Source: Saccostrea cucullata
Taxonomy: Eukaryota
NCBI RefSeq assembly: GCF_032062105.1
Contig: NW_026938415.1
Span: 1-64,000 of the forward strand
Length of the DNA stretch: 64,000 nt
Direction of reading: 5' to 3'
Shown: one piece after another, positions 1 to 64,000 of the stretch
Layout of the letters: each line of letters starts with the position of its first letter
How positions within the stretch are numbered: position 1 is the first letter of the stretch
Program-made: the position numbers and the translations under genes
The notes under the pieces: generated by a model
Seen by the model: the letters and a program-made list of their open reading frames with translations, nothing else
Databases searched by the model: none
What the model was told of the DNA's origin: nothing

Positions 1-273
1 ATTTCCAACACTAAATGTCTCAAAATAACCAATTTTATTTCGTAAAAATAATACAATTTAAATTTAAACTCGTAAGAATACGTCATCATAGAAACGAGGT
101 GATCTAGAGATCGACGAGCTTCTATAAACCCAAATCGACGGCCATTTTTTCGGAAGTCAACAACACAAGCTCTGTATTGTTGGTTATCTACTTGGATGTG
201 AAACTAAAACACATTGGCGAAAAGCTGCAATCGGTATTTCTGCTGATGTTGTTATTGGAGCTGAGACGTCAAG

Positions 274-2800
274 ATGTTTACATGTGCCGGCATGTGGATG
301 AGGAAGACCCAATTACTCATCTTCAGAGGATCAGAGGATACGGCGGCACAACCTTCTTATGGGACAAGTCTTTGTCACCAATCATCAGAAGTTTACCAGA
401 CGGATGTCACCGAGTCTCAGCCATACAAATGGAGTGCTCATGCACCTAAACCCCTCTGCATCATCAATGTATATATATTTCCCAAGCAGAAGCAACGGTG
501 ACTACAGGACTCAGTATGTAGAATCCCTTGATATTCTTATAGAGGTTCTTATCAAATATCGGCACCACCACACTATCGTCATAGGAGGAGACATGAACGC
601 ATCCGTATACAGAAATAATAGATGATAAAGAATACAGATGATAAAGAAATCAAAAAAATCCTAAAGACAGAAAGGCTCATTACACCTAACAATTATACCA
701 CCTCCCCCACATTTTACCATCATGATGGGAAGTGAAAATCTCAAACAGACCACTTCTTCATACCAACAGAACAAGAACAGATATCCATTTCTGAAGTTCA
801 AACCCAGGGACCGCACCCCCTCAACACTTCCGACCATACAATGTACCATGATTAAAGGGATAATAAAAGTACAGCTACGGAAGAAATTTCCTAAAGGAAA
901 ACAGACAAAATTAACCTCCAAAAAGCCGAGATGGGATAAATGTGACAAATCTACATATAACAGTACCGTAAGCAAGCTGCTTAATGAAGCGACACCCCCT
1001 AAATGTAACTTTGATATATCCCTTAAAGTCATCCACCTGACAAATGTGCTGCATAAAAGCATGAAGAAACTCCATTCATAAATAAGAAACACTTAATGAA
1101 CTAAAGAGGAAATCTAAAGGCCGTACCCCATGGAACAAAGAAGTTGGAGAAGCTGCAAAATTATCAAAGAACGCATTCTTTGAATGGAAAAAACAAGGGA
1201 TCGCCTCAGGCACCATCAAACAGGTCACTCAAAAAACTGAAAACCCAAAAGAAAGAGCTGCGCAGAAAACAAAGACAAGATCATGCCAGAATACGTGAAG
1301 ATAAATACTCTAAAATCATGCATGCTCAAGAATTCGACCATAAGCTTTTCTACAAGCTAATTAGGGAGCGAGGTGCATCAAACAACCAAGACAGAGAAAC
1401 CTTGATACTTGACGATCACGAACTAGATAGTGAAGAAGACATACTTAATTATTGAAAAACACATTTCGAAAGGCTTGCTACACCACAGGACGGTGACAAA
1501 TTTGATCAGCAGACACACAAACTTGTCAGAGAAGAACTGATAAACCTAAACACAAGCCCAGACGATACACAAAAGATTAGAGAAAAGACCATTAGTTAAG
1601 TCATCAGTATATTGGCCAGAGGCAAGGCTCCTGACCACTTGTGCATCAAAATCGAACATGAAGCGGCGGAGAGCAACTGGTCAACTACCTAACTTGTCTG
1701 ATCAACGACATCATCCAGCTACACCATGTCCCAGAAATTTTACAAACTGGCCTTCTGACACCCATCATCAAGAAAAACAAAGACCCAAAATTACCAGGCA
1801 ATTACAGAAGCATAACAGTAACACCGGTTATTAACAAGCTACTTGAAGGAATTTTGCAAACTAAAGTTGATGACATCCTAGACCCCACACAAAATAAACT
1901 AAAACGAGGCTTTACCAAGAAAACAAACCCACTAAACGCTGCTCTTCTAATATCAGAAGGAATCAATGAAGCTTGGGACGCTGGAAAGCCTGTTGCTGTT
2001 ATTACTCTAGATGCTGAAAAAGCCTTTGACAAAGTCAACTACCAACATCTATTAAGAAAGATCTACCTCAGCAGAATCGACCATAGCAACTGGCTACTGA
2101 TAAAAACCCTACAAACAGAGACCCTGACTATGGTAAAGTGGAAGGGAAACTTGAGTCCAGCCTTTGCGTGCCAGCAGGGAATCCGGCAAGGAGTCACATT
2201 ATCACCTAGCTTGTATAAGAGATATAATAACCAGATGTTGGACAGATGATGTGGCCATTATTGCAGACAATCCAGTCGACCTACAATGTACCCTGCATAT
2301 TGTGCATAACTGCACACAATCTGACGGAGTGAGCATTAACTCATCAAAGAGTGATGCAGTTATATTTAACACCACGAAACAGAGAGAAAAAAACAGACCT
2401 GGAATTTAGGATCAGATCAAATACAGGAGGTGGAGAGAACTACTCATATCGGCTTGACCCGACAGAAAGGCAATAAACTAGCGGTAGGAGAGAGAATACA
2501 GAAAGGAAGACGAACTCTCCACGCTCTGCTGGGAGCCGGTCTACATGGGGAGAATGGTTTAAACCCGACAGTTTCCTATAAACTCTACACCACGTTCTCC
2601 AGACCCAGATTCAGCTACGGCCTCGAAGTCACCAGCCTAACAAGCAAGGATATTAAGACAGAGCTCGAGAAATTTGAAATCAAGTTCCTTAAAAATATCC
2701 AAGGCCTACCAGATAGATGCGGAAATATTGCAGCCTACATACTACTTGGAGCGATGCCCATAAAAGCGAGATGCAAACCTTACGTGAATAAAAAAAAAAA
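274..2800 (+). mobile_element. Decayed non-LTR retrotransposon ORF2 (APE endonuclease + RT), probably RTEX-like; many stops and frameshifts
   Basis: The fragmented ORFs carry collinear LINE motifs: IINVY.P and IVIGGDMNA (APE); RGFTK..NPLNAALLISE, VITLDAEKAFDKV, QGIRQG..LSP.LY and DDVAII (RT, with the region before ADD deleted); and GLHGENGLNP...YGLEV...IQGLPDR (C-terminal). An A-run ends the homology at ~2790-2800. Confidence 0.8.
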
Positions 2801-3090
2801 GGTATATAATTCAAGGAGAATTAATTTTAACAATTTTATAATGTCAAGTGAAATAGTTTTTACAATTGTTTTTGTTTTGAACATATTTTATTGACAATAT
2901 GTCAAAGGGATTGGACACAAGTTCCAAAAACTTAGATAGTCCTCTCCCATTTTTACAATTGATAGGGAATAGATCGTTAGCGAAATTCAATTTAAGCTTC
3001 CATGACCCTCGCTAATAATTAACTTTTATTTTAAAAATTCTGCTCATACGGTTTAATAATGATCGTTATAATTGAAAAGGTAGATTACAC

Positions 3091-3164
3091 ACTAGCTGCA
3101 GAACTCTAGCTCTAGCCCGAAAATTCGGACAGATCAGGCAAAGAGCTACAGTTCTGCAGCAAGT
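3091..3164. repeat. Small hairpin/MITE-like inverted repeat
   Basis: actagctgcagaactctagctct (3091-3113) matches the reverse complement of agagctacagttctgcagcaagt (3142-3164) at 21/23. Confidence 0.55.
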
Positions 3165-4224
3165 ACCACACAAGTGTATATTATTAATTATCATGTATGA
3201 ATGAATTATATAGGGGTAAATCAAAATACCAGTAAGACGATTTACCAGTTATAGAATTAAATTTCTATATTGTTTAATACATGTACTTACCTTAAGAAGA
3301 AATATAACTTGAATCTTACCTTTAATTAATAAAAGGCACCGCGCAGGTGATGAAGGTTATTTGCATCATCTTATTTATAGGTTTGTATGTCATTAAAGAT
3401 CGAAAACACCTGGTTCTCTTAATGTGTATCATATGATCATGTAAAGTAATAAAATCCAAAAGTCGAAACTCTGAAGAAAAGAATTATGTGAAATTATGCA
3501 GTTTAACAAATTTAAGTCAATAAAGAGTGGGCAATAAATAATAACATCTTGATATATTTTATTTTACACCTCCCGAAACAAGATACTTCCAACTGCACAT
3601 CAGGTGGAAGGTATTATATTATTCAGAATTGCATACTTAATAATCCATACAATAAAAACAACTAAAATGTTCCATGAACACCCAATTTGCCGTTGTTAAT
3701 TATACAGAAGAGGCAAATCTATTGCTCGAGGATTCGAAGCTAAAATATAGTAAGGGGGAAAAATGAGAATTAGTATAGAAAACAAATACATGAACTAAGC
3801 CCAGTATTAAATTTTAAAGCGATTAAATGATTGTTATAGAGTTTGCATGAAAAATTCTACTTTCCATTGAGAAAAAGATAATTTATAATGAATACCACAG
3901 CATGCATATTTTTAAGACATTCAATGGTGAGGTTTTTATCCTAAGTGGACATCCACCAACCCCCCACCCCCTCCCTTATCACCAGATAATACGTGTAAGC
4001 ATAATAGGCTGTATGGTTCTGCAGATTTCTAGACAGCAGTAAGTAAAAGTCATCCAGAAACTGTTCCCTTAATGGTTATTCTCGTTTGATCTTTGTATAG
4101 TTCTAAATAAGAAAAAAAATATAATTGAATTTATACATTTAGTAAATATCACACTGTACTTTATAATGACATTGATTATATGTATGAACTAAATACATTT
4201 TCAGCATACATGCATTATATTAAC

Positions 4225-4304
4225 TATTCTCTTTAGAGAAGTGGATAGGCTTTCGCTTACATCTAGATGTAGGTGAAAGCCTGTCCACTTCTCTAAAGAG
4301 AATA
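4225..4304. repeat. 80-bp loop-less palindrome (mini-MITE-like)
   Basis: Two 40-bp arms centred at 4264/4265 (atct|agat), with 3 transition mismatches, beginning and ending in TA. Confidence 0.75.
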
Positions 4305-6104
4305 CACATTAACGTACTTATTTATACTAACTTGAAAAGTTATACAAAAATGCAATACAGGGGAAAAACCCATATAAAGTATTAAAACAGTAATCTTGGA
4401 CAATAAGCACGGAAAATACAAGAAAAAGAAAATTCCGCTTCTTTTTAAAACATAATCTTTGAAATTTTTTAGTACAGCAGAAAATATGAAGAAAATGTAA
4501 AGGAGCAAAAATGTCAATTTTGACTGAAATTATGAAAAAGAAAGGTATATTCTGCCAATTCCCATGAGATGTGACGAGGTCATCGCGTGATTCAGTTATT
4601 CAGCAACTATGCAAAATAATTCTGGCGGTTGATTTCTCAAAAAAATATAGCACTTTATTTTCTTTACATGATCTAGATTTGTGGATTTTATGACAATGAA
4701 CTATTTTTTATCAGTATTTAACGTTGTATTCAAAACGTTTCAACATCGGATTCTGCCAGATTTTCAGTGGTTTTGTTTCCAACCCTACCTTCGTCATTGT
4801 GAACTTTTTGACATTTTAGTTGTAATTGGAAGTCGAAAAAATCTGATTTCTTCAGAGCCCAATGAATTCACTTGCTACGATTAGTAGTCAAGAAGATGAC
4901 GCCCAGGTGCAGTTACTGACCGAGAATGATTCATTTCTAACAAAGTCTACCGGGGCGGAAAGTGCTTTTGTGTTGTGGACAGACTCAGATGCGCAATAGA
5001 TTTAAGAGGCAAAATGTTAGATGACATACAAGAAAATGTTTGAAACCACATCTTTGTTTGGTGACAGAAAGTTACCCGTCTTTAACACAATTTATATAGA
5101 TCTCTACAATTTGCCAAAATGTCTTCATTATCTTGTAGTTTTACTTTGGTTTCATTGTAATCACAATTGTGTGTTTATATAGTAAAATTTATATTATATT
5201 GTGGCATTTTACGATAGTTTAAAGCGACATTATTACTTCTCAAGAATTATGGCATTTAGATTTTAGTTGGTTGTATTTTTAACCGTTTAATATGTTTTGG
5301 CATAAATCTTTGTCATTTAATATCTATTATTCTCTTAACAATGTGTTGTGTCGTATTGTGCATGAGGACGAGCACTGAGGACCACCTTATTAACGTGTAC
5401 CTTTCCAAAAAGAGTCAAGGGTGAAAGAGCATAAGTGAAATATATGGAGGTAACGAACAACACTCAAGCTCAAAAGTTTATTTAACAATATTTATTACAC
5501 ACTTAGTAATAAATACAGGTTTTTTGCATATGCGATATGGCTGACGTCACAATAGCCGTATCAGCCCTCCAAGGCTGATATGGATTTGCATGGCTGATAA
5601 CCTATATCAGCCCCGCAAATCCATATCAGCCCTGCAGGGCTGATACGGCTATTGTGACGTCAAAATCACACCCTCAGTAAATTAAACCACAAAAACAGTA
5701 CTTGTGATCATACACAATTTTTGATAGGTTCATATTCTCTTAATTTTAACTTTTTTTTTTGAAAAATAAGGTTATCTTAATTTACTAATGCATGTAATAG
5801 ATTATTTTCAAATTACGGATCGAGTGCATTGAAATAGAAGTAGAAACAAACCCAAATCGTATGAATACGAAAATAGTGCCCGACATGTAGACAACCACAA
5901 ATTTCTGAGAGGAAAGTTTTTACCTAAAAACTTGAAATCATCGAAAATCAGAAGCCCAAAAATGCAGCAACTTTAATTAGGATAATGAGTTAAGTATTGT
6001 GTGACAACCTATAGAAGAAATGTAACGCTAAACATCGGGAAAACCTTCTGTGTATTTTCGGTAAGTCAATGGTATTTACCTGGTGAGCGATACTCATTCT
6101 GTTT

Positions 6105-7385
6105 ATGAACATACATTTAACAATGTCAGATATCTCCAAGAAACGGGCACTAGATAAAATGGACAGTACTGACGAGAGTATGGAGCAAGGTGATCAAAGT
6201 AATCAGAAACCGGAAGATTTTCAGTTAAGGGATATAATGCAGGGCATTGCAAGTATTCAGACTACTTTGGCGAATTTTATGTTACGGCTCGATGGACAAG
6301 GTCGACACTTAGATGAAATTACGAAAGAAATCAGAGCAAAAAATGGCATTCAAGAAAGACTTGAAACTGTTCAAGAACAGGCTAATGACACAATATACCT
6401 TGTGACAGAACTACAGGATAACCAGAAAAAAATGGAACGTGAAATGAACAGACTCAAAAATTATGTAATTCGTCTTGAATACCGTGTAAATTCACAAAGT
6501 AACCAAATAGTTGATCTCAAGGCAAGGTCAATGGAGAATAACATCATTGTTAGTGGTCTGCAGGAAAAAGGCCCCGAGAGGAAGTCACCAGAGAACCTTG
6601 CGCAAATTCTAAGAAATGTATTCATATCAGAGATGAACATGGGGGAGACAGCAGTTGATGAATTACAAATACAGAAACTCTTCCGAATGGGAGAATACGA
6701 TGCTCAACGAAAATTTCCAAGACCAGTTTGTGTGCAATTTGCCGATAAAGCCCAAAAAGACCTTGTTATGAAACACATAAAAGTTCTAAAAGAAAAGAAT
6801 TCGGACATAAGAATTGCCCAACAACAACCAGAGGAGATACGGGAACGACGAAAACAGCTGTATGAAGTTCAAAGAAAATATGCAGAACGAAATATCGAGA
6901 CGAAAATGAAGGGGGACAAGCTTATCTTTACCCAGAGTAATTCAATCTACAGAGAGAAAGTAGGATCTCTTCCAACGGCAGATGAGGTGATTTCCAGCGA
7001 CGCAGTCAAGATTACCGTTAACCCTGGAAAGTCAATTGAGGACAACGGAAACCGGTTTATGGCGCATTCCACCCAAGTCGATTCCTATAAACAGATTAAA
7101 CGATCATTAGTGGAAATCATGCGTATCGAAACCGTACCCAGCGCGAGCCATAACGTTTATGCTTATCGCTTCACAAGCAGTGATGGGATAATCCATGAAG
7201 GATCAAATGATGACGGGGAACATGGTGCGGGAAGGTTACTTTTAAAAATGCTTGCCGAAAACGAAGTTAACAACGTACTGGTGGTTGTCTCTCGATGGCA
7301 TGGAAACAATATTGAACCTCGTCGATTTTCCCATATCAAAGAAGCAGGTCTTAGTGCGGTAAAAAATTTACCAACTTCAGTTTGA
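6105..7385 (+). CDS. L1/Tx1 ORF1 protein (coiled coil + RRM + CTD) with a C-terminal IMPACT/YigZ (UPF0029) domain, 426 aa, intact
   Basis: Heptad-rich region aa ~40-140; [14 protein letters not shown] and PRPVCVQF (L1 ORF1 RRM); [10 protein letters not shown]...KMKGDKLIF (CTD). From aa ~312 to 426: NRFMAH...[10 protein letters not shown]...[15 protein letters not shown]...[11 protein letters not shown]...PRRFSHI, matching the IMPACT/YigZ consensus. Confidence 0.9.
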
Positions 7386-8122
7386 AAACATGAAAAATAA
7401 ACACAGTATCATCTTTGACTCTAGAGCTGTTCTGGTCTTGATCTGAAATTATTTTTTAAATGTGATCTAAAGTTAAAATGTGTAATACATTTTTATTGAA
7501 TTTTCAAGTATCCCGGATTTCTTTCGTCCAGCCAATAATATTCCGGCAGTTTTTGAAACATACTATTTCCTGTTCTTGCTTACCTTATGGCATTTCCCGA
7601 AATAAGTTGTGTATTCTTTTTATCAGCTCAACTGTAGGCGATATGTAAGTTTAATTTTTCTACTCAACATGTCACATTATTTATAGGGATCTGTATACAT
7701 TGTCCTTTTGGTTACTTATAGATACATAATCTAATTAATTAAAAAGACGGACAAGTTGTGATTACATTACACATGTAGTGGTTTCCCTCATAAGAAAATA
7801 AAATATATATTAATAAATTTTAATTCACAACCTGTTAGGTAGATTCATATATTTTCTACAAATAGAATAGACCATGTATATTGTATTTCCTACACCTGTA
7901 AACCCATTCTCATTCTTTTAAGAGATGTTTAATGTTAACTCTTAAGAAATATCAATTATAATCTGTTTTTGGTATAAACTTTCTACTCTCAAAATCAACA
8001 AGGCATGTATTCTCAGGCAACCCACACATTTTTGTATATACACCTTTTTTATTTTTTTGTTTTTTCTTCTGTTTCTGTCTATCAGGGGGTCAGCAGTGTT
8101 TTCATCATTTTTTTAGAATATT

Positions 8123-9379
8123 ATGGATTATAATAATGATAACAGCCTAAAAATACTCTCAGTAAATTGTCAAGGCCTTGGTAACATTCATAAAAGAAGA
8201 GATGTGCTAAAGAACTTAAAAGCTAAGAATTACAATATTTACTTTTTACAAGATACCCATTTTGTAGAAAAAGATGAAAATATGATAAGAGCACAGTGGG
8301 GATATAAAGCATTTTTTAGTTCATTCAAGTCCAATTCAAGAGGAGTCGCTATCCTCTTTAACAACAACTTTGATTTCAAAATCGTCAATGAATATAAGGA
8401 TACTGATGGTAATTTTCTAATTTTGGATGTCTTTATTGAGGATGTCTCTTTTTTACTAATAAATATTTATGGTCCAAACTCTGACACACCTAATTTTTAC
8501 ATAAGTTTAGTCCATAAAATAGAGCAGATTCATTCCTCTCATAAAATTGTTTTAGGGGGTGATTTTAATTTAGTTTTTGATAAAGATTTGGATTCAATGA
8601 ATTACAAAAATTTAAACAATCCAAAATCAAGACTTGAAGTAATAAAGCTTATGGATGCTTTAAACCTTAAGGACGTATTTCGTGAAGATAATCCAGTTTT
8701 AAAAAGGTTTACCTGGAGACGAAAAAATCCACTCAAACAAGCTAGACTTGACTTTTTCCTGATAACAGAATCCATGCTAGCTATGAATCCACGTGTCAAG
8801 TTTGAAAATAGTTATTGTTCTGATCATTCACCAGTTCTATTACATTGTAAATTAAATGAATTTAAAAAGGGAAAGGGTTTCTGGAAATTCAATAATTCCC
8901 TGTTGCATGAAAAAGAATATGTTGAACAAATAAAATGTAAGATTAAGGATGTTAAAATCCAATATTCTTGCCCAGTATATAATATGGAAAAAATAAGTTG
9001 CATCGAGAATGATACTATTCAACTCACCATTAGTGACCAACTCTTTCTTGATATTTTGTTAATGGAAATAAGAGGAAAATCAATTTCATTTTCAACATAT
9101 AAAAAAAAGAAAACTTTCGAAAGAGAACAACAGTTAGAGAGAGAAATATTAGAATTAGAGCAGAATTTAACAGATCAGCTAATTAATGAACTTGAAGAAA
9201 AGAAAAGAGAAGTAGAGGAAATAAAGAACATAAAATTTAAAGGTCAATGCATAAGGTCAAAGGTCAAATGGATCGAGGAGGGAGAAAAACCCTCAAAATA
9301 TTTTGTAAGTTTAGAATCAAGAAACTATGTAAGTAAGCAAATACCTAAAATAGAAAAGGACAATGGATCAATTGTTTCT
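8123..9379 (+). CDS. L1/Tx1 ORF2, N-terminal part: apurinic-like endonuclease + linker (interrupted by a MITE at 9380)
   Basis: APE motifs SVNCQGL, FLQDTH, SRGVAIL, INIYGPN, LGGDFN, FTWRR, ARLDFFL and SDHSPV, followed by GFWKFNNSLL and KWIEEGEKPSKYF. Confidence 0.92.
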
Positions 9380-9926
9380 CATCTTCGCTAGCCAAGGGTT
9401 TCTGATACGCTACTCTCCTCATAAACCCTTGGCCTACGGTGTTCATAGAAATAGGGATTTTTTTCCAGAGTTCTGATTGGATTTCAGTATACCCAGGTCG
9501 ACCAATCAACAATTGTTTTTTTGTAAATGACGATATTTGCGTTCGGGATACATCTTCACTCTTTAATCTCGGAAATGAAAAACGCAGTAAACAACGATCC
9601 GTAAGATAACATTCAATTCTATGAATAGCCATGGTGTCATCCAATATCTTCTAAATATGTGATCAAAAATCTATATTGAAGCATCAGATTTGTTCTATAC
9701 ATAATAAATAAACATAACTCAATTATTGCATCTTAATTATTCTTGAAAAAAACTTTGATTTAATTTTTTCTTAACACGTGTCTTTATTTCTGGCGATGAC
9801 GCAATCTGTGCGTACTTGATAGATTCGAGATCACGTGACAGAAAACAATCCCGTCTTTTGACTTCACCATAGGCCAAGGGTTTATGAGGAGAGTAGCGTA
9901 TCAGAAACCCTTGGCTAGCGAAGATG
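9380..9926. mobile_element. 547-bp non-autonomous TIR DNA transposon (MITE) with a 9-bp TSD
   Basis: 62-bp TIRs (9380-9441 and 9865-9926, 1 mismatch) and an exact TSD, ATTGTTTCT, at 9371-9379 and 9927-9935. Removing the element restores the ORF2 frame (..DNGSIVS|SQSEIL..). Confidence 0.95.
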
Positions 9927-9935
9927 ATTGTTTCT

Positions 9936-12496
9936 TCCCAAAGCGAGATATTAAATGAAACGAAAGCTTTCTATGAAAACTTATATAAGAAAAGGGAAAA
10001 TGTAGATACTGAAAATATTCATGATAGACTTAAAGATTATGATATTCCCAAATTAAGTAGAGAAGAATCAAACAGTCTGGAAGGTCCTGTAACAAACTTT
10101 GAAGTTTTAAACTTCTAAAACAAATGAAAAATGACAAAAGTCCAGGACCGGATGGATTTACATGTGAATTTTTTAAATTTTTCTGGAAAGATATTGGCTC
10201 CTTTATTACAAGAGCAATAAATAATTCAAATGAAAAACTTCAATTCTCAGACTCAAATAAATTAGGAATCATTACTTGTATCCCAAAAACAGGAAAGCCA
10301 AAACAATTTCTGAAAAACTGGCGACCCATTAGTCTTTTAAATGTTGTTTATAAAATAGCATCAGGATGCATCGCGGAACGAATGAAAACTAAATTGGGCA
10401 AGTTGATAAATAGAGACCAAACTGGATTTATAAAAGATAGATTTATTGGAGAGAATATTAGACTGATATATGATATAATGCATTATACAGAATATAATCA
10501 AATACCTGGCCTATTGATGTTAATTGACTTTGAAAAGGCTTTTGATACAATCTCATGGAACTTTATATATCAAACCCTTGACTTTTTTAATTTTGGACCC
10601 TCTTTTAAAAATTGGATTAGAACCTTCTATAATGGTATTAAATCATGTGTTATACAAAATGGATTTACTTCAGACTATCTTTTCCCCCAAAGAGGATGCA
10701 GACAAGGCGATCCGATCTCACCTTATCTCTTTTTGTTATGTGCTGAAATTCTTGGAATCTTAATTCGTAATAATCAAGATATAAAAGGTATAACAATTGA
10801 GGGTGAAGAGTACAAACTCTCTCAATATGCTGATGATACTTCTCTTATCTCAGATGGTTCACCAAGATCTATGGATGGTATTCTCCGAGAATTAGATTAT
10901 TTTGCTAATATATCAGGCTTAAAGATAAATTTCTTAAAAACTAAAATGATATGGATTGGAAGTAAAAAATTTTCAAGGGACGCATTTCATCACTCAAGGT
11001 GGAAGCTTGACTGGGAAAATTCAATATTTGATCTTCTAGGAATAAAATTTTCAGTAAACTTGGATGAAATGCTTGATCTTAATTATTCCATAAAGCTAAA
11101 TGAAATCAAAACTTTGTTACGTAAGTGGAGTTTAAGGAAACTTACCCCAGTTGGAAGGTTAACAGTAATTAAAACTTTAATATTACCCAAATTAAACCAT
11201 TTAATTCTTACTTTACCAAACCCTAAGTCAGACTTTTTGAAGATGTTTGAGATTGAATTGTATTATTTTCTTTGGGGTAGCAAAACTCACAAGGTAAAGA
11301 AAAATGTTATAATCCAGGACTATAAATATGGAGGTCTAAAAATGATTGATTATACAGAATTCATTTCTGCCCTTAAATCAAGTTGGATTAGAAGACTTAT
11401 TCACTCACAAGCAAACTGGGTAAAATTATTTGAAGCTGAACTAAAAGTTGATATAAACAATCTTTGGATAAGGGGTTCTGATTATATTCTGAATCTCTCA
11501 ACAAGATTAAATAATGTTTTTTGGAAAGAAGTTCTGTCAAGCTGGGCAAGGCTAACTATAATAAATCAAGAAAAGGACAGGCATGTGCTTTTTGAACATA
11601 TATGGAATAATCCAAGGATTAAAATTAATAATAAATCTTTTTTTTGGAAAAACTATTTTAATGAAGGTATTGTTTTTCTTACTGACCTCTTTAACAATGA
11701 GGGTAGTTTCATAAGTCTCGACTCATTAATAAACTTGAAAGTGAAAACAAATTTTGTTGATTATAATGGACTTAGAATAGCAGTATTAGATAGACTGAAA
11801 AATATAAACTGTGATGAAATTAAAAATGCTAAGTTGATTGGACCACATCTTCCAAATTCCATTTTTGTATTTTATAAACATGATAAAGGTTGTAAGGATA
11901 TGTATAACATATTTATAAGTAAAAAGAAAGAGCCAGTTAACTCAATCAAAAAATGGAGAGAAAACAGATTTATCTTTGATGAGGCAGACTGGGCTAAAAT
12001 ATTTGAACTTCCTTTTAAAATAACTCAAGAATCTAAACTTCAATGGCTACAGTATCAAATCTTACATAGAATCATCCCAACTAATTATTATCTTTTTAGA
12101 CTAAAATTGATCGATTCTCCAGCATGTAGTTTCTGCAGAAGTGACATAGAAACAATTGATAATTTATTTGTTGAATGTTTCCATGTAAAAGAACTCTGGT
12201 GTACTATTGAAGAATGGATTTTAAATAAGTTTAATATTCATTGTTGTTTTGATAAACAAGCAATACTATTTGGTAAATATGAAAATATGAATGTTTATAA
12301 ATTTCAAAACCTTTTAATACTTATTGTAAAACAATTTATTTTTGCCTGTAAATATAAGAATGTTCCAAGAATAGATGCTGAAGCTGTATTAAAGAGGATC
12401 ACAGATAGAATTTTGATTGAAAAATTTTTATTGATGAAGAATTGTAAATATGAAGAATATGAAAGGCATTGGCAAAATATTTGTGATATATTGTAA
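9936..12496 (+). pseudogene. L1/Tx1 ORF2, C-terminal part: reverse transcriptase + zinc knuckle (1-bp frameshift at ~10113-10116; open 10124-12496)
   Basis: Motifs KSPGPDG, NWRPISLLN, DQTGFI..R.I..NIR, IDFEKAFD, GCRQGDPISPYLF, QYADD, SGLKIN..KT and CSFC..ETIDNLF.EC (expected His is Asn). The reconstructed ORF2 is ~1270 aa, typical of L1. Confidence 0.92.
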
Positions 12497-13085
12497 GTAA
12501 TAGAGTTACATATACAAGCTGATATATACATGTACATCCTATAATTTATTTGAGTGATTTTTTTTGTATTATTTGTAATAGAAGAAAGGCTTTTTTCTTG
12601 CTGACCCCCCACCCCCCTTTTCTTTGTCTTTTTTTTTTTTTAAAAACACCTTTCACATTCTATAAATATAACTCTATACTGTGTGTAGACCTGATGTTAT
12701 TGTGTACCAAATGATGAAAATTATTTTATATGTACATGTGAAAGTGTTAAAATAAAAAAAAAAAAAAAAATAAAAAAAAAAATAAAAAATAAAAATAAAA
12801 AAAAAAAATAAAAAAAAATGGTTTGAGCGATAGACCCTATACATGAATCTAAGAAGTCCACGCATAATTATTTACTTATTTTCTTCTCAACTTAATGTAT
12901 GCTGTCTTTTATTACTAAGTATGTAATAAACATATTAATACATTACCTTTTCCATATCACATCCTGTATCAGCCCGAGAGACCAATATCAGCCAGAGGGC
13001 CGAAGGCCCGAGGGCTGATATTGGTCGAGGGCTGATACAGGTTGTGATATGGAAAAGGGTATGTATTATTCTCTATTGAAATTCT

Positions 13086-13265
13086 GGAGCAGAGCAAATC
13101 GGACCTCTAAAACGGGTGCAAGCAGGTGCCATGGAGGAGTGAGTATCCTCTATCGAGCGGTCTTACCCGCCGTGTGCTCCTTGTCATGATCGGGAAATTA
13201 CGGTAAAATCCGTCGTCGACTATTCAGCAAACAATTAATGGCCAAACAATCAGTATGAAATGAAT
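13086..13265 (-). mobile_element. Penelope-like (Naiad-like) element, 3'-end fragment
   Basis: Copy of the conserved ggagcagagcaaa...caggtgccatggaggagtgag...ccgtgtgctccttgtcatgatcgggaaa block that follows the RT C-terminus in other copies. Confidence 0.7.
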
Positions 13266-13334
13266 ACTATTTTGCATATGAAATAATCCAGCAATTAATA
13301 CTGACCAATCGCATTGAAAGATACTATGTTGTTT

Positions 13335-13441
13335 GTACGACATAATAAGTCGTATGTACGAGAAACTAAGTCGTACGAACGAGATACTAAGTCGTACGTA
13401 CGAGATGATAAGTCGTACGAACGAGATACTAAGTCGTATGA
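13335..13441. repeat. 21-bp minisatellite (taagtcgtacgaacgagatac) x~5
   Basis: Direct tandem units are visible and give a KSYERDT periodicity in the ORF track. Confidence 0.85.
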
Positions 13442-14125
13442 AAAAATATTTTTTGACATGTTGAAAGAAGAAGAGCAGCAAGATTTTCGGAATGATCTAA
13501 AGATAGGTGCTTTTTGAGGTTAGATAGAATGTTCTATCGTTAAAATGATTAATGTCCTACAGACCCGGTGAGGGCTTGTCCCAAGACGCAGTTAGATTAT
13601 TCTAACTATTTGAGGTATGTTCAGGTTTAGTTTCAGTACCAATTTAGCGCTCTAAATGTACAAAAGCTAAAATGTTCTGTGGCAGATCGAGAAATTTCAG
13701 ATCGGGGGAGGACGGACAGTATACTTGTAGTTTCATTTTATCAATTTATGTACTAAACTGGACTTACACTTGTTATATAAACAAAACTTCAAAAACCAAT
13801 TCAACAAAATCATACGGGGAGGCATTTTAACGATTGAACGTTCTATCTAGGGGAAGGGGGGGGGGTACGGCCGTTGAGTTAAACGCATTGTTTTTAATGA
13901 ATCTTTTAAATTCATGTAATTAAATCTTATGCAAATTCGGAAATGTTTCAGAATGAATTATTTGCTTGTTAATATATGATTTGTAATAAGTTCTATTCTA
14001 TTATATTCTATTCTATATGAATCTGTCTTTATAACTATAGCTCCTGATCAGAAAAAATCGTATTTTTGTATTCATGTGAAGCGGAATTTGTCCAAAATCT
14101 TATACATGAAAATAAGAAAAACGTG

Positions 14126-16053
14126 CAGTGGCCTTCAACTCGACATCTAGATTAACATACTGTGAATTAATAATGGTTATTCCCATTCTTATGTCGAAAC
14201 GATATATCCCGATGAGCTTGAAATGAAACAAAATACCACAGAATTTGACAGATTTGTATCGAAATTAGATATTTTACTTGAAAAGACGTTGAGAGTACAA
14301 CCAAGCTTTATGGTAAACGTGATGACTTTAACTTTTCAATTGTCATTTTCCCTTACTTATGCAGCAATACATCTTCATCACCTACATAGAACAGAGCAAA
14401 CACGGACCTCCAAAACATCAGAGATGGGACCAGGTGCCATGGAGGAGTGTGCATCCCCTGCCGACTCCACCCAACCCCCAACCCACCCCCTCTGTGTGCT
14501 CCTTGTCATGATCGGGAAATGACGAAAAATCCATCGTCAATTCAATGTGTAAACAATGGACTACCAGTTTGTATGATAAACGTCAGTCAACATTTGACTT
14601 AATGATAAATTTATTTGCTGACAACTTCACCGTACCGACTACTGAACTTACGAAATGATGACTTTAAACGAGACTGCAGATATTCTTGTTTCATCAACTT
14701 GTTTTCAATAATTTACCTCGTTTTAGAAATTGTACATGCATGTGTACATAGAGCATGCTCTAGCGTATTGAATCAACTGAAAGATATAAACTCCGTTTGC
14801 ATTTGTTGAAGGTATTGCTGCAAAAGTAAGGGAAGTTGCAATTGACGATTAAAAAGTTCAAGTCATCACGTTTATCAAAGAGTTTGAATGTTTTATTTAC
14901 CATTAACGTCTTTTTCAAGTAAATATTCAAATATAAAACAGATGAGTCAGACTGTGGTATCTCTTATCTCAAGCTCACCAGGATATATTGTATCGACATT
15001 TATAAGAATGGAAATAACCATTGTTGATTGATAATACGTCGTCGATATACCTAAGTGTCGAGTTGAGGGCCACAGCAAGTGTTTTCTTCTTTTCACGTAT
15101 AAGATTTTGGACACATTCTGCTGCATATCAATACAAATATAGGTCTGGTATTACAGGGGGGGGGGGGGGGCGCAATTAGTACCCTTGGAATTCCAATAGA
15201 TTGTTGGTTGGGCTCCAAAAACGTCGTATATCTTGTTATAAAAAAAATTTACGCTTCTTTTTTATGTCAACTTCAGAGTTACTTGTGTGTACAGTCAGAC
15301 GTTTTTTTATCAAAATAATTTTGCAAATGGTAAAAAGAATTAAGGTAAGTAAATTTTCATTTTTATTGAAAAAGCAGCTGTCAATGATATCAAAAGGCCT
15401 GAACTTTATTTTATCGTGGGGAATGGTTATGTACATAAAGTTGAAGAATCGCGAGTTTTTATGCTTTTTATTACAAAATCCTGTGATTTCAAATTATCCA
15501 AAACATGCTTTGATTTTTAAGTATCAACATTTGATTTACACTACTTCTCGGATATATTGTTGCACAATACTCTTTAAGTTTCTCCTCCACTTCTATTATT
15601 ATCTTAGTGAGGAGTAAAGAAAAATGCTTGGTTGAACATTTACTGGAACCTGCTATGTATCTTTGTTAGTAAGGATTTTTATGAAGTTTCAGAATCCAAT
15701 ATAGATATGGTAAGTCAAATTCATTTTGGTTGTTTGAGATATTAAAAATATTTAAAACTTACAATTTATCATTACGGCAAATGCTGACTGACGTTTTCCA
15801 TTCTCATTTTTAAGCCATTATTCACACACAGAACGGATTTTCCCGTTATGTCTTGATCATAACAAGGAGCACACGGCAGGTGTGACCGGTCGACAGGAGA
15901 TGTTCTCTCCTCCATTGGATAGAGGATGCTCACTCCTCCTTGGCACCTGATCCCACTTCTGATGTTTCGAGGTCCGTGTTAGCTCTGCTCCAGTTTTGTG
16001 TTGTTTGATGAACTTTTGAGCTTGAATATTGTTCGTTATTTCCATATATTTCA
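14126..16053. mobile_element. Cluster of Naiad-like Penelope fragments: + (14126-14385), - (14390-15780), + (15781-16053)
   Basis: Decayed RT motifs (FNSTxRYIDDVLSINN, IYPxELEI, DKRDDFNF, YxTIPHDKxKxRxFDIIDSCFFNKN) together with the conserved 3' block, in opposed orientations. Confidence 0.75.
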
Positions 16054-17882
16054 CTAGAATACTAAGGTAGAACTTTAAATAATATCATAGAATATTATGC
16101 GTTTTTTTTTTTACTTTTGCATATGTTTGCTGTAGAACAACATCTGTCCAAATGTTCTCAAAGAAAGGTACAGTTCTACCGCTAGTATATTGTACAACAC
16201 TGTCACCTGATTATTTTATTTAAAAAATCATAATCATCTCATTGTTATATACATGTAATACATATATACAAGACCGATAGAGAGAACAAAGAAAATGGAG
16301 CGAAAATTTTCTCTGTTGCAAAACGGTGATTAAGTCAATAGAACTTAATATCAACGTTAATTACATCAGATTGTATTTTTAATTTCCTTACGGTAGTTAC
16401 AAGTACCTTCCCTGATGATATCTTCTATTGTTAAAGACTATTTTTGCTCATTTGATCAGTTATTTAAACTTTGTGGTTTAGAAATCTAGATCATTATTTT
16501 GAATAAGTCATTTCTGTCGTTAAATCGCATTATACTTTTCTCACAAATCGTGAATCATATAATCTTCCCGATCTACAGACTTAACATTACACCAGACAAA
16601 AATAACAAAAGCTGATATAACAACACAATGATTTAGGAAATGTTCTTTTAAATTTGTGTCTGATGAATGTCACATGAGTACGTGTCCCATTTTTTAATGG
16701 AAGGCGTGAAATATAAACATAGAAAAACAGCCTCTGGGATAAGGAAACACTTGTCACCGATTTATTCCCAAGAAAAAGAAATTTTTATTTTAAAAAAGGT
16801 GGGCAGTGAGGGCAAAATTAATGCAATCTGTGGAAAAGTATGAAAAAGTTAAATGACGCTTCTGTTTTGTTTTTTAATTGACTGGAAGTAAAGCTAACTA
16901 GGTAATCTTTAGTGCTTGGTACAGAATCCCGAAGGGAATTTTCTTAAAAACTTTTCTTATTTGCTCAAAGAGCGATAACCAATGCGTATTCGTATATATT
17001 GGAGAAATCCGTGTAAATAAGTTGCAAATGCATTAAAACGTTGAGGAACTTCTAAATTTGAAGTCACAAAATTTTACCAAAGTCAGTACCGGGAAAAAAT
17101 CGTACCGCGTTTTGATCAACACTTTATATCCTATAACTATAGTCTTGCTGGACACGTTATTACAGGTGACGTAGATATAGTTAAAGCAATATGAGTTGCA
17201 TTTTTAAGAGGTTTATTTTGATGGCAAAATGTGTTATTATGATTAATCTGTATGTATTCTAAACCCTTGTGATCAATAAAACCGAAACAAAGTTTAAAAA
17301 CGTTGCAGAAGAAATATCTCTGTACAACCTAATATACAGTATTATATAAGATATCATTATTGTACAGGATGACAATAATTCAATTTTGCTTCAATCAAGG
17401 CGTATAAAAAGTTCTTTCATAGCAAATATGAAGAATAGAAGTTTATAAATGTTCTATTTTTCTGTCATTGAAATAGTTAATTACAAATTTGCAACATTTT
17501 TTACCGATGTCAAACATGCAGCTCATATTGCTTTAATAATGAGGACCTTAGAGCGCTTATTTTAAAAGGTCCTAAATATAGAGAACCCCAATCCTTCAAC
17601 TGGCGTCGGAATTTCATAAATATGATGAATTCTGTTGAAGAATAAGCCGGACGATGGGACAGATATCAAAAAGTTGTTGACACTTTGTTAGATTGGATTA
17701 AATGTATCAGATCCATGTTAAAGTCGCGTATTAAAAGATTGAGGGGCAATATGAAGACCATCTATCCTTCTATATTCAATAATCCAGAAAGAATAAATAC
17801 AAAAAGAATACATGATCAGTAAGCACTGATCCCTGCTGACAAAGCAGGTAACAACATTGTCTTCATTTGTAAGGTTCATAAT

Positions 17883-19003
17883 TGTCCCCCGCTTGAAAAG
17901 TGAGGGATATTAATTTGGGTTTGTCCGTCCGTCCGTCCGTCCGTCTTTCTGTCTGTAACGCTTTCGTTTCCACACGATATCTCGAGAACCCTTTGAGCTT
18001 TCGCAATGAAATTTAGCATAGCAACTCTCTATGGACTAAAGAAGACCCCTATTGATTTTGAGATCAAAAGGTCAAAGGTCAAGGTCATAAATAAGCAAAT
18101 TCTGTCTGTTAAAACACTTTCGTTTCCACACGATATCTCTAGAACCATTTGAGCTATTGCAATGAAATTTTATAAAACAACTCCCTGTGACCTAATGAAG
18201 ACCCCTATTGATTTTGAGGTCAAAAGGTCAAAGTTCAAGGTCGTTAATTTATACATTCTGTCTGTGTGTAATACTATCATTTCCGGGCGATATTTCAAGA
18301 AGATTTTGAGCTTACGCAATGTAATTTTATACCAAAACTCCCTAGGACGTCTCTCGCCCCTCTCAAAGTGCCCCGCCCCGTTTGTTTTATTAGTATTTAC
18401 AGTATTACATGTCGCTATTTTTAGCGCAGGGGCATGAGGAGAGTTATTGCGTATAAAACAGGTTCTCGGCGGATTTTATGTTCTTATTACATCTATTAGA
18501 ACTGTTTAATAAAGGCTAAATAAATCAAACACCATGGATTGTGTAAAATTTTGAGAATACCGAACAAGAAAACATGAATATATACATGTATGTGACTTTA
18601 GTTCTCCATATACATCACACCGAGTAAAGCGATTCCATGGTCTAGTGGTTATGTCTCTCGCCTCAAGTGTGAGAGGACCCGGGATCGAATGTCAGTCGAA
18701 CCTTTCTTTTTTTTTTTTTTTTAAATACTTTTTTTTTTTTTACTAAATGATAGTATTCAGCATGTGAAATGAAAAATTTATGAGGTTATAAAATTATCAT
18801 TACAGTGTGATAAACATTCCATATAAAAAAATCTTCTATACACACAATAAAGAATAAGCAATCAAATCTTTATATGCATATTGACATACATGTATTTTAC
18901 TTGCTTCAGTATACATGTATACATTTAATAATTCTACAAATTCAGTAAGGGGGGGCCGACTTTTTCCCTAAGCGGGGGACACGAATTCTCTGAATTAGCT
19001 TGT
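17883..19003 (+). mobile_element. Non-autonomous Helentron-like element (HINE/DINE type) with (GTCC)n and 156-bp core repeats
   Basis: Perfect 12-bp subTIR, tgtcccccgctt (17883-17894) and aagcgggggaca (18970-18981). (GTCC)n at ~17923-17945. Tandem units start at 17961 and 18117, plus a partial third. The element ends in a short hairpin and cttgtt. Confidence 0.8.
18631..18702 (+). pseudogene. tRNA-derived sequence (Pro-like body, CAA in the anticodon loop), degenerate, followed by a T-run
   Basis: 72 nt long. A-box tggtctagtgg; anticodon arm ctcgc-ctcaagt-gtgag; B-box-like ggatcgaat. The T-stem is broken and the acceptor stem has 2 mismatches. Confidence 0.65.
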
Positions 19004-20717
19004 TTAAATTGTATTTTGGAATAACTTGGATTTAATTCTACGTAGTAATCCAACTTATACTCATAGTTCCCTTTCCAAGAAGAAATTCTTCAAAATCATA
19101 TACCAGTTATTAATTTTTTTAATATCCCATACAACCAAAATGAATTTGAATTACCATATATATATAATGGATTCCAAAACTTCATTAGAATCCTTACAAA
19201 GATACTTTGCAGGTTCCAATACATGTTCCACCAATCCTCTTTCTTTCCTCCGCACTAAGATAATGACAGTAGTGACGGAGAAACTTCAAGAGTACTGTGC
19301 AACAATATATTCAAGAAATGGTGTAAATCGGTTGTGGATATTCCTAAATTCCAAGGAACTTTTGGACAATTTGAAATCACATGATTTCAACAAAATCAAC
19401 AGCTTAAAAACTTAAGACTGTTTAACTTTATACACAACCATTCCATCGATAAATTGAAGTCCAGGATTTTTGATATCATTGACAGCTGTTTTTTTTAATA
19501 AAAATGAAACTCGTAAATTTACTTACCTTGTCATTGGTCATCTGCAAAATTGTTTTGTTAAAAACATTCTGATAGTACACACAAATACTCTGAAGTTGAC
19601 ATCAAAAAGATGTTTGAGGTTCTGATTGACAATATCTATGTGGTTTTTGGAGACCAGGTCTTCCAAGAATCTATAGGAATGCCCATAGGCCGGGTACCAA
19701 TTGCGCCCCGTTATTAGCAGACATATTTTTGTGTCTGCCACATATGTTTCATATTTGGATATTTTACTTGAAAAAGACGTTAATGTTAATCTAACAACCA
19801 AGCTCTATGATAAACGTGATGTCTTTAACTTTTCTATCGTCAACATTCCGTACTTAAGCAGCAATATACCTTCATCACCTGTATACGGAGTTTATATATC
19901 TCAGTTGATTCGATACGCAAAAGCATGCTCTACGCATGAACAATTTCTAAAACGTGGTAAATTATTGAAAAACAATTTGATGAAACAAGAATTACAGCTG
20001 TCTTGTTTAAAGTCATCATTTCGTAAGTTTTATGGTCGATACAATGACCTTAATAGCAAATAAAATTTATCATGAAGTCATATGCTGACTGACGTTTTTC
20101 ATACTAATTGTTAGTCCATTATTTACACACTGGATTGACGACGGATTTTCCTCTATTTCCTGATCATGACAAGGAGCATACGTACGTCAGGTGTGACCGG
20201 TCAGCGAATACTTACTCCTCCATGGCACTTGATCCCACTTCTGATGTTTTTGAGGCCTGTGTTTGCTCTGCTCCTGTTTTGTATTGTTTATAGACTTTTG
20301 ATGTTGAATACTGATCGTTATCTTCACATGTTTCATACAATTATTCCCCAAGATAAATTAAAGTTCAGGCTATTTGACATCATATAGACAACTGGTTTTT
20401 CAATAAAATGTATCTCTGAAATTAACTTTTCTCATCATTATCTATTTGCAAAATTCTCTTGTTAAAAGACACTCTGATCAAAAGTACTTTGAAATTGATA
20501 TTAAAAAGAAGTTTGACAATACCTAGATGCGCGAAGTTTTTGGAGATGGAATCTTCGAATGATTTTGTTGGATTTTCCGTGGTCATTATTCAATTGCCTC
20601 CCTTTATTAGGAGACCTATTTATTTATTCATATGAAGCAAACTTTATTCAAAAGGGTATACTTGTACATGAGAATATAAAAACATTTGCTGTGGGCCTAA
20701 ACACTTATTCATATATC

Positions 20718-21270
20718 TATGGCACGCCAAATTCACAAAAATTAGCTAAACCTAGTTTCACAACAATTGATAAACTAGGTTTATCGACTGTAAACTATAG
20801 TTTACAAACCGTAAACTATAGTTAACAATTCGTTAAGTATAGTTTTCATCTGTAAAACTATATTTAACGGTTGTTAACTATAGTTTACGAATGCTAATCT
20901 AAGTTTATCTGTCTGTAATAAAACATTAACAATAGATTTTGTTGTTAAACATAGATTCACGTCTCTAAACTATAATTTACGATTGTTAACTATACTAGTT
21001 AAGAGTTGTAAACCATAGTTTACAATCGTGAAACTGTATTTATCAGATAATCTATGTTTTGCAATCGCAAATGATTGTTTTCGGTGTTAAGTATAGTTTA
21101 CGGTTGTGAAACATAGATTATCGCTTTAACTATGATTTACGGATGTAAAATATAGATTAACGTTGTTAACTATAGTTTACAGTCCGTAAACTATAGTTTA
21201 CAACCGATAAACCTAGTTTATCAACTGTGAAACTATGTTTTGCTCATTTTTGTGAATTTGGCGTGCCATA
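20718..21270. mobile_element. Foldback-like TIR element made of ~21-bp palindromic subrepeats
   Basis: Termini tatggcacgccaaattcacaaaaa and tttttgtgaatttggcgtgccata. The interior is degenerate gtaaactatagtttac units. TATATC flanks both sides (20712-20717 and 21271-21276). Confidence 0.85.
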
Positions 21271-22825
21271 TATATCAGTCAAATATATATGCAGGAAACA
21301 AACATCAATAACTAAAGCTCAAATGTCCATTAAGCAATGCAGTTTTAGGCAGAGCAAAAGCGGACAACTGAAATATCAGAAACACCAGATGTGGATCAGA
21401 TGCCATGGAAGACTGAACATCCCCTGTCGACTGGTTATTTCAAGCTTATTGGAATGTATATCATTAACATAAGGATGGAAATAACAATTGTTCATTAACC
21501 TGTACATCATCGATATATCTAAATGTCGAGTTGAAGGCCACAACAAGTTTTCTTATTAGTTTAAAGACCCAATTTTTTTACCGTACGGTTACCTGGGGAG
21601 GGGGAGTGGTCCAAGTAACAGTGCTGTTATTTACCTGGAGACCCCCAATACCCAAGATGTCAAAAATCTATATACACGTAGCATTACACAGGAAGTCTGT
21701 GTCTGGTGATCAGGGTCAACATTCCGCGTTTCATGTCTAAATCGGAGTGAAACTGCTTGAAATAATTGAAATATTTCAATATAAAGTTTATTTAATTATA
21801 CTTTCAGCGATATTTAATGAAGAAAAAAAGTTATTATAAAGAAATATCATTTTTCTATTTTAAAAAAAAAATGTAAAATTAAAGACAAGAACACAGAGTA
21901 AAACTACAAAGCAAACATTTCTTTTTTAATTAAACTTGTGTAAATATCAAAATTAAAAAAAAATTAAAATATTCCATTCATAGGCCTATCCGTTTTGTGA
22001 ACATATATACAATGTGCCGCAGGAATATATATTGCCTACGTTCTGACCAACAATAGTGTCGAAAATATTCACCATTTCCGGGTGTTCGTGTGTTTAAAAA
22101 TTTTTACTGTTTGCAAGATTTCTTTTATACTTTTAAGAATTGATCTTTGGCTTTATATATTCACTTTTTAACTTCGAATATTGGGTATTGACAGACGTTA
22201 GGAAATTCGAACGAAAAGTTACAATCTCGAAACGCATGTTTCTGACATTTCAATTACAACGGAACATGGTGTAGATTGTATTCAAATATACATTGATAAA
22301 ACATTGGATAAAGGAATTTTTTATCCATGCCGTTTGTGCTAATATATCTTTTCTTATTTATCATATTCCAATTTTAATCGGCAAATAGCGTTTCTGTGCA
22401 CGGACTGCTCTAAATTCTACAGCAGATATCTTGGACGACATATCGCCTAAAATACAATATAGCCGTTGAGATTGAAAGCAAATATTTTATGAAGTCATGT
22501 TTTAATTATCTGCTCTCAATTGTTTTTAAAAAAAAAATTACCAAGATTATTTTTTTTAACCCCCGTGTATACAAGGCGGCTACATGAAAGTGTTTGACGC
22601 GTGACCAGGCAATCGTTTTCAAAAGACACAAACTCAGACTATCAAGTAGCACGGGTAGCTGGCCTGTCAATCAAATCAGAAGCTATTGTTTTTTTAATGA
22701 TTGACAGGCGGTAAATTATTGATCTTGAATCAGGTAGATTTTGGGGGCGTTAACATAAAATTGGGTGTTTAAGATTTTGAACAAATCCTGCTTCATATAA
22801 AGAGTATATACAGAATATGTCTTCT

Positions 22826-23400
22826 AACGGGGCGCAGTTGGAACCCATGAGAAACCCAATAAATTATTTGAAGACCTGGTTTCCATAAACTGAATTGATG
22901 ATTGATTTTTTTCCGTCATTTTCCGATCATTACAAGGAGTACACAGCGGGTATGACCGGTCGGCAGGGGATGCTCGGTTTTTCACGGCACCTGATTCCAC
23001 CTCTGATGCTTCGGAGGTCCGTGTTTGCTCTGCTCCTTTTTTGCAATGTCTTATGGACTTTTGAGTTTGAATACTATTTGTTATCTCCATATATTTCACA
23101 ACTTCTCGAAATATACTAGTAGTGTTCTACAGTACTCGTCTTTAGTGAGGAGTAAAGAAAGAGGTTTGGTAAAACCTTTCCTGGGACACGTTTTAAATGT
23201 ATGATTGTTAAGAATATCAAAATATTTAAAACCGACATAGAATTTTGGGGTTTTTCTCTTCAGAAAGGGAGCTATGGGTTTAAGTTCAATTACCACTTGT
23301 AGAATTAAATACAAGTTCCTCTAAAATACAAGCCTTATAAACAAAAAGGTTTGTTACCTGCTTTGTCAGCCGGGATCAGTACTTACTAATTGTGTAATCT
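22826..23400. mobile_element. Naiad-like Penelope fragments (3' block on + at ~22890-23100; RT pieces on -)
   Basis: Conserved ggagtacacagcgggtatgaccggtcggcaggggatg...ggaggtccgtgtttgctctgctcc block, with PADKAGN on the minus strand at ~23355-23375. Confidence 0.7.
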
Positions 23401-23638
23401 AGAGTGCCTTTTTCACTTCTGAATAGTTGTTAGTAAATCTCAGCAAACACCTTATCAATTGTCCTAGATGTAGGTAAACCGAATATAAGATAAAAGATAC
23501 ATAAGGGCTTTGAAAGATCTTTGATTGTTATATATAAGGTCATTCGAAAGGTAAAGGTTAAAATAATTGACATAAAATAATTCCATACCTATTTTTTGCA
23601 GTGTCTAGAGCTTGCTTTAAAAAAGAAAATGATATTAA

Positions 23639-24559
23639 GGTATGTCACTCGTGAAATTTGTTAAATCAAGGATTCTTTTAGAAGTATATTTTGGATAAGT
23701 ACTCATAAATTGTAACTCAAAATCACAGAGAAAATAGGGGGACAGTGTGCATCTTACTGATCTACCGTACAATTAAGTTGACCTTTTTGCACTTAGATTT
23801 TAACTCTTTGGTAATACTTTAACCTTTATCATACTTTATCAGATGTAACCATGGCAATAAATATAATTTTATTTTACGTAAAATAGCTTGAGTAATATTT
23901 ATCATTGAATAAATTTTGCAAATTAATGCGCGTAAATTATTGTGTGACCTTTTTGCACTAAAAAATAACATATTTGGGGTATTAAAAAAGTAAATAGGCA
24001 ATAAAACATTTTCTTAAATCAAGCTTTTTACGACTTACATTCTGATCAGTCACAAGTATTGAATACCTTAAAATAGTGAAAGAAAAAGTTGGGTCAGTGA
24101 TGTTAATTTTGAAATATTGGTCAAAATATGCAATTTTCAGGCAAAAAATGGTGTAAATTTTATCATGACTTATTTGACACATCTTCTTTTTTGGCAAAGT
24201 TTATTGAAGGGAGTTGTAAAACTTGTTCTAAAAATATAAATTAAGACCTATATTAAATATTTCTAGCAATATCATAATGGAAAATATTCTCCAAATAAAA
24301 GTTTGAGAGGTTAAAGTTCCAAGATATCAAATTTAATAAATGTGCAGATTTGCAGAATTATCTGCTAAATATCCTTCCACCACAAGAAATAGTCCCTCAT
24401 AAATCTTGCTTCTTTGTAGCTTTTTGAGCAGTTTTTTCGTTGAATGTTAAAACATTAACATTGCTTAATTTAAATATGTTATAAAAATTGAATTTTAATA
24501 AATAGTTTTGAAATTAGAGGTTCTGTGTACTTTTCTAAAAAGCTGACGAATGACATACC
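23639..24559. mobile_element. Putative Kolobok-type non-autonomous DNA transposon
   Basis: TIRs ggtatgtcactcgtga and tgacgaatgacatacc (14/16), GG..CC termini, flanked by TTAA and TTAT. Confidence 0.5.
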
Positions 24560-25457
24560 TTATAGGATAGCTCTAATTAAAGTTTTAAGAAGCCAAAATT
24601 ATAGTTGGCTTTTACAGTTAGAATTACCATTTTTAAAGCTGGAAAGTTGGAATACATCCGTCTTCAGATACAGAAAAGCCAACTTTGAAAAAAGTTGAAA
24701 TTACCACGACTTAAGTTGAAAAGGCCAAGATTAATGTTGGAATCAGCACATTTAAATTTTGTTAATTTTTTATGTGGCACTAATACGCTTCAGTAAAATA
24801 TGAATATAAAAATACTTCCTTAGTTAATAGAATTGAAATGAACGAAACCTTCCTTGTTAATTTCCTAATTACCTCGCCCACTGACGTCAATTTTTACTAT
24901 TAAAAATATTGAAACAAATTTAATGAGTGTTTATTTCTGTTATTAATAATCAGCATTAATTAAATGAACATCAAAAGTTTTTTTTATATCATTATCAAAT
25001 TCATTTGAAAAGTTTTAATGAAAGACGTAACTAAGACCTCGGATAGTTGGAAGCGCACTCACGTGTTTCACTTTACCTTCGCCATGTTGAATGTCAGACT
25101 GCAAGCGGATGACAAAATGACAAATGCATTTGGGATATTTGTTGTTTAAAGAAACAGGTGACAAGGGGTGAGTATAAGGGATGTGTATATGATGTGTGCA
25201 TTAGACGATAAGATCAGAATGTGTAACTCAGAAATTTACATTTCATCGTGATTAAGAAATCAGCAAACTATACCAAAGTGTTGACAAAGAGAAAACATAT
25301 GTCCCTATAATGCCTACACTAATCTTGGATGCAATCGAATCTTTTTGAGTCTTTACGACAAGCGGAAAAAGCTGACCCCCTTATAATTAACTATGAAATA
25401 AATATTTTATTTGTAGAGTCTCGAGCTAAACTTCTGTGAATGTAAAGATTTTGCCTA

Positions 25458-25975
25458 AATAAGAGGCGCGTGAGCCTTCACACTAACCTGAGTCACTTTG
25501 GCCCTTGTATTAATGTTAATTACTTTTCAGCGTGCATCATATTTTCTTTAGCAATATTTTGATCTTTCTTATTGAGGCCCCACCCTGTTAACAGAGGTCA
25601 TTATATGAACAAAAAATGTTTCCACATGAGCAGAGGATGCTACCACATTAAAAAAATTAATCATAAATTTGCTGTTATTTAGTAAAGAATTTTTAAGATT
25701 TTCCTCTATGTAATCCCTATTTAGTAAAGAATTTTTAAGATTTTCCTCTATGTAATCCCTATTGTGGCCCAATTACCCAACCCAACCCAGGAATCAGGAT
25801 CTGAACAATTTGCAATCTTTACTAGTGTTCCAGGAAGCGTTCAATCTTTTCTGGCCTAAGTTAGTGGTTCGTGAGAAGAAGATTTTTTCCCTATATTTCA
25901 ATCAAAACTTTGATTCCCTATTGTGGCCCGCCCTTACCCAGTAAGGCAAAATTTGAACAATTTAGATTCTACTTT
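25458..25975 (-). mobile_element. Degenerate HINE fragment with 166-bp-family satellite units
   Basis: The reverse complement resembles the HINE 3' end (aagaggc..gagcc..cacctgag) and the core units seen at 61.3-62.7 kb. It contains an exact 42-bp tandem duplication at ~25676-25759. Confidence 0.55.
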
Positions 25976-27668
25976 TAGATCTTTTTTTTCAAAATACAGA
26001 GGATTCGTCAGATAAAGCTTTTCTTTTAAAAATAACTCTTATGTTACTATCCTAACAGCTTCATGCATTTTAAAAGAAATTATAATGTACATGCATGAAC
26101 AACTTTTGAACTCTACTGTAGTGCGTTGTTTTTTGAAAATTACTGCTGCTGCAGGCTGGACGTGGTTTCGTTTTTCTTTTCAGAGAAAAGCTTCCAAACT
26201 GCTTACGTGTAGGAATAAACAGTGACGAAAAACAGGAATAAACGAGGGAACACTAACGACGATAAGATAATAGGTAAGACTGTAAGACAAAGCACCGATT
26301 TGCATTTAAAGCGGAGAAATTTCTACTTCAAATTAAATGAAAAACGCGAATTTATATTATTCACAATTTTGATTTAGTTTGTTAATTAAAAAAAATTATC
26401 GAATTTTTATTTTATGCCATGATGTACTAGTAACGAAAACGGTAAAGAAAACAAATTCTGTGATCAGTATCAAATCAACAAACAGTACAAATATACCCTT
26501 ACATTCCCAGCGTTGTGACCAGTGTGCCTCTGGAGGAGGAGTGTGTATCCCAGGTCGATCGGTAACACCTTTTAATATTGATCAGGTAGACGGAATATCC
26601 CGTGGTCAAATCTAGTAAATGTATTTTAAAAAATATACAACAACAACAAAGGCCTAGCAATTGGTAGGAAAACACCCGTTGACCCCAATGATAGGTCATG
26701 TTTACTAACAAGGTCATTATAAAGAACATCATTGGCATATTTATATATTTTGAAAGTTATCCTAATTTTATAGAAAAGTAAAGTTCAGATTCAGTTTGTT
26801 CACAAAAATCAAAGTAGTGCTATTCTCTGTCATCCTTAGACTTTCAGTAAGGCGTGGCATTCTCATTATCACTGGATTATTGCTACACTCGTTGACATTC
26901 TCCCGATCCGATGCACATGACACCGACTTTCTAAAAGAGGGTTCATTATTGTAAAGAAACCAATCAAGAGATTGTTATCAGACTTCATCTATTGAAACAT
27001 ATTGATGAGAGCTATTCAAATGCATCAACATTTTTGACCTTGTCCTTTTTTTTTTACTTCAATATTACGGCCGATTATTAACCATAACGACTCTTCTTCT
27101 TTAGTGTTTAGCTCAATTTTTAAGAAACCATTAAATATAATTATGATTATCAAACTTCAAATACTGATACATACTCAGCTGATAAGAGATATTCAACTGC
27201 ATAAAAACACCTTGAACCTTGATCTTTCCTTTGACCTTGACCTAATTTTTTCTTACATCAGTGTTATGCTCAATTTAAAGTAACGTTTCAAGATAGTGTA
27301 TTGAAATATTATACAAACAGAGGCTATTCAACTGCATCAACATTTTTGACATCAAAGCAAACCATTCCGCAAACTTCATATGCTGATACATACTGAATAG
27401 GACCATTCAACTGCATCATTTTTGACATCAACCTTTACCTCATTTTCAAACATAAAACATTATTTTTATATTCTTTTCAAATTCTGATTTACTAAATGAA
27501 TGTTCTACCTTATGGCAACAGCCAAATTGGAAGGGGATTCCAAATGCAAATTTATATAGTGAAACTACATTTAAAAATAATCTGATGACATATCAGAAAC
27601 GACTCCCAATAAGGAGACTCTTTATATCACTGAGTTGAGTTTTCAAAGATTTTACTTCAGATACACCC

Positions 27669-30554
27669 ATGATGAAATCCTGTAGTTTTTGTGGCGCCCA
27701 CACAACAGAATTACTGAGGTGTAGTCGCTGTAAGGCGAAATTCTACTGCTCCAGGATGTGTCAACAAAATCATTGGAAAGAGGGACACAAGATGGAGTGT
27801 AGAGAGGAGAGAGTTGAAGGTAAGACGAATACATACCTGTAAAAATGAACAGTTCTCTCAATTCAATAATATTCAGTGGTTGATGTGAATATCTGTAGAA
27901 AAGAAGAACCTTTGTGAGTGCAGTTTTTGTGGCGTCCATTCCTCAGATTTAAAGAGATGTAGCCGATGTAAGGGAAAATCCTGTTGTTCACAGGACTGTC
28001 AACAAAAGCACTGGATAGTTGGACATAACAAAGAGTGCAAGAAAAAGAGTAAAGACGGTAAGCCAACAGCTTTACAAGAAAACGATGTTTTAAAAACTAA
28101 GGACAAGCTTTTACCAAAGAATGAATGACTAGATCAAAAATTTCATAAACCTTAAAATTTCTTGAGATTATTATCATACAATTTTGAAAACAAATTGAAT
28201 TCTTTTTATTCACATTAAATCACAATTTAACCAAAGTTTAAAATTGAAATAAATCGCAAAAATTGATTTTGATCTTGGATTGTACGTTCTTCTGAAAGAC
28301 TCTACATGGAACAGTCTTACAGATTTAAATACTGTGCACATTTTATTGCGACCACTTTATTTTCAGTAGACGAGACAATTGAACAACGATTTTTCCCAAC
28401 ATAATGTTACAACTTTTATTTTGATAGAGTTAACTTCACCAGTGTTGACATGCACTTCTTGCAAGAAACCGTCACAGCAGGTAAAGAGATGTAAAGGATG
28501 TCTACAGGTGTCCTACTGCTCCAGAGAGTGTCAAGTTCAGGACTGGGCCCAGAAACACAAGGATGAATGTGTGAAGATACATGCACAATCAAATAAGGGC
28601 GATGGTTTACAAGAAGTGAAAAAAGGTGACTAGACATATGCTGTCTTCATAAAAAGACATCCATTGATGAAGCTACCAAATTTGAATCGCTTTATGTTTG
28701 TTTCAAGATCTTTAATATGCATTATATTATACGTTTTATTTTGATAGAGTCGACTTCACCAGTGTTGATATGCACATCCTGCAAGAAATCGTCAGAACAG
28801 TTAAAGAGATGTACAGGATGTCTGCAGGTGTCCTACTGCTCCAGAGAGTGTCAAGTTCAGGACTGGAACCAGAAACACAAGGATGAGTGTGTGAAGATAC
28901 ATGTACAGTACAAGGAGGATTTACAAGAAGTGGAAAAAGAGGACCAGAAAGATGATGTGTTCAGCAAGGAGAAGAGCGATAATGGTCATAAATCACTCAA
29001 TATGTGTACTGTATGTGGCAAAAAGGGTACAATGAAAGTATGCCAAAGGTGTAAAATCCAAAAGTACTGCTCTCCGGAATGTCAAAAGGCAGACTGGCAA
29101 ACACATAAATCACACTGCTCACAAGAGGAAAAATCAACAAGTAGGAATGAAAAGGTTTCCGATGTTCCATCGCCAATATGTGCAAACTGTAGAAGTCAAA
29201 GCGCCAGACTGAGGTGTTCTGGCTGTAGGGTTGTTTACTACTGTTCGAAAGATTGCCAGATGACAGATTGGAATAAACACAAAACGTCGTGTAAAGCATA
29301 CAAGTCTCAGCCTAAAGTAAGGGAGACGCTCACTATTGGAGAGTGCTCAATGATGGGTCTTGTCACACCAGAAGAACACGGAGGCAGAAACCAAAATGAC
29401 GGGAAATTACAGTTAATAGGAGAAAAAAGCGATTTCACAAATTTTTCCTGCAATCGATGTTTACAAAAAATTGCCCCTGGGAATTTCAATGTCACCTGTA
29501 ACGAGTACAAAACCGCAATATACTGTTCAAATCCTTGTATGGAACTGGATAAATCTGAACACAGGAAAACATGTGCAACATCCTATATTCCAGGTTCAGG
29601 TAATACAATGTCGTCATGCGTTAAAAATGACGCGAACGGTCAATCTATAAGACTGGACATTTCTCCTTCCCACGCCCATTTACCCTACACAAGAAATCCG
29701 TTATTTGTTGAAGAAAATGTGGATTTGAATTGGATCGTGGAAAGAACCGCGCAATCATGCAGTGAGGCGATAGAGAAAACTAAAAGAAAGTTTCCTTATT
29801 ACACTATGATTACCCGTCTCAGAGAAATTCCAATAGAGGAGAGGTCAATGCTTACTTCCAACATATGTACACTTCCGTATGTGTTTCTCGCATACATAAG
29901 AAGATTCCATAAATACAGGGGCTGTCACAATGTATACTTGCAGGTAAAATATTTATTTTAGAAAAATTAAATATTTAATCCCTGCATCACATACAGTCTG
30001 TAAGGATATTATTGGCAAGTATGAAGGATCCAACCTTTTAGCTCAGAATAGATATTTCCCGATCACGACATGGATTACACGACGGGTGTGACCGGTCGAC
30101 ATAGGATACTCACTCCTCCATGGCACCTGATCCCACCTCTGATGTGTCGGAGGTCCGTGTTTGCTCTGTTCCTGTTTTGCATTGCTTTATGAACTTTGAT
30201 ATTGAATACTGTTTGCTATCTCCATATCCTTCATGAAAGTGTAAAATGGATTGCTTATTAAAAAAGGCTTTTGCTTTGATAAAGTTCTCAGTAATCGTCT
30301 CCTTTGTGGTTAACCTTATAATGTTTAATTCTGGTAGTGTTTTAATTTCTTTTCAGGATTCTGAAAGGCGTGAGATTTATGCTTCCTTCTACCTCCCTAA
30401 CGACGATCCAACACCATACTTTGAGTGGAGTGACCTTGTTCCTGGCAAATTCGTGGCCATTTTGTTTCCTTGTATCCATTTCTTTCTAGATTCCACTGTT
30501 GGTTTGCGCGTGGATAAATCCAAGAACTTCTACTGTTTTGATGTTGAAGACTAA
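27669..30554 (+). CDS. Multi-MYND zinc-finger protein, ~633 aa; predicted join(27669..27819,27899..28057,28428..28625,28748..29943,30357..30554)
   Basis: Seven CxxC..CxxC..YCS.xCQ..xW..HK..C motifs (one per short exon, four in the long exon, the last degenerate). All introns are GT-AG with compatible phases (1,1,1,0), and the total of 1902 nt is divisible by 3. A likely 5'UTR exon at 26184-26273 has in-frame stops. Confidence 0.8.
28748..29943 (+). CDS. Long exon of the MYND gene (4 MYND fingers + start of the C-terminal domain)
   Basis: ORF 28717-29961; acceptor ttttgatag at 28747, donor cag|gtaaaa at 29943/29944. Confidence 0.88.
30053..30233 (+). mobile_element. Naiad-like Penelope 3'-end fragment inside the last MYND intron
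   Basis: Conserved gggtgtgaccggtcgac...ctcctccatggcacctgatcccacctctgatg...ggaggtccgtgtttgctc block. Confidence 0.75.
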
Positions 30555-30571
30555 ATGTGAATTAATGCGGG

Positions 30572-30750
30572 TTATGCTTCCTTACACCTTGCAAATGACG
30601 ATTCGAAGTTTGAACATTATACTTTGAGCGGAGTTACGTTGTTCCTGAAGTTGTTCTTGCCATTTTGTTCATGCGCCTATTTCCTTGGTGATTTTTTTAA
30701 TGACCTGTGTTTTATGAAATATTTTTTTTTACTGTTTTTATGTTCAAGAT
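30572..30750 (+). pseudogene. Degenerate tandem duplicate of the MYND gene terminal exon
   Basis: ttatgcttcctt...atactttgagcggagt...ttgttcctg...gccattttgtt...tactgtttttatgttcaaga aligns by eye with 30378-30550, with indels. Confidence 0.7.
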
Positions 30751-33159
30751 CAGATTTTCTGACTGCATATGTGCAATTATAAATCTTTGGGAAAGTACAT
30801 CAGCATTGTTCTCTTTTAATCTCATTTAGCTATTCTAATCGAAAAGTGGCCGGGGTCCGTCTGTTATATGACTGATAATGATGAAAGTGTTTTGACTATT
30901 TCAATTTTTTAAAGATTTGGGGACATGAAGGAGGTACAGTGGGCCACGGCAGAGGCTGTAGAGGAACAATTAGTTGCGTGTCCCAAGATTTACATCTCTT
31001 ACAGGAAACTGTGACATTTCATTGGACAAGTAATTGCCCATCCAGGTGGAAGTATTCAGCAGTTCCTGTATTTTTAGCTATAAATATCAAATGATGTCTT
31101 TTTCACGTTTCTTCAGTTTTGTTTTTGATCTGTCTCTCTATGGCCTTTTATCGGTTTAAACTAGAGCTTTCATAGGTCACACGTTTTACTTAAGATACCT
31201 TATGACAAATCTTTCTTTGTGACCAATATATTCGACCTTGACTTCGGAGTTTGCAACTTTTTTACCAAACTTCAACCCTGGCCATAATTTTTTTAAAGGA
31301 CTGTGCAAGGGCTTTTTTAATTCACGAGTTTTTCGACGAAGGAGACAATTACTACGATACGAACATATGTGATCTGTTGACCTTAGCGTTTGAGACAGGC
31401 CATATTCTTGGAACCATTAGTGATTGGGCTTTTATATTTCACATTCTTGTGAGTTGTGACAAATCCTTAACTCGGATATCGACACTTGGGTATCCATTAC
31501 CCTGTCAATGGATTTTGACTCATCATAGTTCATATGAAAAGAACTTTCCTTGGGTACCAACATTTGATCTTGGAGTTTGACCTCCTTTTTGAAAAGTGTT
31601 TATCTTTTCCTTAACTTTGACATTGGTCATAACTTCTGAATTTTTGGTGCTAAGGCTTTTCTATTTCACATGTGTTTTCCTTGCAATACTAATAAGTCAT
31701 TTCTTGGATACCAAAGCTTGTGACCATGTACAATGTACATGCGCATGTATTAATTGTGACGAAACCTTTCATTTGGTCCGAACATTTTGACCGCTTGCCT
31801 TTCGCCCTGGATTTTGCATTTTAGAATTTGGGGCATTTCGGAGATTATTTGCAAAATGTTGTAATTTATATGTAGTGATGCAGCAAAAGGAATCACCGTA
31901 ATTATTGATAAACCACCACCACCAATGTCCTCTACTCTTTAATTTTCTGTGTGAAATAGGGTATGGTGCTCTCGGTATATTCTCCACAAGTTTTTATTTT
32001 GCAAAATGACTTGTGAAAAAGTTTACGTTCAATGCAAAAAATGTATGTATTATTTGTCTGTTTGTTTAACGTCCCATTCGAGAGAATGTCTTATTCATAC
32101 TAAGACGCAATTATTTGCCGGCCGAGGGTTGTTAAAATATCAATTAAGTATTAAGTGCATAAGTTATCCTGACCTACCACTGAAAAGGGAGTGGGGTATG
32201 ATTGAAAAAAAAATTAATCCACTAATTAAGGATGTTTGCATATATTTTTACTGTGAATTTTCATAAAAAATGAATTTTCCTTGTAGCCCAACCCAATCCC
32301 TTAGGATAATAATTTAAACAAACTTAAAGTTACACTATTAGAGTATGCTTCCATTTAAATATGACCCGTCATAGCTTTCATCTTCTTTAGTAGAAAATTT
32401 CGAAGATATGCTCATATGTAAAAAAAAAAAAAATAATGATCGTCCATTGTGGCCCCACAAGATTTGAACATACTTGGATCTACACTTGGAAACTTTCACA
32501 TAAATAAATCAAATCATCAATGAATATATTTATTTTCTGTTCCTGAGCGGAAGATTTTCATTATTCACATTCACATTTTTCCGTTTATTTAATTATTCAA
32601 ATATAAATGTATGCCAAATTTTGCAAGTATTTTAAAAAAGTATGTGTTATTGAAGTTTCTCAAGCTTTTACCCGACGTCGATAAATAAAATAAAATTTAC
32701 ACGTACAATATATATACACATAAACATATTAGAAGCTGCACACACTATGCAATTCATGTTTACACACAAAGAATTTCCAGAAAGTTTGTAAGTAGTACGT
32801 CTTTCAAATATATTTGCGCTTACTCCTCCTTAAAACTTGGTCTCTGCATGAGGCAATTAAACTTAGAATGGCTGACTTTTGATTTGAGCCTCAGTTTTCC
32901 ACATTTACTTCCTTGCGTTTAAGTGAGACTGAGACCAAAGATGAGCTTGTTTAAGTTTAATTAATCCAAAGTGTGATCCACCTCTGACGGTTTTGCTCTG
33001 TTTTCTATCGTATTCTTTACTAGATTTATTAGATTGACCACTGTTCATTATTATAAAATACGAAATTAACCGAAGCAACAAAAATAGCTTCCACATCAGA
33101 AAATAACATTATTCCTTTCGATCACTTTCTTGAAAGTATTCTTGTGTTTTTCTGTTCAG

Positions 33160-33194
33160 GATTCTGAGAGGCGGGAGATTTATGCTTCTTTCTA
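33160..33194 (+). pseudogene. Second duplicate of the MYND terminal exon (acceptor + DSERREIYASFY), disrupted by the mariner-derived element; resumes briefly at 41530
   Basis: ttcag|gattctgagaggcgggagatttatgcttctttcta matches 30352-30392, and cctccaaaacgat follows the element. Confidence 0.75.
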
Positions 33195-35849
33195 CGAGGG
33201 GTGATCAAAAAGTTCGCAAACTATCTCTATATCTACAAAACCACAATTCAGATTAGAATGAAATTCGGTACTCAGATAGCCATACATAAGGTCTATAAAA
33301 AGCATATTCTGTATAAAGTTTTTCTCCTTGTTTGTGACGTCACAATGTGAAAATGACGTCACTATTTAGGTCACTTGTGACGAAAAATGGTTGTCTCAGT
33401 CGAACTCGTTCAACAAACGACTGTACAATTTATTGTAATATCTTAGAAATCCCTCTGCAGTATCATATAATAATTTGTACACAGTTTATAGAGATAAATG
33501 AGTTCCTATAAATACAATTAATGATTGGATAAATCGTTTTAGTGAAGGAAGGCTGATGGTTAAAAATGATACTTGTCATCTTGCGCAGTGAAAGCAAGTT
33601 TGAAAAGATATGTATTTTTAATTAAGCAATTTGCTATCAAAGACCTCCAATTAGCACTTTGAAAAAATAGTTGAATATATGAACAATGATATAAGTATTA
33701 AATATCTAAGATATCGTTTACTTTAGATTTTAAACATATTACACTTTATAAAAAGGATGCACCCCTTCTCTATCCACCTTGAATAAAGGTCTCTCCTGAG
33801 ACAGAAGATTTGTGTTTTAATGGTCGCCATGCTTATTTTTGGAAAGGATGTTATTATCCACCCATTCTGTTGCCGAGATATGACCATTTCTGACAAATGA
33901 ACTGTTGTTGTCATAAAATTAACTCACATGGAAAGAAATATAAAACTCGGAAAAATCTTTCAACTTTTGTGACAGAACACTATGGAGGGGGTCACGTGAC
34001 CGCCAATATCACGTGATTCGCGCATGCGCAGAACGGTGGTTGATTTGCATTAAAATCGGGGAGGATCAATTTAAAATGTAATCAACATTAAAACCAAATA
34101 ACAACAATTTTTAGAATAATAATTGTATTTATGTATTGAATGCGATAACTTAGTTGGAGGTTTCCGGTAGGTTTAATTTTGGTAGATTGTGAAAATTCTT
34201 AGATCCACGCCTTGGTTGATGGATTACATATAATAGGTGTAAGGTCACGTGGTCAGCTCAGCGAGTCATTCAGTTGTATTGTGATAACCCGCATGCTGAC
34301 CACGCTAACATCAGGCACGTCTATTTTGAAGATTTGTTACAACGTCTGTGATTGTTAAACTTAGCTGAACGTGCCTTGGCTTTCTGTCGAGATGAAATTC
34401 CAAAAGAATTGAAAGGAACAAAGTATTTTTCATGTTGTAAAGTGCCGTTTACAAGTGCGTGTAGATTTTCTGGTTTACTGTTTACTGATGCGGTGACCAG
34501 TGCATGTGCGCGGGTTATCAAAGATATTACCTGATTACTATATGATACACTTGGTGTGTACATATATTTATGTTATTCTGCCGATATGAACTTTAATTAT
34601 GAACAGATATTCACGAGAAGAACATATTACATGGAGCGATTTTATTGAGATATCAAAAGTGGAACTTTTTCCTACAGTCTGAGTTTTGAAAGGATTTCAG
34701 AGTAAGCTATTTGTTACTGATTGAACGAAACAAACGGATACCTTTAATGATTACTATCTCTATATCGATCAGCATGATCAGTGGACACAGAGTTCGATCA
34801 GCAAAAAGTTGTGATAGATAACGAACATCCTGCAAGAATCTGCTGCAAGCATCGCTATTTCACAGCTGGGGCCACAGCGGGAGACCCCGAACCTCAACGA
34901 CTTGGGCGTTTTAGGTCCAGCCGGCGTACACCTGTGCTGCTTCACCGCGTGAATAAGAGAGTTTGCCTTCCCATGCAAATTGAGGACGAAGGCCAGTATC
35001 ATGTTTACATAAAGCGCTTGCGGTTTCCAAGTATAGTTTTTGTGTATAAGTTATCACTTTCAATTATTTGCAATCAAAGGCATTGTAAACATACTAAATA
35101 CTCAAATTGTATACTCTATGGTGTAAGCTTTTAAGTTAGCAATTTTATGCAAAAGTTATTCAATTTTGTTGAACTGCAAGGAGAATTACCTATCATAGTT
35201 TGCATACTAACTTCATGTTTTTGCATTAATTTTAACATGATGTGTAACAGCTAGGCAGCAATGTTAATGCACTGCCCTTTCCTTAACAGGCATCTATTAG
35301 GTAATGTCTTCTATCTTGTAAGGTTAGTTGAGAAATCTGTATTGTAATCATGTTAATACATGTCTCAATATCTCATTTTCACTCTTTGGAGTTTAAGGGT
35401 TGTGAACCGAGCTTATACATAGTTCACATAGTTACAGATACTTTGGTATTTCTTGAATTGCCCATTATTGTTTGATCAGTTTTGGTACAAAGTTTATTGT
35501 AACGATTAATGTTTTCTATATTGATAAATATTGAATGGATATTGTACAAAGTCTAGGTAGTCAATGTATATGTACTAAGTTGGTTGGTGTAGACAATATT
35601 AACATGATTACTCAATATGTTTATCGTTTCGATACAAGGTGGATATTTTATGCTCTTATTGGGTTGGTGTTGTTAATGGTTTAAACTGTTGATACAAAAT
35701 TGATACTTACAAATTGAATCGGTGTTACTTAAGTTGCTGATTATTTAGTACTGTACATTGTACAAAGTTGATAATTATGTACTAATTGGATCAGTATTAC
35801 TCAATCAAGTTTATTCTTTTGATAAAAAGTTGATATGTAGCTATTGGGT

Positions 35850-36945
35850 CAAGTTATTCAAGTGTTTATTGTTTTGGTACAAGGTTGTACGTATTGGGTC
35901 AAAGTTACCCCTATTGTTTATTGGTTTGGTACACAGTAAATATGTACTTGTTGGGTCAGAGTTACCCACATTGTTTATTGTTTGATGCACATTAGATAGG
36001 TATCTTGGGGGTCAAAGTTACCCATATTGTTTATTGTTTTGGTACACAGTATATATTTACTTATTGGGTCAGAGTTACCTTTGTTGTTTATTGTTTGGTA
36101 CACGGTAGAGTTGTACCTTTGGGTCGGTATACCCATATTGTTTTGGTACACAGTAGATATGTACCTGTTGGTAGGTATACCCACATTGTTTTGGTACACA
36201 GTAGATATGTACCTGTGGGTCGGTATACCCACATTGTTTTGGTACACAGTAGATTTGTACCTGTGGGTCGGTATACCCATATTGTTTTGGTACACAGTAG
36301 ATATGTACCTGTGGGTCGGTATACCCACATTGTTTTGGTACACAGTAGATATGTACCTGTGGGTCGGTATACCCATATTGTTTTATTGTTGGATGCTCAT
36401 AATGACAATCAATTGGCGTCTTATGAAGCTTTTTGGTTTATTGCTGGGTCGAAGTTACCCATATTGTTTATTGTTGGGTCGGAGTTACCCATATTGGTTA
36501 TTGTTGCGTTAGAGTTAACCATACTGTTTATTGTTGGGTCGTAATTACCCATATTGTTTATTTATTGTTACACATATGGTCTATTGTTTGGTCGAAGTTG
36601 CCCAAACTGTTTATTTATTTTTGGGTCAAAGTTACCTATTTTGTTTATCGATGGGTCTGGTAAACCATATTGTTTATTGTTAGGTCAGAGTTACCCATAT
36701 TTTCAATTGTTGGGTCGAAGTTACCCATATTTTCAATTGTTGGGTCGGAGTTACTTGTTTTCTTTATTGTTGGGTCGGAGTTACCCTTTTGTTTATTGTT
36801 GGGTCAAAATTACCCATATTTTCTATTGTTGGGTCAGAGTTACCCATATTGTCTTTTATTTATTCGCTTATAATGACAATCAATATGATCGAATAGTGTC
36901 TTATGAAGCATATCTGTGGGTTGGGTCAAAGTTACCTATAGTGTT
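35850..36945. repeat. Composite minisatellite: homogeneous 48-bp units (~36097-36380) and ~30-bp units (ttgtttattgttgggtcggagttacccata)
   Basis: ggtacacagtag recurs at 36145, 36193 and 36241 (48-bp period), flanked by related 30/60-bp degenerate units. Confidence 0.9.
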
Positions 36946-39289
36946 GACTCTTAATTGCTCGTAGTTACATTCATTCAAATTGTGTCTCATGAAGCACATC
37001 TGTCTTTTGGCATGGTTTTTCCTATGAATCGGATAGGGATGCTTAGCTCATAATTAGGTAATTATTGGTCAGTGTTATCCAGGTGGTTTGTTGTTATGAA
37101 TGATCGTTATTCTTTTTATACCAATGAAACTGAATATTGATTTCATTAATAGTACAGAGATGTTTGGCTGACCCATAGGGTTTAATTTACCCATCATGCC
37201 GATATTGCTTAATATTCTGATACAGCGGTTATTGATACTATGAATCGCAGAAACACATATTAGTTTGGTTAAGGAGTTTATTTGTACGAATGAGGCAGAG
37301 ACATCTATTGTTAATTGCTCATAACAACAAGCAATAGGCTTTGTATGAAGGACATTTTTTTTATCGGTTAAGAGTTTTATGTACATAAGGGTCAGAGTTC
37401 AATATATTTTTCATTATTTTGGAACAAAACTTCTTACGAGGAAATATTGGTTCATTTAATCCATATTGTATACTGACAGTTTATGCCTTCTTTCTTAGAG
37501 TACTAATGTTTATTCATGTTTCTGATTTGTCCTTGGTCATATTGCTAGATTGTTGCTTATATTAGGCCATCTTGAATTATCCAAACATTTATCATATATT
37601 ATAATAATGGTGCAGGATCTGCTCATTCATCCTGAAGGAAGTTTTCTTTTCTTTTGTTGTTGCATTGTTTACTCATGTAGATCTAATTTCGCTTCCCATT
37701 TTTAAGGTGGTATCCTCCCTTAAGGGCACTTTGTTTTTGGATGAGATAATTATAGAAAATTAACTTTTAAGTACATTGTAGATACATCCCGAACAATATG
37801 TGAGAACACAAAATCCTCAGGAAAAGAATCCTTACAACCCTCATCATAACATTCCACTAATTCCAGTTAAGAGGGAACAGGAATAATCTCCATAGCCCGG
37901 GGAACCGAATAAAGCTGTGCCTAATTCCATGAATTTTATGTATCATATCTATATTTAAAATTCAAAACTTGGTTGACATTTTTTGACTTTACCATGCAAT
38001 AACCTCGTATAAGATGCAGATACATGTTTGTGCCAGCAAAACTGCAGCAGTGCTGACATGGATGTGCCCTAAATCAGCTGAATAGCCAGGATACCCATTA
38101 CCGTTGGTTGAGAAAGCATCCATACCAGCTAGATCATGAAATTTGGTTTCTTATAAAACAGTTGCAGGTGAGTCAGCAAGCAAATTGTATATGCAGATTC
38201 CAATTATCCACATCGCAAATGATCCCCTTTTACAACTGGTAAATATATGTTAAATTTATTTTCATAAGTACAGACCTCACTGTGAATAAATTAAAGGATA
38301 GGATTCTCACTTCTTCAGTTTTAAATACTTATGTGAGGAAATGTCCTTCAACAGGTAAACAATCCATTCTATATGCTAGGATTATTCAGTCAAAGGAATG
38401 AGAAATCTTTATTTGAATCAAGGATAAATATGTGACAAATTTGAATAGGGCAGAATCAAGGTTATTATTCCTTTAACATGTTAATAAAACAAATTAAGAA
38501 AGGTGTCTTTATCAATAAACATAATCTGTAGGGAGTGAATTTGTCCTTAAACAAGGTATTCTTACAAATAAAATCATTGGTTATGTATCTTGCAAGGAAA
38601 TATTTTATCGATGGCTTAAATAGGATTTGGTATACGCTATTATACCCCTTTAATTAATTACCTTTGCACTATGCCTTTAGTAATAATATTTTAAGGCTTT
38701 ACACATATTTTATTTCTCCAGTTTTTCGTTAAGGCCAATTTCCCTGCACTCTTCTTTTTTAGAGATATTAGCTTATACTCATATTCAAACTTTCAAGTTC
38801 CCTGTAGATGCTATTTACAAAATTCAGTATAATCTAGGAATTTGACATTATTTTCATGAATGCTTGAGATCATAATAATATTAAACTTCACCTTTTAAAA
38901 CTTAGTCATACTGTCTGGAATAGCCGCATATATGTTCCTCCAGTAAAAGGGAATATTTCATGGAACTGTTTATACCACCTTCTTAGTTCTACAGTTCCAA
39001 GAGGAACAGTTGTTTTGCAGGCATTATATGGGTTGTTGAATAATTTGTACAATTTCTAGTTCAAATCTTTAAATTACAATTTGGAACTAAACAGTTAGAG
39101 GTAGTATAAACAGAGAAAGTTAAATAATTCAAAGTTTGAGCAGGTAAAACTTTGACTCACCTTGTGCCTACTTAAGAAATTGCAAAATTTAAGTTTGCTT
39201 GAATTACTAGACCTCAAACATTAAAATGTTGTTCTACACCCAATGGATAGTCAGATTTTAGAATGGATTCTAGAATGTACCGGTATTTC

Positions 39290-39600
39290 AAGTGCAGGTC
39301 AATTTTTAGCTACTGTTTTGTTCAGTCAGATACTAGGATGTAGTTTATATATACAGGTCAGTGATTTACTGCTGTTTGTTCTGTAAACAATAAATAGTCA
39401 TATACTAGGAGGTAGTTCAAATACAGGTCAGTGTTTAACTGTTGTTTTGTCCTGCTCATAATAAATAGTCAGATAATACAATATAGTTGAAATACAGGTC
39501 AGTGATTAACTGCTGTTTTGTTTTACTCCTACAATATTAAGTACCTTATGGAACATGTTCATTTACACACTGACAGGTCAGTGATTAACTGCTGTTGGAT
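39290..39600. repeat. Degenerate tandem repeat with core tacaggtcagtgattaactgctgtt (~5 units)
   Basis: The core recurs about every 60-80 bp. Confidence 0.65.
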
Positions 39601-39985
39601 ATTAAAATACACCTCTCCTGACTTAGCTTGCTTGCTGGCTCATTTAACAATACTTTGTGATTGTTATATCATTTATTCTGAAATTATTGTTCTTCCATAC
39701 TTTAAACTTAATAGTATAACCTATATTTATTAACGTTTCTCGGATATTTTATTATTAGTTCTTCCTTCATTTTGTATTAAATATGGCATATTCGTGTAAA
39801 CCGTGATTATGAAATAATAATACGATTATTTTTCATTTCATTACTTTAAGATGCAATGTATGGAGAGGCCAGTGATTAACTGCTTCCATTAATAATTCAT
39901 ATTGTGTGCAAGCTCACCTTGGATGGCGCGGATGTGATCTGCATGTCACATCTAACATGGATGTGACATGCATGTCACATCTTGT

Positions 39986-41470
39986 GGCCTATTTTGTTTT
40001 GACGTGCCATCTTTTTTCTAATTTTTTCATATGATGTTTTGATTGTCTTGTCTTACAGATACTTTTTCTAGTCAGTTTTGGGGGATCAGACATTATCATA
40101 TTTTACGTAACTACTAATCAAAGCTTGTGAATCTGATCCCCTTCTTGTTTGTTAAATTGTTCACATTTATACCGTCATTTTAATAAATGACATTATTCAT
40201 CTCTATGAAAGTGTTTTATTTGACTTATACAAAATTAGCAAAAACAAGCTGCGGTGAGCTTGCCTATAAGCATAAGAATACATAAAACAACAATTTTTAG
40301 AATAATAATTGTATTTATGTATTGAATGCGATAACTTAGTTGGAGGTTTCCGGTAGGTTTAATTTTGGTAGATTGTGAAAATTCTTAGATCCACGCCTTG
40401 GTTGATGGATTACATATAATAGGTGTAAGGTCACGTGGTCAGCTCAGCGAGTCATTCAGTTGTATTGTGATAACCCGCATGCTGACCACGCTAACATCAG
40501 GCACGTCTATTTTGAAGACCCTCCTCCACCCCTGCATTCCTACCCCTTAAAATGGGTATTAATGTGTCATGTAAAACCCTGCATTCCTACCCCTTAAAAT
40601 GGGTATTAATGTGTCATGTAAAATTATATATTTGATTGGTTCTAATTTAATTTGTTTATATATATATATATATATTATTATGTACATGTATTTTGTTTCA
40701 TTGTATTTATGTATTGAATGCGATAACTTAGTTGGAGGTTTCCGGTAGGTTTAATTTTGGTAGATTGTGAAAATTCTTAGATCCACGCCTTGGTTGATGG
40801 ATTACATATAATAGGTGTAAGGTCACGTGGTCAGCTCAGCGAGTCATTCAGTTGTATTGTGATAACCCGCATGCTGACCACGCTAACATCAGGCACGTCT
40901 ATTTTGAAGACCCTCCTCCACCCCTGCATTCCTACCCCTTAAAATGGGTATTAATGTGTCATGTAAAACCCTGCATTCCTACCCCTTAAAATGGGTATTA
41001 ATGTGTCATGTAAAATTATATATTTGATTGGTTCTAATTTAATTTGTTTATATATATATATATATTATTATGTACATGTATTTTGTTTCACTACTATCCT
41101 TGGCCTATTTTGTTTTCATGTGCCATCTTTTTGCTAACTTTTTCATATTATGTTTTGATTGTCTTGTCTTGGCCTATTTTGTTTTGATGTGCCATCTTTT
41201 TCCTAATTTTTTCATATGATGTTTTGATTGTCTTGTCTTACAGATACTTTTTCTAGTCAGTTTTGGGGGATCAGACATTATCATATTTTACGTAACTGCT
41301 AATCAAAGCTTGTGAATCTGATCCCCTTCTTGTTTGTTAAATTGTTCACATTTATACCGTCATTTTAATAAATGACATTATTCATCTCTATGAAAGTGTT
41401 TTATTTGACTTATACAAAATTAGCAAAAACAAGCTGCGGTGAGCTTGCCTATAAGCATAAGAATACATAA
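39986..41470 (+). repeat. Near-identical internal duplications: ~391-bp tandem (40310-40691 / 40701-41091), ~300-bp direct repeat (39986-40285 / 41170-41470), and copies of 34100-34331
   Basis: Direct sequence identity is visible by inspection. Confidence 0.85.
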
Positions 41471-41556
41471 ATTGTTTCTTGTATGGAAGTTATTCAATTA
41501 ATTTGCGAACTTTTTGATCACCCCTCGTACCTCCAAAACGATTATTTTTGCAGATA

Positions 41557-42342
41557 AAAATAGATGTATTTTTGAAACACTGATGCCCCGTATGGCAGCT
41601 TATAGAGAGGATTGAAGTTTTTCAGATGTTAACAACTCCAAATTTAAGGAGGCTGGTGGGTCAACAATTTAATCCCAAATTAACCACCAGATTTAACTTA
41701 TTTTTTTTTAGATAAGGTATCTTTAGCTGTGAGCTATCTTATGGCAAAGAAAAAAGAAAATGCATACATTTTAGTTTTAAAATTTGATCATTTTTGTATA
41801 TCTTTATATGGAGCTCTCCTTTTAAAGGAGATTGAAATAGTTTAAAAATGGCTGCCACCCCCCAGCCTCTTTAAAGGTCCAAATTGTTGGTATTCAAATT
41901 AAGAAATTGTCACAAGGAATATACCTGTGAAATATGAAAGCCCTAGTATTAAATGTTCAAAAGTTATGGCCAAGGTTAAAGTTTTCTTTAAGTGGGACAC
42001 CTCTAATGTCAAGGTCAAATGGTCAAAACTATGTATAACCAGTGAAAGGACTTGTCACAATGAATACCAAATGTAGTATGAAAGCCCTAGAACCAACTTT
42101 TCAAAAGGAATGAGTAAGATGATAGTTTAAATATTTTGATAAAATTAAATTATGTCAAATTCCAAGGTTAAGTTCAGAAGGTCAAATTTGGTGGTACTCT
42201 AAAGAAAAGTCTTGACACAAGAAATACACATGTGAAAGTCATAGATTGCGGACAAACAGAAAACATATTTACAGACATACAGACGGACGGACAGGACAAA
42301 AACTATAATCATACCGCGAATCTTCGATTAAGGGGGGGATTA
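41557..42342 (-). mobile_element. Degenerate HINE-like element
   Basis: (GACG/GACA)n at ~42272-42297, a terminal hairpin remnant, aaggtcaa-type core repeats, and an aatagatgt..gaaacac..atgcccc end. Confidence 0.55.
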
Positions 42343-44239
42343 AGTTTTACAATATGCGTCAAATTGAAATCTGTATTTCTTGCTTGCATAGTACTTGTAT
42401 TTGAATCCTTCACAGCACAAAATACGTTTTTTCCCCCAAAGAAAACATGTAATTCTTTACAAAATGTTATACCCATGCATCGCAGTGTTTTCTTGCAAAT
42501 AGTTATTTTTAGTTCCAAAGGTTTTTTGACACTTTTTCTTCTAACACTCCTGGTGATATGAAAGAAGACAAACGCGGGTTGTCCTAAAATTTCTGAGGAC
42601 AAGCGTTGTTTTGTAGAACTCGTCATTTTTAAATGAAAACTGTACATAGATTTAACGAACAATAACTAATAATAGTAAAATGGACAAATGTTGAGTAACT
42701 ACTCAGATGAGCCCTATTTAAACACATTTTATTGCCCGATATTGGAAGGCAGCACTGTTACAGAAAACTGACATTAAATTTTCAGTATATAATATTTCTA
42801 TCCTACTAAAACGAATTTGGTATACATCTATGCTTATAGAAATTTTATACTTCAATAAATTTTTATCCACCGGTTTGAAATCTGACGTGGTGAAAAATAC
42901 TGGCTGCTTTGTGTGTGAACTGCATGTAATCAAATGTTTTGATCTTAAAATTCACTCCCACAGAAATGCATGTTATTAATGTTTGGTATATAGAATAAAT
43001 GCTTTTTGTCTTTAAATTATATTCTTTAAGTATACAGCTCCCCGCACTTCTTAACTCACATAATTATTCGCATAAATTAAGTTCAGATTGTTGCAAAGCG
43101 AATTTGTGTAGCACAGCAACAAAATATATCTTAAAAATAATTTTGATTTAATTTTAAGTTTATTTCACTTACTTTAAACATAATTTACACAAATTAACTG
43201 GTAAGATTCTGATATGCTCTTGGCTGATGGATTGTGATAGTTCTCAAATGGTTTTCATGCTTTCTCGTTAAATCCAGCCGTCTGTGTATCCGTTCGTTTG
43301 CAAGCAGTCCTTTGCCTTGCCTTGAAATAGAAATAGTGCAGCTCATGGAACTTCTGTATTTTCTATGCATTAACATGACTTTAAAGCGCATGATGATAGC
43401 AGTAGTTTTCAGCTGTTCGATTATTTTACATGTTAAAAAGCTGGCATTTATAATAGTTACTTTCTTAAATCTAGCATCATGAAAGATACGCCACATCGCA
43501 AAATTTGAAAGTTTAAGACGGTAAATGTTAAATAATTTTCTATTCAGTAGTAACAATTTACTATTTTAAGGGATGGACTATACTGTGATATCCCACCTTT
43601 TAGCATAATTTCTTTAGGCAGCATTGTCATTTTTCGACGCCAAGTTTCGACAAAACTAAAACGAGTATGGTAAATGTTCAAAGTACTCAGAAAATTCTTC
43701 TTTATAAGTAGTCAGTTTTTATATTTCAGATAAATAGTATCAAAGAAAGTTCAAAAAATTTTGAAGTTTGTGAATACGCACGTTAGAATCATACAGATGT
43801 ACCATCATACGAATTATTCATAAAGTCCACCTTAAAAAAATCGACTTTGAAAACTTGATATGTGATTTTAAAGAATATGTACCTTTGCCTTAGATAAATA
43901 ATACATATTAGGCTAATGTCTGGTAATAAAGTTCGATAATATTAAGTTTTGTTGCTAGAAGAATGTGACCTCAATTTGTGCGAAAAACCACGTGAGCTTA
44001 AAAAGGAGACCAGCAGAGGAATCGGGCCAGAGTGACTCACTGCAACTTAAAGATGACAGTTCAAAACCAGAGAAACCAAGAGTATTTAAAATTATTATTT
44101 TTTTATTCATGTTCATATATTTTAGTGCGAAATCATTTCATAATGATGTAGAAATTTCACGCGTATGTATGATAAAGTTAAGGAATGTGATGAAATTTTG
44201 AAACAACAAACAATAATCAAGCTTAAAAAATCCTTTAAA

Positions 44240-45318
44240 CAATACAGTTTGAAGCAGGGTAAAAACGGATCTCTTAAAATCAGAGATGGCATCAGGTGCC
44301 ATGGAGGAGTAAGTAAGAGTAAGTAAGTAACAGAAGCAGAGCAAACCTGGACTTACAAAACATCAGAGGTGGGATCAGGTGCCATGGAGGAACATCCCCT
44401 GTTTACCGGTTTCGCCCACCGTGTCGTGTGCTTCTTGTCATAATCGGGAAATAACGGGAAAATACGTCGACAACTCAGCGTAGAAATAATATGCTAATAA
44501 TAAGTATGAAAAAGCGTCAGTCAGCATTTGACTCAATGATAAATTGTATTTGCTGATAAAGTCAGTGTGTCGACCATAGAACTTACGAAATGATGACTTT
44601 AAAAGAGATTGCTAATATTGTTTCATCAACTTTTTTGTCAATAATTTAAATTATTTACATCGTTTAAAGAAAAATTAATACGTAGAGCATGCTCTTGCGT
44701 ATCGAATCAACTGAGATATAAATTCCTTATGTATGGGATGAAGGTATATTGCTGCATAAGTAAGGAAAGTTTACGATTTAAAAGTTTGTTATCACATTTA
44801 TCATAAAGAGCTGGGTTGATAAATAACCATTAAAACGTCTTTTTCAAATATCCAAATATGAAACAGGTGTGTCTGACTCTCTGAAATCTTTTATCTCAAG
44901 CTCACCAGGATATATCATATCGACATAAGAATGGAAATTACCAATGTTAATTGACAATACGTCGTCGATATATCTAAATGTCGAGTTGAAGACCACTACA
45001 AGTGTGGCGTAACTGGCAACAGACTGGTGGTATACCTGGTCTCTAAAATCCAAATAGATTTTGTCAATCAGAAAATCAAGCATCTTTTTTTATGTCAAAT
45101 TCAGGGTACTTGTATGTACAAAATAATTTTGCAGAAGATCAATGACAAGGTAAGTACATTTACGAGTTCCATTTTATTGAAAAAAGCAGTTGTCAATAAT
45201 ATTAAAAAGCCTGGACTTTCATTTATCATGGGGAATGGTTGTATATAAAGTTGAAAAGTCAACATTTTTTAGGCTGTTGATTTTTGTAAAATCTTGTGAT
45301 TTCAAATTATCCAAAAGT
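44240..45318 (-). mobile_element. Naiad-like Penelope fragment (RT C-terminal half + 3' block)
   Basis: Minus-strand ORF MLDFLIDKIY...FNSTFRYIDDVLSIN..NFHSYVDMIYPGELEIKD...SYLDI carries the YIDD catalytic motif. The 3' block is at ~44335-44460. Confidence 0.8.
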
Positions 45319-47309
45319 TACATCCCAGGTCGGAAATAGGAGTTAGTAATGTGGGAATATAAAAATACCCTTATCCCAAATCCACAACTAGCCATTCAAC
45401 AAATAGCAGACCCATTTAGTTTTTGATCAAGTAAAGGTTGACCATGCATTCATACCGTGAATAAATGAAAGAAAGAATAGTGATCATTCTTAAAAGTCCA
45501 TTTAAACAATACATAATACCAGCAGAATCATCATAAAAATACTGCTAAAACTGTACAATCTAAAAAAGAAAAAAGGCCCGACAATAGTTCTTTCTTCTCA
45601 CAGAATGGACAGTTTCAGGTCTATAACCTACTTTCTCCATTGTGTTCATAATATAATCTCTTAGAACTTTTTTTCACCAATTGTATTAGGTAAGCATTGT
45701 CTACTTATTGGGCTGTCTTAGGTGTTAGTTGCTTACAATTTTAAAAAAAAACACATTCATTTTAATGGCTTACTTAGGGGATATTTACAAGTAAGTGCAA
45801 TTTCTAAATTACTGAATAATGAATATTTAATCACAAAGCATGAGATTCCAACACCATTTTGTTGAGATTATGAATGTTGAAAGCATGTTATATTCCGAGG
45901 GAGAAAGCATAGTTTTGATGCAAACAAAAATCTAGATATGAAGAGCAATGCATTGCCCTTTGCTAGTGAGATTTTGAATTTCGAGTCTATTATTGTCAAT
46001 AAAAATGAATTTTGAGGCCAAATTGCATTTTTTTCATTAAATATGTATCAAAGTTTCGAGGATGCAGAAAAACACAGGGAACCTAGAAAGGTTTCCTTAA
46101 TCAAATCAACAATATTTAGATAATTTAAAAGAGGCTAATCACAGAAAATGTGTTAAAAAGCACTTATTGTGTTCCTTACCTGACAAAGAGATTGTTACAT
46201 AGATGTTTTCAGGCCTTGGGACGTCTTTTTCAGGCTTTAGGACGTCCTACAAAATTATAAGCTTTTCTGCACTGAAGTCAGACACGAAACGTGAGAGGAC
46301 TAGATAAGACTACTGACCAAAAATCTTGCATTCATGTAGCAGAGAAAACGATGGATGTGCTTCTGTTGAAAAATGAACATAATTATTCAAAGTACTTGTG
46401 AGAAATAAGAACCAGTGATTGATTCTTGCCAGGAGAAGTGAGATCCCCTCTTTTGTTTTGGTGCAAATTACATTCCAATAGAATTAGGACATATTTCCTC
46501 CAAAAAATTAAATTCTGATATTCATTGTGAGTTGGAATATACATATCATCAGTTATTGGAAAAATTACCAAGTTTAAGTTGGAATAGATTATTTGATTAC
46601 AATGTGTAAAATGCTAGATTTATTGTCTTAAAAAAACATTTGTGTTTATATGTGTTGTGTTTTCTTAATCCAATAAGTTACTAGTACCTATCGCCGTCCA
46701 ATAAATTATTAAATACTGTCCATTACATTTTGGACAGTTTCAGGTAACTATTGGACTGTTTTTCGGCCTTGCAAGAAATAGAAAGTATCAAAAGAACAAA
46801 ATTAAAGATGATGTCATACTAATGTTTAACTGTGTTTAAGTAAATACATTCTTCACGTTGCTGTAGAACAAGAAGAGGCAACTCTGCAACAGAAATGTAC
46901 AAAATAACAGAACATGAATAAAAATCATTTCATTAACTTTCAGTGGTTCAACTCAGAAAATACATACCATGTTTGTCCCCCCCCCCCAATATAATCACTC
47001 CAGAAGTTACTTTGAATTTGTCTACTAAGAACAAAGAAAAAACGGGCAACAGAAGTTCTTTTCAAATGCAAATGCATGCCAGGTAATGAGCACACCTTTC
47101 CTTGTCCAAAAAGATGATTTTGTCCGATATGCGACACAGACTATGATGTCCAAGATGTTACAAAAGTAGAAGTCAGTAGGACAACACATCTCACATAAAA
47201 TGTTGAGCACCTTAATGGCCTCCCCTGTCTTGGACAATCACAAATCGGTGCCAGAAATCAGACAATTGAAAGCAAAAGAAACACCTTAAAGATTGCACAG
47301 CAGTTTAGC

Positions 47310-47698
47310 AATGAAGGATATGTATTCTATATCCATAAAACAATACAAAATAGGAGCAGAGCAAACACAGACCTCTAAAACATCGGAGGTGGGATCAGGT
47401 GCCGTGGAGGAGCGAGCATCCCCTGCCGACCGGTCACATCCGCCGTTTGCTCCTCGTCCTGATCGGGAAATAACGGAAAAATCCGTCGTCAATTCAGTGT
47501 ATAAATAATGGATTAACAATTAGCATGAAAAACGTCAGCCAGCATTTGACTCAATGATAAACTGTATTTGCCGACAAGGTCATGGTATCGACCATAGAAC
47601 TTACGAAATGATGACTTTAAACGAGACTGCTGATAGTCTTGTTTCATCAACTTGTTTGTCAATAATTTACCTCGTTTTAGAAATTGTTCATACGTAGA
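47310..47698 (-). mobile_element. Well-preserved, 5'-truncated Naiad-like Penelope copy
   Basis: STYEQFLKRGKLLTNKLMKQDYQQSRLKSSFRKFYGRYHDLVGKY followed by the complete 3' block. Confidence 0.82.
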
Positions 47699-47775
47699 AC
47701 AACAACAAATCATGGTGATAGATGAAAACAGCAGAAAAAAGCAAAATGGTACAAACTTCATATACAGTTGATTAT

Positions 47776-48956
47776 ATACCTTTGGCTAATGTAGAGTGAT
47801 ATCGTGTTTTCTGAATGCTAATTTGTCTCTGCTACTGGTAAAATGAATTTGTTCACTACTGACTGACCATTGGTTTGAAATTTTAAAAACAAAAGAAGTT
47901 ACCCATTGAAAGTGATCCTACCACATCAACTGAAATAAACCACTTAAAAAACTCTTTTTAAAATTACAGACATCAAATAACCAACGTTTTAAGAAATGAT
48001 GCAATTCTCTCCTTCTAAGTGCAGTGAAATTGAACATAAAATGTTAGAAACATACCTATGTTTTTGTACTCAATTACAAATTTAGAATATCAGGATAGAC
48101 GAGGAATGGCTAAACACATTAATACAGGGTCAAATTAATAATGCATGAATTCTTGACAAACATTAATTGCAGAAATTATGCCATACTCGTTCACTATACA
48201 AACAGTGCCATTTCCCCATTTCCTTTTTTAAAAATAAAATTTTAATTCTCCAAAAATATTTTCTATCAAATTTGTCAACAATTAATAAAGACCAAGTCAG
48301 GTCAGATTTTGTTGAAATTCAATATACGGGTACCTATTATTAACAAAAAGTAGCTAATGAATTTCCTTGGCATTGATGATTCGAAAGCAGTTATGGTCCT
48401 ATACAATAATGTTCTTGAACACATGAAATCAGAGGATGAAACAAGCTTCAGACACACAAGACTCGGGTTTTAAATAATCACAACTCACAAATTTAACAGT
48501 TAATCTTGTGAGTTGTGATTATTTAAAACCCGAGTCTTGTGTGTCTGCAATTAATGTTTGTCAAGAATTCATGCATTATTAATTTGACCCTGTATTAATG
48601 TGTTTAGCCATTCCTCGTCTATCCTGATATTCTAAATTTGTAATTGAGTACAAAAACATAGGTATGTTTCTAACATTTTATGTTCAATTTCACTGCACTT
48701 AGAAGGAGAGAATTGCATCATTTCTTAAAACGTTGGTTATTTGATGTCTGTAATTTTAAAAAGAGTTTTTTAAGTGGTTTATTTCAGTTGATGTGGTAGG
48801 ATCACTTTCAATGGGTGACTTCTTTTGTTTTTAAAATTTCAAACCAATGGTCAGTCAGTAGTGAACAAATTCATTTTACCAGTAGCAGAGACAAATTAGC
48901 ATTCAGAAAACACGATAAAGCTGTCAACAATATCACTCTACATTAGCCAAAGGTAT
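47776..48956. repeat. Fold-back inverted duplication (~400-bp arms plus a 42-bp inner hairpin)
   Basis: 48545-48956 is the reverse complement of ~47776-48171, and 48506-48547 is the reverse complement of 48449-48490 (15-nt loop). Confidence 0.9.
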
Positions 48957-50796
48957 GTGCACATTCTTGACACACATCAACGTCATACTCGTTCACTACA
49001 CAAGCAGGTGCCTCCTCCACATTTTCATTTTTTAAAATTAAATCTTAAGTTTCAAAACAATTTCATTAAATTTGTCAACAATTTGCATAATTAGTTCTTA
49101 TTTATCCAAAAAGTACCAATCAGTTGGTTTGACCTCTGACCTGATAGGACACATACTACTAACTGTTTTCCTACATACATGTATTCCTTTATAATGTAAA
49201 AAAAAATATTTTAAAAATCACACTGGCTCAATTTACTTGAAACTTGGCACAGATTTAGAGCACTGAACAGTTCAACCCCATAAACTTTCCAGGCTCTCGG
49301 GAAAAGTCATAGTCTGCAAGTTGTACTACCCATTGAGGAAAGGGTAAAAAAAGGACCTCTTTACATCCTTCTTAATACGCACTTTCAAGTAAAAAATTTC
49401 CATTCTCATCAGTTTTCAATTTTATTTTAACCTTTCCTTTCCATCGATGCCATAAAATAACCCCATTTCACCCATTTGAACCCCTAAGAAATTTTAAAGA
49501 CAACACTCTGTTTTTAAACTTGCACTATTTGCTTGGTCAATGAAATCGGGGTCAAATTAGGAGTCTGTAACCTGCTCTGAAATCAACCAGCCATCTTTTT
49601 CGATTGGCTTAAACGAGTTTTCGTTGGGGTAAGATATTTTTTCTTTCTTTATCCGTCTTATGATGGGTTTTTTTTTAAGTAGGAATAACTGACATCCATA
49701 GGATGTCAGGAACTTGTAAAATTATTTGTGAATCAAGTGATAGAATAATCTAAATGTTTAGAACTAAAATTTCCTGGTTCACATATGTCATAAAATTTAA
49801 ACCTATTTTCACGAATTCGATATGAAAAATCAAAAAAAAGTGAACGTAGTTAAAAATTGATTTTAGTTCGTTATTACGCTACATAATATTTGAATAATAT
49901 ATTTACGTAAGAATTTCAAACACAGGAAGTAAAACATGACGGGCAATAATTCTTAGGGATTTTTTATACTGAATTTGATAACTAAGTGTTCCGTCTCTGT
50001 GATCTATTTATACAAAGGGCTCACGGTGGGTGTGACTGGTCAACATGGGATATGCTCATATCCTAGGCATCTGATACCACCTATTCTTAAGCCTTTTTAA
50101 TATATATGGATTTTTTATGGATTTTTGGGATCGATTACTTCGTTATCTTCACCACTCTCATTCTAAACAGAGTACAAAACCCTTCCACAAGCCTGCACCC
50201 TTGAAGTGACGTAACATAGTTCTGCCAACTATTTATTTCACCTAGACCAAGTTGAAAACGAACACCACAATGTTAGAAAACATTAACATAAAGATTTTTT
50301 CGACTTTGCATTTGAATAACCGAAAATGATTAAACAATGAAAGTTATAAAACTTCTTATTGATCCGTTGACAACAGAATGCGATATGATAATGAATAACC
50401 TGTTGTGTTGAATCATGTCAATGAGGCAACATATTGTCATGAGGCAACATATTGTCATCGGAAACAAGTTATTCTATACGTTTTAAAGCTTTAAAGTTTT
50501 TTCGCATTATTATTTGCATTTAATAGATTTGAAGAGAAAAAATTGTCAACATGAACATGAAAGAAACAATTTCTCTTGCAAGTTGAGATTTTACAAAACA
50601 TATAAAACTTAAACCTGTAGCAGTTGTAAACATCATAAGAGTAGTTCTATCAATGTTCTGTATATAACACTGCTACATATGTTATCAACTTAAAACCATT
50701 CACTGTTTTTATTTACAATTTTCTATGAAATAAATGATTACTAACATACAAATTGTACAAAGTAAAATAACATAGCATAATTAGAAGGGTGTACTC

Positions 50797-51265
50797 ACTG
50801 TCATGATCGGGCAAACAGAAATATGTGTAGACAAGTAAGTGTATAAATAATGAGCTCACAATTAGTATGAAAATATTCAGTCTCCATTCGACTTAATAAA
50901 AGATAGCATTTGCTGACAAAGTCATTGTATTGAACATATTATGATGGATTCAAACGAGACTTTTGATATCCAGTTTTCATCAGATAGTCTGTCAATAGCT
51001 TGCCTCGTTTTAGAACGTCGTGCATTGTTATGCCATTATTATTTAATAAAAAAAACATCAACAGCTGTCTGCGATATCAAATTGAAATGCCTGAACTTAA
51101 ATTTATCGTAAATTTAGGGAATGGTTGTATAAAATGTTAAAATCTCGTAGGTTCGATGCTATGATGAAGGAGATGGAGATAACGAATAGTATTCAATATC
51201 AAAGTCCATAAATCAATACAAAATAGGAGCAGAGCAAACACTGACCTCTAAAACATCAGAAGTGT
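50797..51265 (-). mobile_element. Old Naiad-like Penelope fragments
   Basis: Diverged copies of the gtcatgatcggg...cctcgttttagaa and ggagataacgaa...ggagcagagcaaacac blocks. Confidence 0.55.
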
Positions 51266-51787
51266 TAAACTGAGGTGTAGCATTTGGTTAAAATATATTT
51301 ATAATTGTCAAAAAATCTAAAAATTCTTTCTTAAATACCCACATCTGACTTACACCACTTCTTACATATACTTTTGAAGTTTCTCCTATACTGCTGTTCA
51401 CAGTTAAGTTAGTAGTAAAGAAAGAAGTTTTGGTAAAGAACAAATACTATAACCGGCGTATCTTTGTTTGCAAGAAATTTTATGTAGTTAAGAATCCAGT
51501 ATAAGTTTCAGGTAAAGGCATGTTACATTTGTTACATTTGATATATACTTCCTTTTCATTTTTAGCCTTTGTGACCAATATAGTACTTTATTTAGTACGT
51601 ATAATATGGTAAAATTGTTTCAATATTTAGCCATTGAGCACATCTTAAAATTATTTAAGCTCAGTACGTACACAAGTTACACGTGATGTGAAGCTCTGGT
51701 GCCCTCCGGTGAAATACAATAAATATTGTTTTATCAGTTTTCTTACCGATATTAATTTTTTCAGATTATTGACAGAATATCAGAAAA

Positions 51788-53359
51788 ATGCCACTACAAT
51801 CACAAGAATTTATGGCAGGGCCGATGATGAATTTACATTCAAGCCATAAGGAATCCAATGCAAATAAAGTTACCTCAGTAAACAAAAACAAATTAACATC
51901 ACAACCTGGTGTATCAGCCTCTCAGTCAGCCAAGAAATCAGTTTCAGGGAAAGTTAAATCTAATGCAGGAAATCCGACAACGAATCCAACATCTCAGTCC
52001 GGAGAGGTTGACCCTGAAACGATTTCTGCAGACGAACAACTCGATGAAAATCAAATGCAATCAAAATCAGAAAAACCTACAAAAAAGAAAAAAGATGAAA
52101 AAGTTTCAAAGAATGTAGATTCAGAATCAGAAGAACAGACCGCAAAACCAGCAGATCAAGCTGAAGAGGTAGACACTCAAAGCTTTTATGCAGCCGAAAA
52201 ATCGATTCAAAATCAAATACCATTAAATACAGCAGAATATCCACCCAAGACAACCGAAAACAAATATTCTTTTAAACCGTTAGAATCTAGTTGGAATGCA
52301 GAAACACAACTTACACCCAAGAGAATTGCCAGTAAGGATGATTTATCTTTACAAACTGATGCGACATCAAAAGCATCTGCTCGGTCAGCAACGCAATTCG
52401 CTTCAGAGGAAGCATCTTCTGACAGAATAGGACCAGTTGCAAAACCAAATGCTCAACACTCTCAGTCAAATGCGAGGTTTAAAGATCCAGAATCAGCTAC
52501 AAAATCAGCTGCAAATCCAGTGACTGTTAACGTTGCTTCCAACAATGTTGGATTCAACGAATGTCCCAAAACAAATTTGTTGTCAATCAAACATGACACT
52601 CCAAGCGTTAAAGATTCCGCTGAGAAAACCCTATCACTATCCAATGAAAAAACAACAGAAACTGAAATAAAAGAAAAGCAGAATTCATCTTTGAGTTACA
52701 TTTCGAAATTATCAACCAATGCCGAATCTAAAACTCCAGGAAAAGAAAGCAGAAAAACAAATGCACAATCACCAACTCAATCAGCTGAAAAGAAAGTATT
52801 TTCTAAACCAGAATTTGCTATAAAACCACCTGTTAGTTCAGCGAATAACAACGTTGCATCCGATGGTGATGGATCCTCAATGAGGTCAATAGAGGAATGG
52901 CCGCCAAATAAATTTGCCACTTCAGATGATAAACCGTCTGTTGAAAACACACCTTCAATGTCCGTCGAAAAAACAAAAGAAGATGAACAAAAAATGGGAC
53001 AGAATAAATCTTCGAATTACTTGTCCGACCAATCAACCAACGTCGGAACTCTATTATTGGAAAAGACAGGCAACCCATTGGTTGCCATTGCGATAGCGGT
53101 TGGTGTGGAAATTGTATTTGTATCGTTCGAACTTTACAACATTCACAAAATTAAAATCGATGATTCCATGACTAGAAGACAGAGAAGAAGGGCAATGTTT
53201 TCATCTGTAATTGCTGTAGGGGCTGGTTTATTTGCATGGTTTGTCGGTGGGTTATATATTCCAAATTCTTTTGGGGGGAAATGTCTTGTATATGTTGCTT
53301 TTCGTTTTGGGGGTAAGTTCCTAGGAAAGCAATTCTTTGAAAAACTTTTTCCGTTTTAG
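51788..53359 (+). CDS. Uncharacterised 523-aa protein: long disordered S/T/K/E/N-rich region + C-terminal hydrophobic, Gly-rich membrane segments
   Basis: 1.57-kb open frame in AT-rich DNA. An upstream acceptor (tttttcag, 51764) is followed by an in-frame TGA before the ATG, so the gene has a single coding exon. Hydrophobic stretches are LVAIAIAVGVEIVFVSF and VIAVGAGLFAWFVGGLYIP. Confidence 0.75.
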   Translation: MPLQSQEFMAGPMMNLHSSHKESNANKVTSVNKNKLTSQPGVSASQSAKKSVSGKVKSNAGNPTTNPTSQSGEVDPETISADEQLDENQMQSKSEKPTKKKKDEKVSKNVDSESEEQTAKPADQAEEVDTQSFYAAEKSIQNQIPLNTAEYPPKTTENKYSFKPLESSWNAETQLTPKRIASKDDLSLQTDATSKASARSATQFASEEASSDRIGPVAKPNAQHSQSNARFKDPESATKSAANPVTVNVASNNVGFNECPKTNLLSIKHDTPSVKDSAEKTLSLSNEKTTETEIKEKQNSSLSYISKLSTNAESKTPGKESRKTNAQSPTQSAEKKVFSKPEFAIKPPVSSANNNVASDGDGSSMRSIEEWPPNKFATSDDKPSVENTPSMSVEKTKEDEQKMGQNKSSNYLSDQSTNVGTLLLEKTGNPLVAIAIAVGVEIVFVSFELYNIHKIKIDDSMTRRQRRRAMFSSVIAVGAGLFAWFVGGLYIPNSFGGKCLVYVAFRFGGKFLGKQFFEKLFPF

Positions 53360-54836
53360 CGCGAACAGTGAAAATGCTGATCAAAATTCGGTGTAGAATC
53401 TCAAAGTTTATTTACTTCTCCATAAAAGTAATTAATCGAATAATTAATTTAAGTTTTTTCATGCTTTTTTTAAATGAGCAAACATATTTTTTATTTTAAA
53501 AAAATCTAAAAATGTAATACTGGTAATTTATTTCGAACCTCAAAAATTAAGTATTATTTTAGAGATATATTAACTTCCATTTACCAAATGGCAAACATTG
53601 ATCATTTTTGTCTTGAAAGAAGTGTTTAATGAGGGTGGTAAAGGTAAAAAAAAACGTTGAGCGAACAACTTAAATTTTTAAATCATACTGATATATAAAA
53701 CATACTAATTTTTCAGAATAATCACACTCAATTGCAAAATCAACACAATATTAATGAAAGTAACTGTTGTTAATTATTGATAAAAAGTCATCTATTTATC
53801 TGAACGTCGAGTTGAGGGAAACAGCAAGATTATTCTTTTTCTCATGTAGAAGTTTTTTTGAATAAATTTAAACCCCTTTCAAACAGCTATAGCCTTTTCC
53901 ATGACACGAAACAGTTTTGAATATTCACGTGAATGCTGGTGATGCAAAATCTAATGGAAAGCCACACACTTCTACAAGAAGGCTCGTGATGAAAGAACAT
54001 AAAGATGCTAAGAAGGATATGGAGATAACGAACAGTATTCAATCTCAAAGGCCATAAAACAATTCAAAATAAGAGAAGAGCAAAAACAATAAAAGCTGAA
54101 GGCCACGAAGGACGCTTGAGAGGAATTACCTTTCTGCATCACACAGCAATAACCATCTCAGTTTAATGAAACTTGAAAGAAACTTGCTGAATTAAATAAC
54201 AGGTACTTGCAAGAAAGCGTCAAACCCCGTATACATTGGAGACAAACTTATTTTCCCAAATGAAACTGTTTATAAAGATTTGACACTCACTATGACGGAG
54301 AAATCAATTCAGCGCTTCTTTGGTTGAGGTTAACAACTACGCTGTGTGAAACTTTTATTTAAAAAATTGGTTGATCTTGTGTATGGATGTGTCAACTATA
54401 ATATTTTTATTTATCGATTCAAAGACAATATCGATGTCATCCACGAAGGCGCTAATGGGAGTTTTGCAAGATCAAAACCACATTGCTGTTGTCATATAGT
54501 GATATCAAATATTGTGCGTAAACATCTCCGACAAAACGTTTCCAAACAAAGGAAAACAAGACGGTAGATGGTTTGGATAAACTTTTTTAATTGTCCAAGT
54601 TTATCTACTTTGCAGAGCTCTTCAGATATTTTACATCATAGCACTTTTTTCAGGTTATACTGACTTATGCATGTATTGCCTTTTTGTGAAAATTGGTGTA
54701 TATATGCAATGCGGAAATTAATTCCGTTTTTGTTTTAAATATTTCCAGACCTCGTAATTTAAGCATGAGCTTTGATATTTAGTTTAATTTTTTTTTCTTT
54801 TGTTTTGGGAAACACTTGGTCTATCGTTTCCAGTTG

Positions 54837-56748
54837 TTTAAACTCGTCTGAGCTGAAAGCTCAAGTAAGCATTTCTGATCACCCTTTGTCCATCGTCTGT
54901 CCTCAATCTGTCCTTCTGCTGCACGTTAACTTTTTCTGTAAACTTTTAACATTTTTAACTTCTTCTCAAGAACCATTGGGCCAATTGTTACCAAAATTAT
55001 TAAAAAAGCATCCATGGGTTAAGGGAAGTTTAAATCATTAAATGAAAGGCCCAACTCCTCTAAAAGGGAGATAATCAAGAAAAGACAAAAATAGGGTGGG
55101 GTAATTTGAAAACCGTTATGCCAGAGAAGCTGTACCTTACGTTAAAGCATCCTGGGGTAGTGTAAATTAAAACAAGTCCAAGTCATGCCCCGGGGTAGGG
55201 CGGGACCACAAAAGGGAAATAAAGTTTTACATTGAAATATGTATATTTTATCTTTTTAAAAAACCTTCTCAAGAATCAATGGGCCAGAAAAGCTAAAAGT
55301 TACGTAGGACTATGCTGGCGTAGTGTATATTATATAAATGGTGCCTGTTTTGGAGGGTAACAGTTGAAATTGGCACCCCAAGGAAAACCATTGTCAACCG
55401 ACGCGTCAGCTTCTTCTCAAGAACATCTAGGCCAGAAAAGACGAAACTCACGCGGGGGCATCCTCAGGTAGTGTATATTCAAGTTCAAATCATGACCCCC
55501 AGGGGAATGGTGGGACCACAATGAGTGATAAAAGTTTAACATTGGAATACACAGGAAAAATGTTTTAAAATCTTCTTCTGAAGAATATCAGGACCAGGAA
55601 AGATGAAACTCAAGTGGAAGCATCCTCAGGTAGTGTAGATCTAAGTTTGTTCAAATTATGACCCCTGGGGTAGGGTGGGGCCAAAAGGGTGTATCAAAAT
55701 AACAAAGAAATACATAAGAATAATCTTTAAAAATCATCTCAAGAACAGCAATGCCATGATTCATCGGTCATACTTATAAGGAAGCATCCTCTGGTAGTGT
55801 AGATTCAAGTTTATACAAATTATGACCCCTAGAGGTAGGGTGAGGCCACAATGGGGTATCAAAGTGTAACATAGGAAAACATAGGGAAAATCTTTTAAAA
55901 TCTGAAGAACAGCAATGCCATGATTCATTGGTCGTGGTTATATGGAAGCATCCTGTGGTACTGTAGATTCAACTTTTTTTTTCAAATCATGACCCCAAGC
56001 AGTAGGATGGGGCCACAATGGGGTTTCAAAGTTTAACATAGGAATACATAGGGAAAATATTTTAAAATCTCTTCTCAAGAACAGCAAAGCCATTACTGGT
56101 CAGAGTAATATGACAGCATCCTCCGGTAGTGTCAATGCAGGTTTGTTCAAATCATGACCCCAGGGGGTTTGGTGGGGTATCAAAGTTTGACATAGCAGTA
56201 CATAAAAAAAATGTTTAAAAATCATCTCAAGAATAGTAAAGCTTAACTTATAAAAAAGTACCCTCAGGTAGTTTACATGTAGAATGATTCAAGTTCTTCA
56301 AATCATAACCTCGGAGCAAGTGTGGGACCATAATGGGTGATCAAATCTTTAATAAGGATAACAAAGAAAAAAATCTTTAAAATTCTTCTTCTGGAGAACA
56401 ACAAAGATGTGATTGTTTACATTTAAATTGAAGCATCCTCGGGTAGTGTAGATTGAAGTTTGTTCAAATCATAACCCCCACCCCCAGGTAGAGCGGGGTC
56501 ACAATGGGTGATCAAGATTTTATGTAGGAATACATACTAGGAAAAATCATTAAAATTCTTCATAAGAACAACAAAGCCATGATTAATCATATAAATAGAA
56601 GCATAAAAAAATAGATTAAGTTTTGTTGAAATACCCCTTCCCCTTCCGAACCTACTTTTATATTTAAACTTTTCAACACTGAACTGATTGTTGCTTTTAC
56701 CTAGCTTACATGTTCCGGTGAGCGATGTGGCCCTTGGGCCTCTTGTTT
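54837..56748 (+). mobile_element. Older complete HINE (Helentron-type) with ~10 diverged ~166-175-bp satellite units
   Basis: 5' hairpin ctgagctgaaagctcaag, degenerate GTCC tract, units with cttctcaagaac..gaagcatcct..gtagtgtagattc..catgacccc, and 3' end ggtgagcgatgtggcccttgggcctcttgtt. Confidence 0.82.
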
Positions 56749-57675
56749 ACATTTGTATGCTGAAGTGTGAATTTTTTTTAAGTGGTGATTATATCGGATA
56801 CTTCATGTTTTAATTATTGTTTACAAATGACTGACTCTGTGGAAATTGGATCGGTGATTTGCCAAGGACTGGCAAAACCTCGGACATCTCGCCCTAGATG
56901 CTTCACCAAAATCACTTTTTGGTGCTTTTGATACCCTGGGTTTTCAGTTATTTAGACCTGACTTAAAAACAAAACTAAGACAAAAATCATCTGGAATGGC
57001 TAAATAAAAAAGATTCACCACCCTAACAAATTCCCTCTTGCTATATGTAGTGATTTTTTTTCCTTTTGAGCTAAGAACTAGCACAGCTACAAACTATAAT
57101 ATTATTCTACCCAAAATTAAAAAAAAAATAGAATCGACAAATACTATCACTAATAGGTTGTGCCACCATTGACAAGTGTTTGGTGAAAAAAAAAAACAAA
57201 TATTGCGTAAGAGATGTGTATCAATTTACAATTTTAAATTATCATTTTTGATAAACAATTTGATTTGTGGAAGAGAATATTTTTACACTTTTGACAAGTC
57301 TTTTAACCCTTTTATTGAATGTAATTTAATGTAGTTTATCTCTAGGTTTTTTCTTCAATATTCCATATTCAAATTGATGGACAAATGATGTATTTTCGTC
57401 TTTTAGCAAACTTCATAATCTTCCTGCTACATTTCAGTCTCTTCCGATAAGTATGTGGATGAATGTATCGTGTAAATAAAATCAATTGTATACTGTTTTG
57501 CATCAATTTATATATGCATATCAATATATATTCAATGAAAAAATGTTAATTAAAAATAAACTTTAGAATAATTGCGTTTGGAATAAACATCAGTCTTAGG
57601 TACATCGAAGTTAATGGCTCCGCTGTCTGAAATTTTGAGGGTAGGATACAAGGGGTCAGTTACCACTTTTAGGTT

Positions 57676-58227
57676 TTTGAACATAATTCATACAAGATTA
57701 AGACATAATTGTATTTCAAATTCTGACTTATATCGCTGTAACCTAATGGCCAGTCCTAATTGTTATTGTGGACTATTAGTAGGTGGACTATTAGAAGATG
57801 CACATCATTTGTTTTTTGTTTGTAAATATTATGTAAAAGCAAGAAATTCCTTAATGAATAAGCTATTGTCATTTAATTATTTACATGTTATAGATGTACA
57901 TTTAATGCTATGGTGTGATGATTCTCTTACTATTGAACAAAATGCTGAACTTTTCAAGACTATTAAAACTCTCTTAAATGAATGTGGTCGTTTTTCAAAA
58001 TAATTTTACCTTTTTTTCTCTTACCATCTCAAATTATATATTTGTACATTTTAAGAATTTATTGCTACGATGTATACAATGTATGTAGTAGACCATATGT
58101 ATATATGTTTTTTTTTTTTATTTTGGCCATTTTACAAAATGTTATATTAGGAGAGGACTATCTAAGTTACTGAACTTGTGTCAGATTCTTTTGACTTTGT
58201 CAATAAAATATGTTCAATTCAATTCAC
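57676..58227 (+). mobile_element. 3' end of a CR1-group non-LTR retrotransposon
   Basis: NIIHTRLRHNC...SPNCYCG...EDAHHLFFVC..Y...R (C-terminal zinc region), then a 3'UTR ending aataaaatatg(ttcaa)n. Confidence 0.7.
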
Positions 58228-58398
58228 AACTTTTATGAGAAAATGATGATAGTACCATCTCTAGTTTCTGAGATATAGCCCTCCAGTTTTTAGATGGTAC
58301 AATCGCCATTTTTCATAGAAGTTCCCTACCCTCAACATTTCAGACCCCGGGGCAGGGGACTTTGATGTCCCCGAGCCCGATGTTTATTACTGTAGTAT

Positions 58399-58606
58399 TA
58401 TTGTTTACAGGGAAATTTTCGCCCAGTTTTATTTTCTCCCCTTTCACCCTCTCCTTAATTGTGCAAATTTAAAACGGGGTGAATTCAAATTAAAACTCAT
58501 GGTTTCTTAAACAGAACTATGACTGGGCGAGCTTAAAACGCTTAAAATTGTTCACAGGTTCAAACGGCGAAAATAACACGGGGCGAAAATTACCCTGTAT
58601 ACAGTA
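58399..58606. mobile_element. ~210-bp MITE (TA-flanked, Tc1/mariner-like)
   Basis: Imperfect TIRs tattgtttacagggaaattttcgccc and gggcgaaaattaccctgtatacagta. Confidence 0.6.
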
Positions 58607-60224
58607 TATAGAAGGCTTAATAAACTAGAGAGCCAGAAACTACAGATGGTACCATTTTTTCCATAGAAGTGGTAACTGACAACTACTACCCTTGTAAACC
58701 TATAGGGTTTAGCACAGACATATTGTTTGAACATTTTGAACTTAGACAATATTAATATCATAATCATTATTAATTTGTAGTGAAAGTAAAATGATATAAA
58801 GGTTTATTAAATCAGAATGTATATTATCAGTGACTCAAATTCGATGACTTTATAATTGGAAAAAGGACTTTAAGTTTGTAAACTATTATTATCTTGTTAA
58901 AACAAATTGGATTTTGTTGTTGTTCCAATGCATTATAATTTTGTAAATCATTTTCTTAATGAAATTGATCAGAATAGACCATTCAAGCCCATCAATAGTA
59001 AGTAATAAAAATTTGAACGGAAATACAACGGAATTATATTAAAGATGTTTGACCAAGAGCAATAAGACTGGGTACTTTGAAGTAAATAAGTAAAAAAGCT
59101 TAGGGCTAGAACTCCTGTGGTGTAGAGATGGGGACTGAGCCCATAAATATTATTAATGAGTATTTACCTGTATTTTAGGGTGGTGTCATGTTGGGGTTCA
59201 TAGGTCAACGGACAGACCTACGGACAAAGCGTAGGTGGTGAGTGATGGTGGGTTAGCCAATGAAATGCATTTTTATATCCGGGACCATGGATACCCACTG
59301 AGCACAAAATACCCTGTTTTGGTCAGAAAAGAGCATTCCCATTCTTACTCTGATATTCGTAAATTCTTAATTCTTTATTCGCACTTTATTCTATTTTTGG
59401 GAATCATTCTTTTGGACTTTATGCTTCTCTATTTATTGGGAGTTCGGTCTTCAGCTCTTTGTATTTTGGACGGGTCCTTTGGACATTTATATAAAAAGTG
59501 TATTGGTCTGTTCTGATCATATTTCAGAAACGATTAATTATAAATGTATATGATCATGGTGAATTTGTCAATTCGATCTGATTTAATAAACTTTGAAAAT
59601 CAACCAAAGTTTCTTGATTGCCTTACACCCTACCCGCAAAATTTCAGACCCTGGAGAGCCATTTATCAGAACCTGGAGATGGGGTCATCGCTTCTTATCT
59701 GCGTTCCAAAATCTGATTGCCAATTAAACTAGACTAGTCTATATACAATACACCTCGGACTTTATTATCAATTCAAAATGTTCAAAATGTTCAAAATTCA
59801 AAATGTTCGATTATTAGCACAGATTAACAAGGTGAAATATGAACCTTTACTTATTCTAGGAAAGTTGATGTGAATCGTACTGCAGAAAGAATAAAAAAGA
59901 ATATCGCAGTTTCAGGTAACAATAACCAAAAACAAATAAAACAGTGAAATGATAACGAGTCAACACTTTTTTTCATTTAGTCACTCTAAGAACAAACTCA
60001 GGTGATCTACTTAAAAGCCATCGTCCCTGATTAGAACAGACATGACATCAAAAGATCTCTAGTTCATTAAATGATGGGAATTTTTTTTGTGCAAACTTGA
60101 ATCTACACTAGCAGGGGATTCTTCAATACTTTTTTAATTAATTATTATTTTAAAAGATTTTAAAACATTATACTACAAGTTTTATTTTGAAGTGTGTATC
60201 CTTACCTCCTGTGGTAATGGTTTT

Positions 60225-60480
60225 GGAGATAACTAACAGTATTCAATATCAAAGTCCATAAAAAATACAAATAGGAGCAGAGCAAACGCGGACCTCCGAA
60301 ACACAGAGGTGGGATCAGGTGCCATGGAGGAGTGAGCATCCCTTGCATGCTGACCGGTCAAACCCACCGCTTGCTCCTTGTCATGATCGGGAAATAACGG
60401 AATAATCCGTCGTCAATTCAGGTGTATGAAATAGACTTACAATAAGTATGAAAAACGTCAGTCAGCATTTGACTCAATGA
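60225..60480 (-). mobile_element. Naiad-like Penelope 3'-end fragment
   Basis: Complete conserved 3' block, ggagcagagcaaacgcggacctccgaaacacagaggtgggatcaggtgccatggaggagtgagcatccc. Confidence 0.78.
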
Positions 60481-61074
60481 TATATCCAGCTCATTTATTA
60501 AGCTTTTTGTGGTTTAAAATTTTAGATTATTACTATAGTATTTTGAATAAGTCATTTCCTTCCTTGAATCGCATTACACTTTTCTCACAAATTGACCTCG
60601 CAGATCTACAGATCACATCACATTACTCAGGACAAAAAAACAACAGAAGCTGTTATAAAATCACACTAGTAAAGTTTGTAAAAACAGCTTCTGGGATAAG
60701 GAAACGGCTGAAACTGATTTCATCTTCAAAAAAACAATCTTTAAAAAGGTGCCATTCAATGCAAAACTAATACAATCCATGAGAAAATGTAAAAAAGAAA
60801 ATTAAGTGAGGCTTGTATTGATTATTGAAGAAAAGGAAGTATCTATATTTGCATTGTATATTTGTTAGTTTTATTACATTTTTACCACCGAAGTACTATA
60901 CATTTATGGATTATGTTCTCGGGCAAAATGCGTTTTGTCGGATTCAAGAACCAAACTGTCTGGCAGTTTTTCGAGATCGACAAAACGCATTTTTACATGT
61001 ATACATATATGTTGTACTGTCCTCTGTGAAGTAACCTCAGATCATTCAACATCTCACTCAGCGGTCCAACATCG

Positions 61075-61120
<46 letters not shown>

Positions 61121-61190
61121 CATTTTGTCCGTCGTCCGTCCGTCTGTCCGTCCGTCTGTCCGTCTGTCTGTCCGTCTGTAAACTTTTCAC

Positions 61191-61227
<37 letters not shown>

Positions 61228-62718
61228 TGACCAATCTTGGTACAAAGCATCCTTGGGTAAAGGGGAATTTAAATTGTTAAAATGAAGGGACATATCCCCT
61301 CGCAAGGGGAGATAATGAAGAAAAGACAAAAATAGGGTGGGGTCATTAAAAAATCTTCTTCTCAAGAACCACTGGGCCAGAAAAGCTGAAACTTATGTGG
61401 AAGCATCCTGGGGTAGTGTAGATTCTAAATTGTTCAAATCATGACCCCCAGGGGAAGGGCGGGGCCACAATGGGGTATCAAAGTTTTATATAGAAATATA
61501 TTGGAAAAATCTTTGAAAATCTTCTTCTCAAGAACCACTGGGCCAGAAAAGCTGAAACTTATATGGAAGCATCCTGGTATAGTGTAGATTCTAAATTGTT
61601 CAAATCATGACCCTCGGGGGAAGGGCGGGGCCACAATGGGGAATCAAAGTTTTATATAGAAATATATAGGAAAAATCTTTGAAAATCTTCTTCTCAAGAA
61701 CCACTAGGCCAGAAAAGCTGAAACTTATGTGGAAGCATCCTGGTATAATGTAGATTCTAAATTGTTCAAATAATGACCCCCGGGGGATGGGTGGGGCCAC
61801 AATTGGGAATCAAAGTTTTATATAGAAATATATAGGAAAAATCTTTGAAAATCTTCTTCTCAAGAACCACTGGGCCAGAAAAGCTGAAACTTATATGGAA
61901 GCATCCTGGTATAGTGTAGATTCTAAATTGTTCAAATCATGACCCTCGGGGGAAGGGCGGGGCCACAATGGGGAATCAAAGTTTTACATAGAAATATATA
62001 GGAAAAATCTTTGAAAATCTTCTTCTCAAGAACCACTGGGCCAGAAAAGCTGAAACTTATGTGGAAGCATCCTGGTATAATGTAGATTCTAAATTGTTCA
62101 AATAATGACCCCCGGGGGATGGGTGGGCCCACAATGGGGAATCAAAGTTTTATATAGAAATATATAGGAAAAATCTTTGAAAATCTTCTTCTCAAGAACC
62201 ACTGGGCCAGAAAAGCTGAAACTTATGTGGAAGCATCCTGGTATAGTGTAGATTCTAAATTGTTCAAATCATGACCCCCAGGGGAAGGGCGGGGCCACAA
62301 TGGGGAATCAAAGTTTTACATAGAAATATATAGGAAAAATCTTTGAAAATCTTCTTCTCAAGAACCACTAGGCCAGAAAAGCTGAAACTTATATGGAAGC
62401 ATCCTGGTATAGTGTAGATTCTAAATTGTTCAAATCATGACCCCCAGGGGAAGGGCGGGGCCACAATGGGGAATCAAAGTTTTACATAGAAATATATAGG
62501 AAAAATCTTTGAAAATCTTCTTCTCAAGAACCACTGGGCCAGAAAAGCTGAAACTTATATGGAAGCATCCTGGTATAGTGTAGATTGTAAACTGTTCAAA
62601 TCATGACCCTCGGGGGAAGGGCGGGGCCACAATGGGGAATCAAAGTTTTATATAGAAATATATAGGAAAAATCTTTGAAAATCTTCTTCTCAAGAACCAC
62701 TGGGCCAGAAAAGCTGAA
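61075..62718 (+). mobile_element. Young HINE (Helentron-type) carrying an array of 166-bp satellite units (Cg170/HindIII-like), 3'-truncated
   Basis: 5' end ttttagctcacctgagccgaaggctcaagtgagc, then (GTCC/GTCT)n at 61126-61178. ctcaagaacc recurs at 61361, 61527, 61693 and onward (166-bp period, 8 full units). Confidence 0.92.
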
Positions 62719-63770
62719 TATGATTCGATACGCAAGAGCATGCTCTAGAACAATTTCTAAAACGAGGTAAATTATTTACAAGCAAGTTGATGAAACAAGA
62801 ATATCATCAGTCTCGTTTAAAGTCATCATTTCGTAAGTTCTTTGGTCGATCCAATGACCTTGTCACCAAATACAATTTATCATTGACTCAAATGCTGACT
62901 GACGTTTTTCATTCTGATTGTTAGTCCATTATTTATACACTAAATTGACGACGGATTTTCCCGTTATTTCCTGATCATGACAAGGAGCACACGGTGGGTG
63001 TGGCTGGTCAGCAGGGATGCTCACTCCTCCATGGCACCTGATACCACCTCTGATGTTTCGGATTTCCTATTTTGTATTGTTTTATGGACTTTGAGATTGA
63101 ATACTGTTCGTTATCTCCATATCCTTCTTTTTAAACAAATTTTGCTTTATGTGAATGCAGAAATAGGTTTGCTAATGACGGAGTACAGTTGGTACCCATG
63201 GGATTTCCAACATATTGTTGGAAGACCTGATCTCTCAAGACCATGTACACATGTAGATATTGTCAATCAGAAACTTAGGCATATTCAAAACAATCTATGG
63301 AGTAGTTGTGTGTACAATCAGAATGTTTTAACGATATTTCGCAAATTACCGATCCCAAGGTTGGTAATATTTACAAGTTCCGTTAAAAACAGCTGTCAAT
63401 TATAACAAAACGACTGAATTTTAATTTTATCATGGAGAATGGTTGCATATAAAGTTGAAAAGTCATAAGATTTTATATTGTTGATTTTGGGAAACATTTT
63501 AAGATTTCTGAAAGTTATTTGAAGTTTTTATGAATCCACATGAATCTGATTTATATATTCACTTTTTGAATATATTATTGCGCAGTTACACTACACTTAA
63601 TATTTTAGTGCGGATTAAAGAAAGAGGCTTGGTAGAACATTTACTGAATCCCGGCATGTATTTTTATTTCAAATTTATTTTCGTTGTTGGGAATATTTGC
63701 AATATTCAAATCTGACATAATAATATTGAAGATTTTCCTCCTTAGAGAGGGAGCTCTGGGTATACGTTCG
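62719..63770. mobile_element. Naiad-like Penelope fragments (+ 62719-63130; older - pieces to ~63770)
   Basis: IRYARAC...QFLKRGKL...SRLKSSFRKF.GR followed by the 3' block; the fragment begins exactly where the satellite array stops. Confidence 0.75.
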
Positions 63771-64000
63771 ATTACTACTCGTTGAAAATAATTGGTCTAA
63801 CCAAAAAAGACAATGTTTTAGGGTATGAAAATTTAACTGCTCTATCTTATTAAACGGCTATTTCATACATCAATATATTCAATGCTGTTGTACAAAATCA
63901 TGACCATTTGATTCGTTGGGGGTTGCTGGTGAGATAGCAGATTTTGAAAATAAATAATATGTTCTCGAAGATGTTTTTTTTTTTTAAATAATCTGTCAAT

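Follow-up and report, generated by a model that had tools for sequence, protein, structure and literature searches.

A LINE ORF1 protein of L1 type carrying an in-frame, C-terminal UPF0029 (IMPACT) domain is encoded in a 64,000 nt stretch of the Saccostrea cucullata genome, hereafter the window. We have very little doubt that this fusion of coiled coil, RRM and CTD with UPF0029, lacking an RWD domain, is part of a mobile element. Architecture and selection taken together, it is also very probable that UPF0029 is an integral fourth domain of the ORF1p and is maintained by selection.

ORF1 was found at 6105..7385 on the + strand (426 aa; the coordinates take in the stop codon), and the frame is uninterrupted in the ORF listing of the window. 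Its coiled coil (aa 39-142; 6219..6530, +) is modelled by AlphaFold2 as the helices 39-77 and 82-142, followed by an RRM (aa ~143-240) and a CTD (aa ~241-300) of L1 type, together at 6531..7004 (+), and by the IMPACT 'ancient'/UPF0029 (Impact_N) domain (aa ~306-420; 7020..7364, +). The Pfam search detected PF01205 at aa 316-415 with E 7.8e-20 and 71.3 bits, the cut-off being 27, and the yeast IMPACT homolog Yih1 (6bqi) aligned to aa 310-419 with E 1.5e-11. No match to the RWD domain was detected by Pfam in the window ORF1p or in 100 family members. An earlier note on this DNA had described an intact ORF1 of L1 order (coiled coil and RRM), an in-frame IMPACT C-terminus and the absence of RWD; all of this was confirmed, and a CTD is present as well.

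The L1 ORF1p homology of the N-terminal part is visible at profile and fold level only. Transposase_22 (PF02994) gave no Pfam match to the window ORF1 at E<=1 and matched 0 of 100 family members at E<=0.001, though a family profile built from 126 members did match human L1 ORF1p 2ykp with E 4.5e-11 across the coiled-coil end, RRM and CTD (profile positions 85-287), along with 2ldy (E 4.4e-10) and 2w7a (E 1e-5). The AlphaFold2 model computed from the 126-sequence alignment reached pLDDT 90.7 and pTM 0.77, with pLDDT >95 in the UPF0029 region; single-sequence AlphaFold2 of ORF1p alone gave pLDDT 44.7 and that model was not used. Foldseek returned the human L1 ORF1p trimer 2yko as top match (TM by target 0.71; 0.70 for 2w7a), followed by 2cve (E 1.8e-6), 6bqi (2.9e-6) and 1vi7 (1.9e-5), and Transposase_22 clusters of the Atlas matched the model with TM 0.70-0.73.

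The domain had further been postulated to be displayed as a trimer, which the structure prediction makes plausible. The predicted ORF1p trimer scored ipSAE 0.84, compared with 0.01 for the best control, with an interface mainly at residues 96-142; the runs had at least 90% of contacts in common and partner pLDDT was at least 84. In a calibration that used two copies and not three, 21 of 30 proteins solved as one-chain pairs attained the ipSAE mark, as did 0 of 23 solved as single chains, and the passing score may echo the L1 ORF1p trimer already solved. Each ORF1p trimer on the RNP would display three IMPACT domains. In the trimer model the IMPACT loops 340-348 and 398-399 are packed on the coiled coil of the neighbouring subunit, and if this packing is real, part of the conserved IMPACT face would be structural and not a ligand site.

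The ORF belongs to a LINE copy at 5877-12819. Two copies that are 98-99% identical to it (L031 and L032) each start aligning at 5877 (blastn), which gives a 5' end common to three copies; their flanks are unrelated upstream of this position (blastn), and RNA reads from the upstream repeat diverge at 5864. The 5' end and 5' UTR cover 5877..6104 (+). Between the ORFs lies a non-coding, fast-evolving spacer of 737 bp (7386..8122, +) without any ORF of at least 80 aa, colinear with the 98% copy L031 and impossible to align to the 81% family (blastn). The spacer as an intron found no support, as no splice joint was seen there in the RNA data. The frames called downstream of ORF1 are an APE frame at 8123-9391 and an RT/zf-RVT frame at 10124-12496. 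The first part of ORF2, APE endonuclease and linker (8123..9379, +), matched Exo_endo_phos (Pfam, E 1.1e-9) and human L1 ORF2p/EN (E 2e-25), while the second, RT and C-terminal zf-RVT (9927..12496, +), matched RVT_1 (E 4.7e-33) and zf-RVT (2.2e-6) in Pfam; the best solved relative of ORF2 is human L1 ORF2p (E 1e-52), with R2 at E 5e-22. The 3' UTR and A-rich tail occupy 12497..12819 (+), the tail itself about 12752-12819, and copy L032 aligns up to 12784. The APE-RT ORF2 reported in the earlier note is in place, and where the note had a poly(A) tail there is an A-rich tail. An ORF2 with N-terminal APE, RT and C-terminal Cys/His motif assigns the element to the L1 superfamily of LINEs. As to Tx1-type traits, there was no common insertion target in the flanks of the three copies upstream of 5877 and no CCHC knuckle in the window ORF1p or in 100 members, and no target-site duplication of at least 7 bp was found at the ends of the LINE copy.

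The window copy is a dead element because its ORF2 is broken by a MITE and a frameshift, two points absent from the earlier note. The MITE (9380..9926, no strand assigned; 547 bp) has terminal inverted repeats of ~58 bp, in which 59 of 61 positions match, and is flanked by the 9-bp duplication ATTGTTTCT at 9371-9379 and 9927-9935. It is absent from L031 and L032 and is later than the LINE; reads and one contig join 9370 directly to 9927, i.e. without the MITE. The frame of ORF2 shifts near 10115 by three-frame translation, and an extra T after 10115 was present in 11 of 11 reads.

Other copies are in better condition, and the LINE family of the window copy has been recently active in the oyster genome. 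At least 100 ORF1 matches were detected there, including intact copies at 98, 81, 64 and ~33% identity as well as decayed copies with stops, and on contig C19546 an intact ORF2 of 1273 aa adjoins an intact ORF1. UPF0029 matches in the genome number at least 149, and about 45 of these lie in open frames of at least 390 aa. The order ORF1(IMPACT), APE, RT was read as DNA in 12 loci, 3 of them from outside the S. cucullata genome, and it is colinear in all 10 S. cucullata loci examined, with ORF2 identity falling from 98% down to 34-44%. The outside contigs L049, L050 and L051 have this same order, as does the P0155 contig, for which it was taken from called genes alone, without DNA; contig L048 carries ORF1-IMPACT without a called ORF2. 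The spacer between the ORFs usually measures about 440-1080 nt, and 34 bp in L051. Three oligo-dT RNA-seq runs contained no ORF1 or spacer reads at >=95% identity, RNA cover of ORF2 was thin and restricted to one of these runs, and the metatranscriptome contigs are short pieces.

The fusion is thus not confined to a single copy, and it extends well beyond this genome. An exhaustive profile search with a threshold of E<=1e-30 yielded 731 clusters; among the best 150, almost every one aligns over both parts of the protein. An organism name is carried by 3 of 30 looked-up clusters, the named hosts all being pteriomorph bivalves, and ORF1-IMPACT is also present on metagenome contigs. Word-indexed searches with the domain alone and with a 100-sequence profile returned oyster proteins only, with no host IMPACT and no wider hosts. 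One of the best 150 matches, P0160, was rejected as an ORF1, being a triple-UPF0029 protein beside a canonical RWD+UPF0029 gene; therefore some top matches are not LINE proteins. The ORF1s fall into two deep types, A and B, both of which have kept the IMPACT domain, and in L037 the relationships of ORF1 and ORF2 are discordant. The fusion goes back to the ancestor of a large, deeply diverged LINE clade, known so far from these bivalves and from metagenome contigs. The family profile scores Yih1 at 115 bits (E 2.7e-32), Thermus TTHA1053 at 36 bits and E. coli YigZ at 25 bits, which places the domain far nearer eukaryotic IMPACT than bacterial YigZ and hence points to a eukaryotic origin. The proposal of a captured domain thus holds for its origin from eukaryotic IMPACT, but not as something specific to this copy or family, the capture being ancient and clade-ancestral.

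We also looked at the conservation of the domain. For pairs with measurable dS, dN/dS of the IMPACT domain was 0.05-0.29, far from 1; between families dS is saturated and the domain's dN is only 0.07-0.19. Mean pairwise identity among 126 diverse members was 32% for IMPACT, 30% for RRM, 25% for CTD and 18% for the coiled coil, and PF01205 was passed by 99 of 100 family members. These values indicate that the domain is under purifying selection and is the best-conserved region of the ORF1p. The consensus of the 126 members is that of a canonical IMPACT domain (GSxF, ATHN, DDGExGAG, RWxGGxHLGxxRF), and conservation among them is 88-98% at His349, Asp369-Asp370-Gly-Glu372 and Arg397/Arg407. The window copy retains His349 and DDGE. 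Its N-R-F in place of S-x-F and its altered GG..LG loop had been interpreted as signs of a modified activity, a suggestion that finds no support: the consensus is canonical, N-R-F characterises the oyster lineages, and G404E is private to the window copy, Gly being found at 404 in 97% of members, the 98%-identical sister copies included.

The names given to these proteins by NCBI and UniProt ('protein IMPACT homolog', 'Impact N-terminal domain-containing protein') suggest a host gene. One oyster study has such an entry among its candidates with high FST (PMC5989259), and another reports one as differentially expressed (PMC12564202). An exon-split UPF0029 match at C1292:494551-495644 is probably the true host IMPACT. 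Pfam detected RWD at seven loci of the genome, all of them away from the contig that carries the exon-like UPF0029 matches, and a search with an RWD domain of metagenome contig L052 gave no match. 'IMPACT homolog' calls in oysters need to be re-examined, since each entry could be either a transposon or a host gene.

Could the ORF1-IMPACT fusion be a domesticated host gene family that merely lies near LINEs? Its database names and the strong purifying selection would fit, but we regard this as extremely improbable, as ORF1 keeps its order and distance to APE-RT throughout the 12 DNA loci and the P0155 contig, over ORF2 identities of 34-98%, the copies have common 5' and 3' ends, they are dispersed in dozens to hundreds and include decayed ones with stops, and the exon-split gene on C1292 looks like the host IMPACT. 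Here the claim that the domain is part of the mobile unit and not of a neighbouring gene is well supported. Nor does it seem credible that the domain was picked up by read-through and is decaying as a neutral passenger. The G404E change at a nearly invariant Gly in the window copy is what one would expect of such a passenger, but the low dN/dS, the position of the domain as the most conserved ORF1p region and its retention in 99 of 100 diverse members and in both ORF1 types argue against it. As the domain is selected in hundreds of lineages, it must contribute to retrotransposition.

As for the nature of this contribution, we tentatively put forward, by analogy, a possible role as a docking module for the translation machinery. 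The IMPACT domain would dock ORF1p on a conserved host translation component (ribosome or polysome), and docking would help ORF1p to load in cis onto the mRNA that encodes it, or would favour the translation of ORF2, usually found 440-1080 nt further downstream; with just 34 bp between the ORFs of L051, the domain cannot in general work through a long spacer. Ribosomes, actin, Gcn1 and Cdc28 are all partners of Yih1/IMPACT, and the invariant residues common with YigZ cluster on one face, taken by the authors as the place where a conserved molecule binds (PMC4503747). Against docking through this domain, the parts of Yih1 sufficient for binding ribosome, actin and Gcn1 are largely the linker and adjoining residues and not cleanly the ancient domain (PMC4503747). 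It is rather doubtful, but worth stating, that UPF0029 is a self-contained ribosome or translating-mRNP module, which an old LINE clade co-opted so as to tie the loading of ORF1p (cis-preference), or the translation of ORF2, to its own mRNA; if true, this would be the first view of UPF0029 function free of RWD and GCN1, and the LINE ORF1s that bear it would form a new class. As a somewhat unlikely alternative to docking, the domain could be a module that binds nucleic acid or a small ligand, and possibly a catalytic one, extending what ORF1p does on the RNP as an RNA binder or chaperone. In favour of this, His349, DDGE and Arg397/Arg407 are retained in the way usual for residues of an active or ligand-binding site. 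They also occur in proteins of the bacterial YigZ type, for which neither GCN1 nor a eukaryotic ribosome is there as a partner, and the domain is joined directly to the RNA-binding RRM-CTD unit. Against such a module, the acidic DDGE is ill-suited to direct nucleic-acid binding, and the literature reached held no activity or ligand for any UPF0029 protein. A decoy in the GCN1-GCN2/eIF2-alpha pathway, dampening the translational stress response that retrotransposition would set off, would be in line with the eukaryotic IMPACT type of the domain and with the inhibition of Gcn2 by host IMPACT/Yih1 through competition for Gcn1 (PMC4503747). Mutations in helix H3 of the Yih1 RWD abolish both Gcn1 binding and Gcn2 inhibition (PMC4503747), however, and because the ORF1p is without RWD we consider such a decoy improbable. 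Whichever role applies, UPF0029 is conserved from bacteria to humans, and a retrotransposon depending on an RWD-free form offers a genetic read-out of its function.

The architecture appears to be undescribed. The literature searched held no published description of a UPF0029/IMPACT domain in a LINE ORF1, which agrees with the novelty assumed in the earlier note, and the L1 survey PMC5203782 makes no mention of UPF0029 or molluscs. With the type II ORF1p of human and mouse LINE-1 (2ykp, 2yko, 2ldy, 2w7a) the oyster protein shares the order coiled coil-RRM-CTD, a homotrimer via the coiled coil (predicted here) and an APE-RT ORF2 downstream; it differs in the extra C-terminal UPF0029 of ~115 aa, in that Transposase_22 is reached by no single member, and in the usually long inter-ORF spacer, L051 apart. 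IMPACT/Yih1 (RWD and ancient domain; 6bqi) has the same domain family with the motifs GSxF, ATHN, DDGE-GAG and RW-GG-LG-RF-I, but the ORF1p is without RWD and charged linker and its domain is joined to a retrotransposon RNA-binding protein; hence, whatever the databases call it, the ORF1p is no orthologue of IMPACT. Bacterial YigZ/TTHA1053 (1vi7, 2cve) agrees with it in the fold of the UPF0029 domain, which is N-terminal there (Foldseek E 2e-6 to 2e-5), although the sequence match is weaker (25-36 bits) and its C-terminal DUF1949 is absent from the ORF1p. Accessory domains in other LINE ORF1s are the esterase (CR1/L2-type), PHD and CCHC knuckles, and UPF0029 adds a fourth type to this repertoire. 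LINE ORF1 proteins are modular, and reticulate ORF1 evolution is described in Jockey-superfamily elements (PMC4120745, PMC3905857). The accessory domain here is UPF0029, which those two papers do not name, but the principle of added domains is the same, and the ORF1/ORF2 discordance of L037 resembles their reticulate evolution.

We show that ORF1p, the product of an uninterrupted 426-aa frame at window 6105-7385 on the forward strand, is an L1-type protein bearing a fourth domain that is under selection. Pfam assigned residues 316-415 to UPF0029 (PF01205, Impact_N; here the IMPACT domain) at E 7.8e-20, the score of 71.3 bits exceeding the curated cut-off of 27. Among solved structures the best sequence match was Yih1, the yeast IMPACT homolog (6bqi, E 1.5e-11, residues 310-419), and E. 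coli YigZ was marginal (E 0.12). The N-terminal 300 residues gave no Pfam match when searched singly. A family profile built from 126 diverse members matched human LINE-1 ORF1p 2ykp (E 4.5e-11) from the last part of the coiled coil through RRM and CTD; it also matched 2ldy, an RRM-CTD structure in solution (4.4e-10), and 2w7a, an RRM on its own (1e-5). The AlphaFold2 model from the 126-sequence alignment (pLDDT 90.7, pTM 0.77; a single-sequence model with pLDDT 44.7 was discarded) consists of a long helix (residues 39-142) followed by two alpha/beta parts, the RRM-CTD unit (146-300) and an additional domain (306-420). Foldseek placed this model closest to the human L1 ORF1p trimer 2yko in the PDB (TM by target 0.71), followed by the UPF0029 structures 2cve, 6bqi and 1vi7. 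The order given in an earlier note, coiled coil, RRM and CTD followed by an IMPACT domain, is thus borne out by both sequence profile and fold, and its UPF0029 and L1 assignments were confirmed by the same searches. We also observed a 419-aa ESM Atlas cluster with NADAR (PF08719) in 100% of its members; its structural alignment with the ORF1p model comprises 295 residues and runs the length of the model (2-426, TM 0.52), which hints that other ORF1-like proteins may bear a different C-terminal accessory domain.

Downstream of ORF1, Pfam detected an APE endonuclease at window 8123-9391 and a reverse transcriptase (RT) with a C-terminal zf-RVT motif at 10124-12496, and an A-rich tail at about 12752-12819 forms the 3' end of the element, as the earlier note had described. 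Among solved structures, ORF2 comes closest to human L1 ORF2p, with E 1e-52 over the RT and 2e-25 over the APE; R2 elements reach 5e-22 at best. A six-frame search of the same genome gave at least 100 ORF1p matches, and intact ORF1 copies occur there at 98-99%, about 81%, about 64% and about 30-34% identity to the window ORF1p. When the window was compared by blastn with the fetched copies, two near-identical ones both began aligning at 5877; one (L031) was colinear across ORF1, a 737-bp spacer and the APE part, and the other was alignable to the A-rich tail, up to 12784. By tblastn, ORF1 with its IMPACT domain, then APE, then RT were found on one strand in all ten loci fetched from this genome, with ORF2 34-98% identical to that of the window. 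Outside this genome, the 511-aa ORF1 of contig L049 includes UPF0029, and after it comes an APE-RT-zf ORF2 of 1245 aa with 34% full-length identity to the ORF2 of the window; the arrangement is similar in L050 and L051, the latter with a gap of just 34 bp between the ORFs. The contig encoding P0155 has the same two genes, known from called genes alone, and L048 has ORF1 with no ORF2 called. This conserved order and the common ends place the IMPACT domain within the mobile unit, as had been claimed; since the fusion is conserved across the ten loci and in outside contigs, it is a stable ancestral trait of the LINE clade and no accident of the window locus.

One of these loci, L037 (G000:C19440:639894-649893), has conflicting ORF1 and ORF2 histories when compared with the window, L033, L036 and L038-L040. 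Its ORF2 groups with the window lineage (APE 63%, RT 83% identity), and its ORF1 represents another deep type, with 33% identity to the window's and 48-54% to those of L038-L040; the IMPACT domain is present in both types. These identities point to a possible exchange of the ORF1 module or a burst of ORF1 change.

The window copy has an intact ORF1 and an ORF2 broken at two places. ORF2 is interrupted at 9380-9926 by a 547-bp MITE, which has terminal inverted repeats of about 58 bp (identical at 59 of 61 positions) and a target duplication of 9 bp, ATTGTTTCT; the MITE is missing from sister copies, and RNA reads and one contig join 9370 straight to 9927. The ORF2 frame changes near 10115, where an extra T was found in all 11 reads from other copies. 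No target-site duplication of 7 bp or more was found at the ends of the window LINE. On each side of the LINE lies a palindromic, hairpin-forming repeat of about 120 bp (5540-5665 and 12945-13060) in which the motif GGCTGATA/TATCAGCC is frequent; the two repeats look like small foldback or MITE-like elements. Further along the window, an open frame of 414 aa (28717-29961, forward strand) encodes four MYND zinc fingers (zf-MYND, E 8e-37, Pfam), and a 523-aa open frame has no Pfam match (51788-53359).

Across ORF1 and the spacer, not one read matched at 95% identity or more in three oligo-dT RNA-seq runs labelled with the same species. ORF2 was thinly covered in one oligo-dT run only, by reads bearing the variants of other copies, and a metatranscriptome run gave short contig pieces only; no splice joint across the ORF1-ORF2 spacer was seen in the RNA runs. 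The MITE was by far the deepest-covered stretch in the RNA runs, at a depth of 10-48 for raw reads and of hundreds for contigs; variants and loose ends were numerous, and the MITE is therefore a transcribed, high-copy repeat family. Elsewhere in the genome the LINE family looks recently active; synonymous divergence among close copies is 0.035-0.09, and contig C19546 holds an intact 1273-aa ORF2 beside an intact ORF1.

The dN/dS of the IMPACT segment was 0.05-0.29 where dS was measurable, close to that of the rest of ORF1; between families dS was saturated and the dN of the segment just 0.07-0.19. In the 126-member alignment this is the best-conserved part of ORF1p, with a mean pairwise identity of 32%, followed by the RRM (30%), CTD (25%) and coiled coil (18%). 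On this evidence the domain is under selection. Twelve UPF0029 signature positions (F318, A347, H349, D369, D370, E372, G374, G376, R397, G404, R407 and F408) are kept in 84-98% of members. The earlier note had read N-R-F and an altered glycine loop as signs of changed activity, which fails for the family: its members have G-S-x-F as consensus, N-R-F characterises the oyster lineages, and the Glu at residue 404 is private to the window's dead copy, with Gly in 97% of the 126 members, including the 98%-identical sister copies. Alignment to Yih1 shows that the block near the C-terminus, RW-GG-LG-RF-I, follows the eukaryotic IMPACT pattern. The family profile scores far higher against Yih1 (115 bits) than against Thermus TTHA1053 (36) or E. 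coli YigZ (25), which makes a eukaryotic IMPACT gene the favoured source.

The genome contains at least 149 UPF0029 matches above the Pfam cut-off, about 45 of which sit in open frames of at least 390 aa. HMMER, run exhaustively over 1.84 billion cluster representatives with a profile of 15 ORF1 proteins, returned 731 clusters at E<=1e-30; in nearly all of the best 150 the match spans from the coiled coil to the end of the IMPACT domain, and 99 of 100 members of the best clusters, tested one by one, passed PF01205. All organism-labelled members came from pteriomorph bivalves (Saccostrea cucullata, S. echinata, Crassostrea/Magallana gigas, C. angulata, Ostrea edulis, Pinctada imbricata and Tegillarca granosa), most of the other members being from unlabelled assemblies; Mollusca was the commonest taxon in both ESM Atlas clusters. 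P0160, among the best 150, was rejected as an ORF1 as it carries three UPF0029 domains. Its ENA contig (L052; features at 2628-3176, 7001-8710 and 11127-12231) holds these three tandem domains, an ORF with one UPF0029 domain and a canonical pairing of RWD with UPF0029, interspersed with HEPN_DZIP3 ORFs, and is an unusual local IMPACT-domain gene cluster unrelated to LINEs.

Three copies of residues 95-426 were predicted to form the coiled-coil trimer the earlier note had envisaged, with ipSAE 0.84, whereas none of three controls scored above 0.01; at least 90% of contacts were common to the runs, and partner pLDDT was at least 84. It should be noted that the mark was calibrated with two copies, not three (reached by 21 of 30 proteins solved as one-chain pairs and none of 23 solved as single chains), and that the pass may be a memory of the solved L1 ORF1p trimer. 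In the model, IMPACT loops 340-348 and 398-399 contact the neighbour's coiled coil.

A role as a GCN1/GCN2 decoy seems unlikely, because Gcn1 binding and Gcn2 inhibition by Yih1 are mediated by its RWD domain (PMC4503747), which is absent from ORF1p. Yih1/IMPACT also associate with ribosomes, actin and Cdc28, and the invariant residues that Yih1 has in common with YigZ lie together on a single face, taken by the authors to be where a conserved partner binds (PMC4503747). We tentatively prefer to regard the IMPACT domain as a docking module for the translation machinery; it might assist ORF1p assembly on its own mRNA or, alternatively, expression of the distant ORF2. The main rival, which we consider nearly as probable, is that the domain binds a ligand or nucleic acid, or is catalytic, on the RNP.

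A full-text literature search combining UPF0029, PF01205, Impact_N or 'IMPACT domain' with retrotransposon, ORF1 or LINE found nothing, in keeping with the novelty first claimed, and an L1 ORF1 survey (PMC5203782) mentions neither the UPF0029 domain nor molluscs. The finding is of real interest for transposon biology and for UPF0029 domain research. Public annotation names these LINE proteins as host 'IMPACT homologs'. A 'protein IMPACT homolog' is listed as a high-FST salinity candidate in C. gigas (PMC5989259) and another as up-regulated in S. echinata male pre-spawn tissue (PMC12564202); these may be transposon signals, as many oyster entries so named are LINE ORF1 proteins. In the same genome, the Pfam search gave a pair of partial UPF0029 matches that resemble exons, separated by about 800 bp on the reverse strand (G000:C1292:494551-494667 and 495471-495644) and covering profile positions 68-107 and 18-72; they probably mark a true intron-containing host IMPACT gene. 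The ORF1-IMPACT protein is itself no orthologue of IMPACT, being without RWD. Compared with Tx1, the hallmarks tested here are missing, with no common insertion target and no CCHC knuckle in ORF1p; the element works like the L1-superfamily LINEs having a type II ORF1p and belongs with them by its defining features, either as L1 proper or as Tx1.
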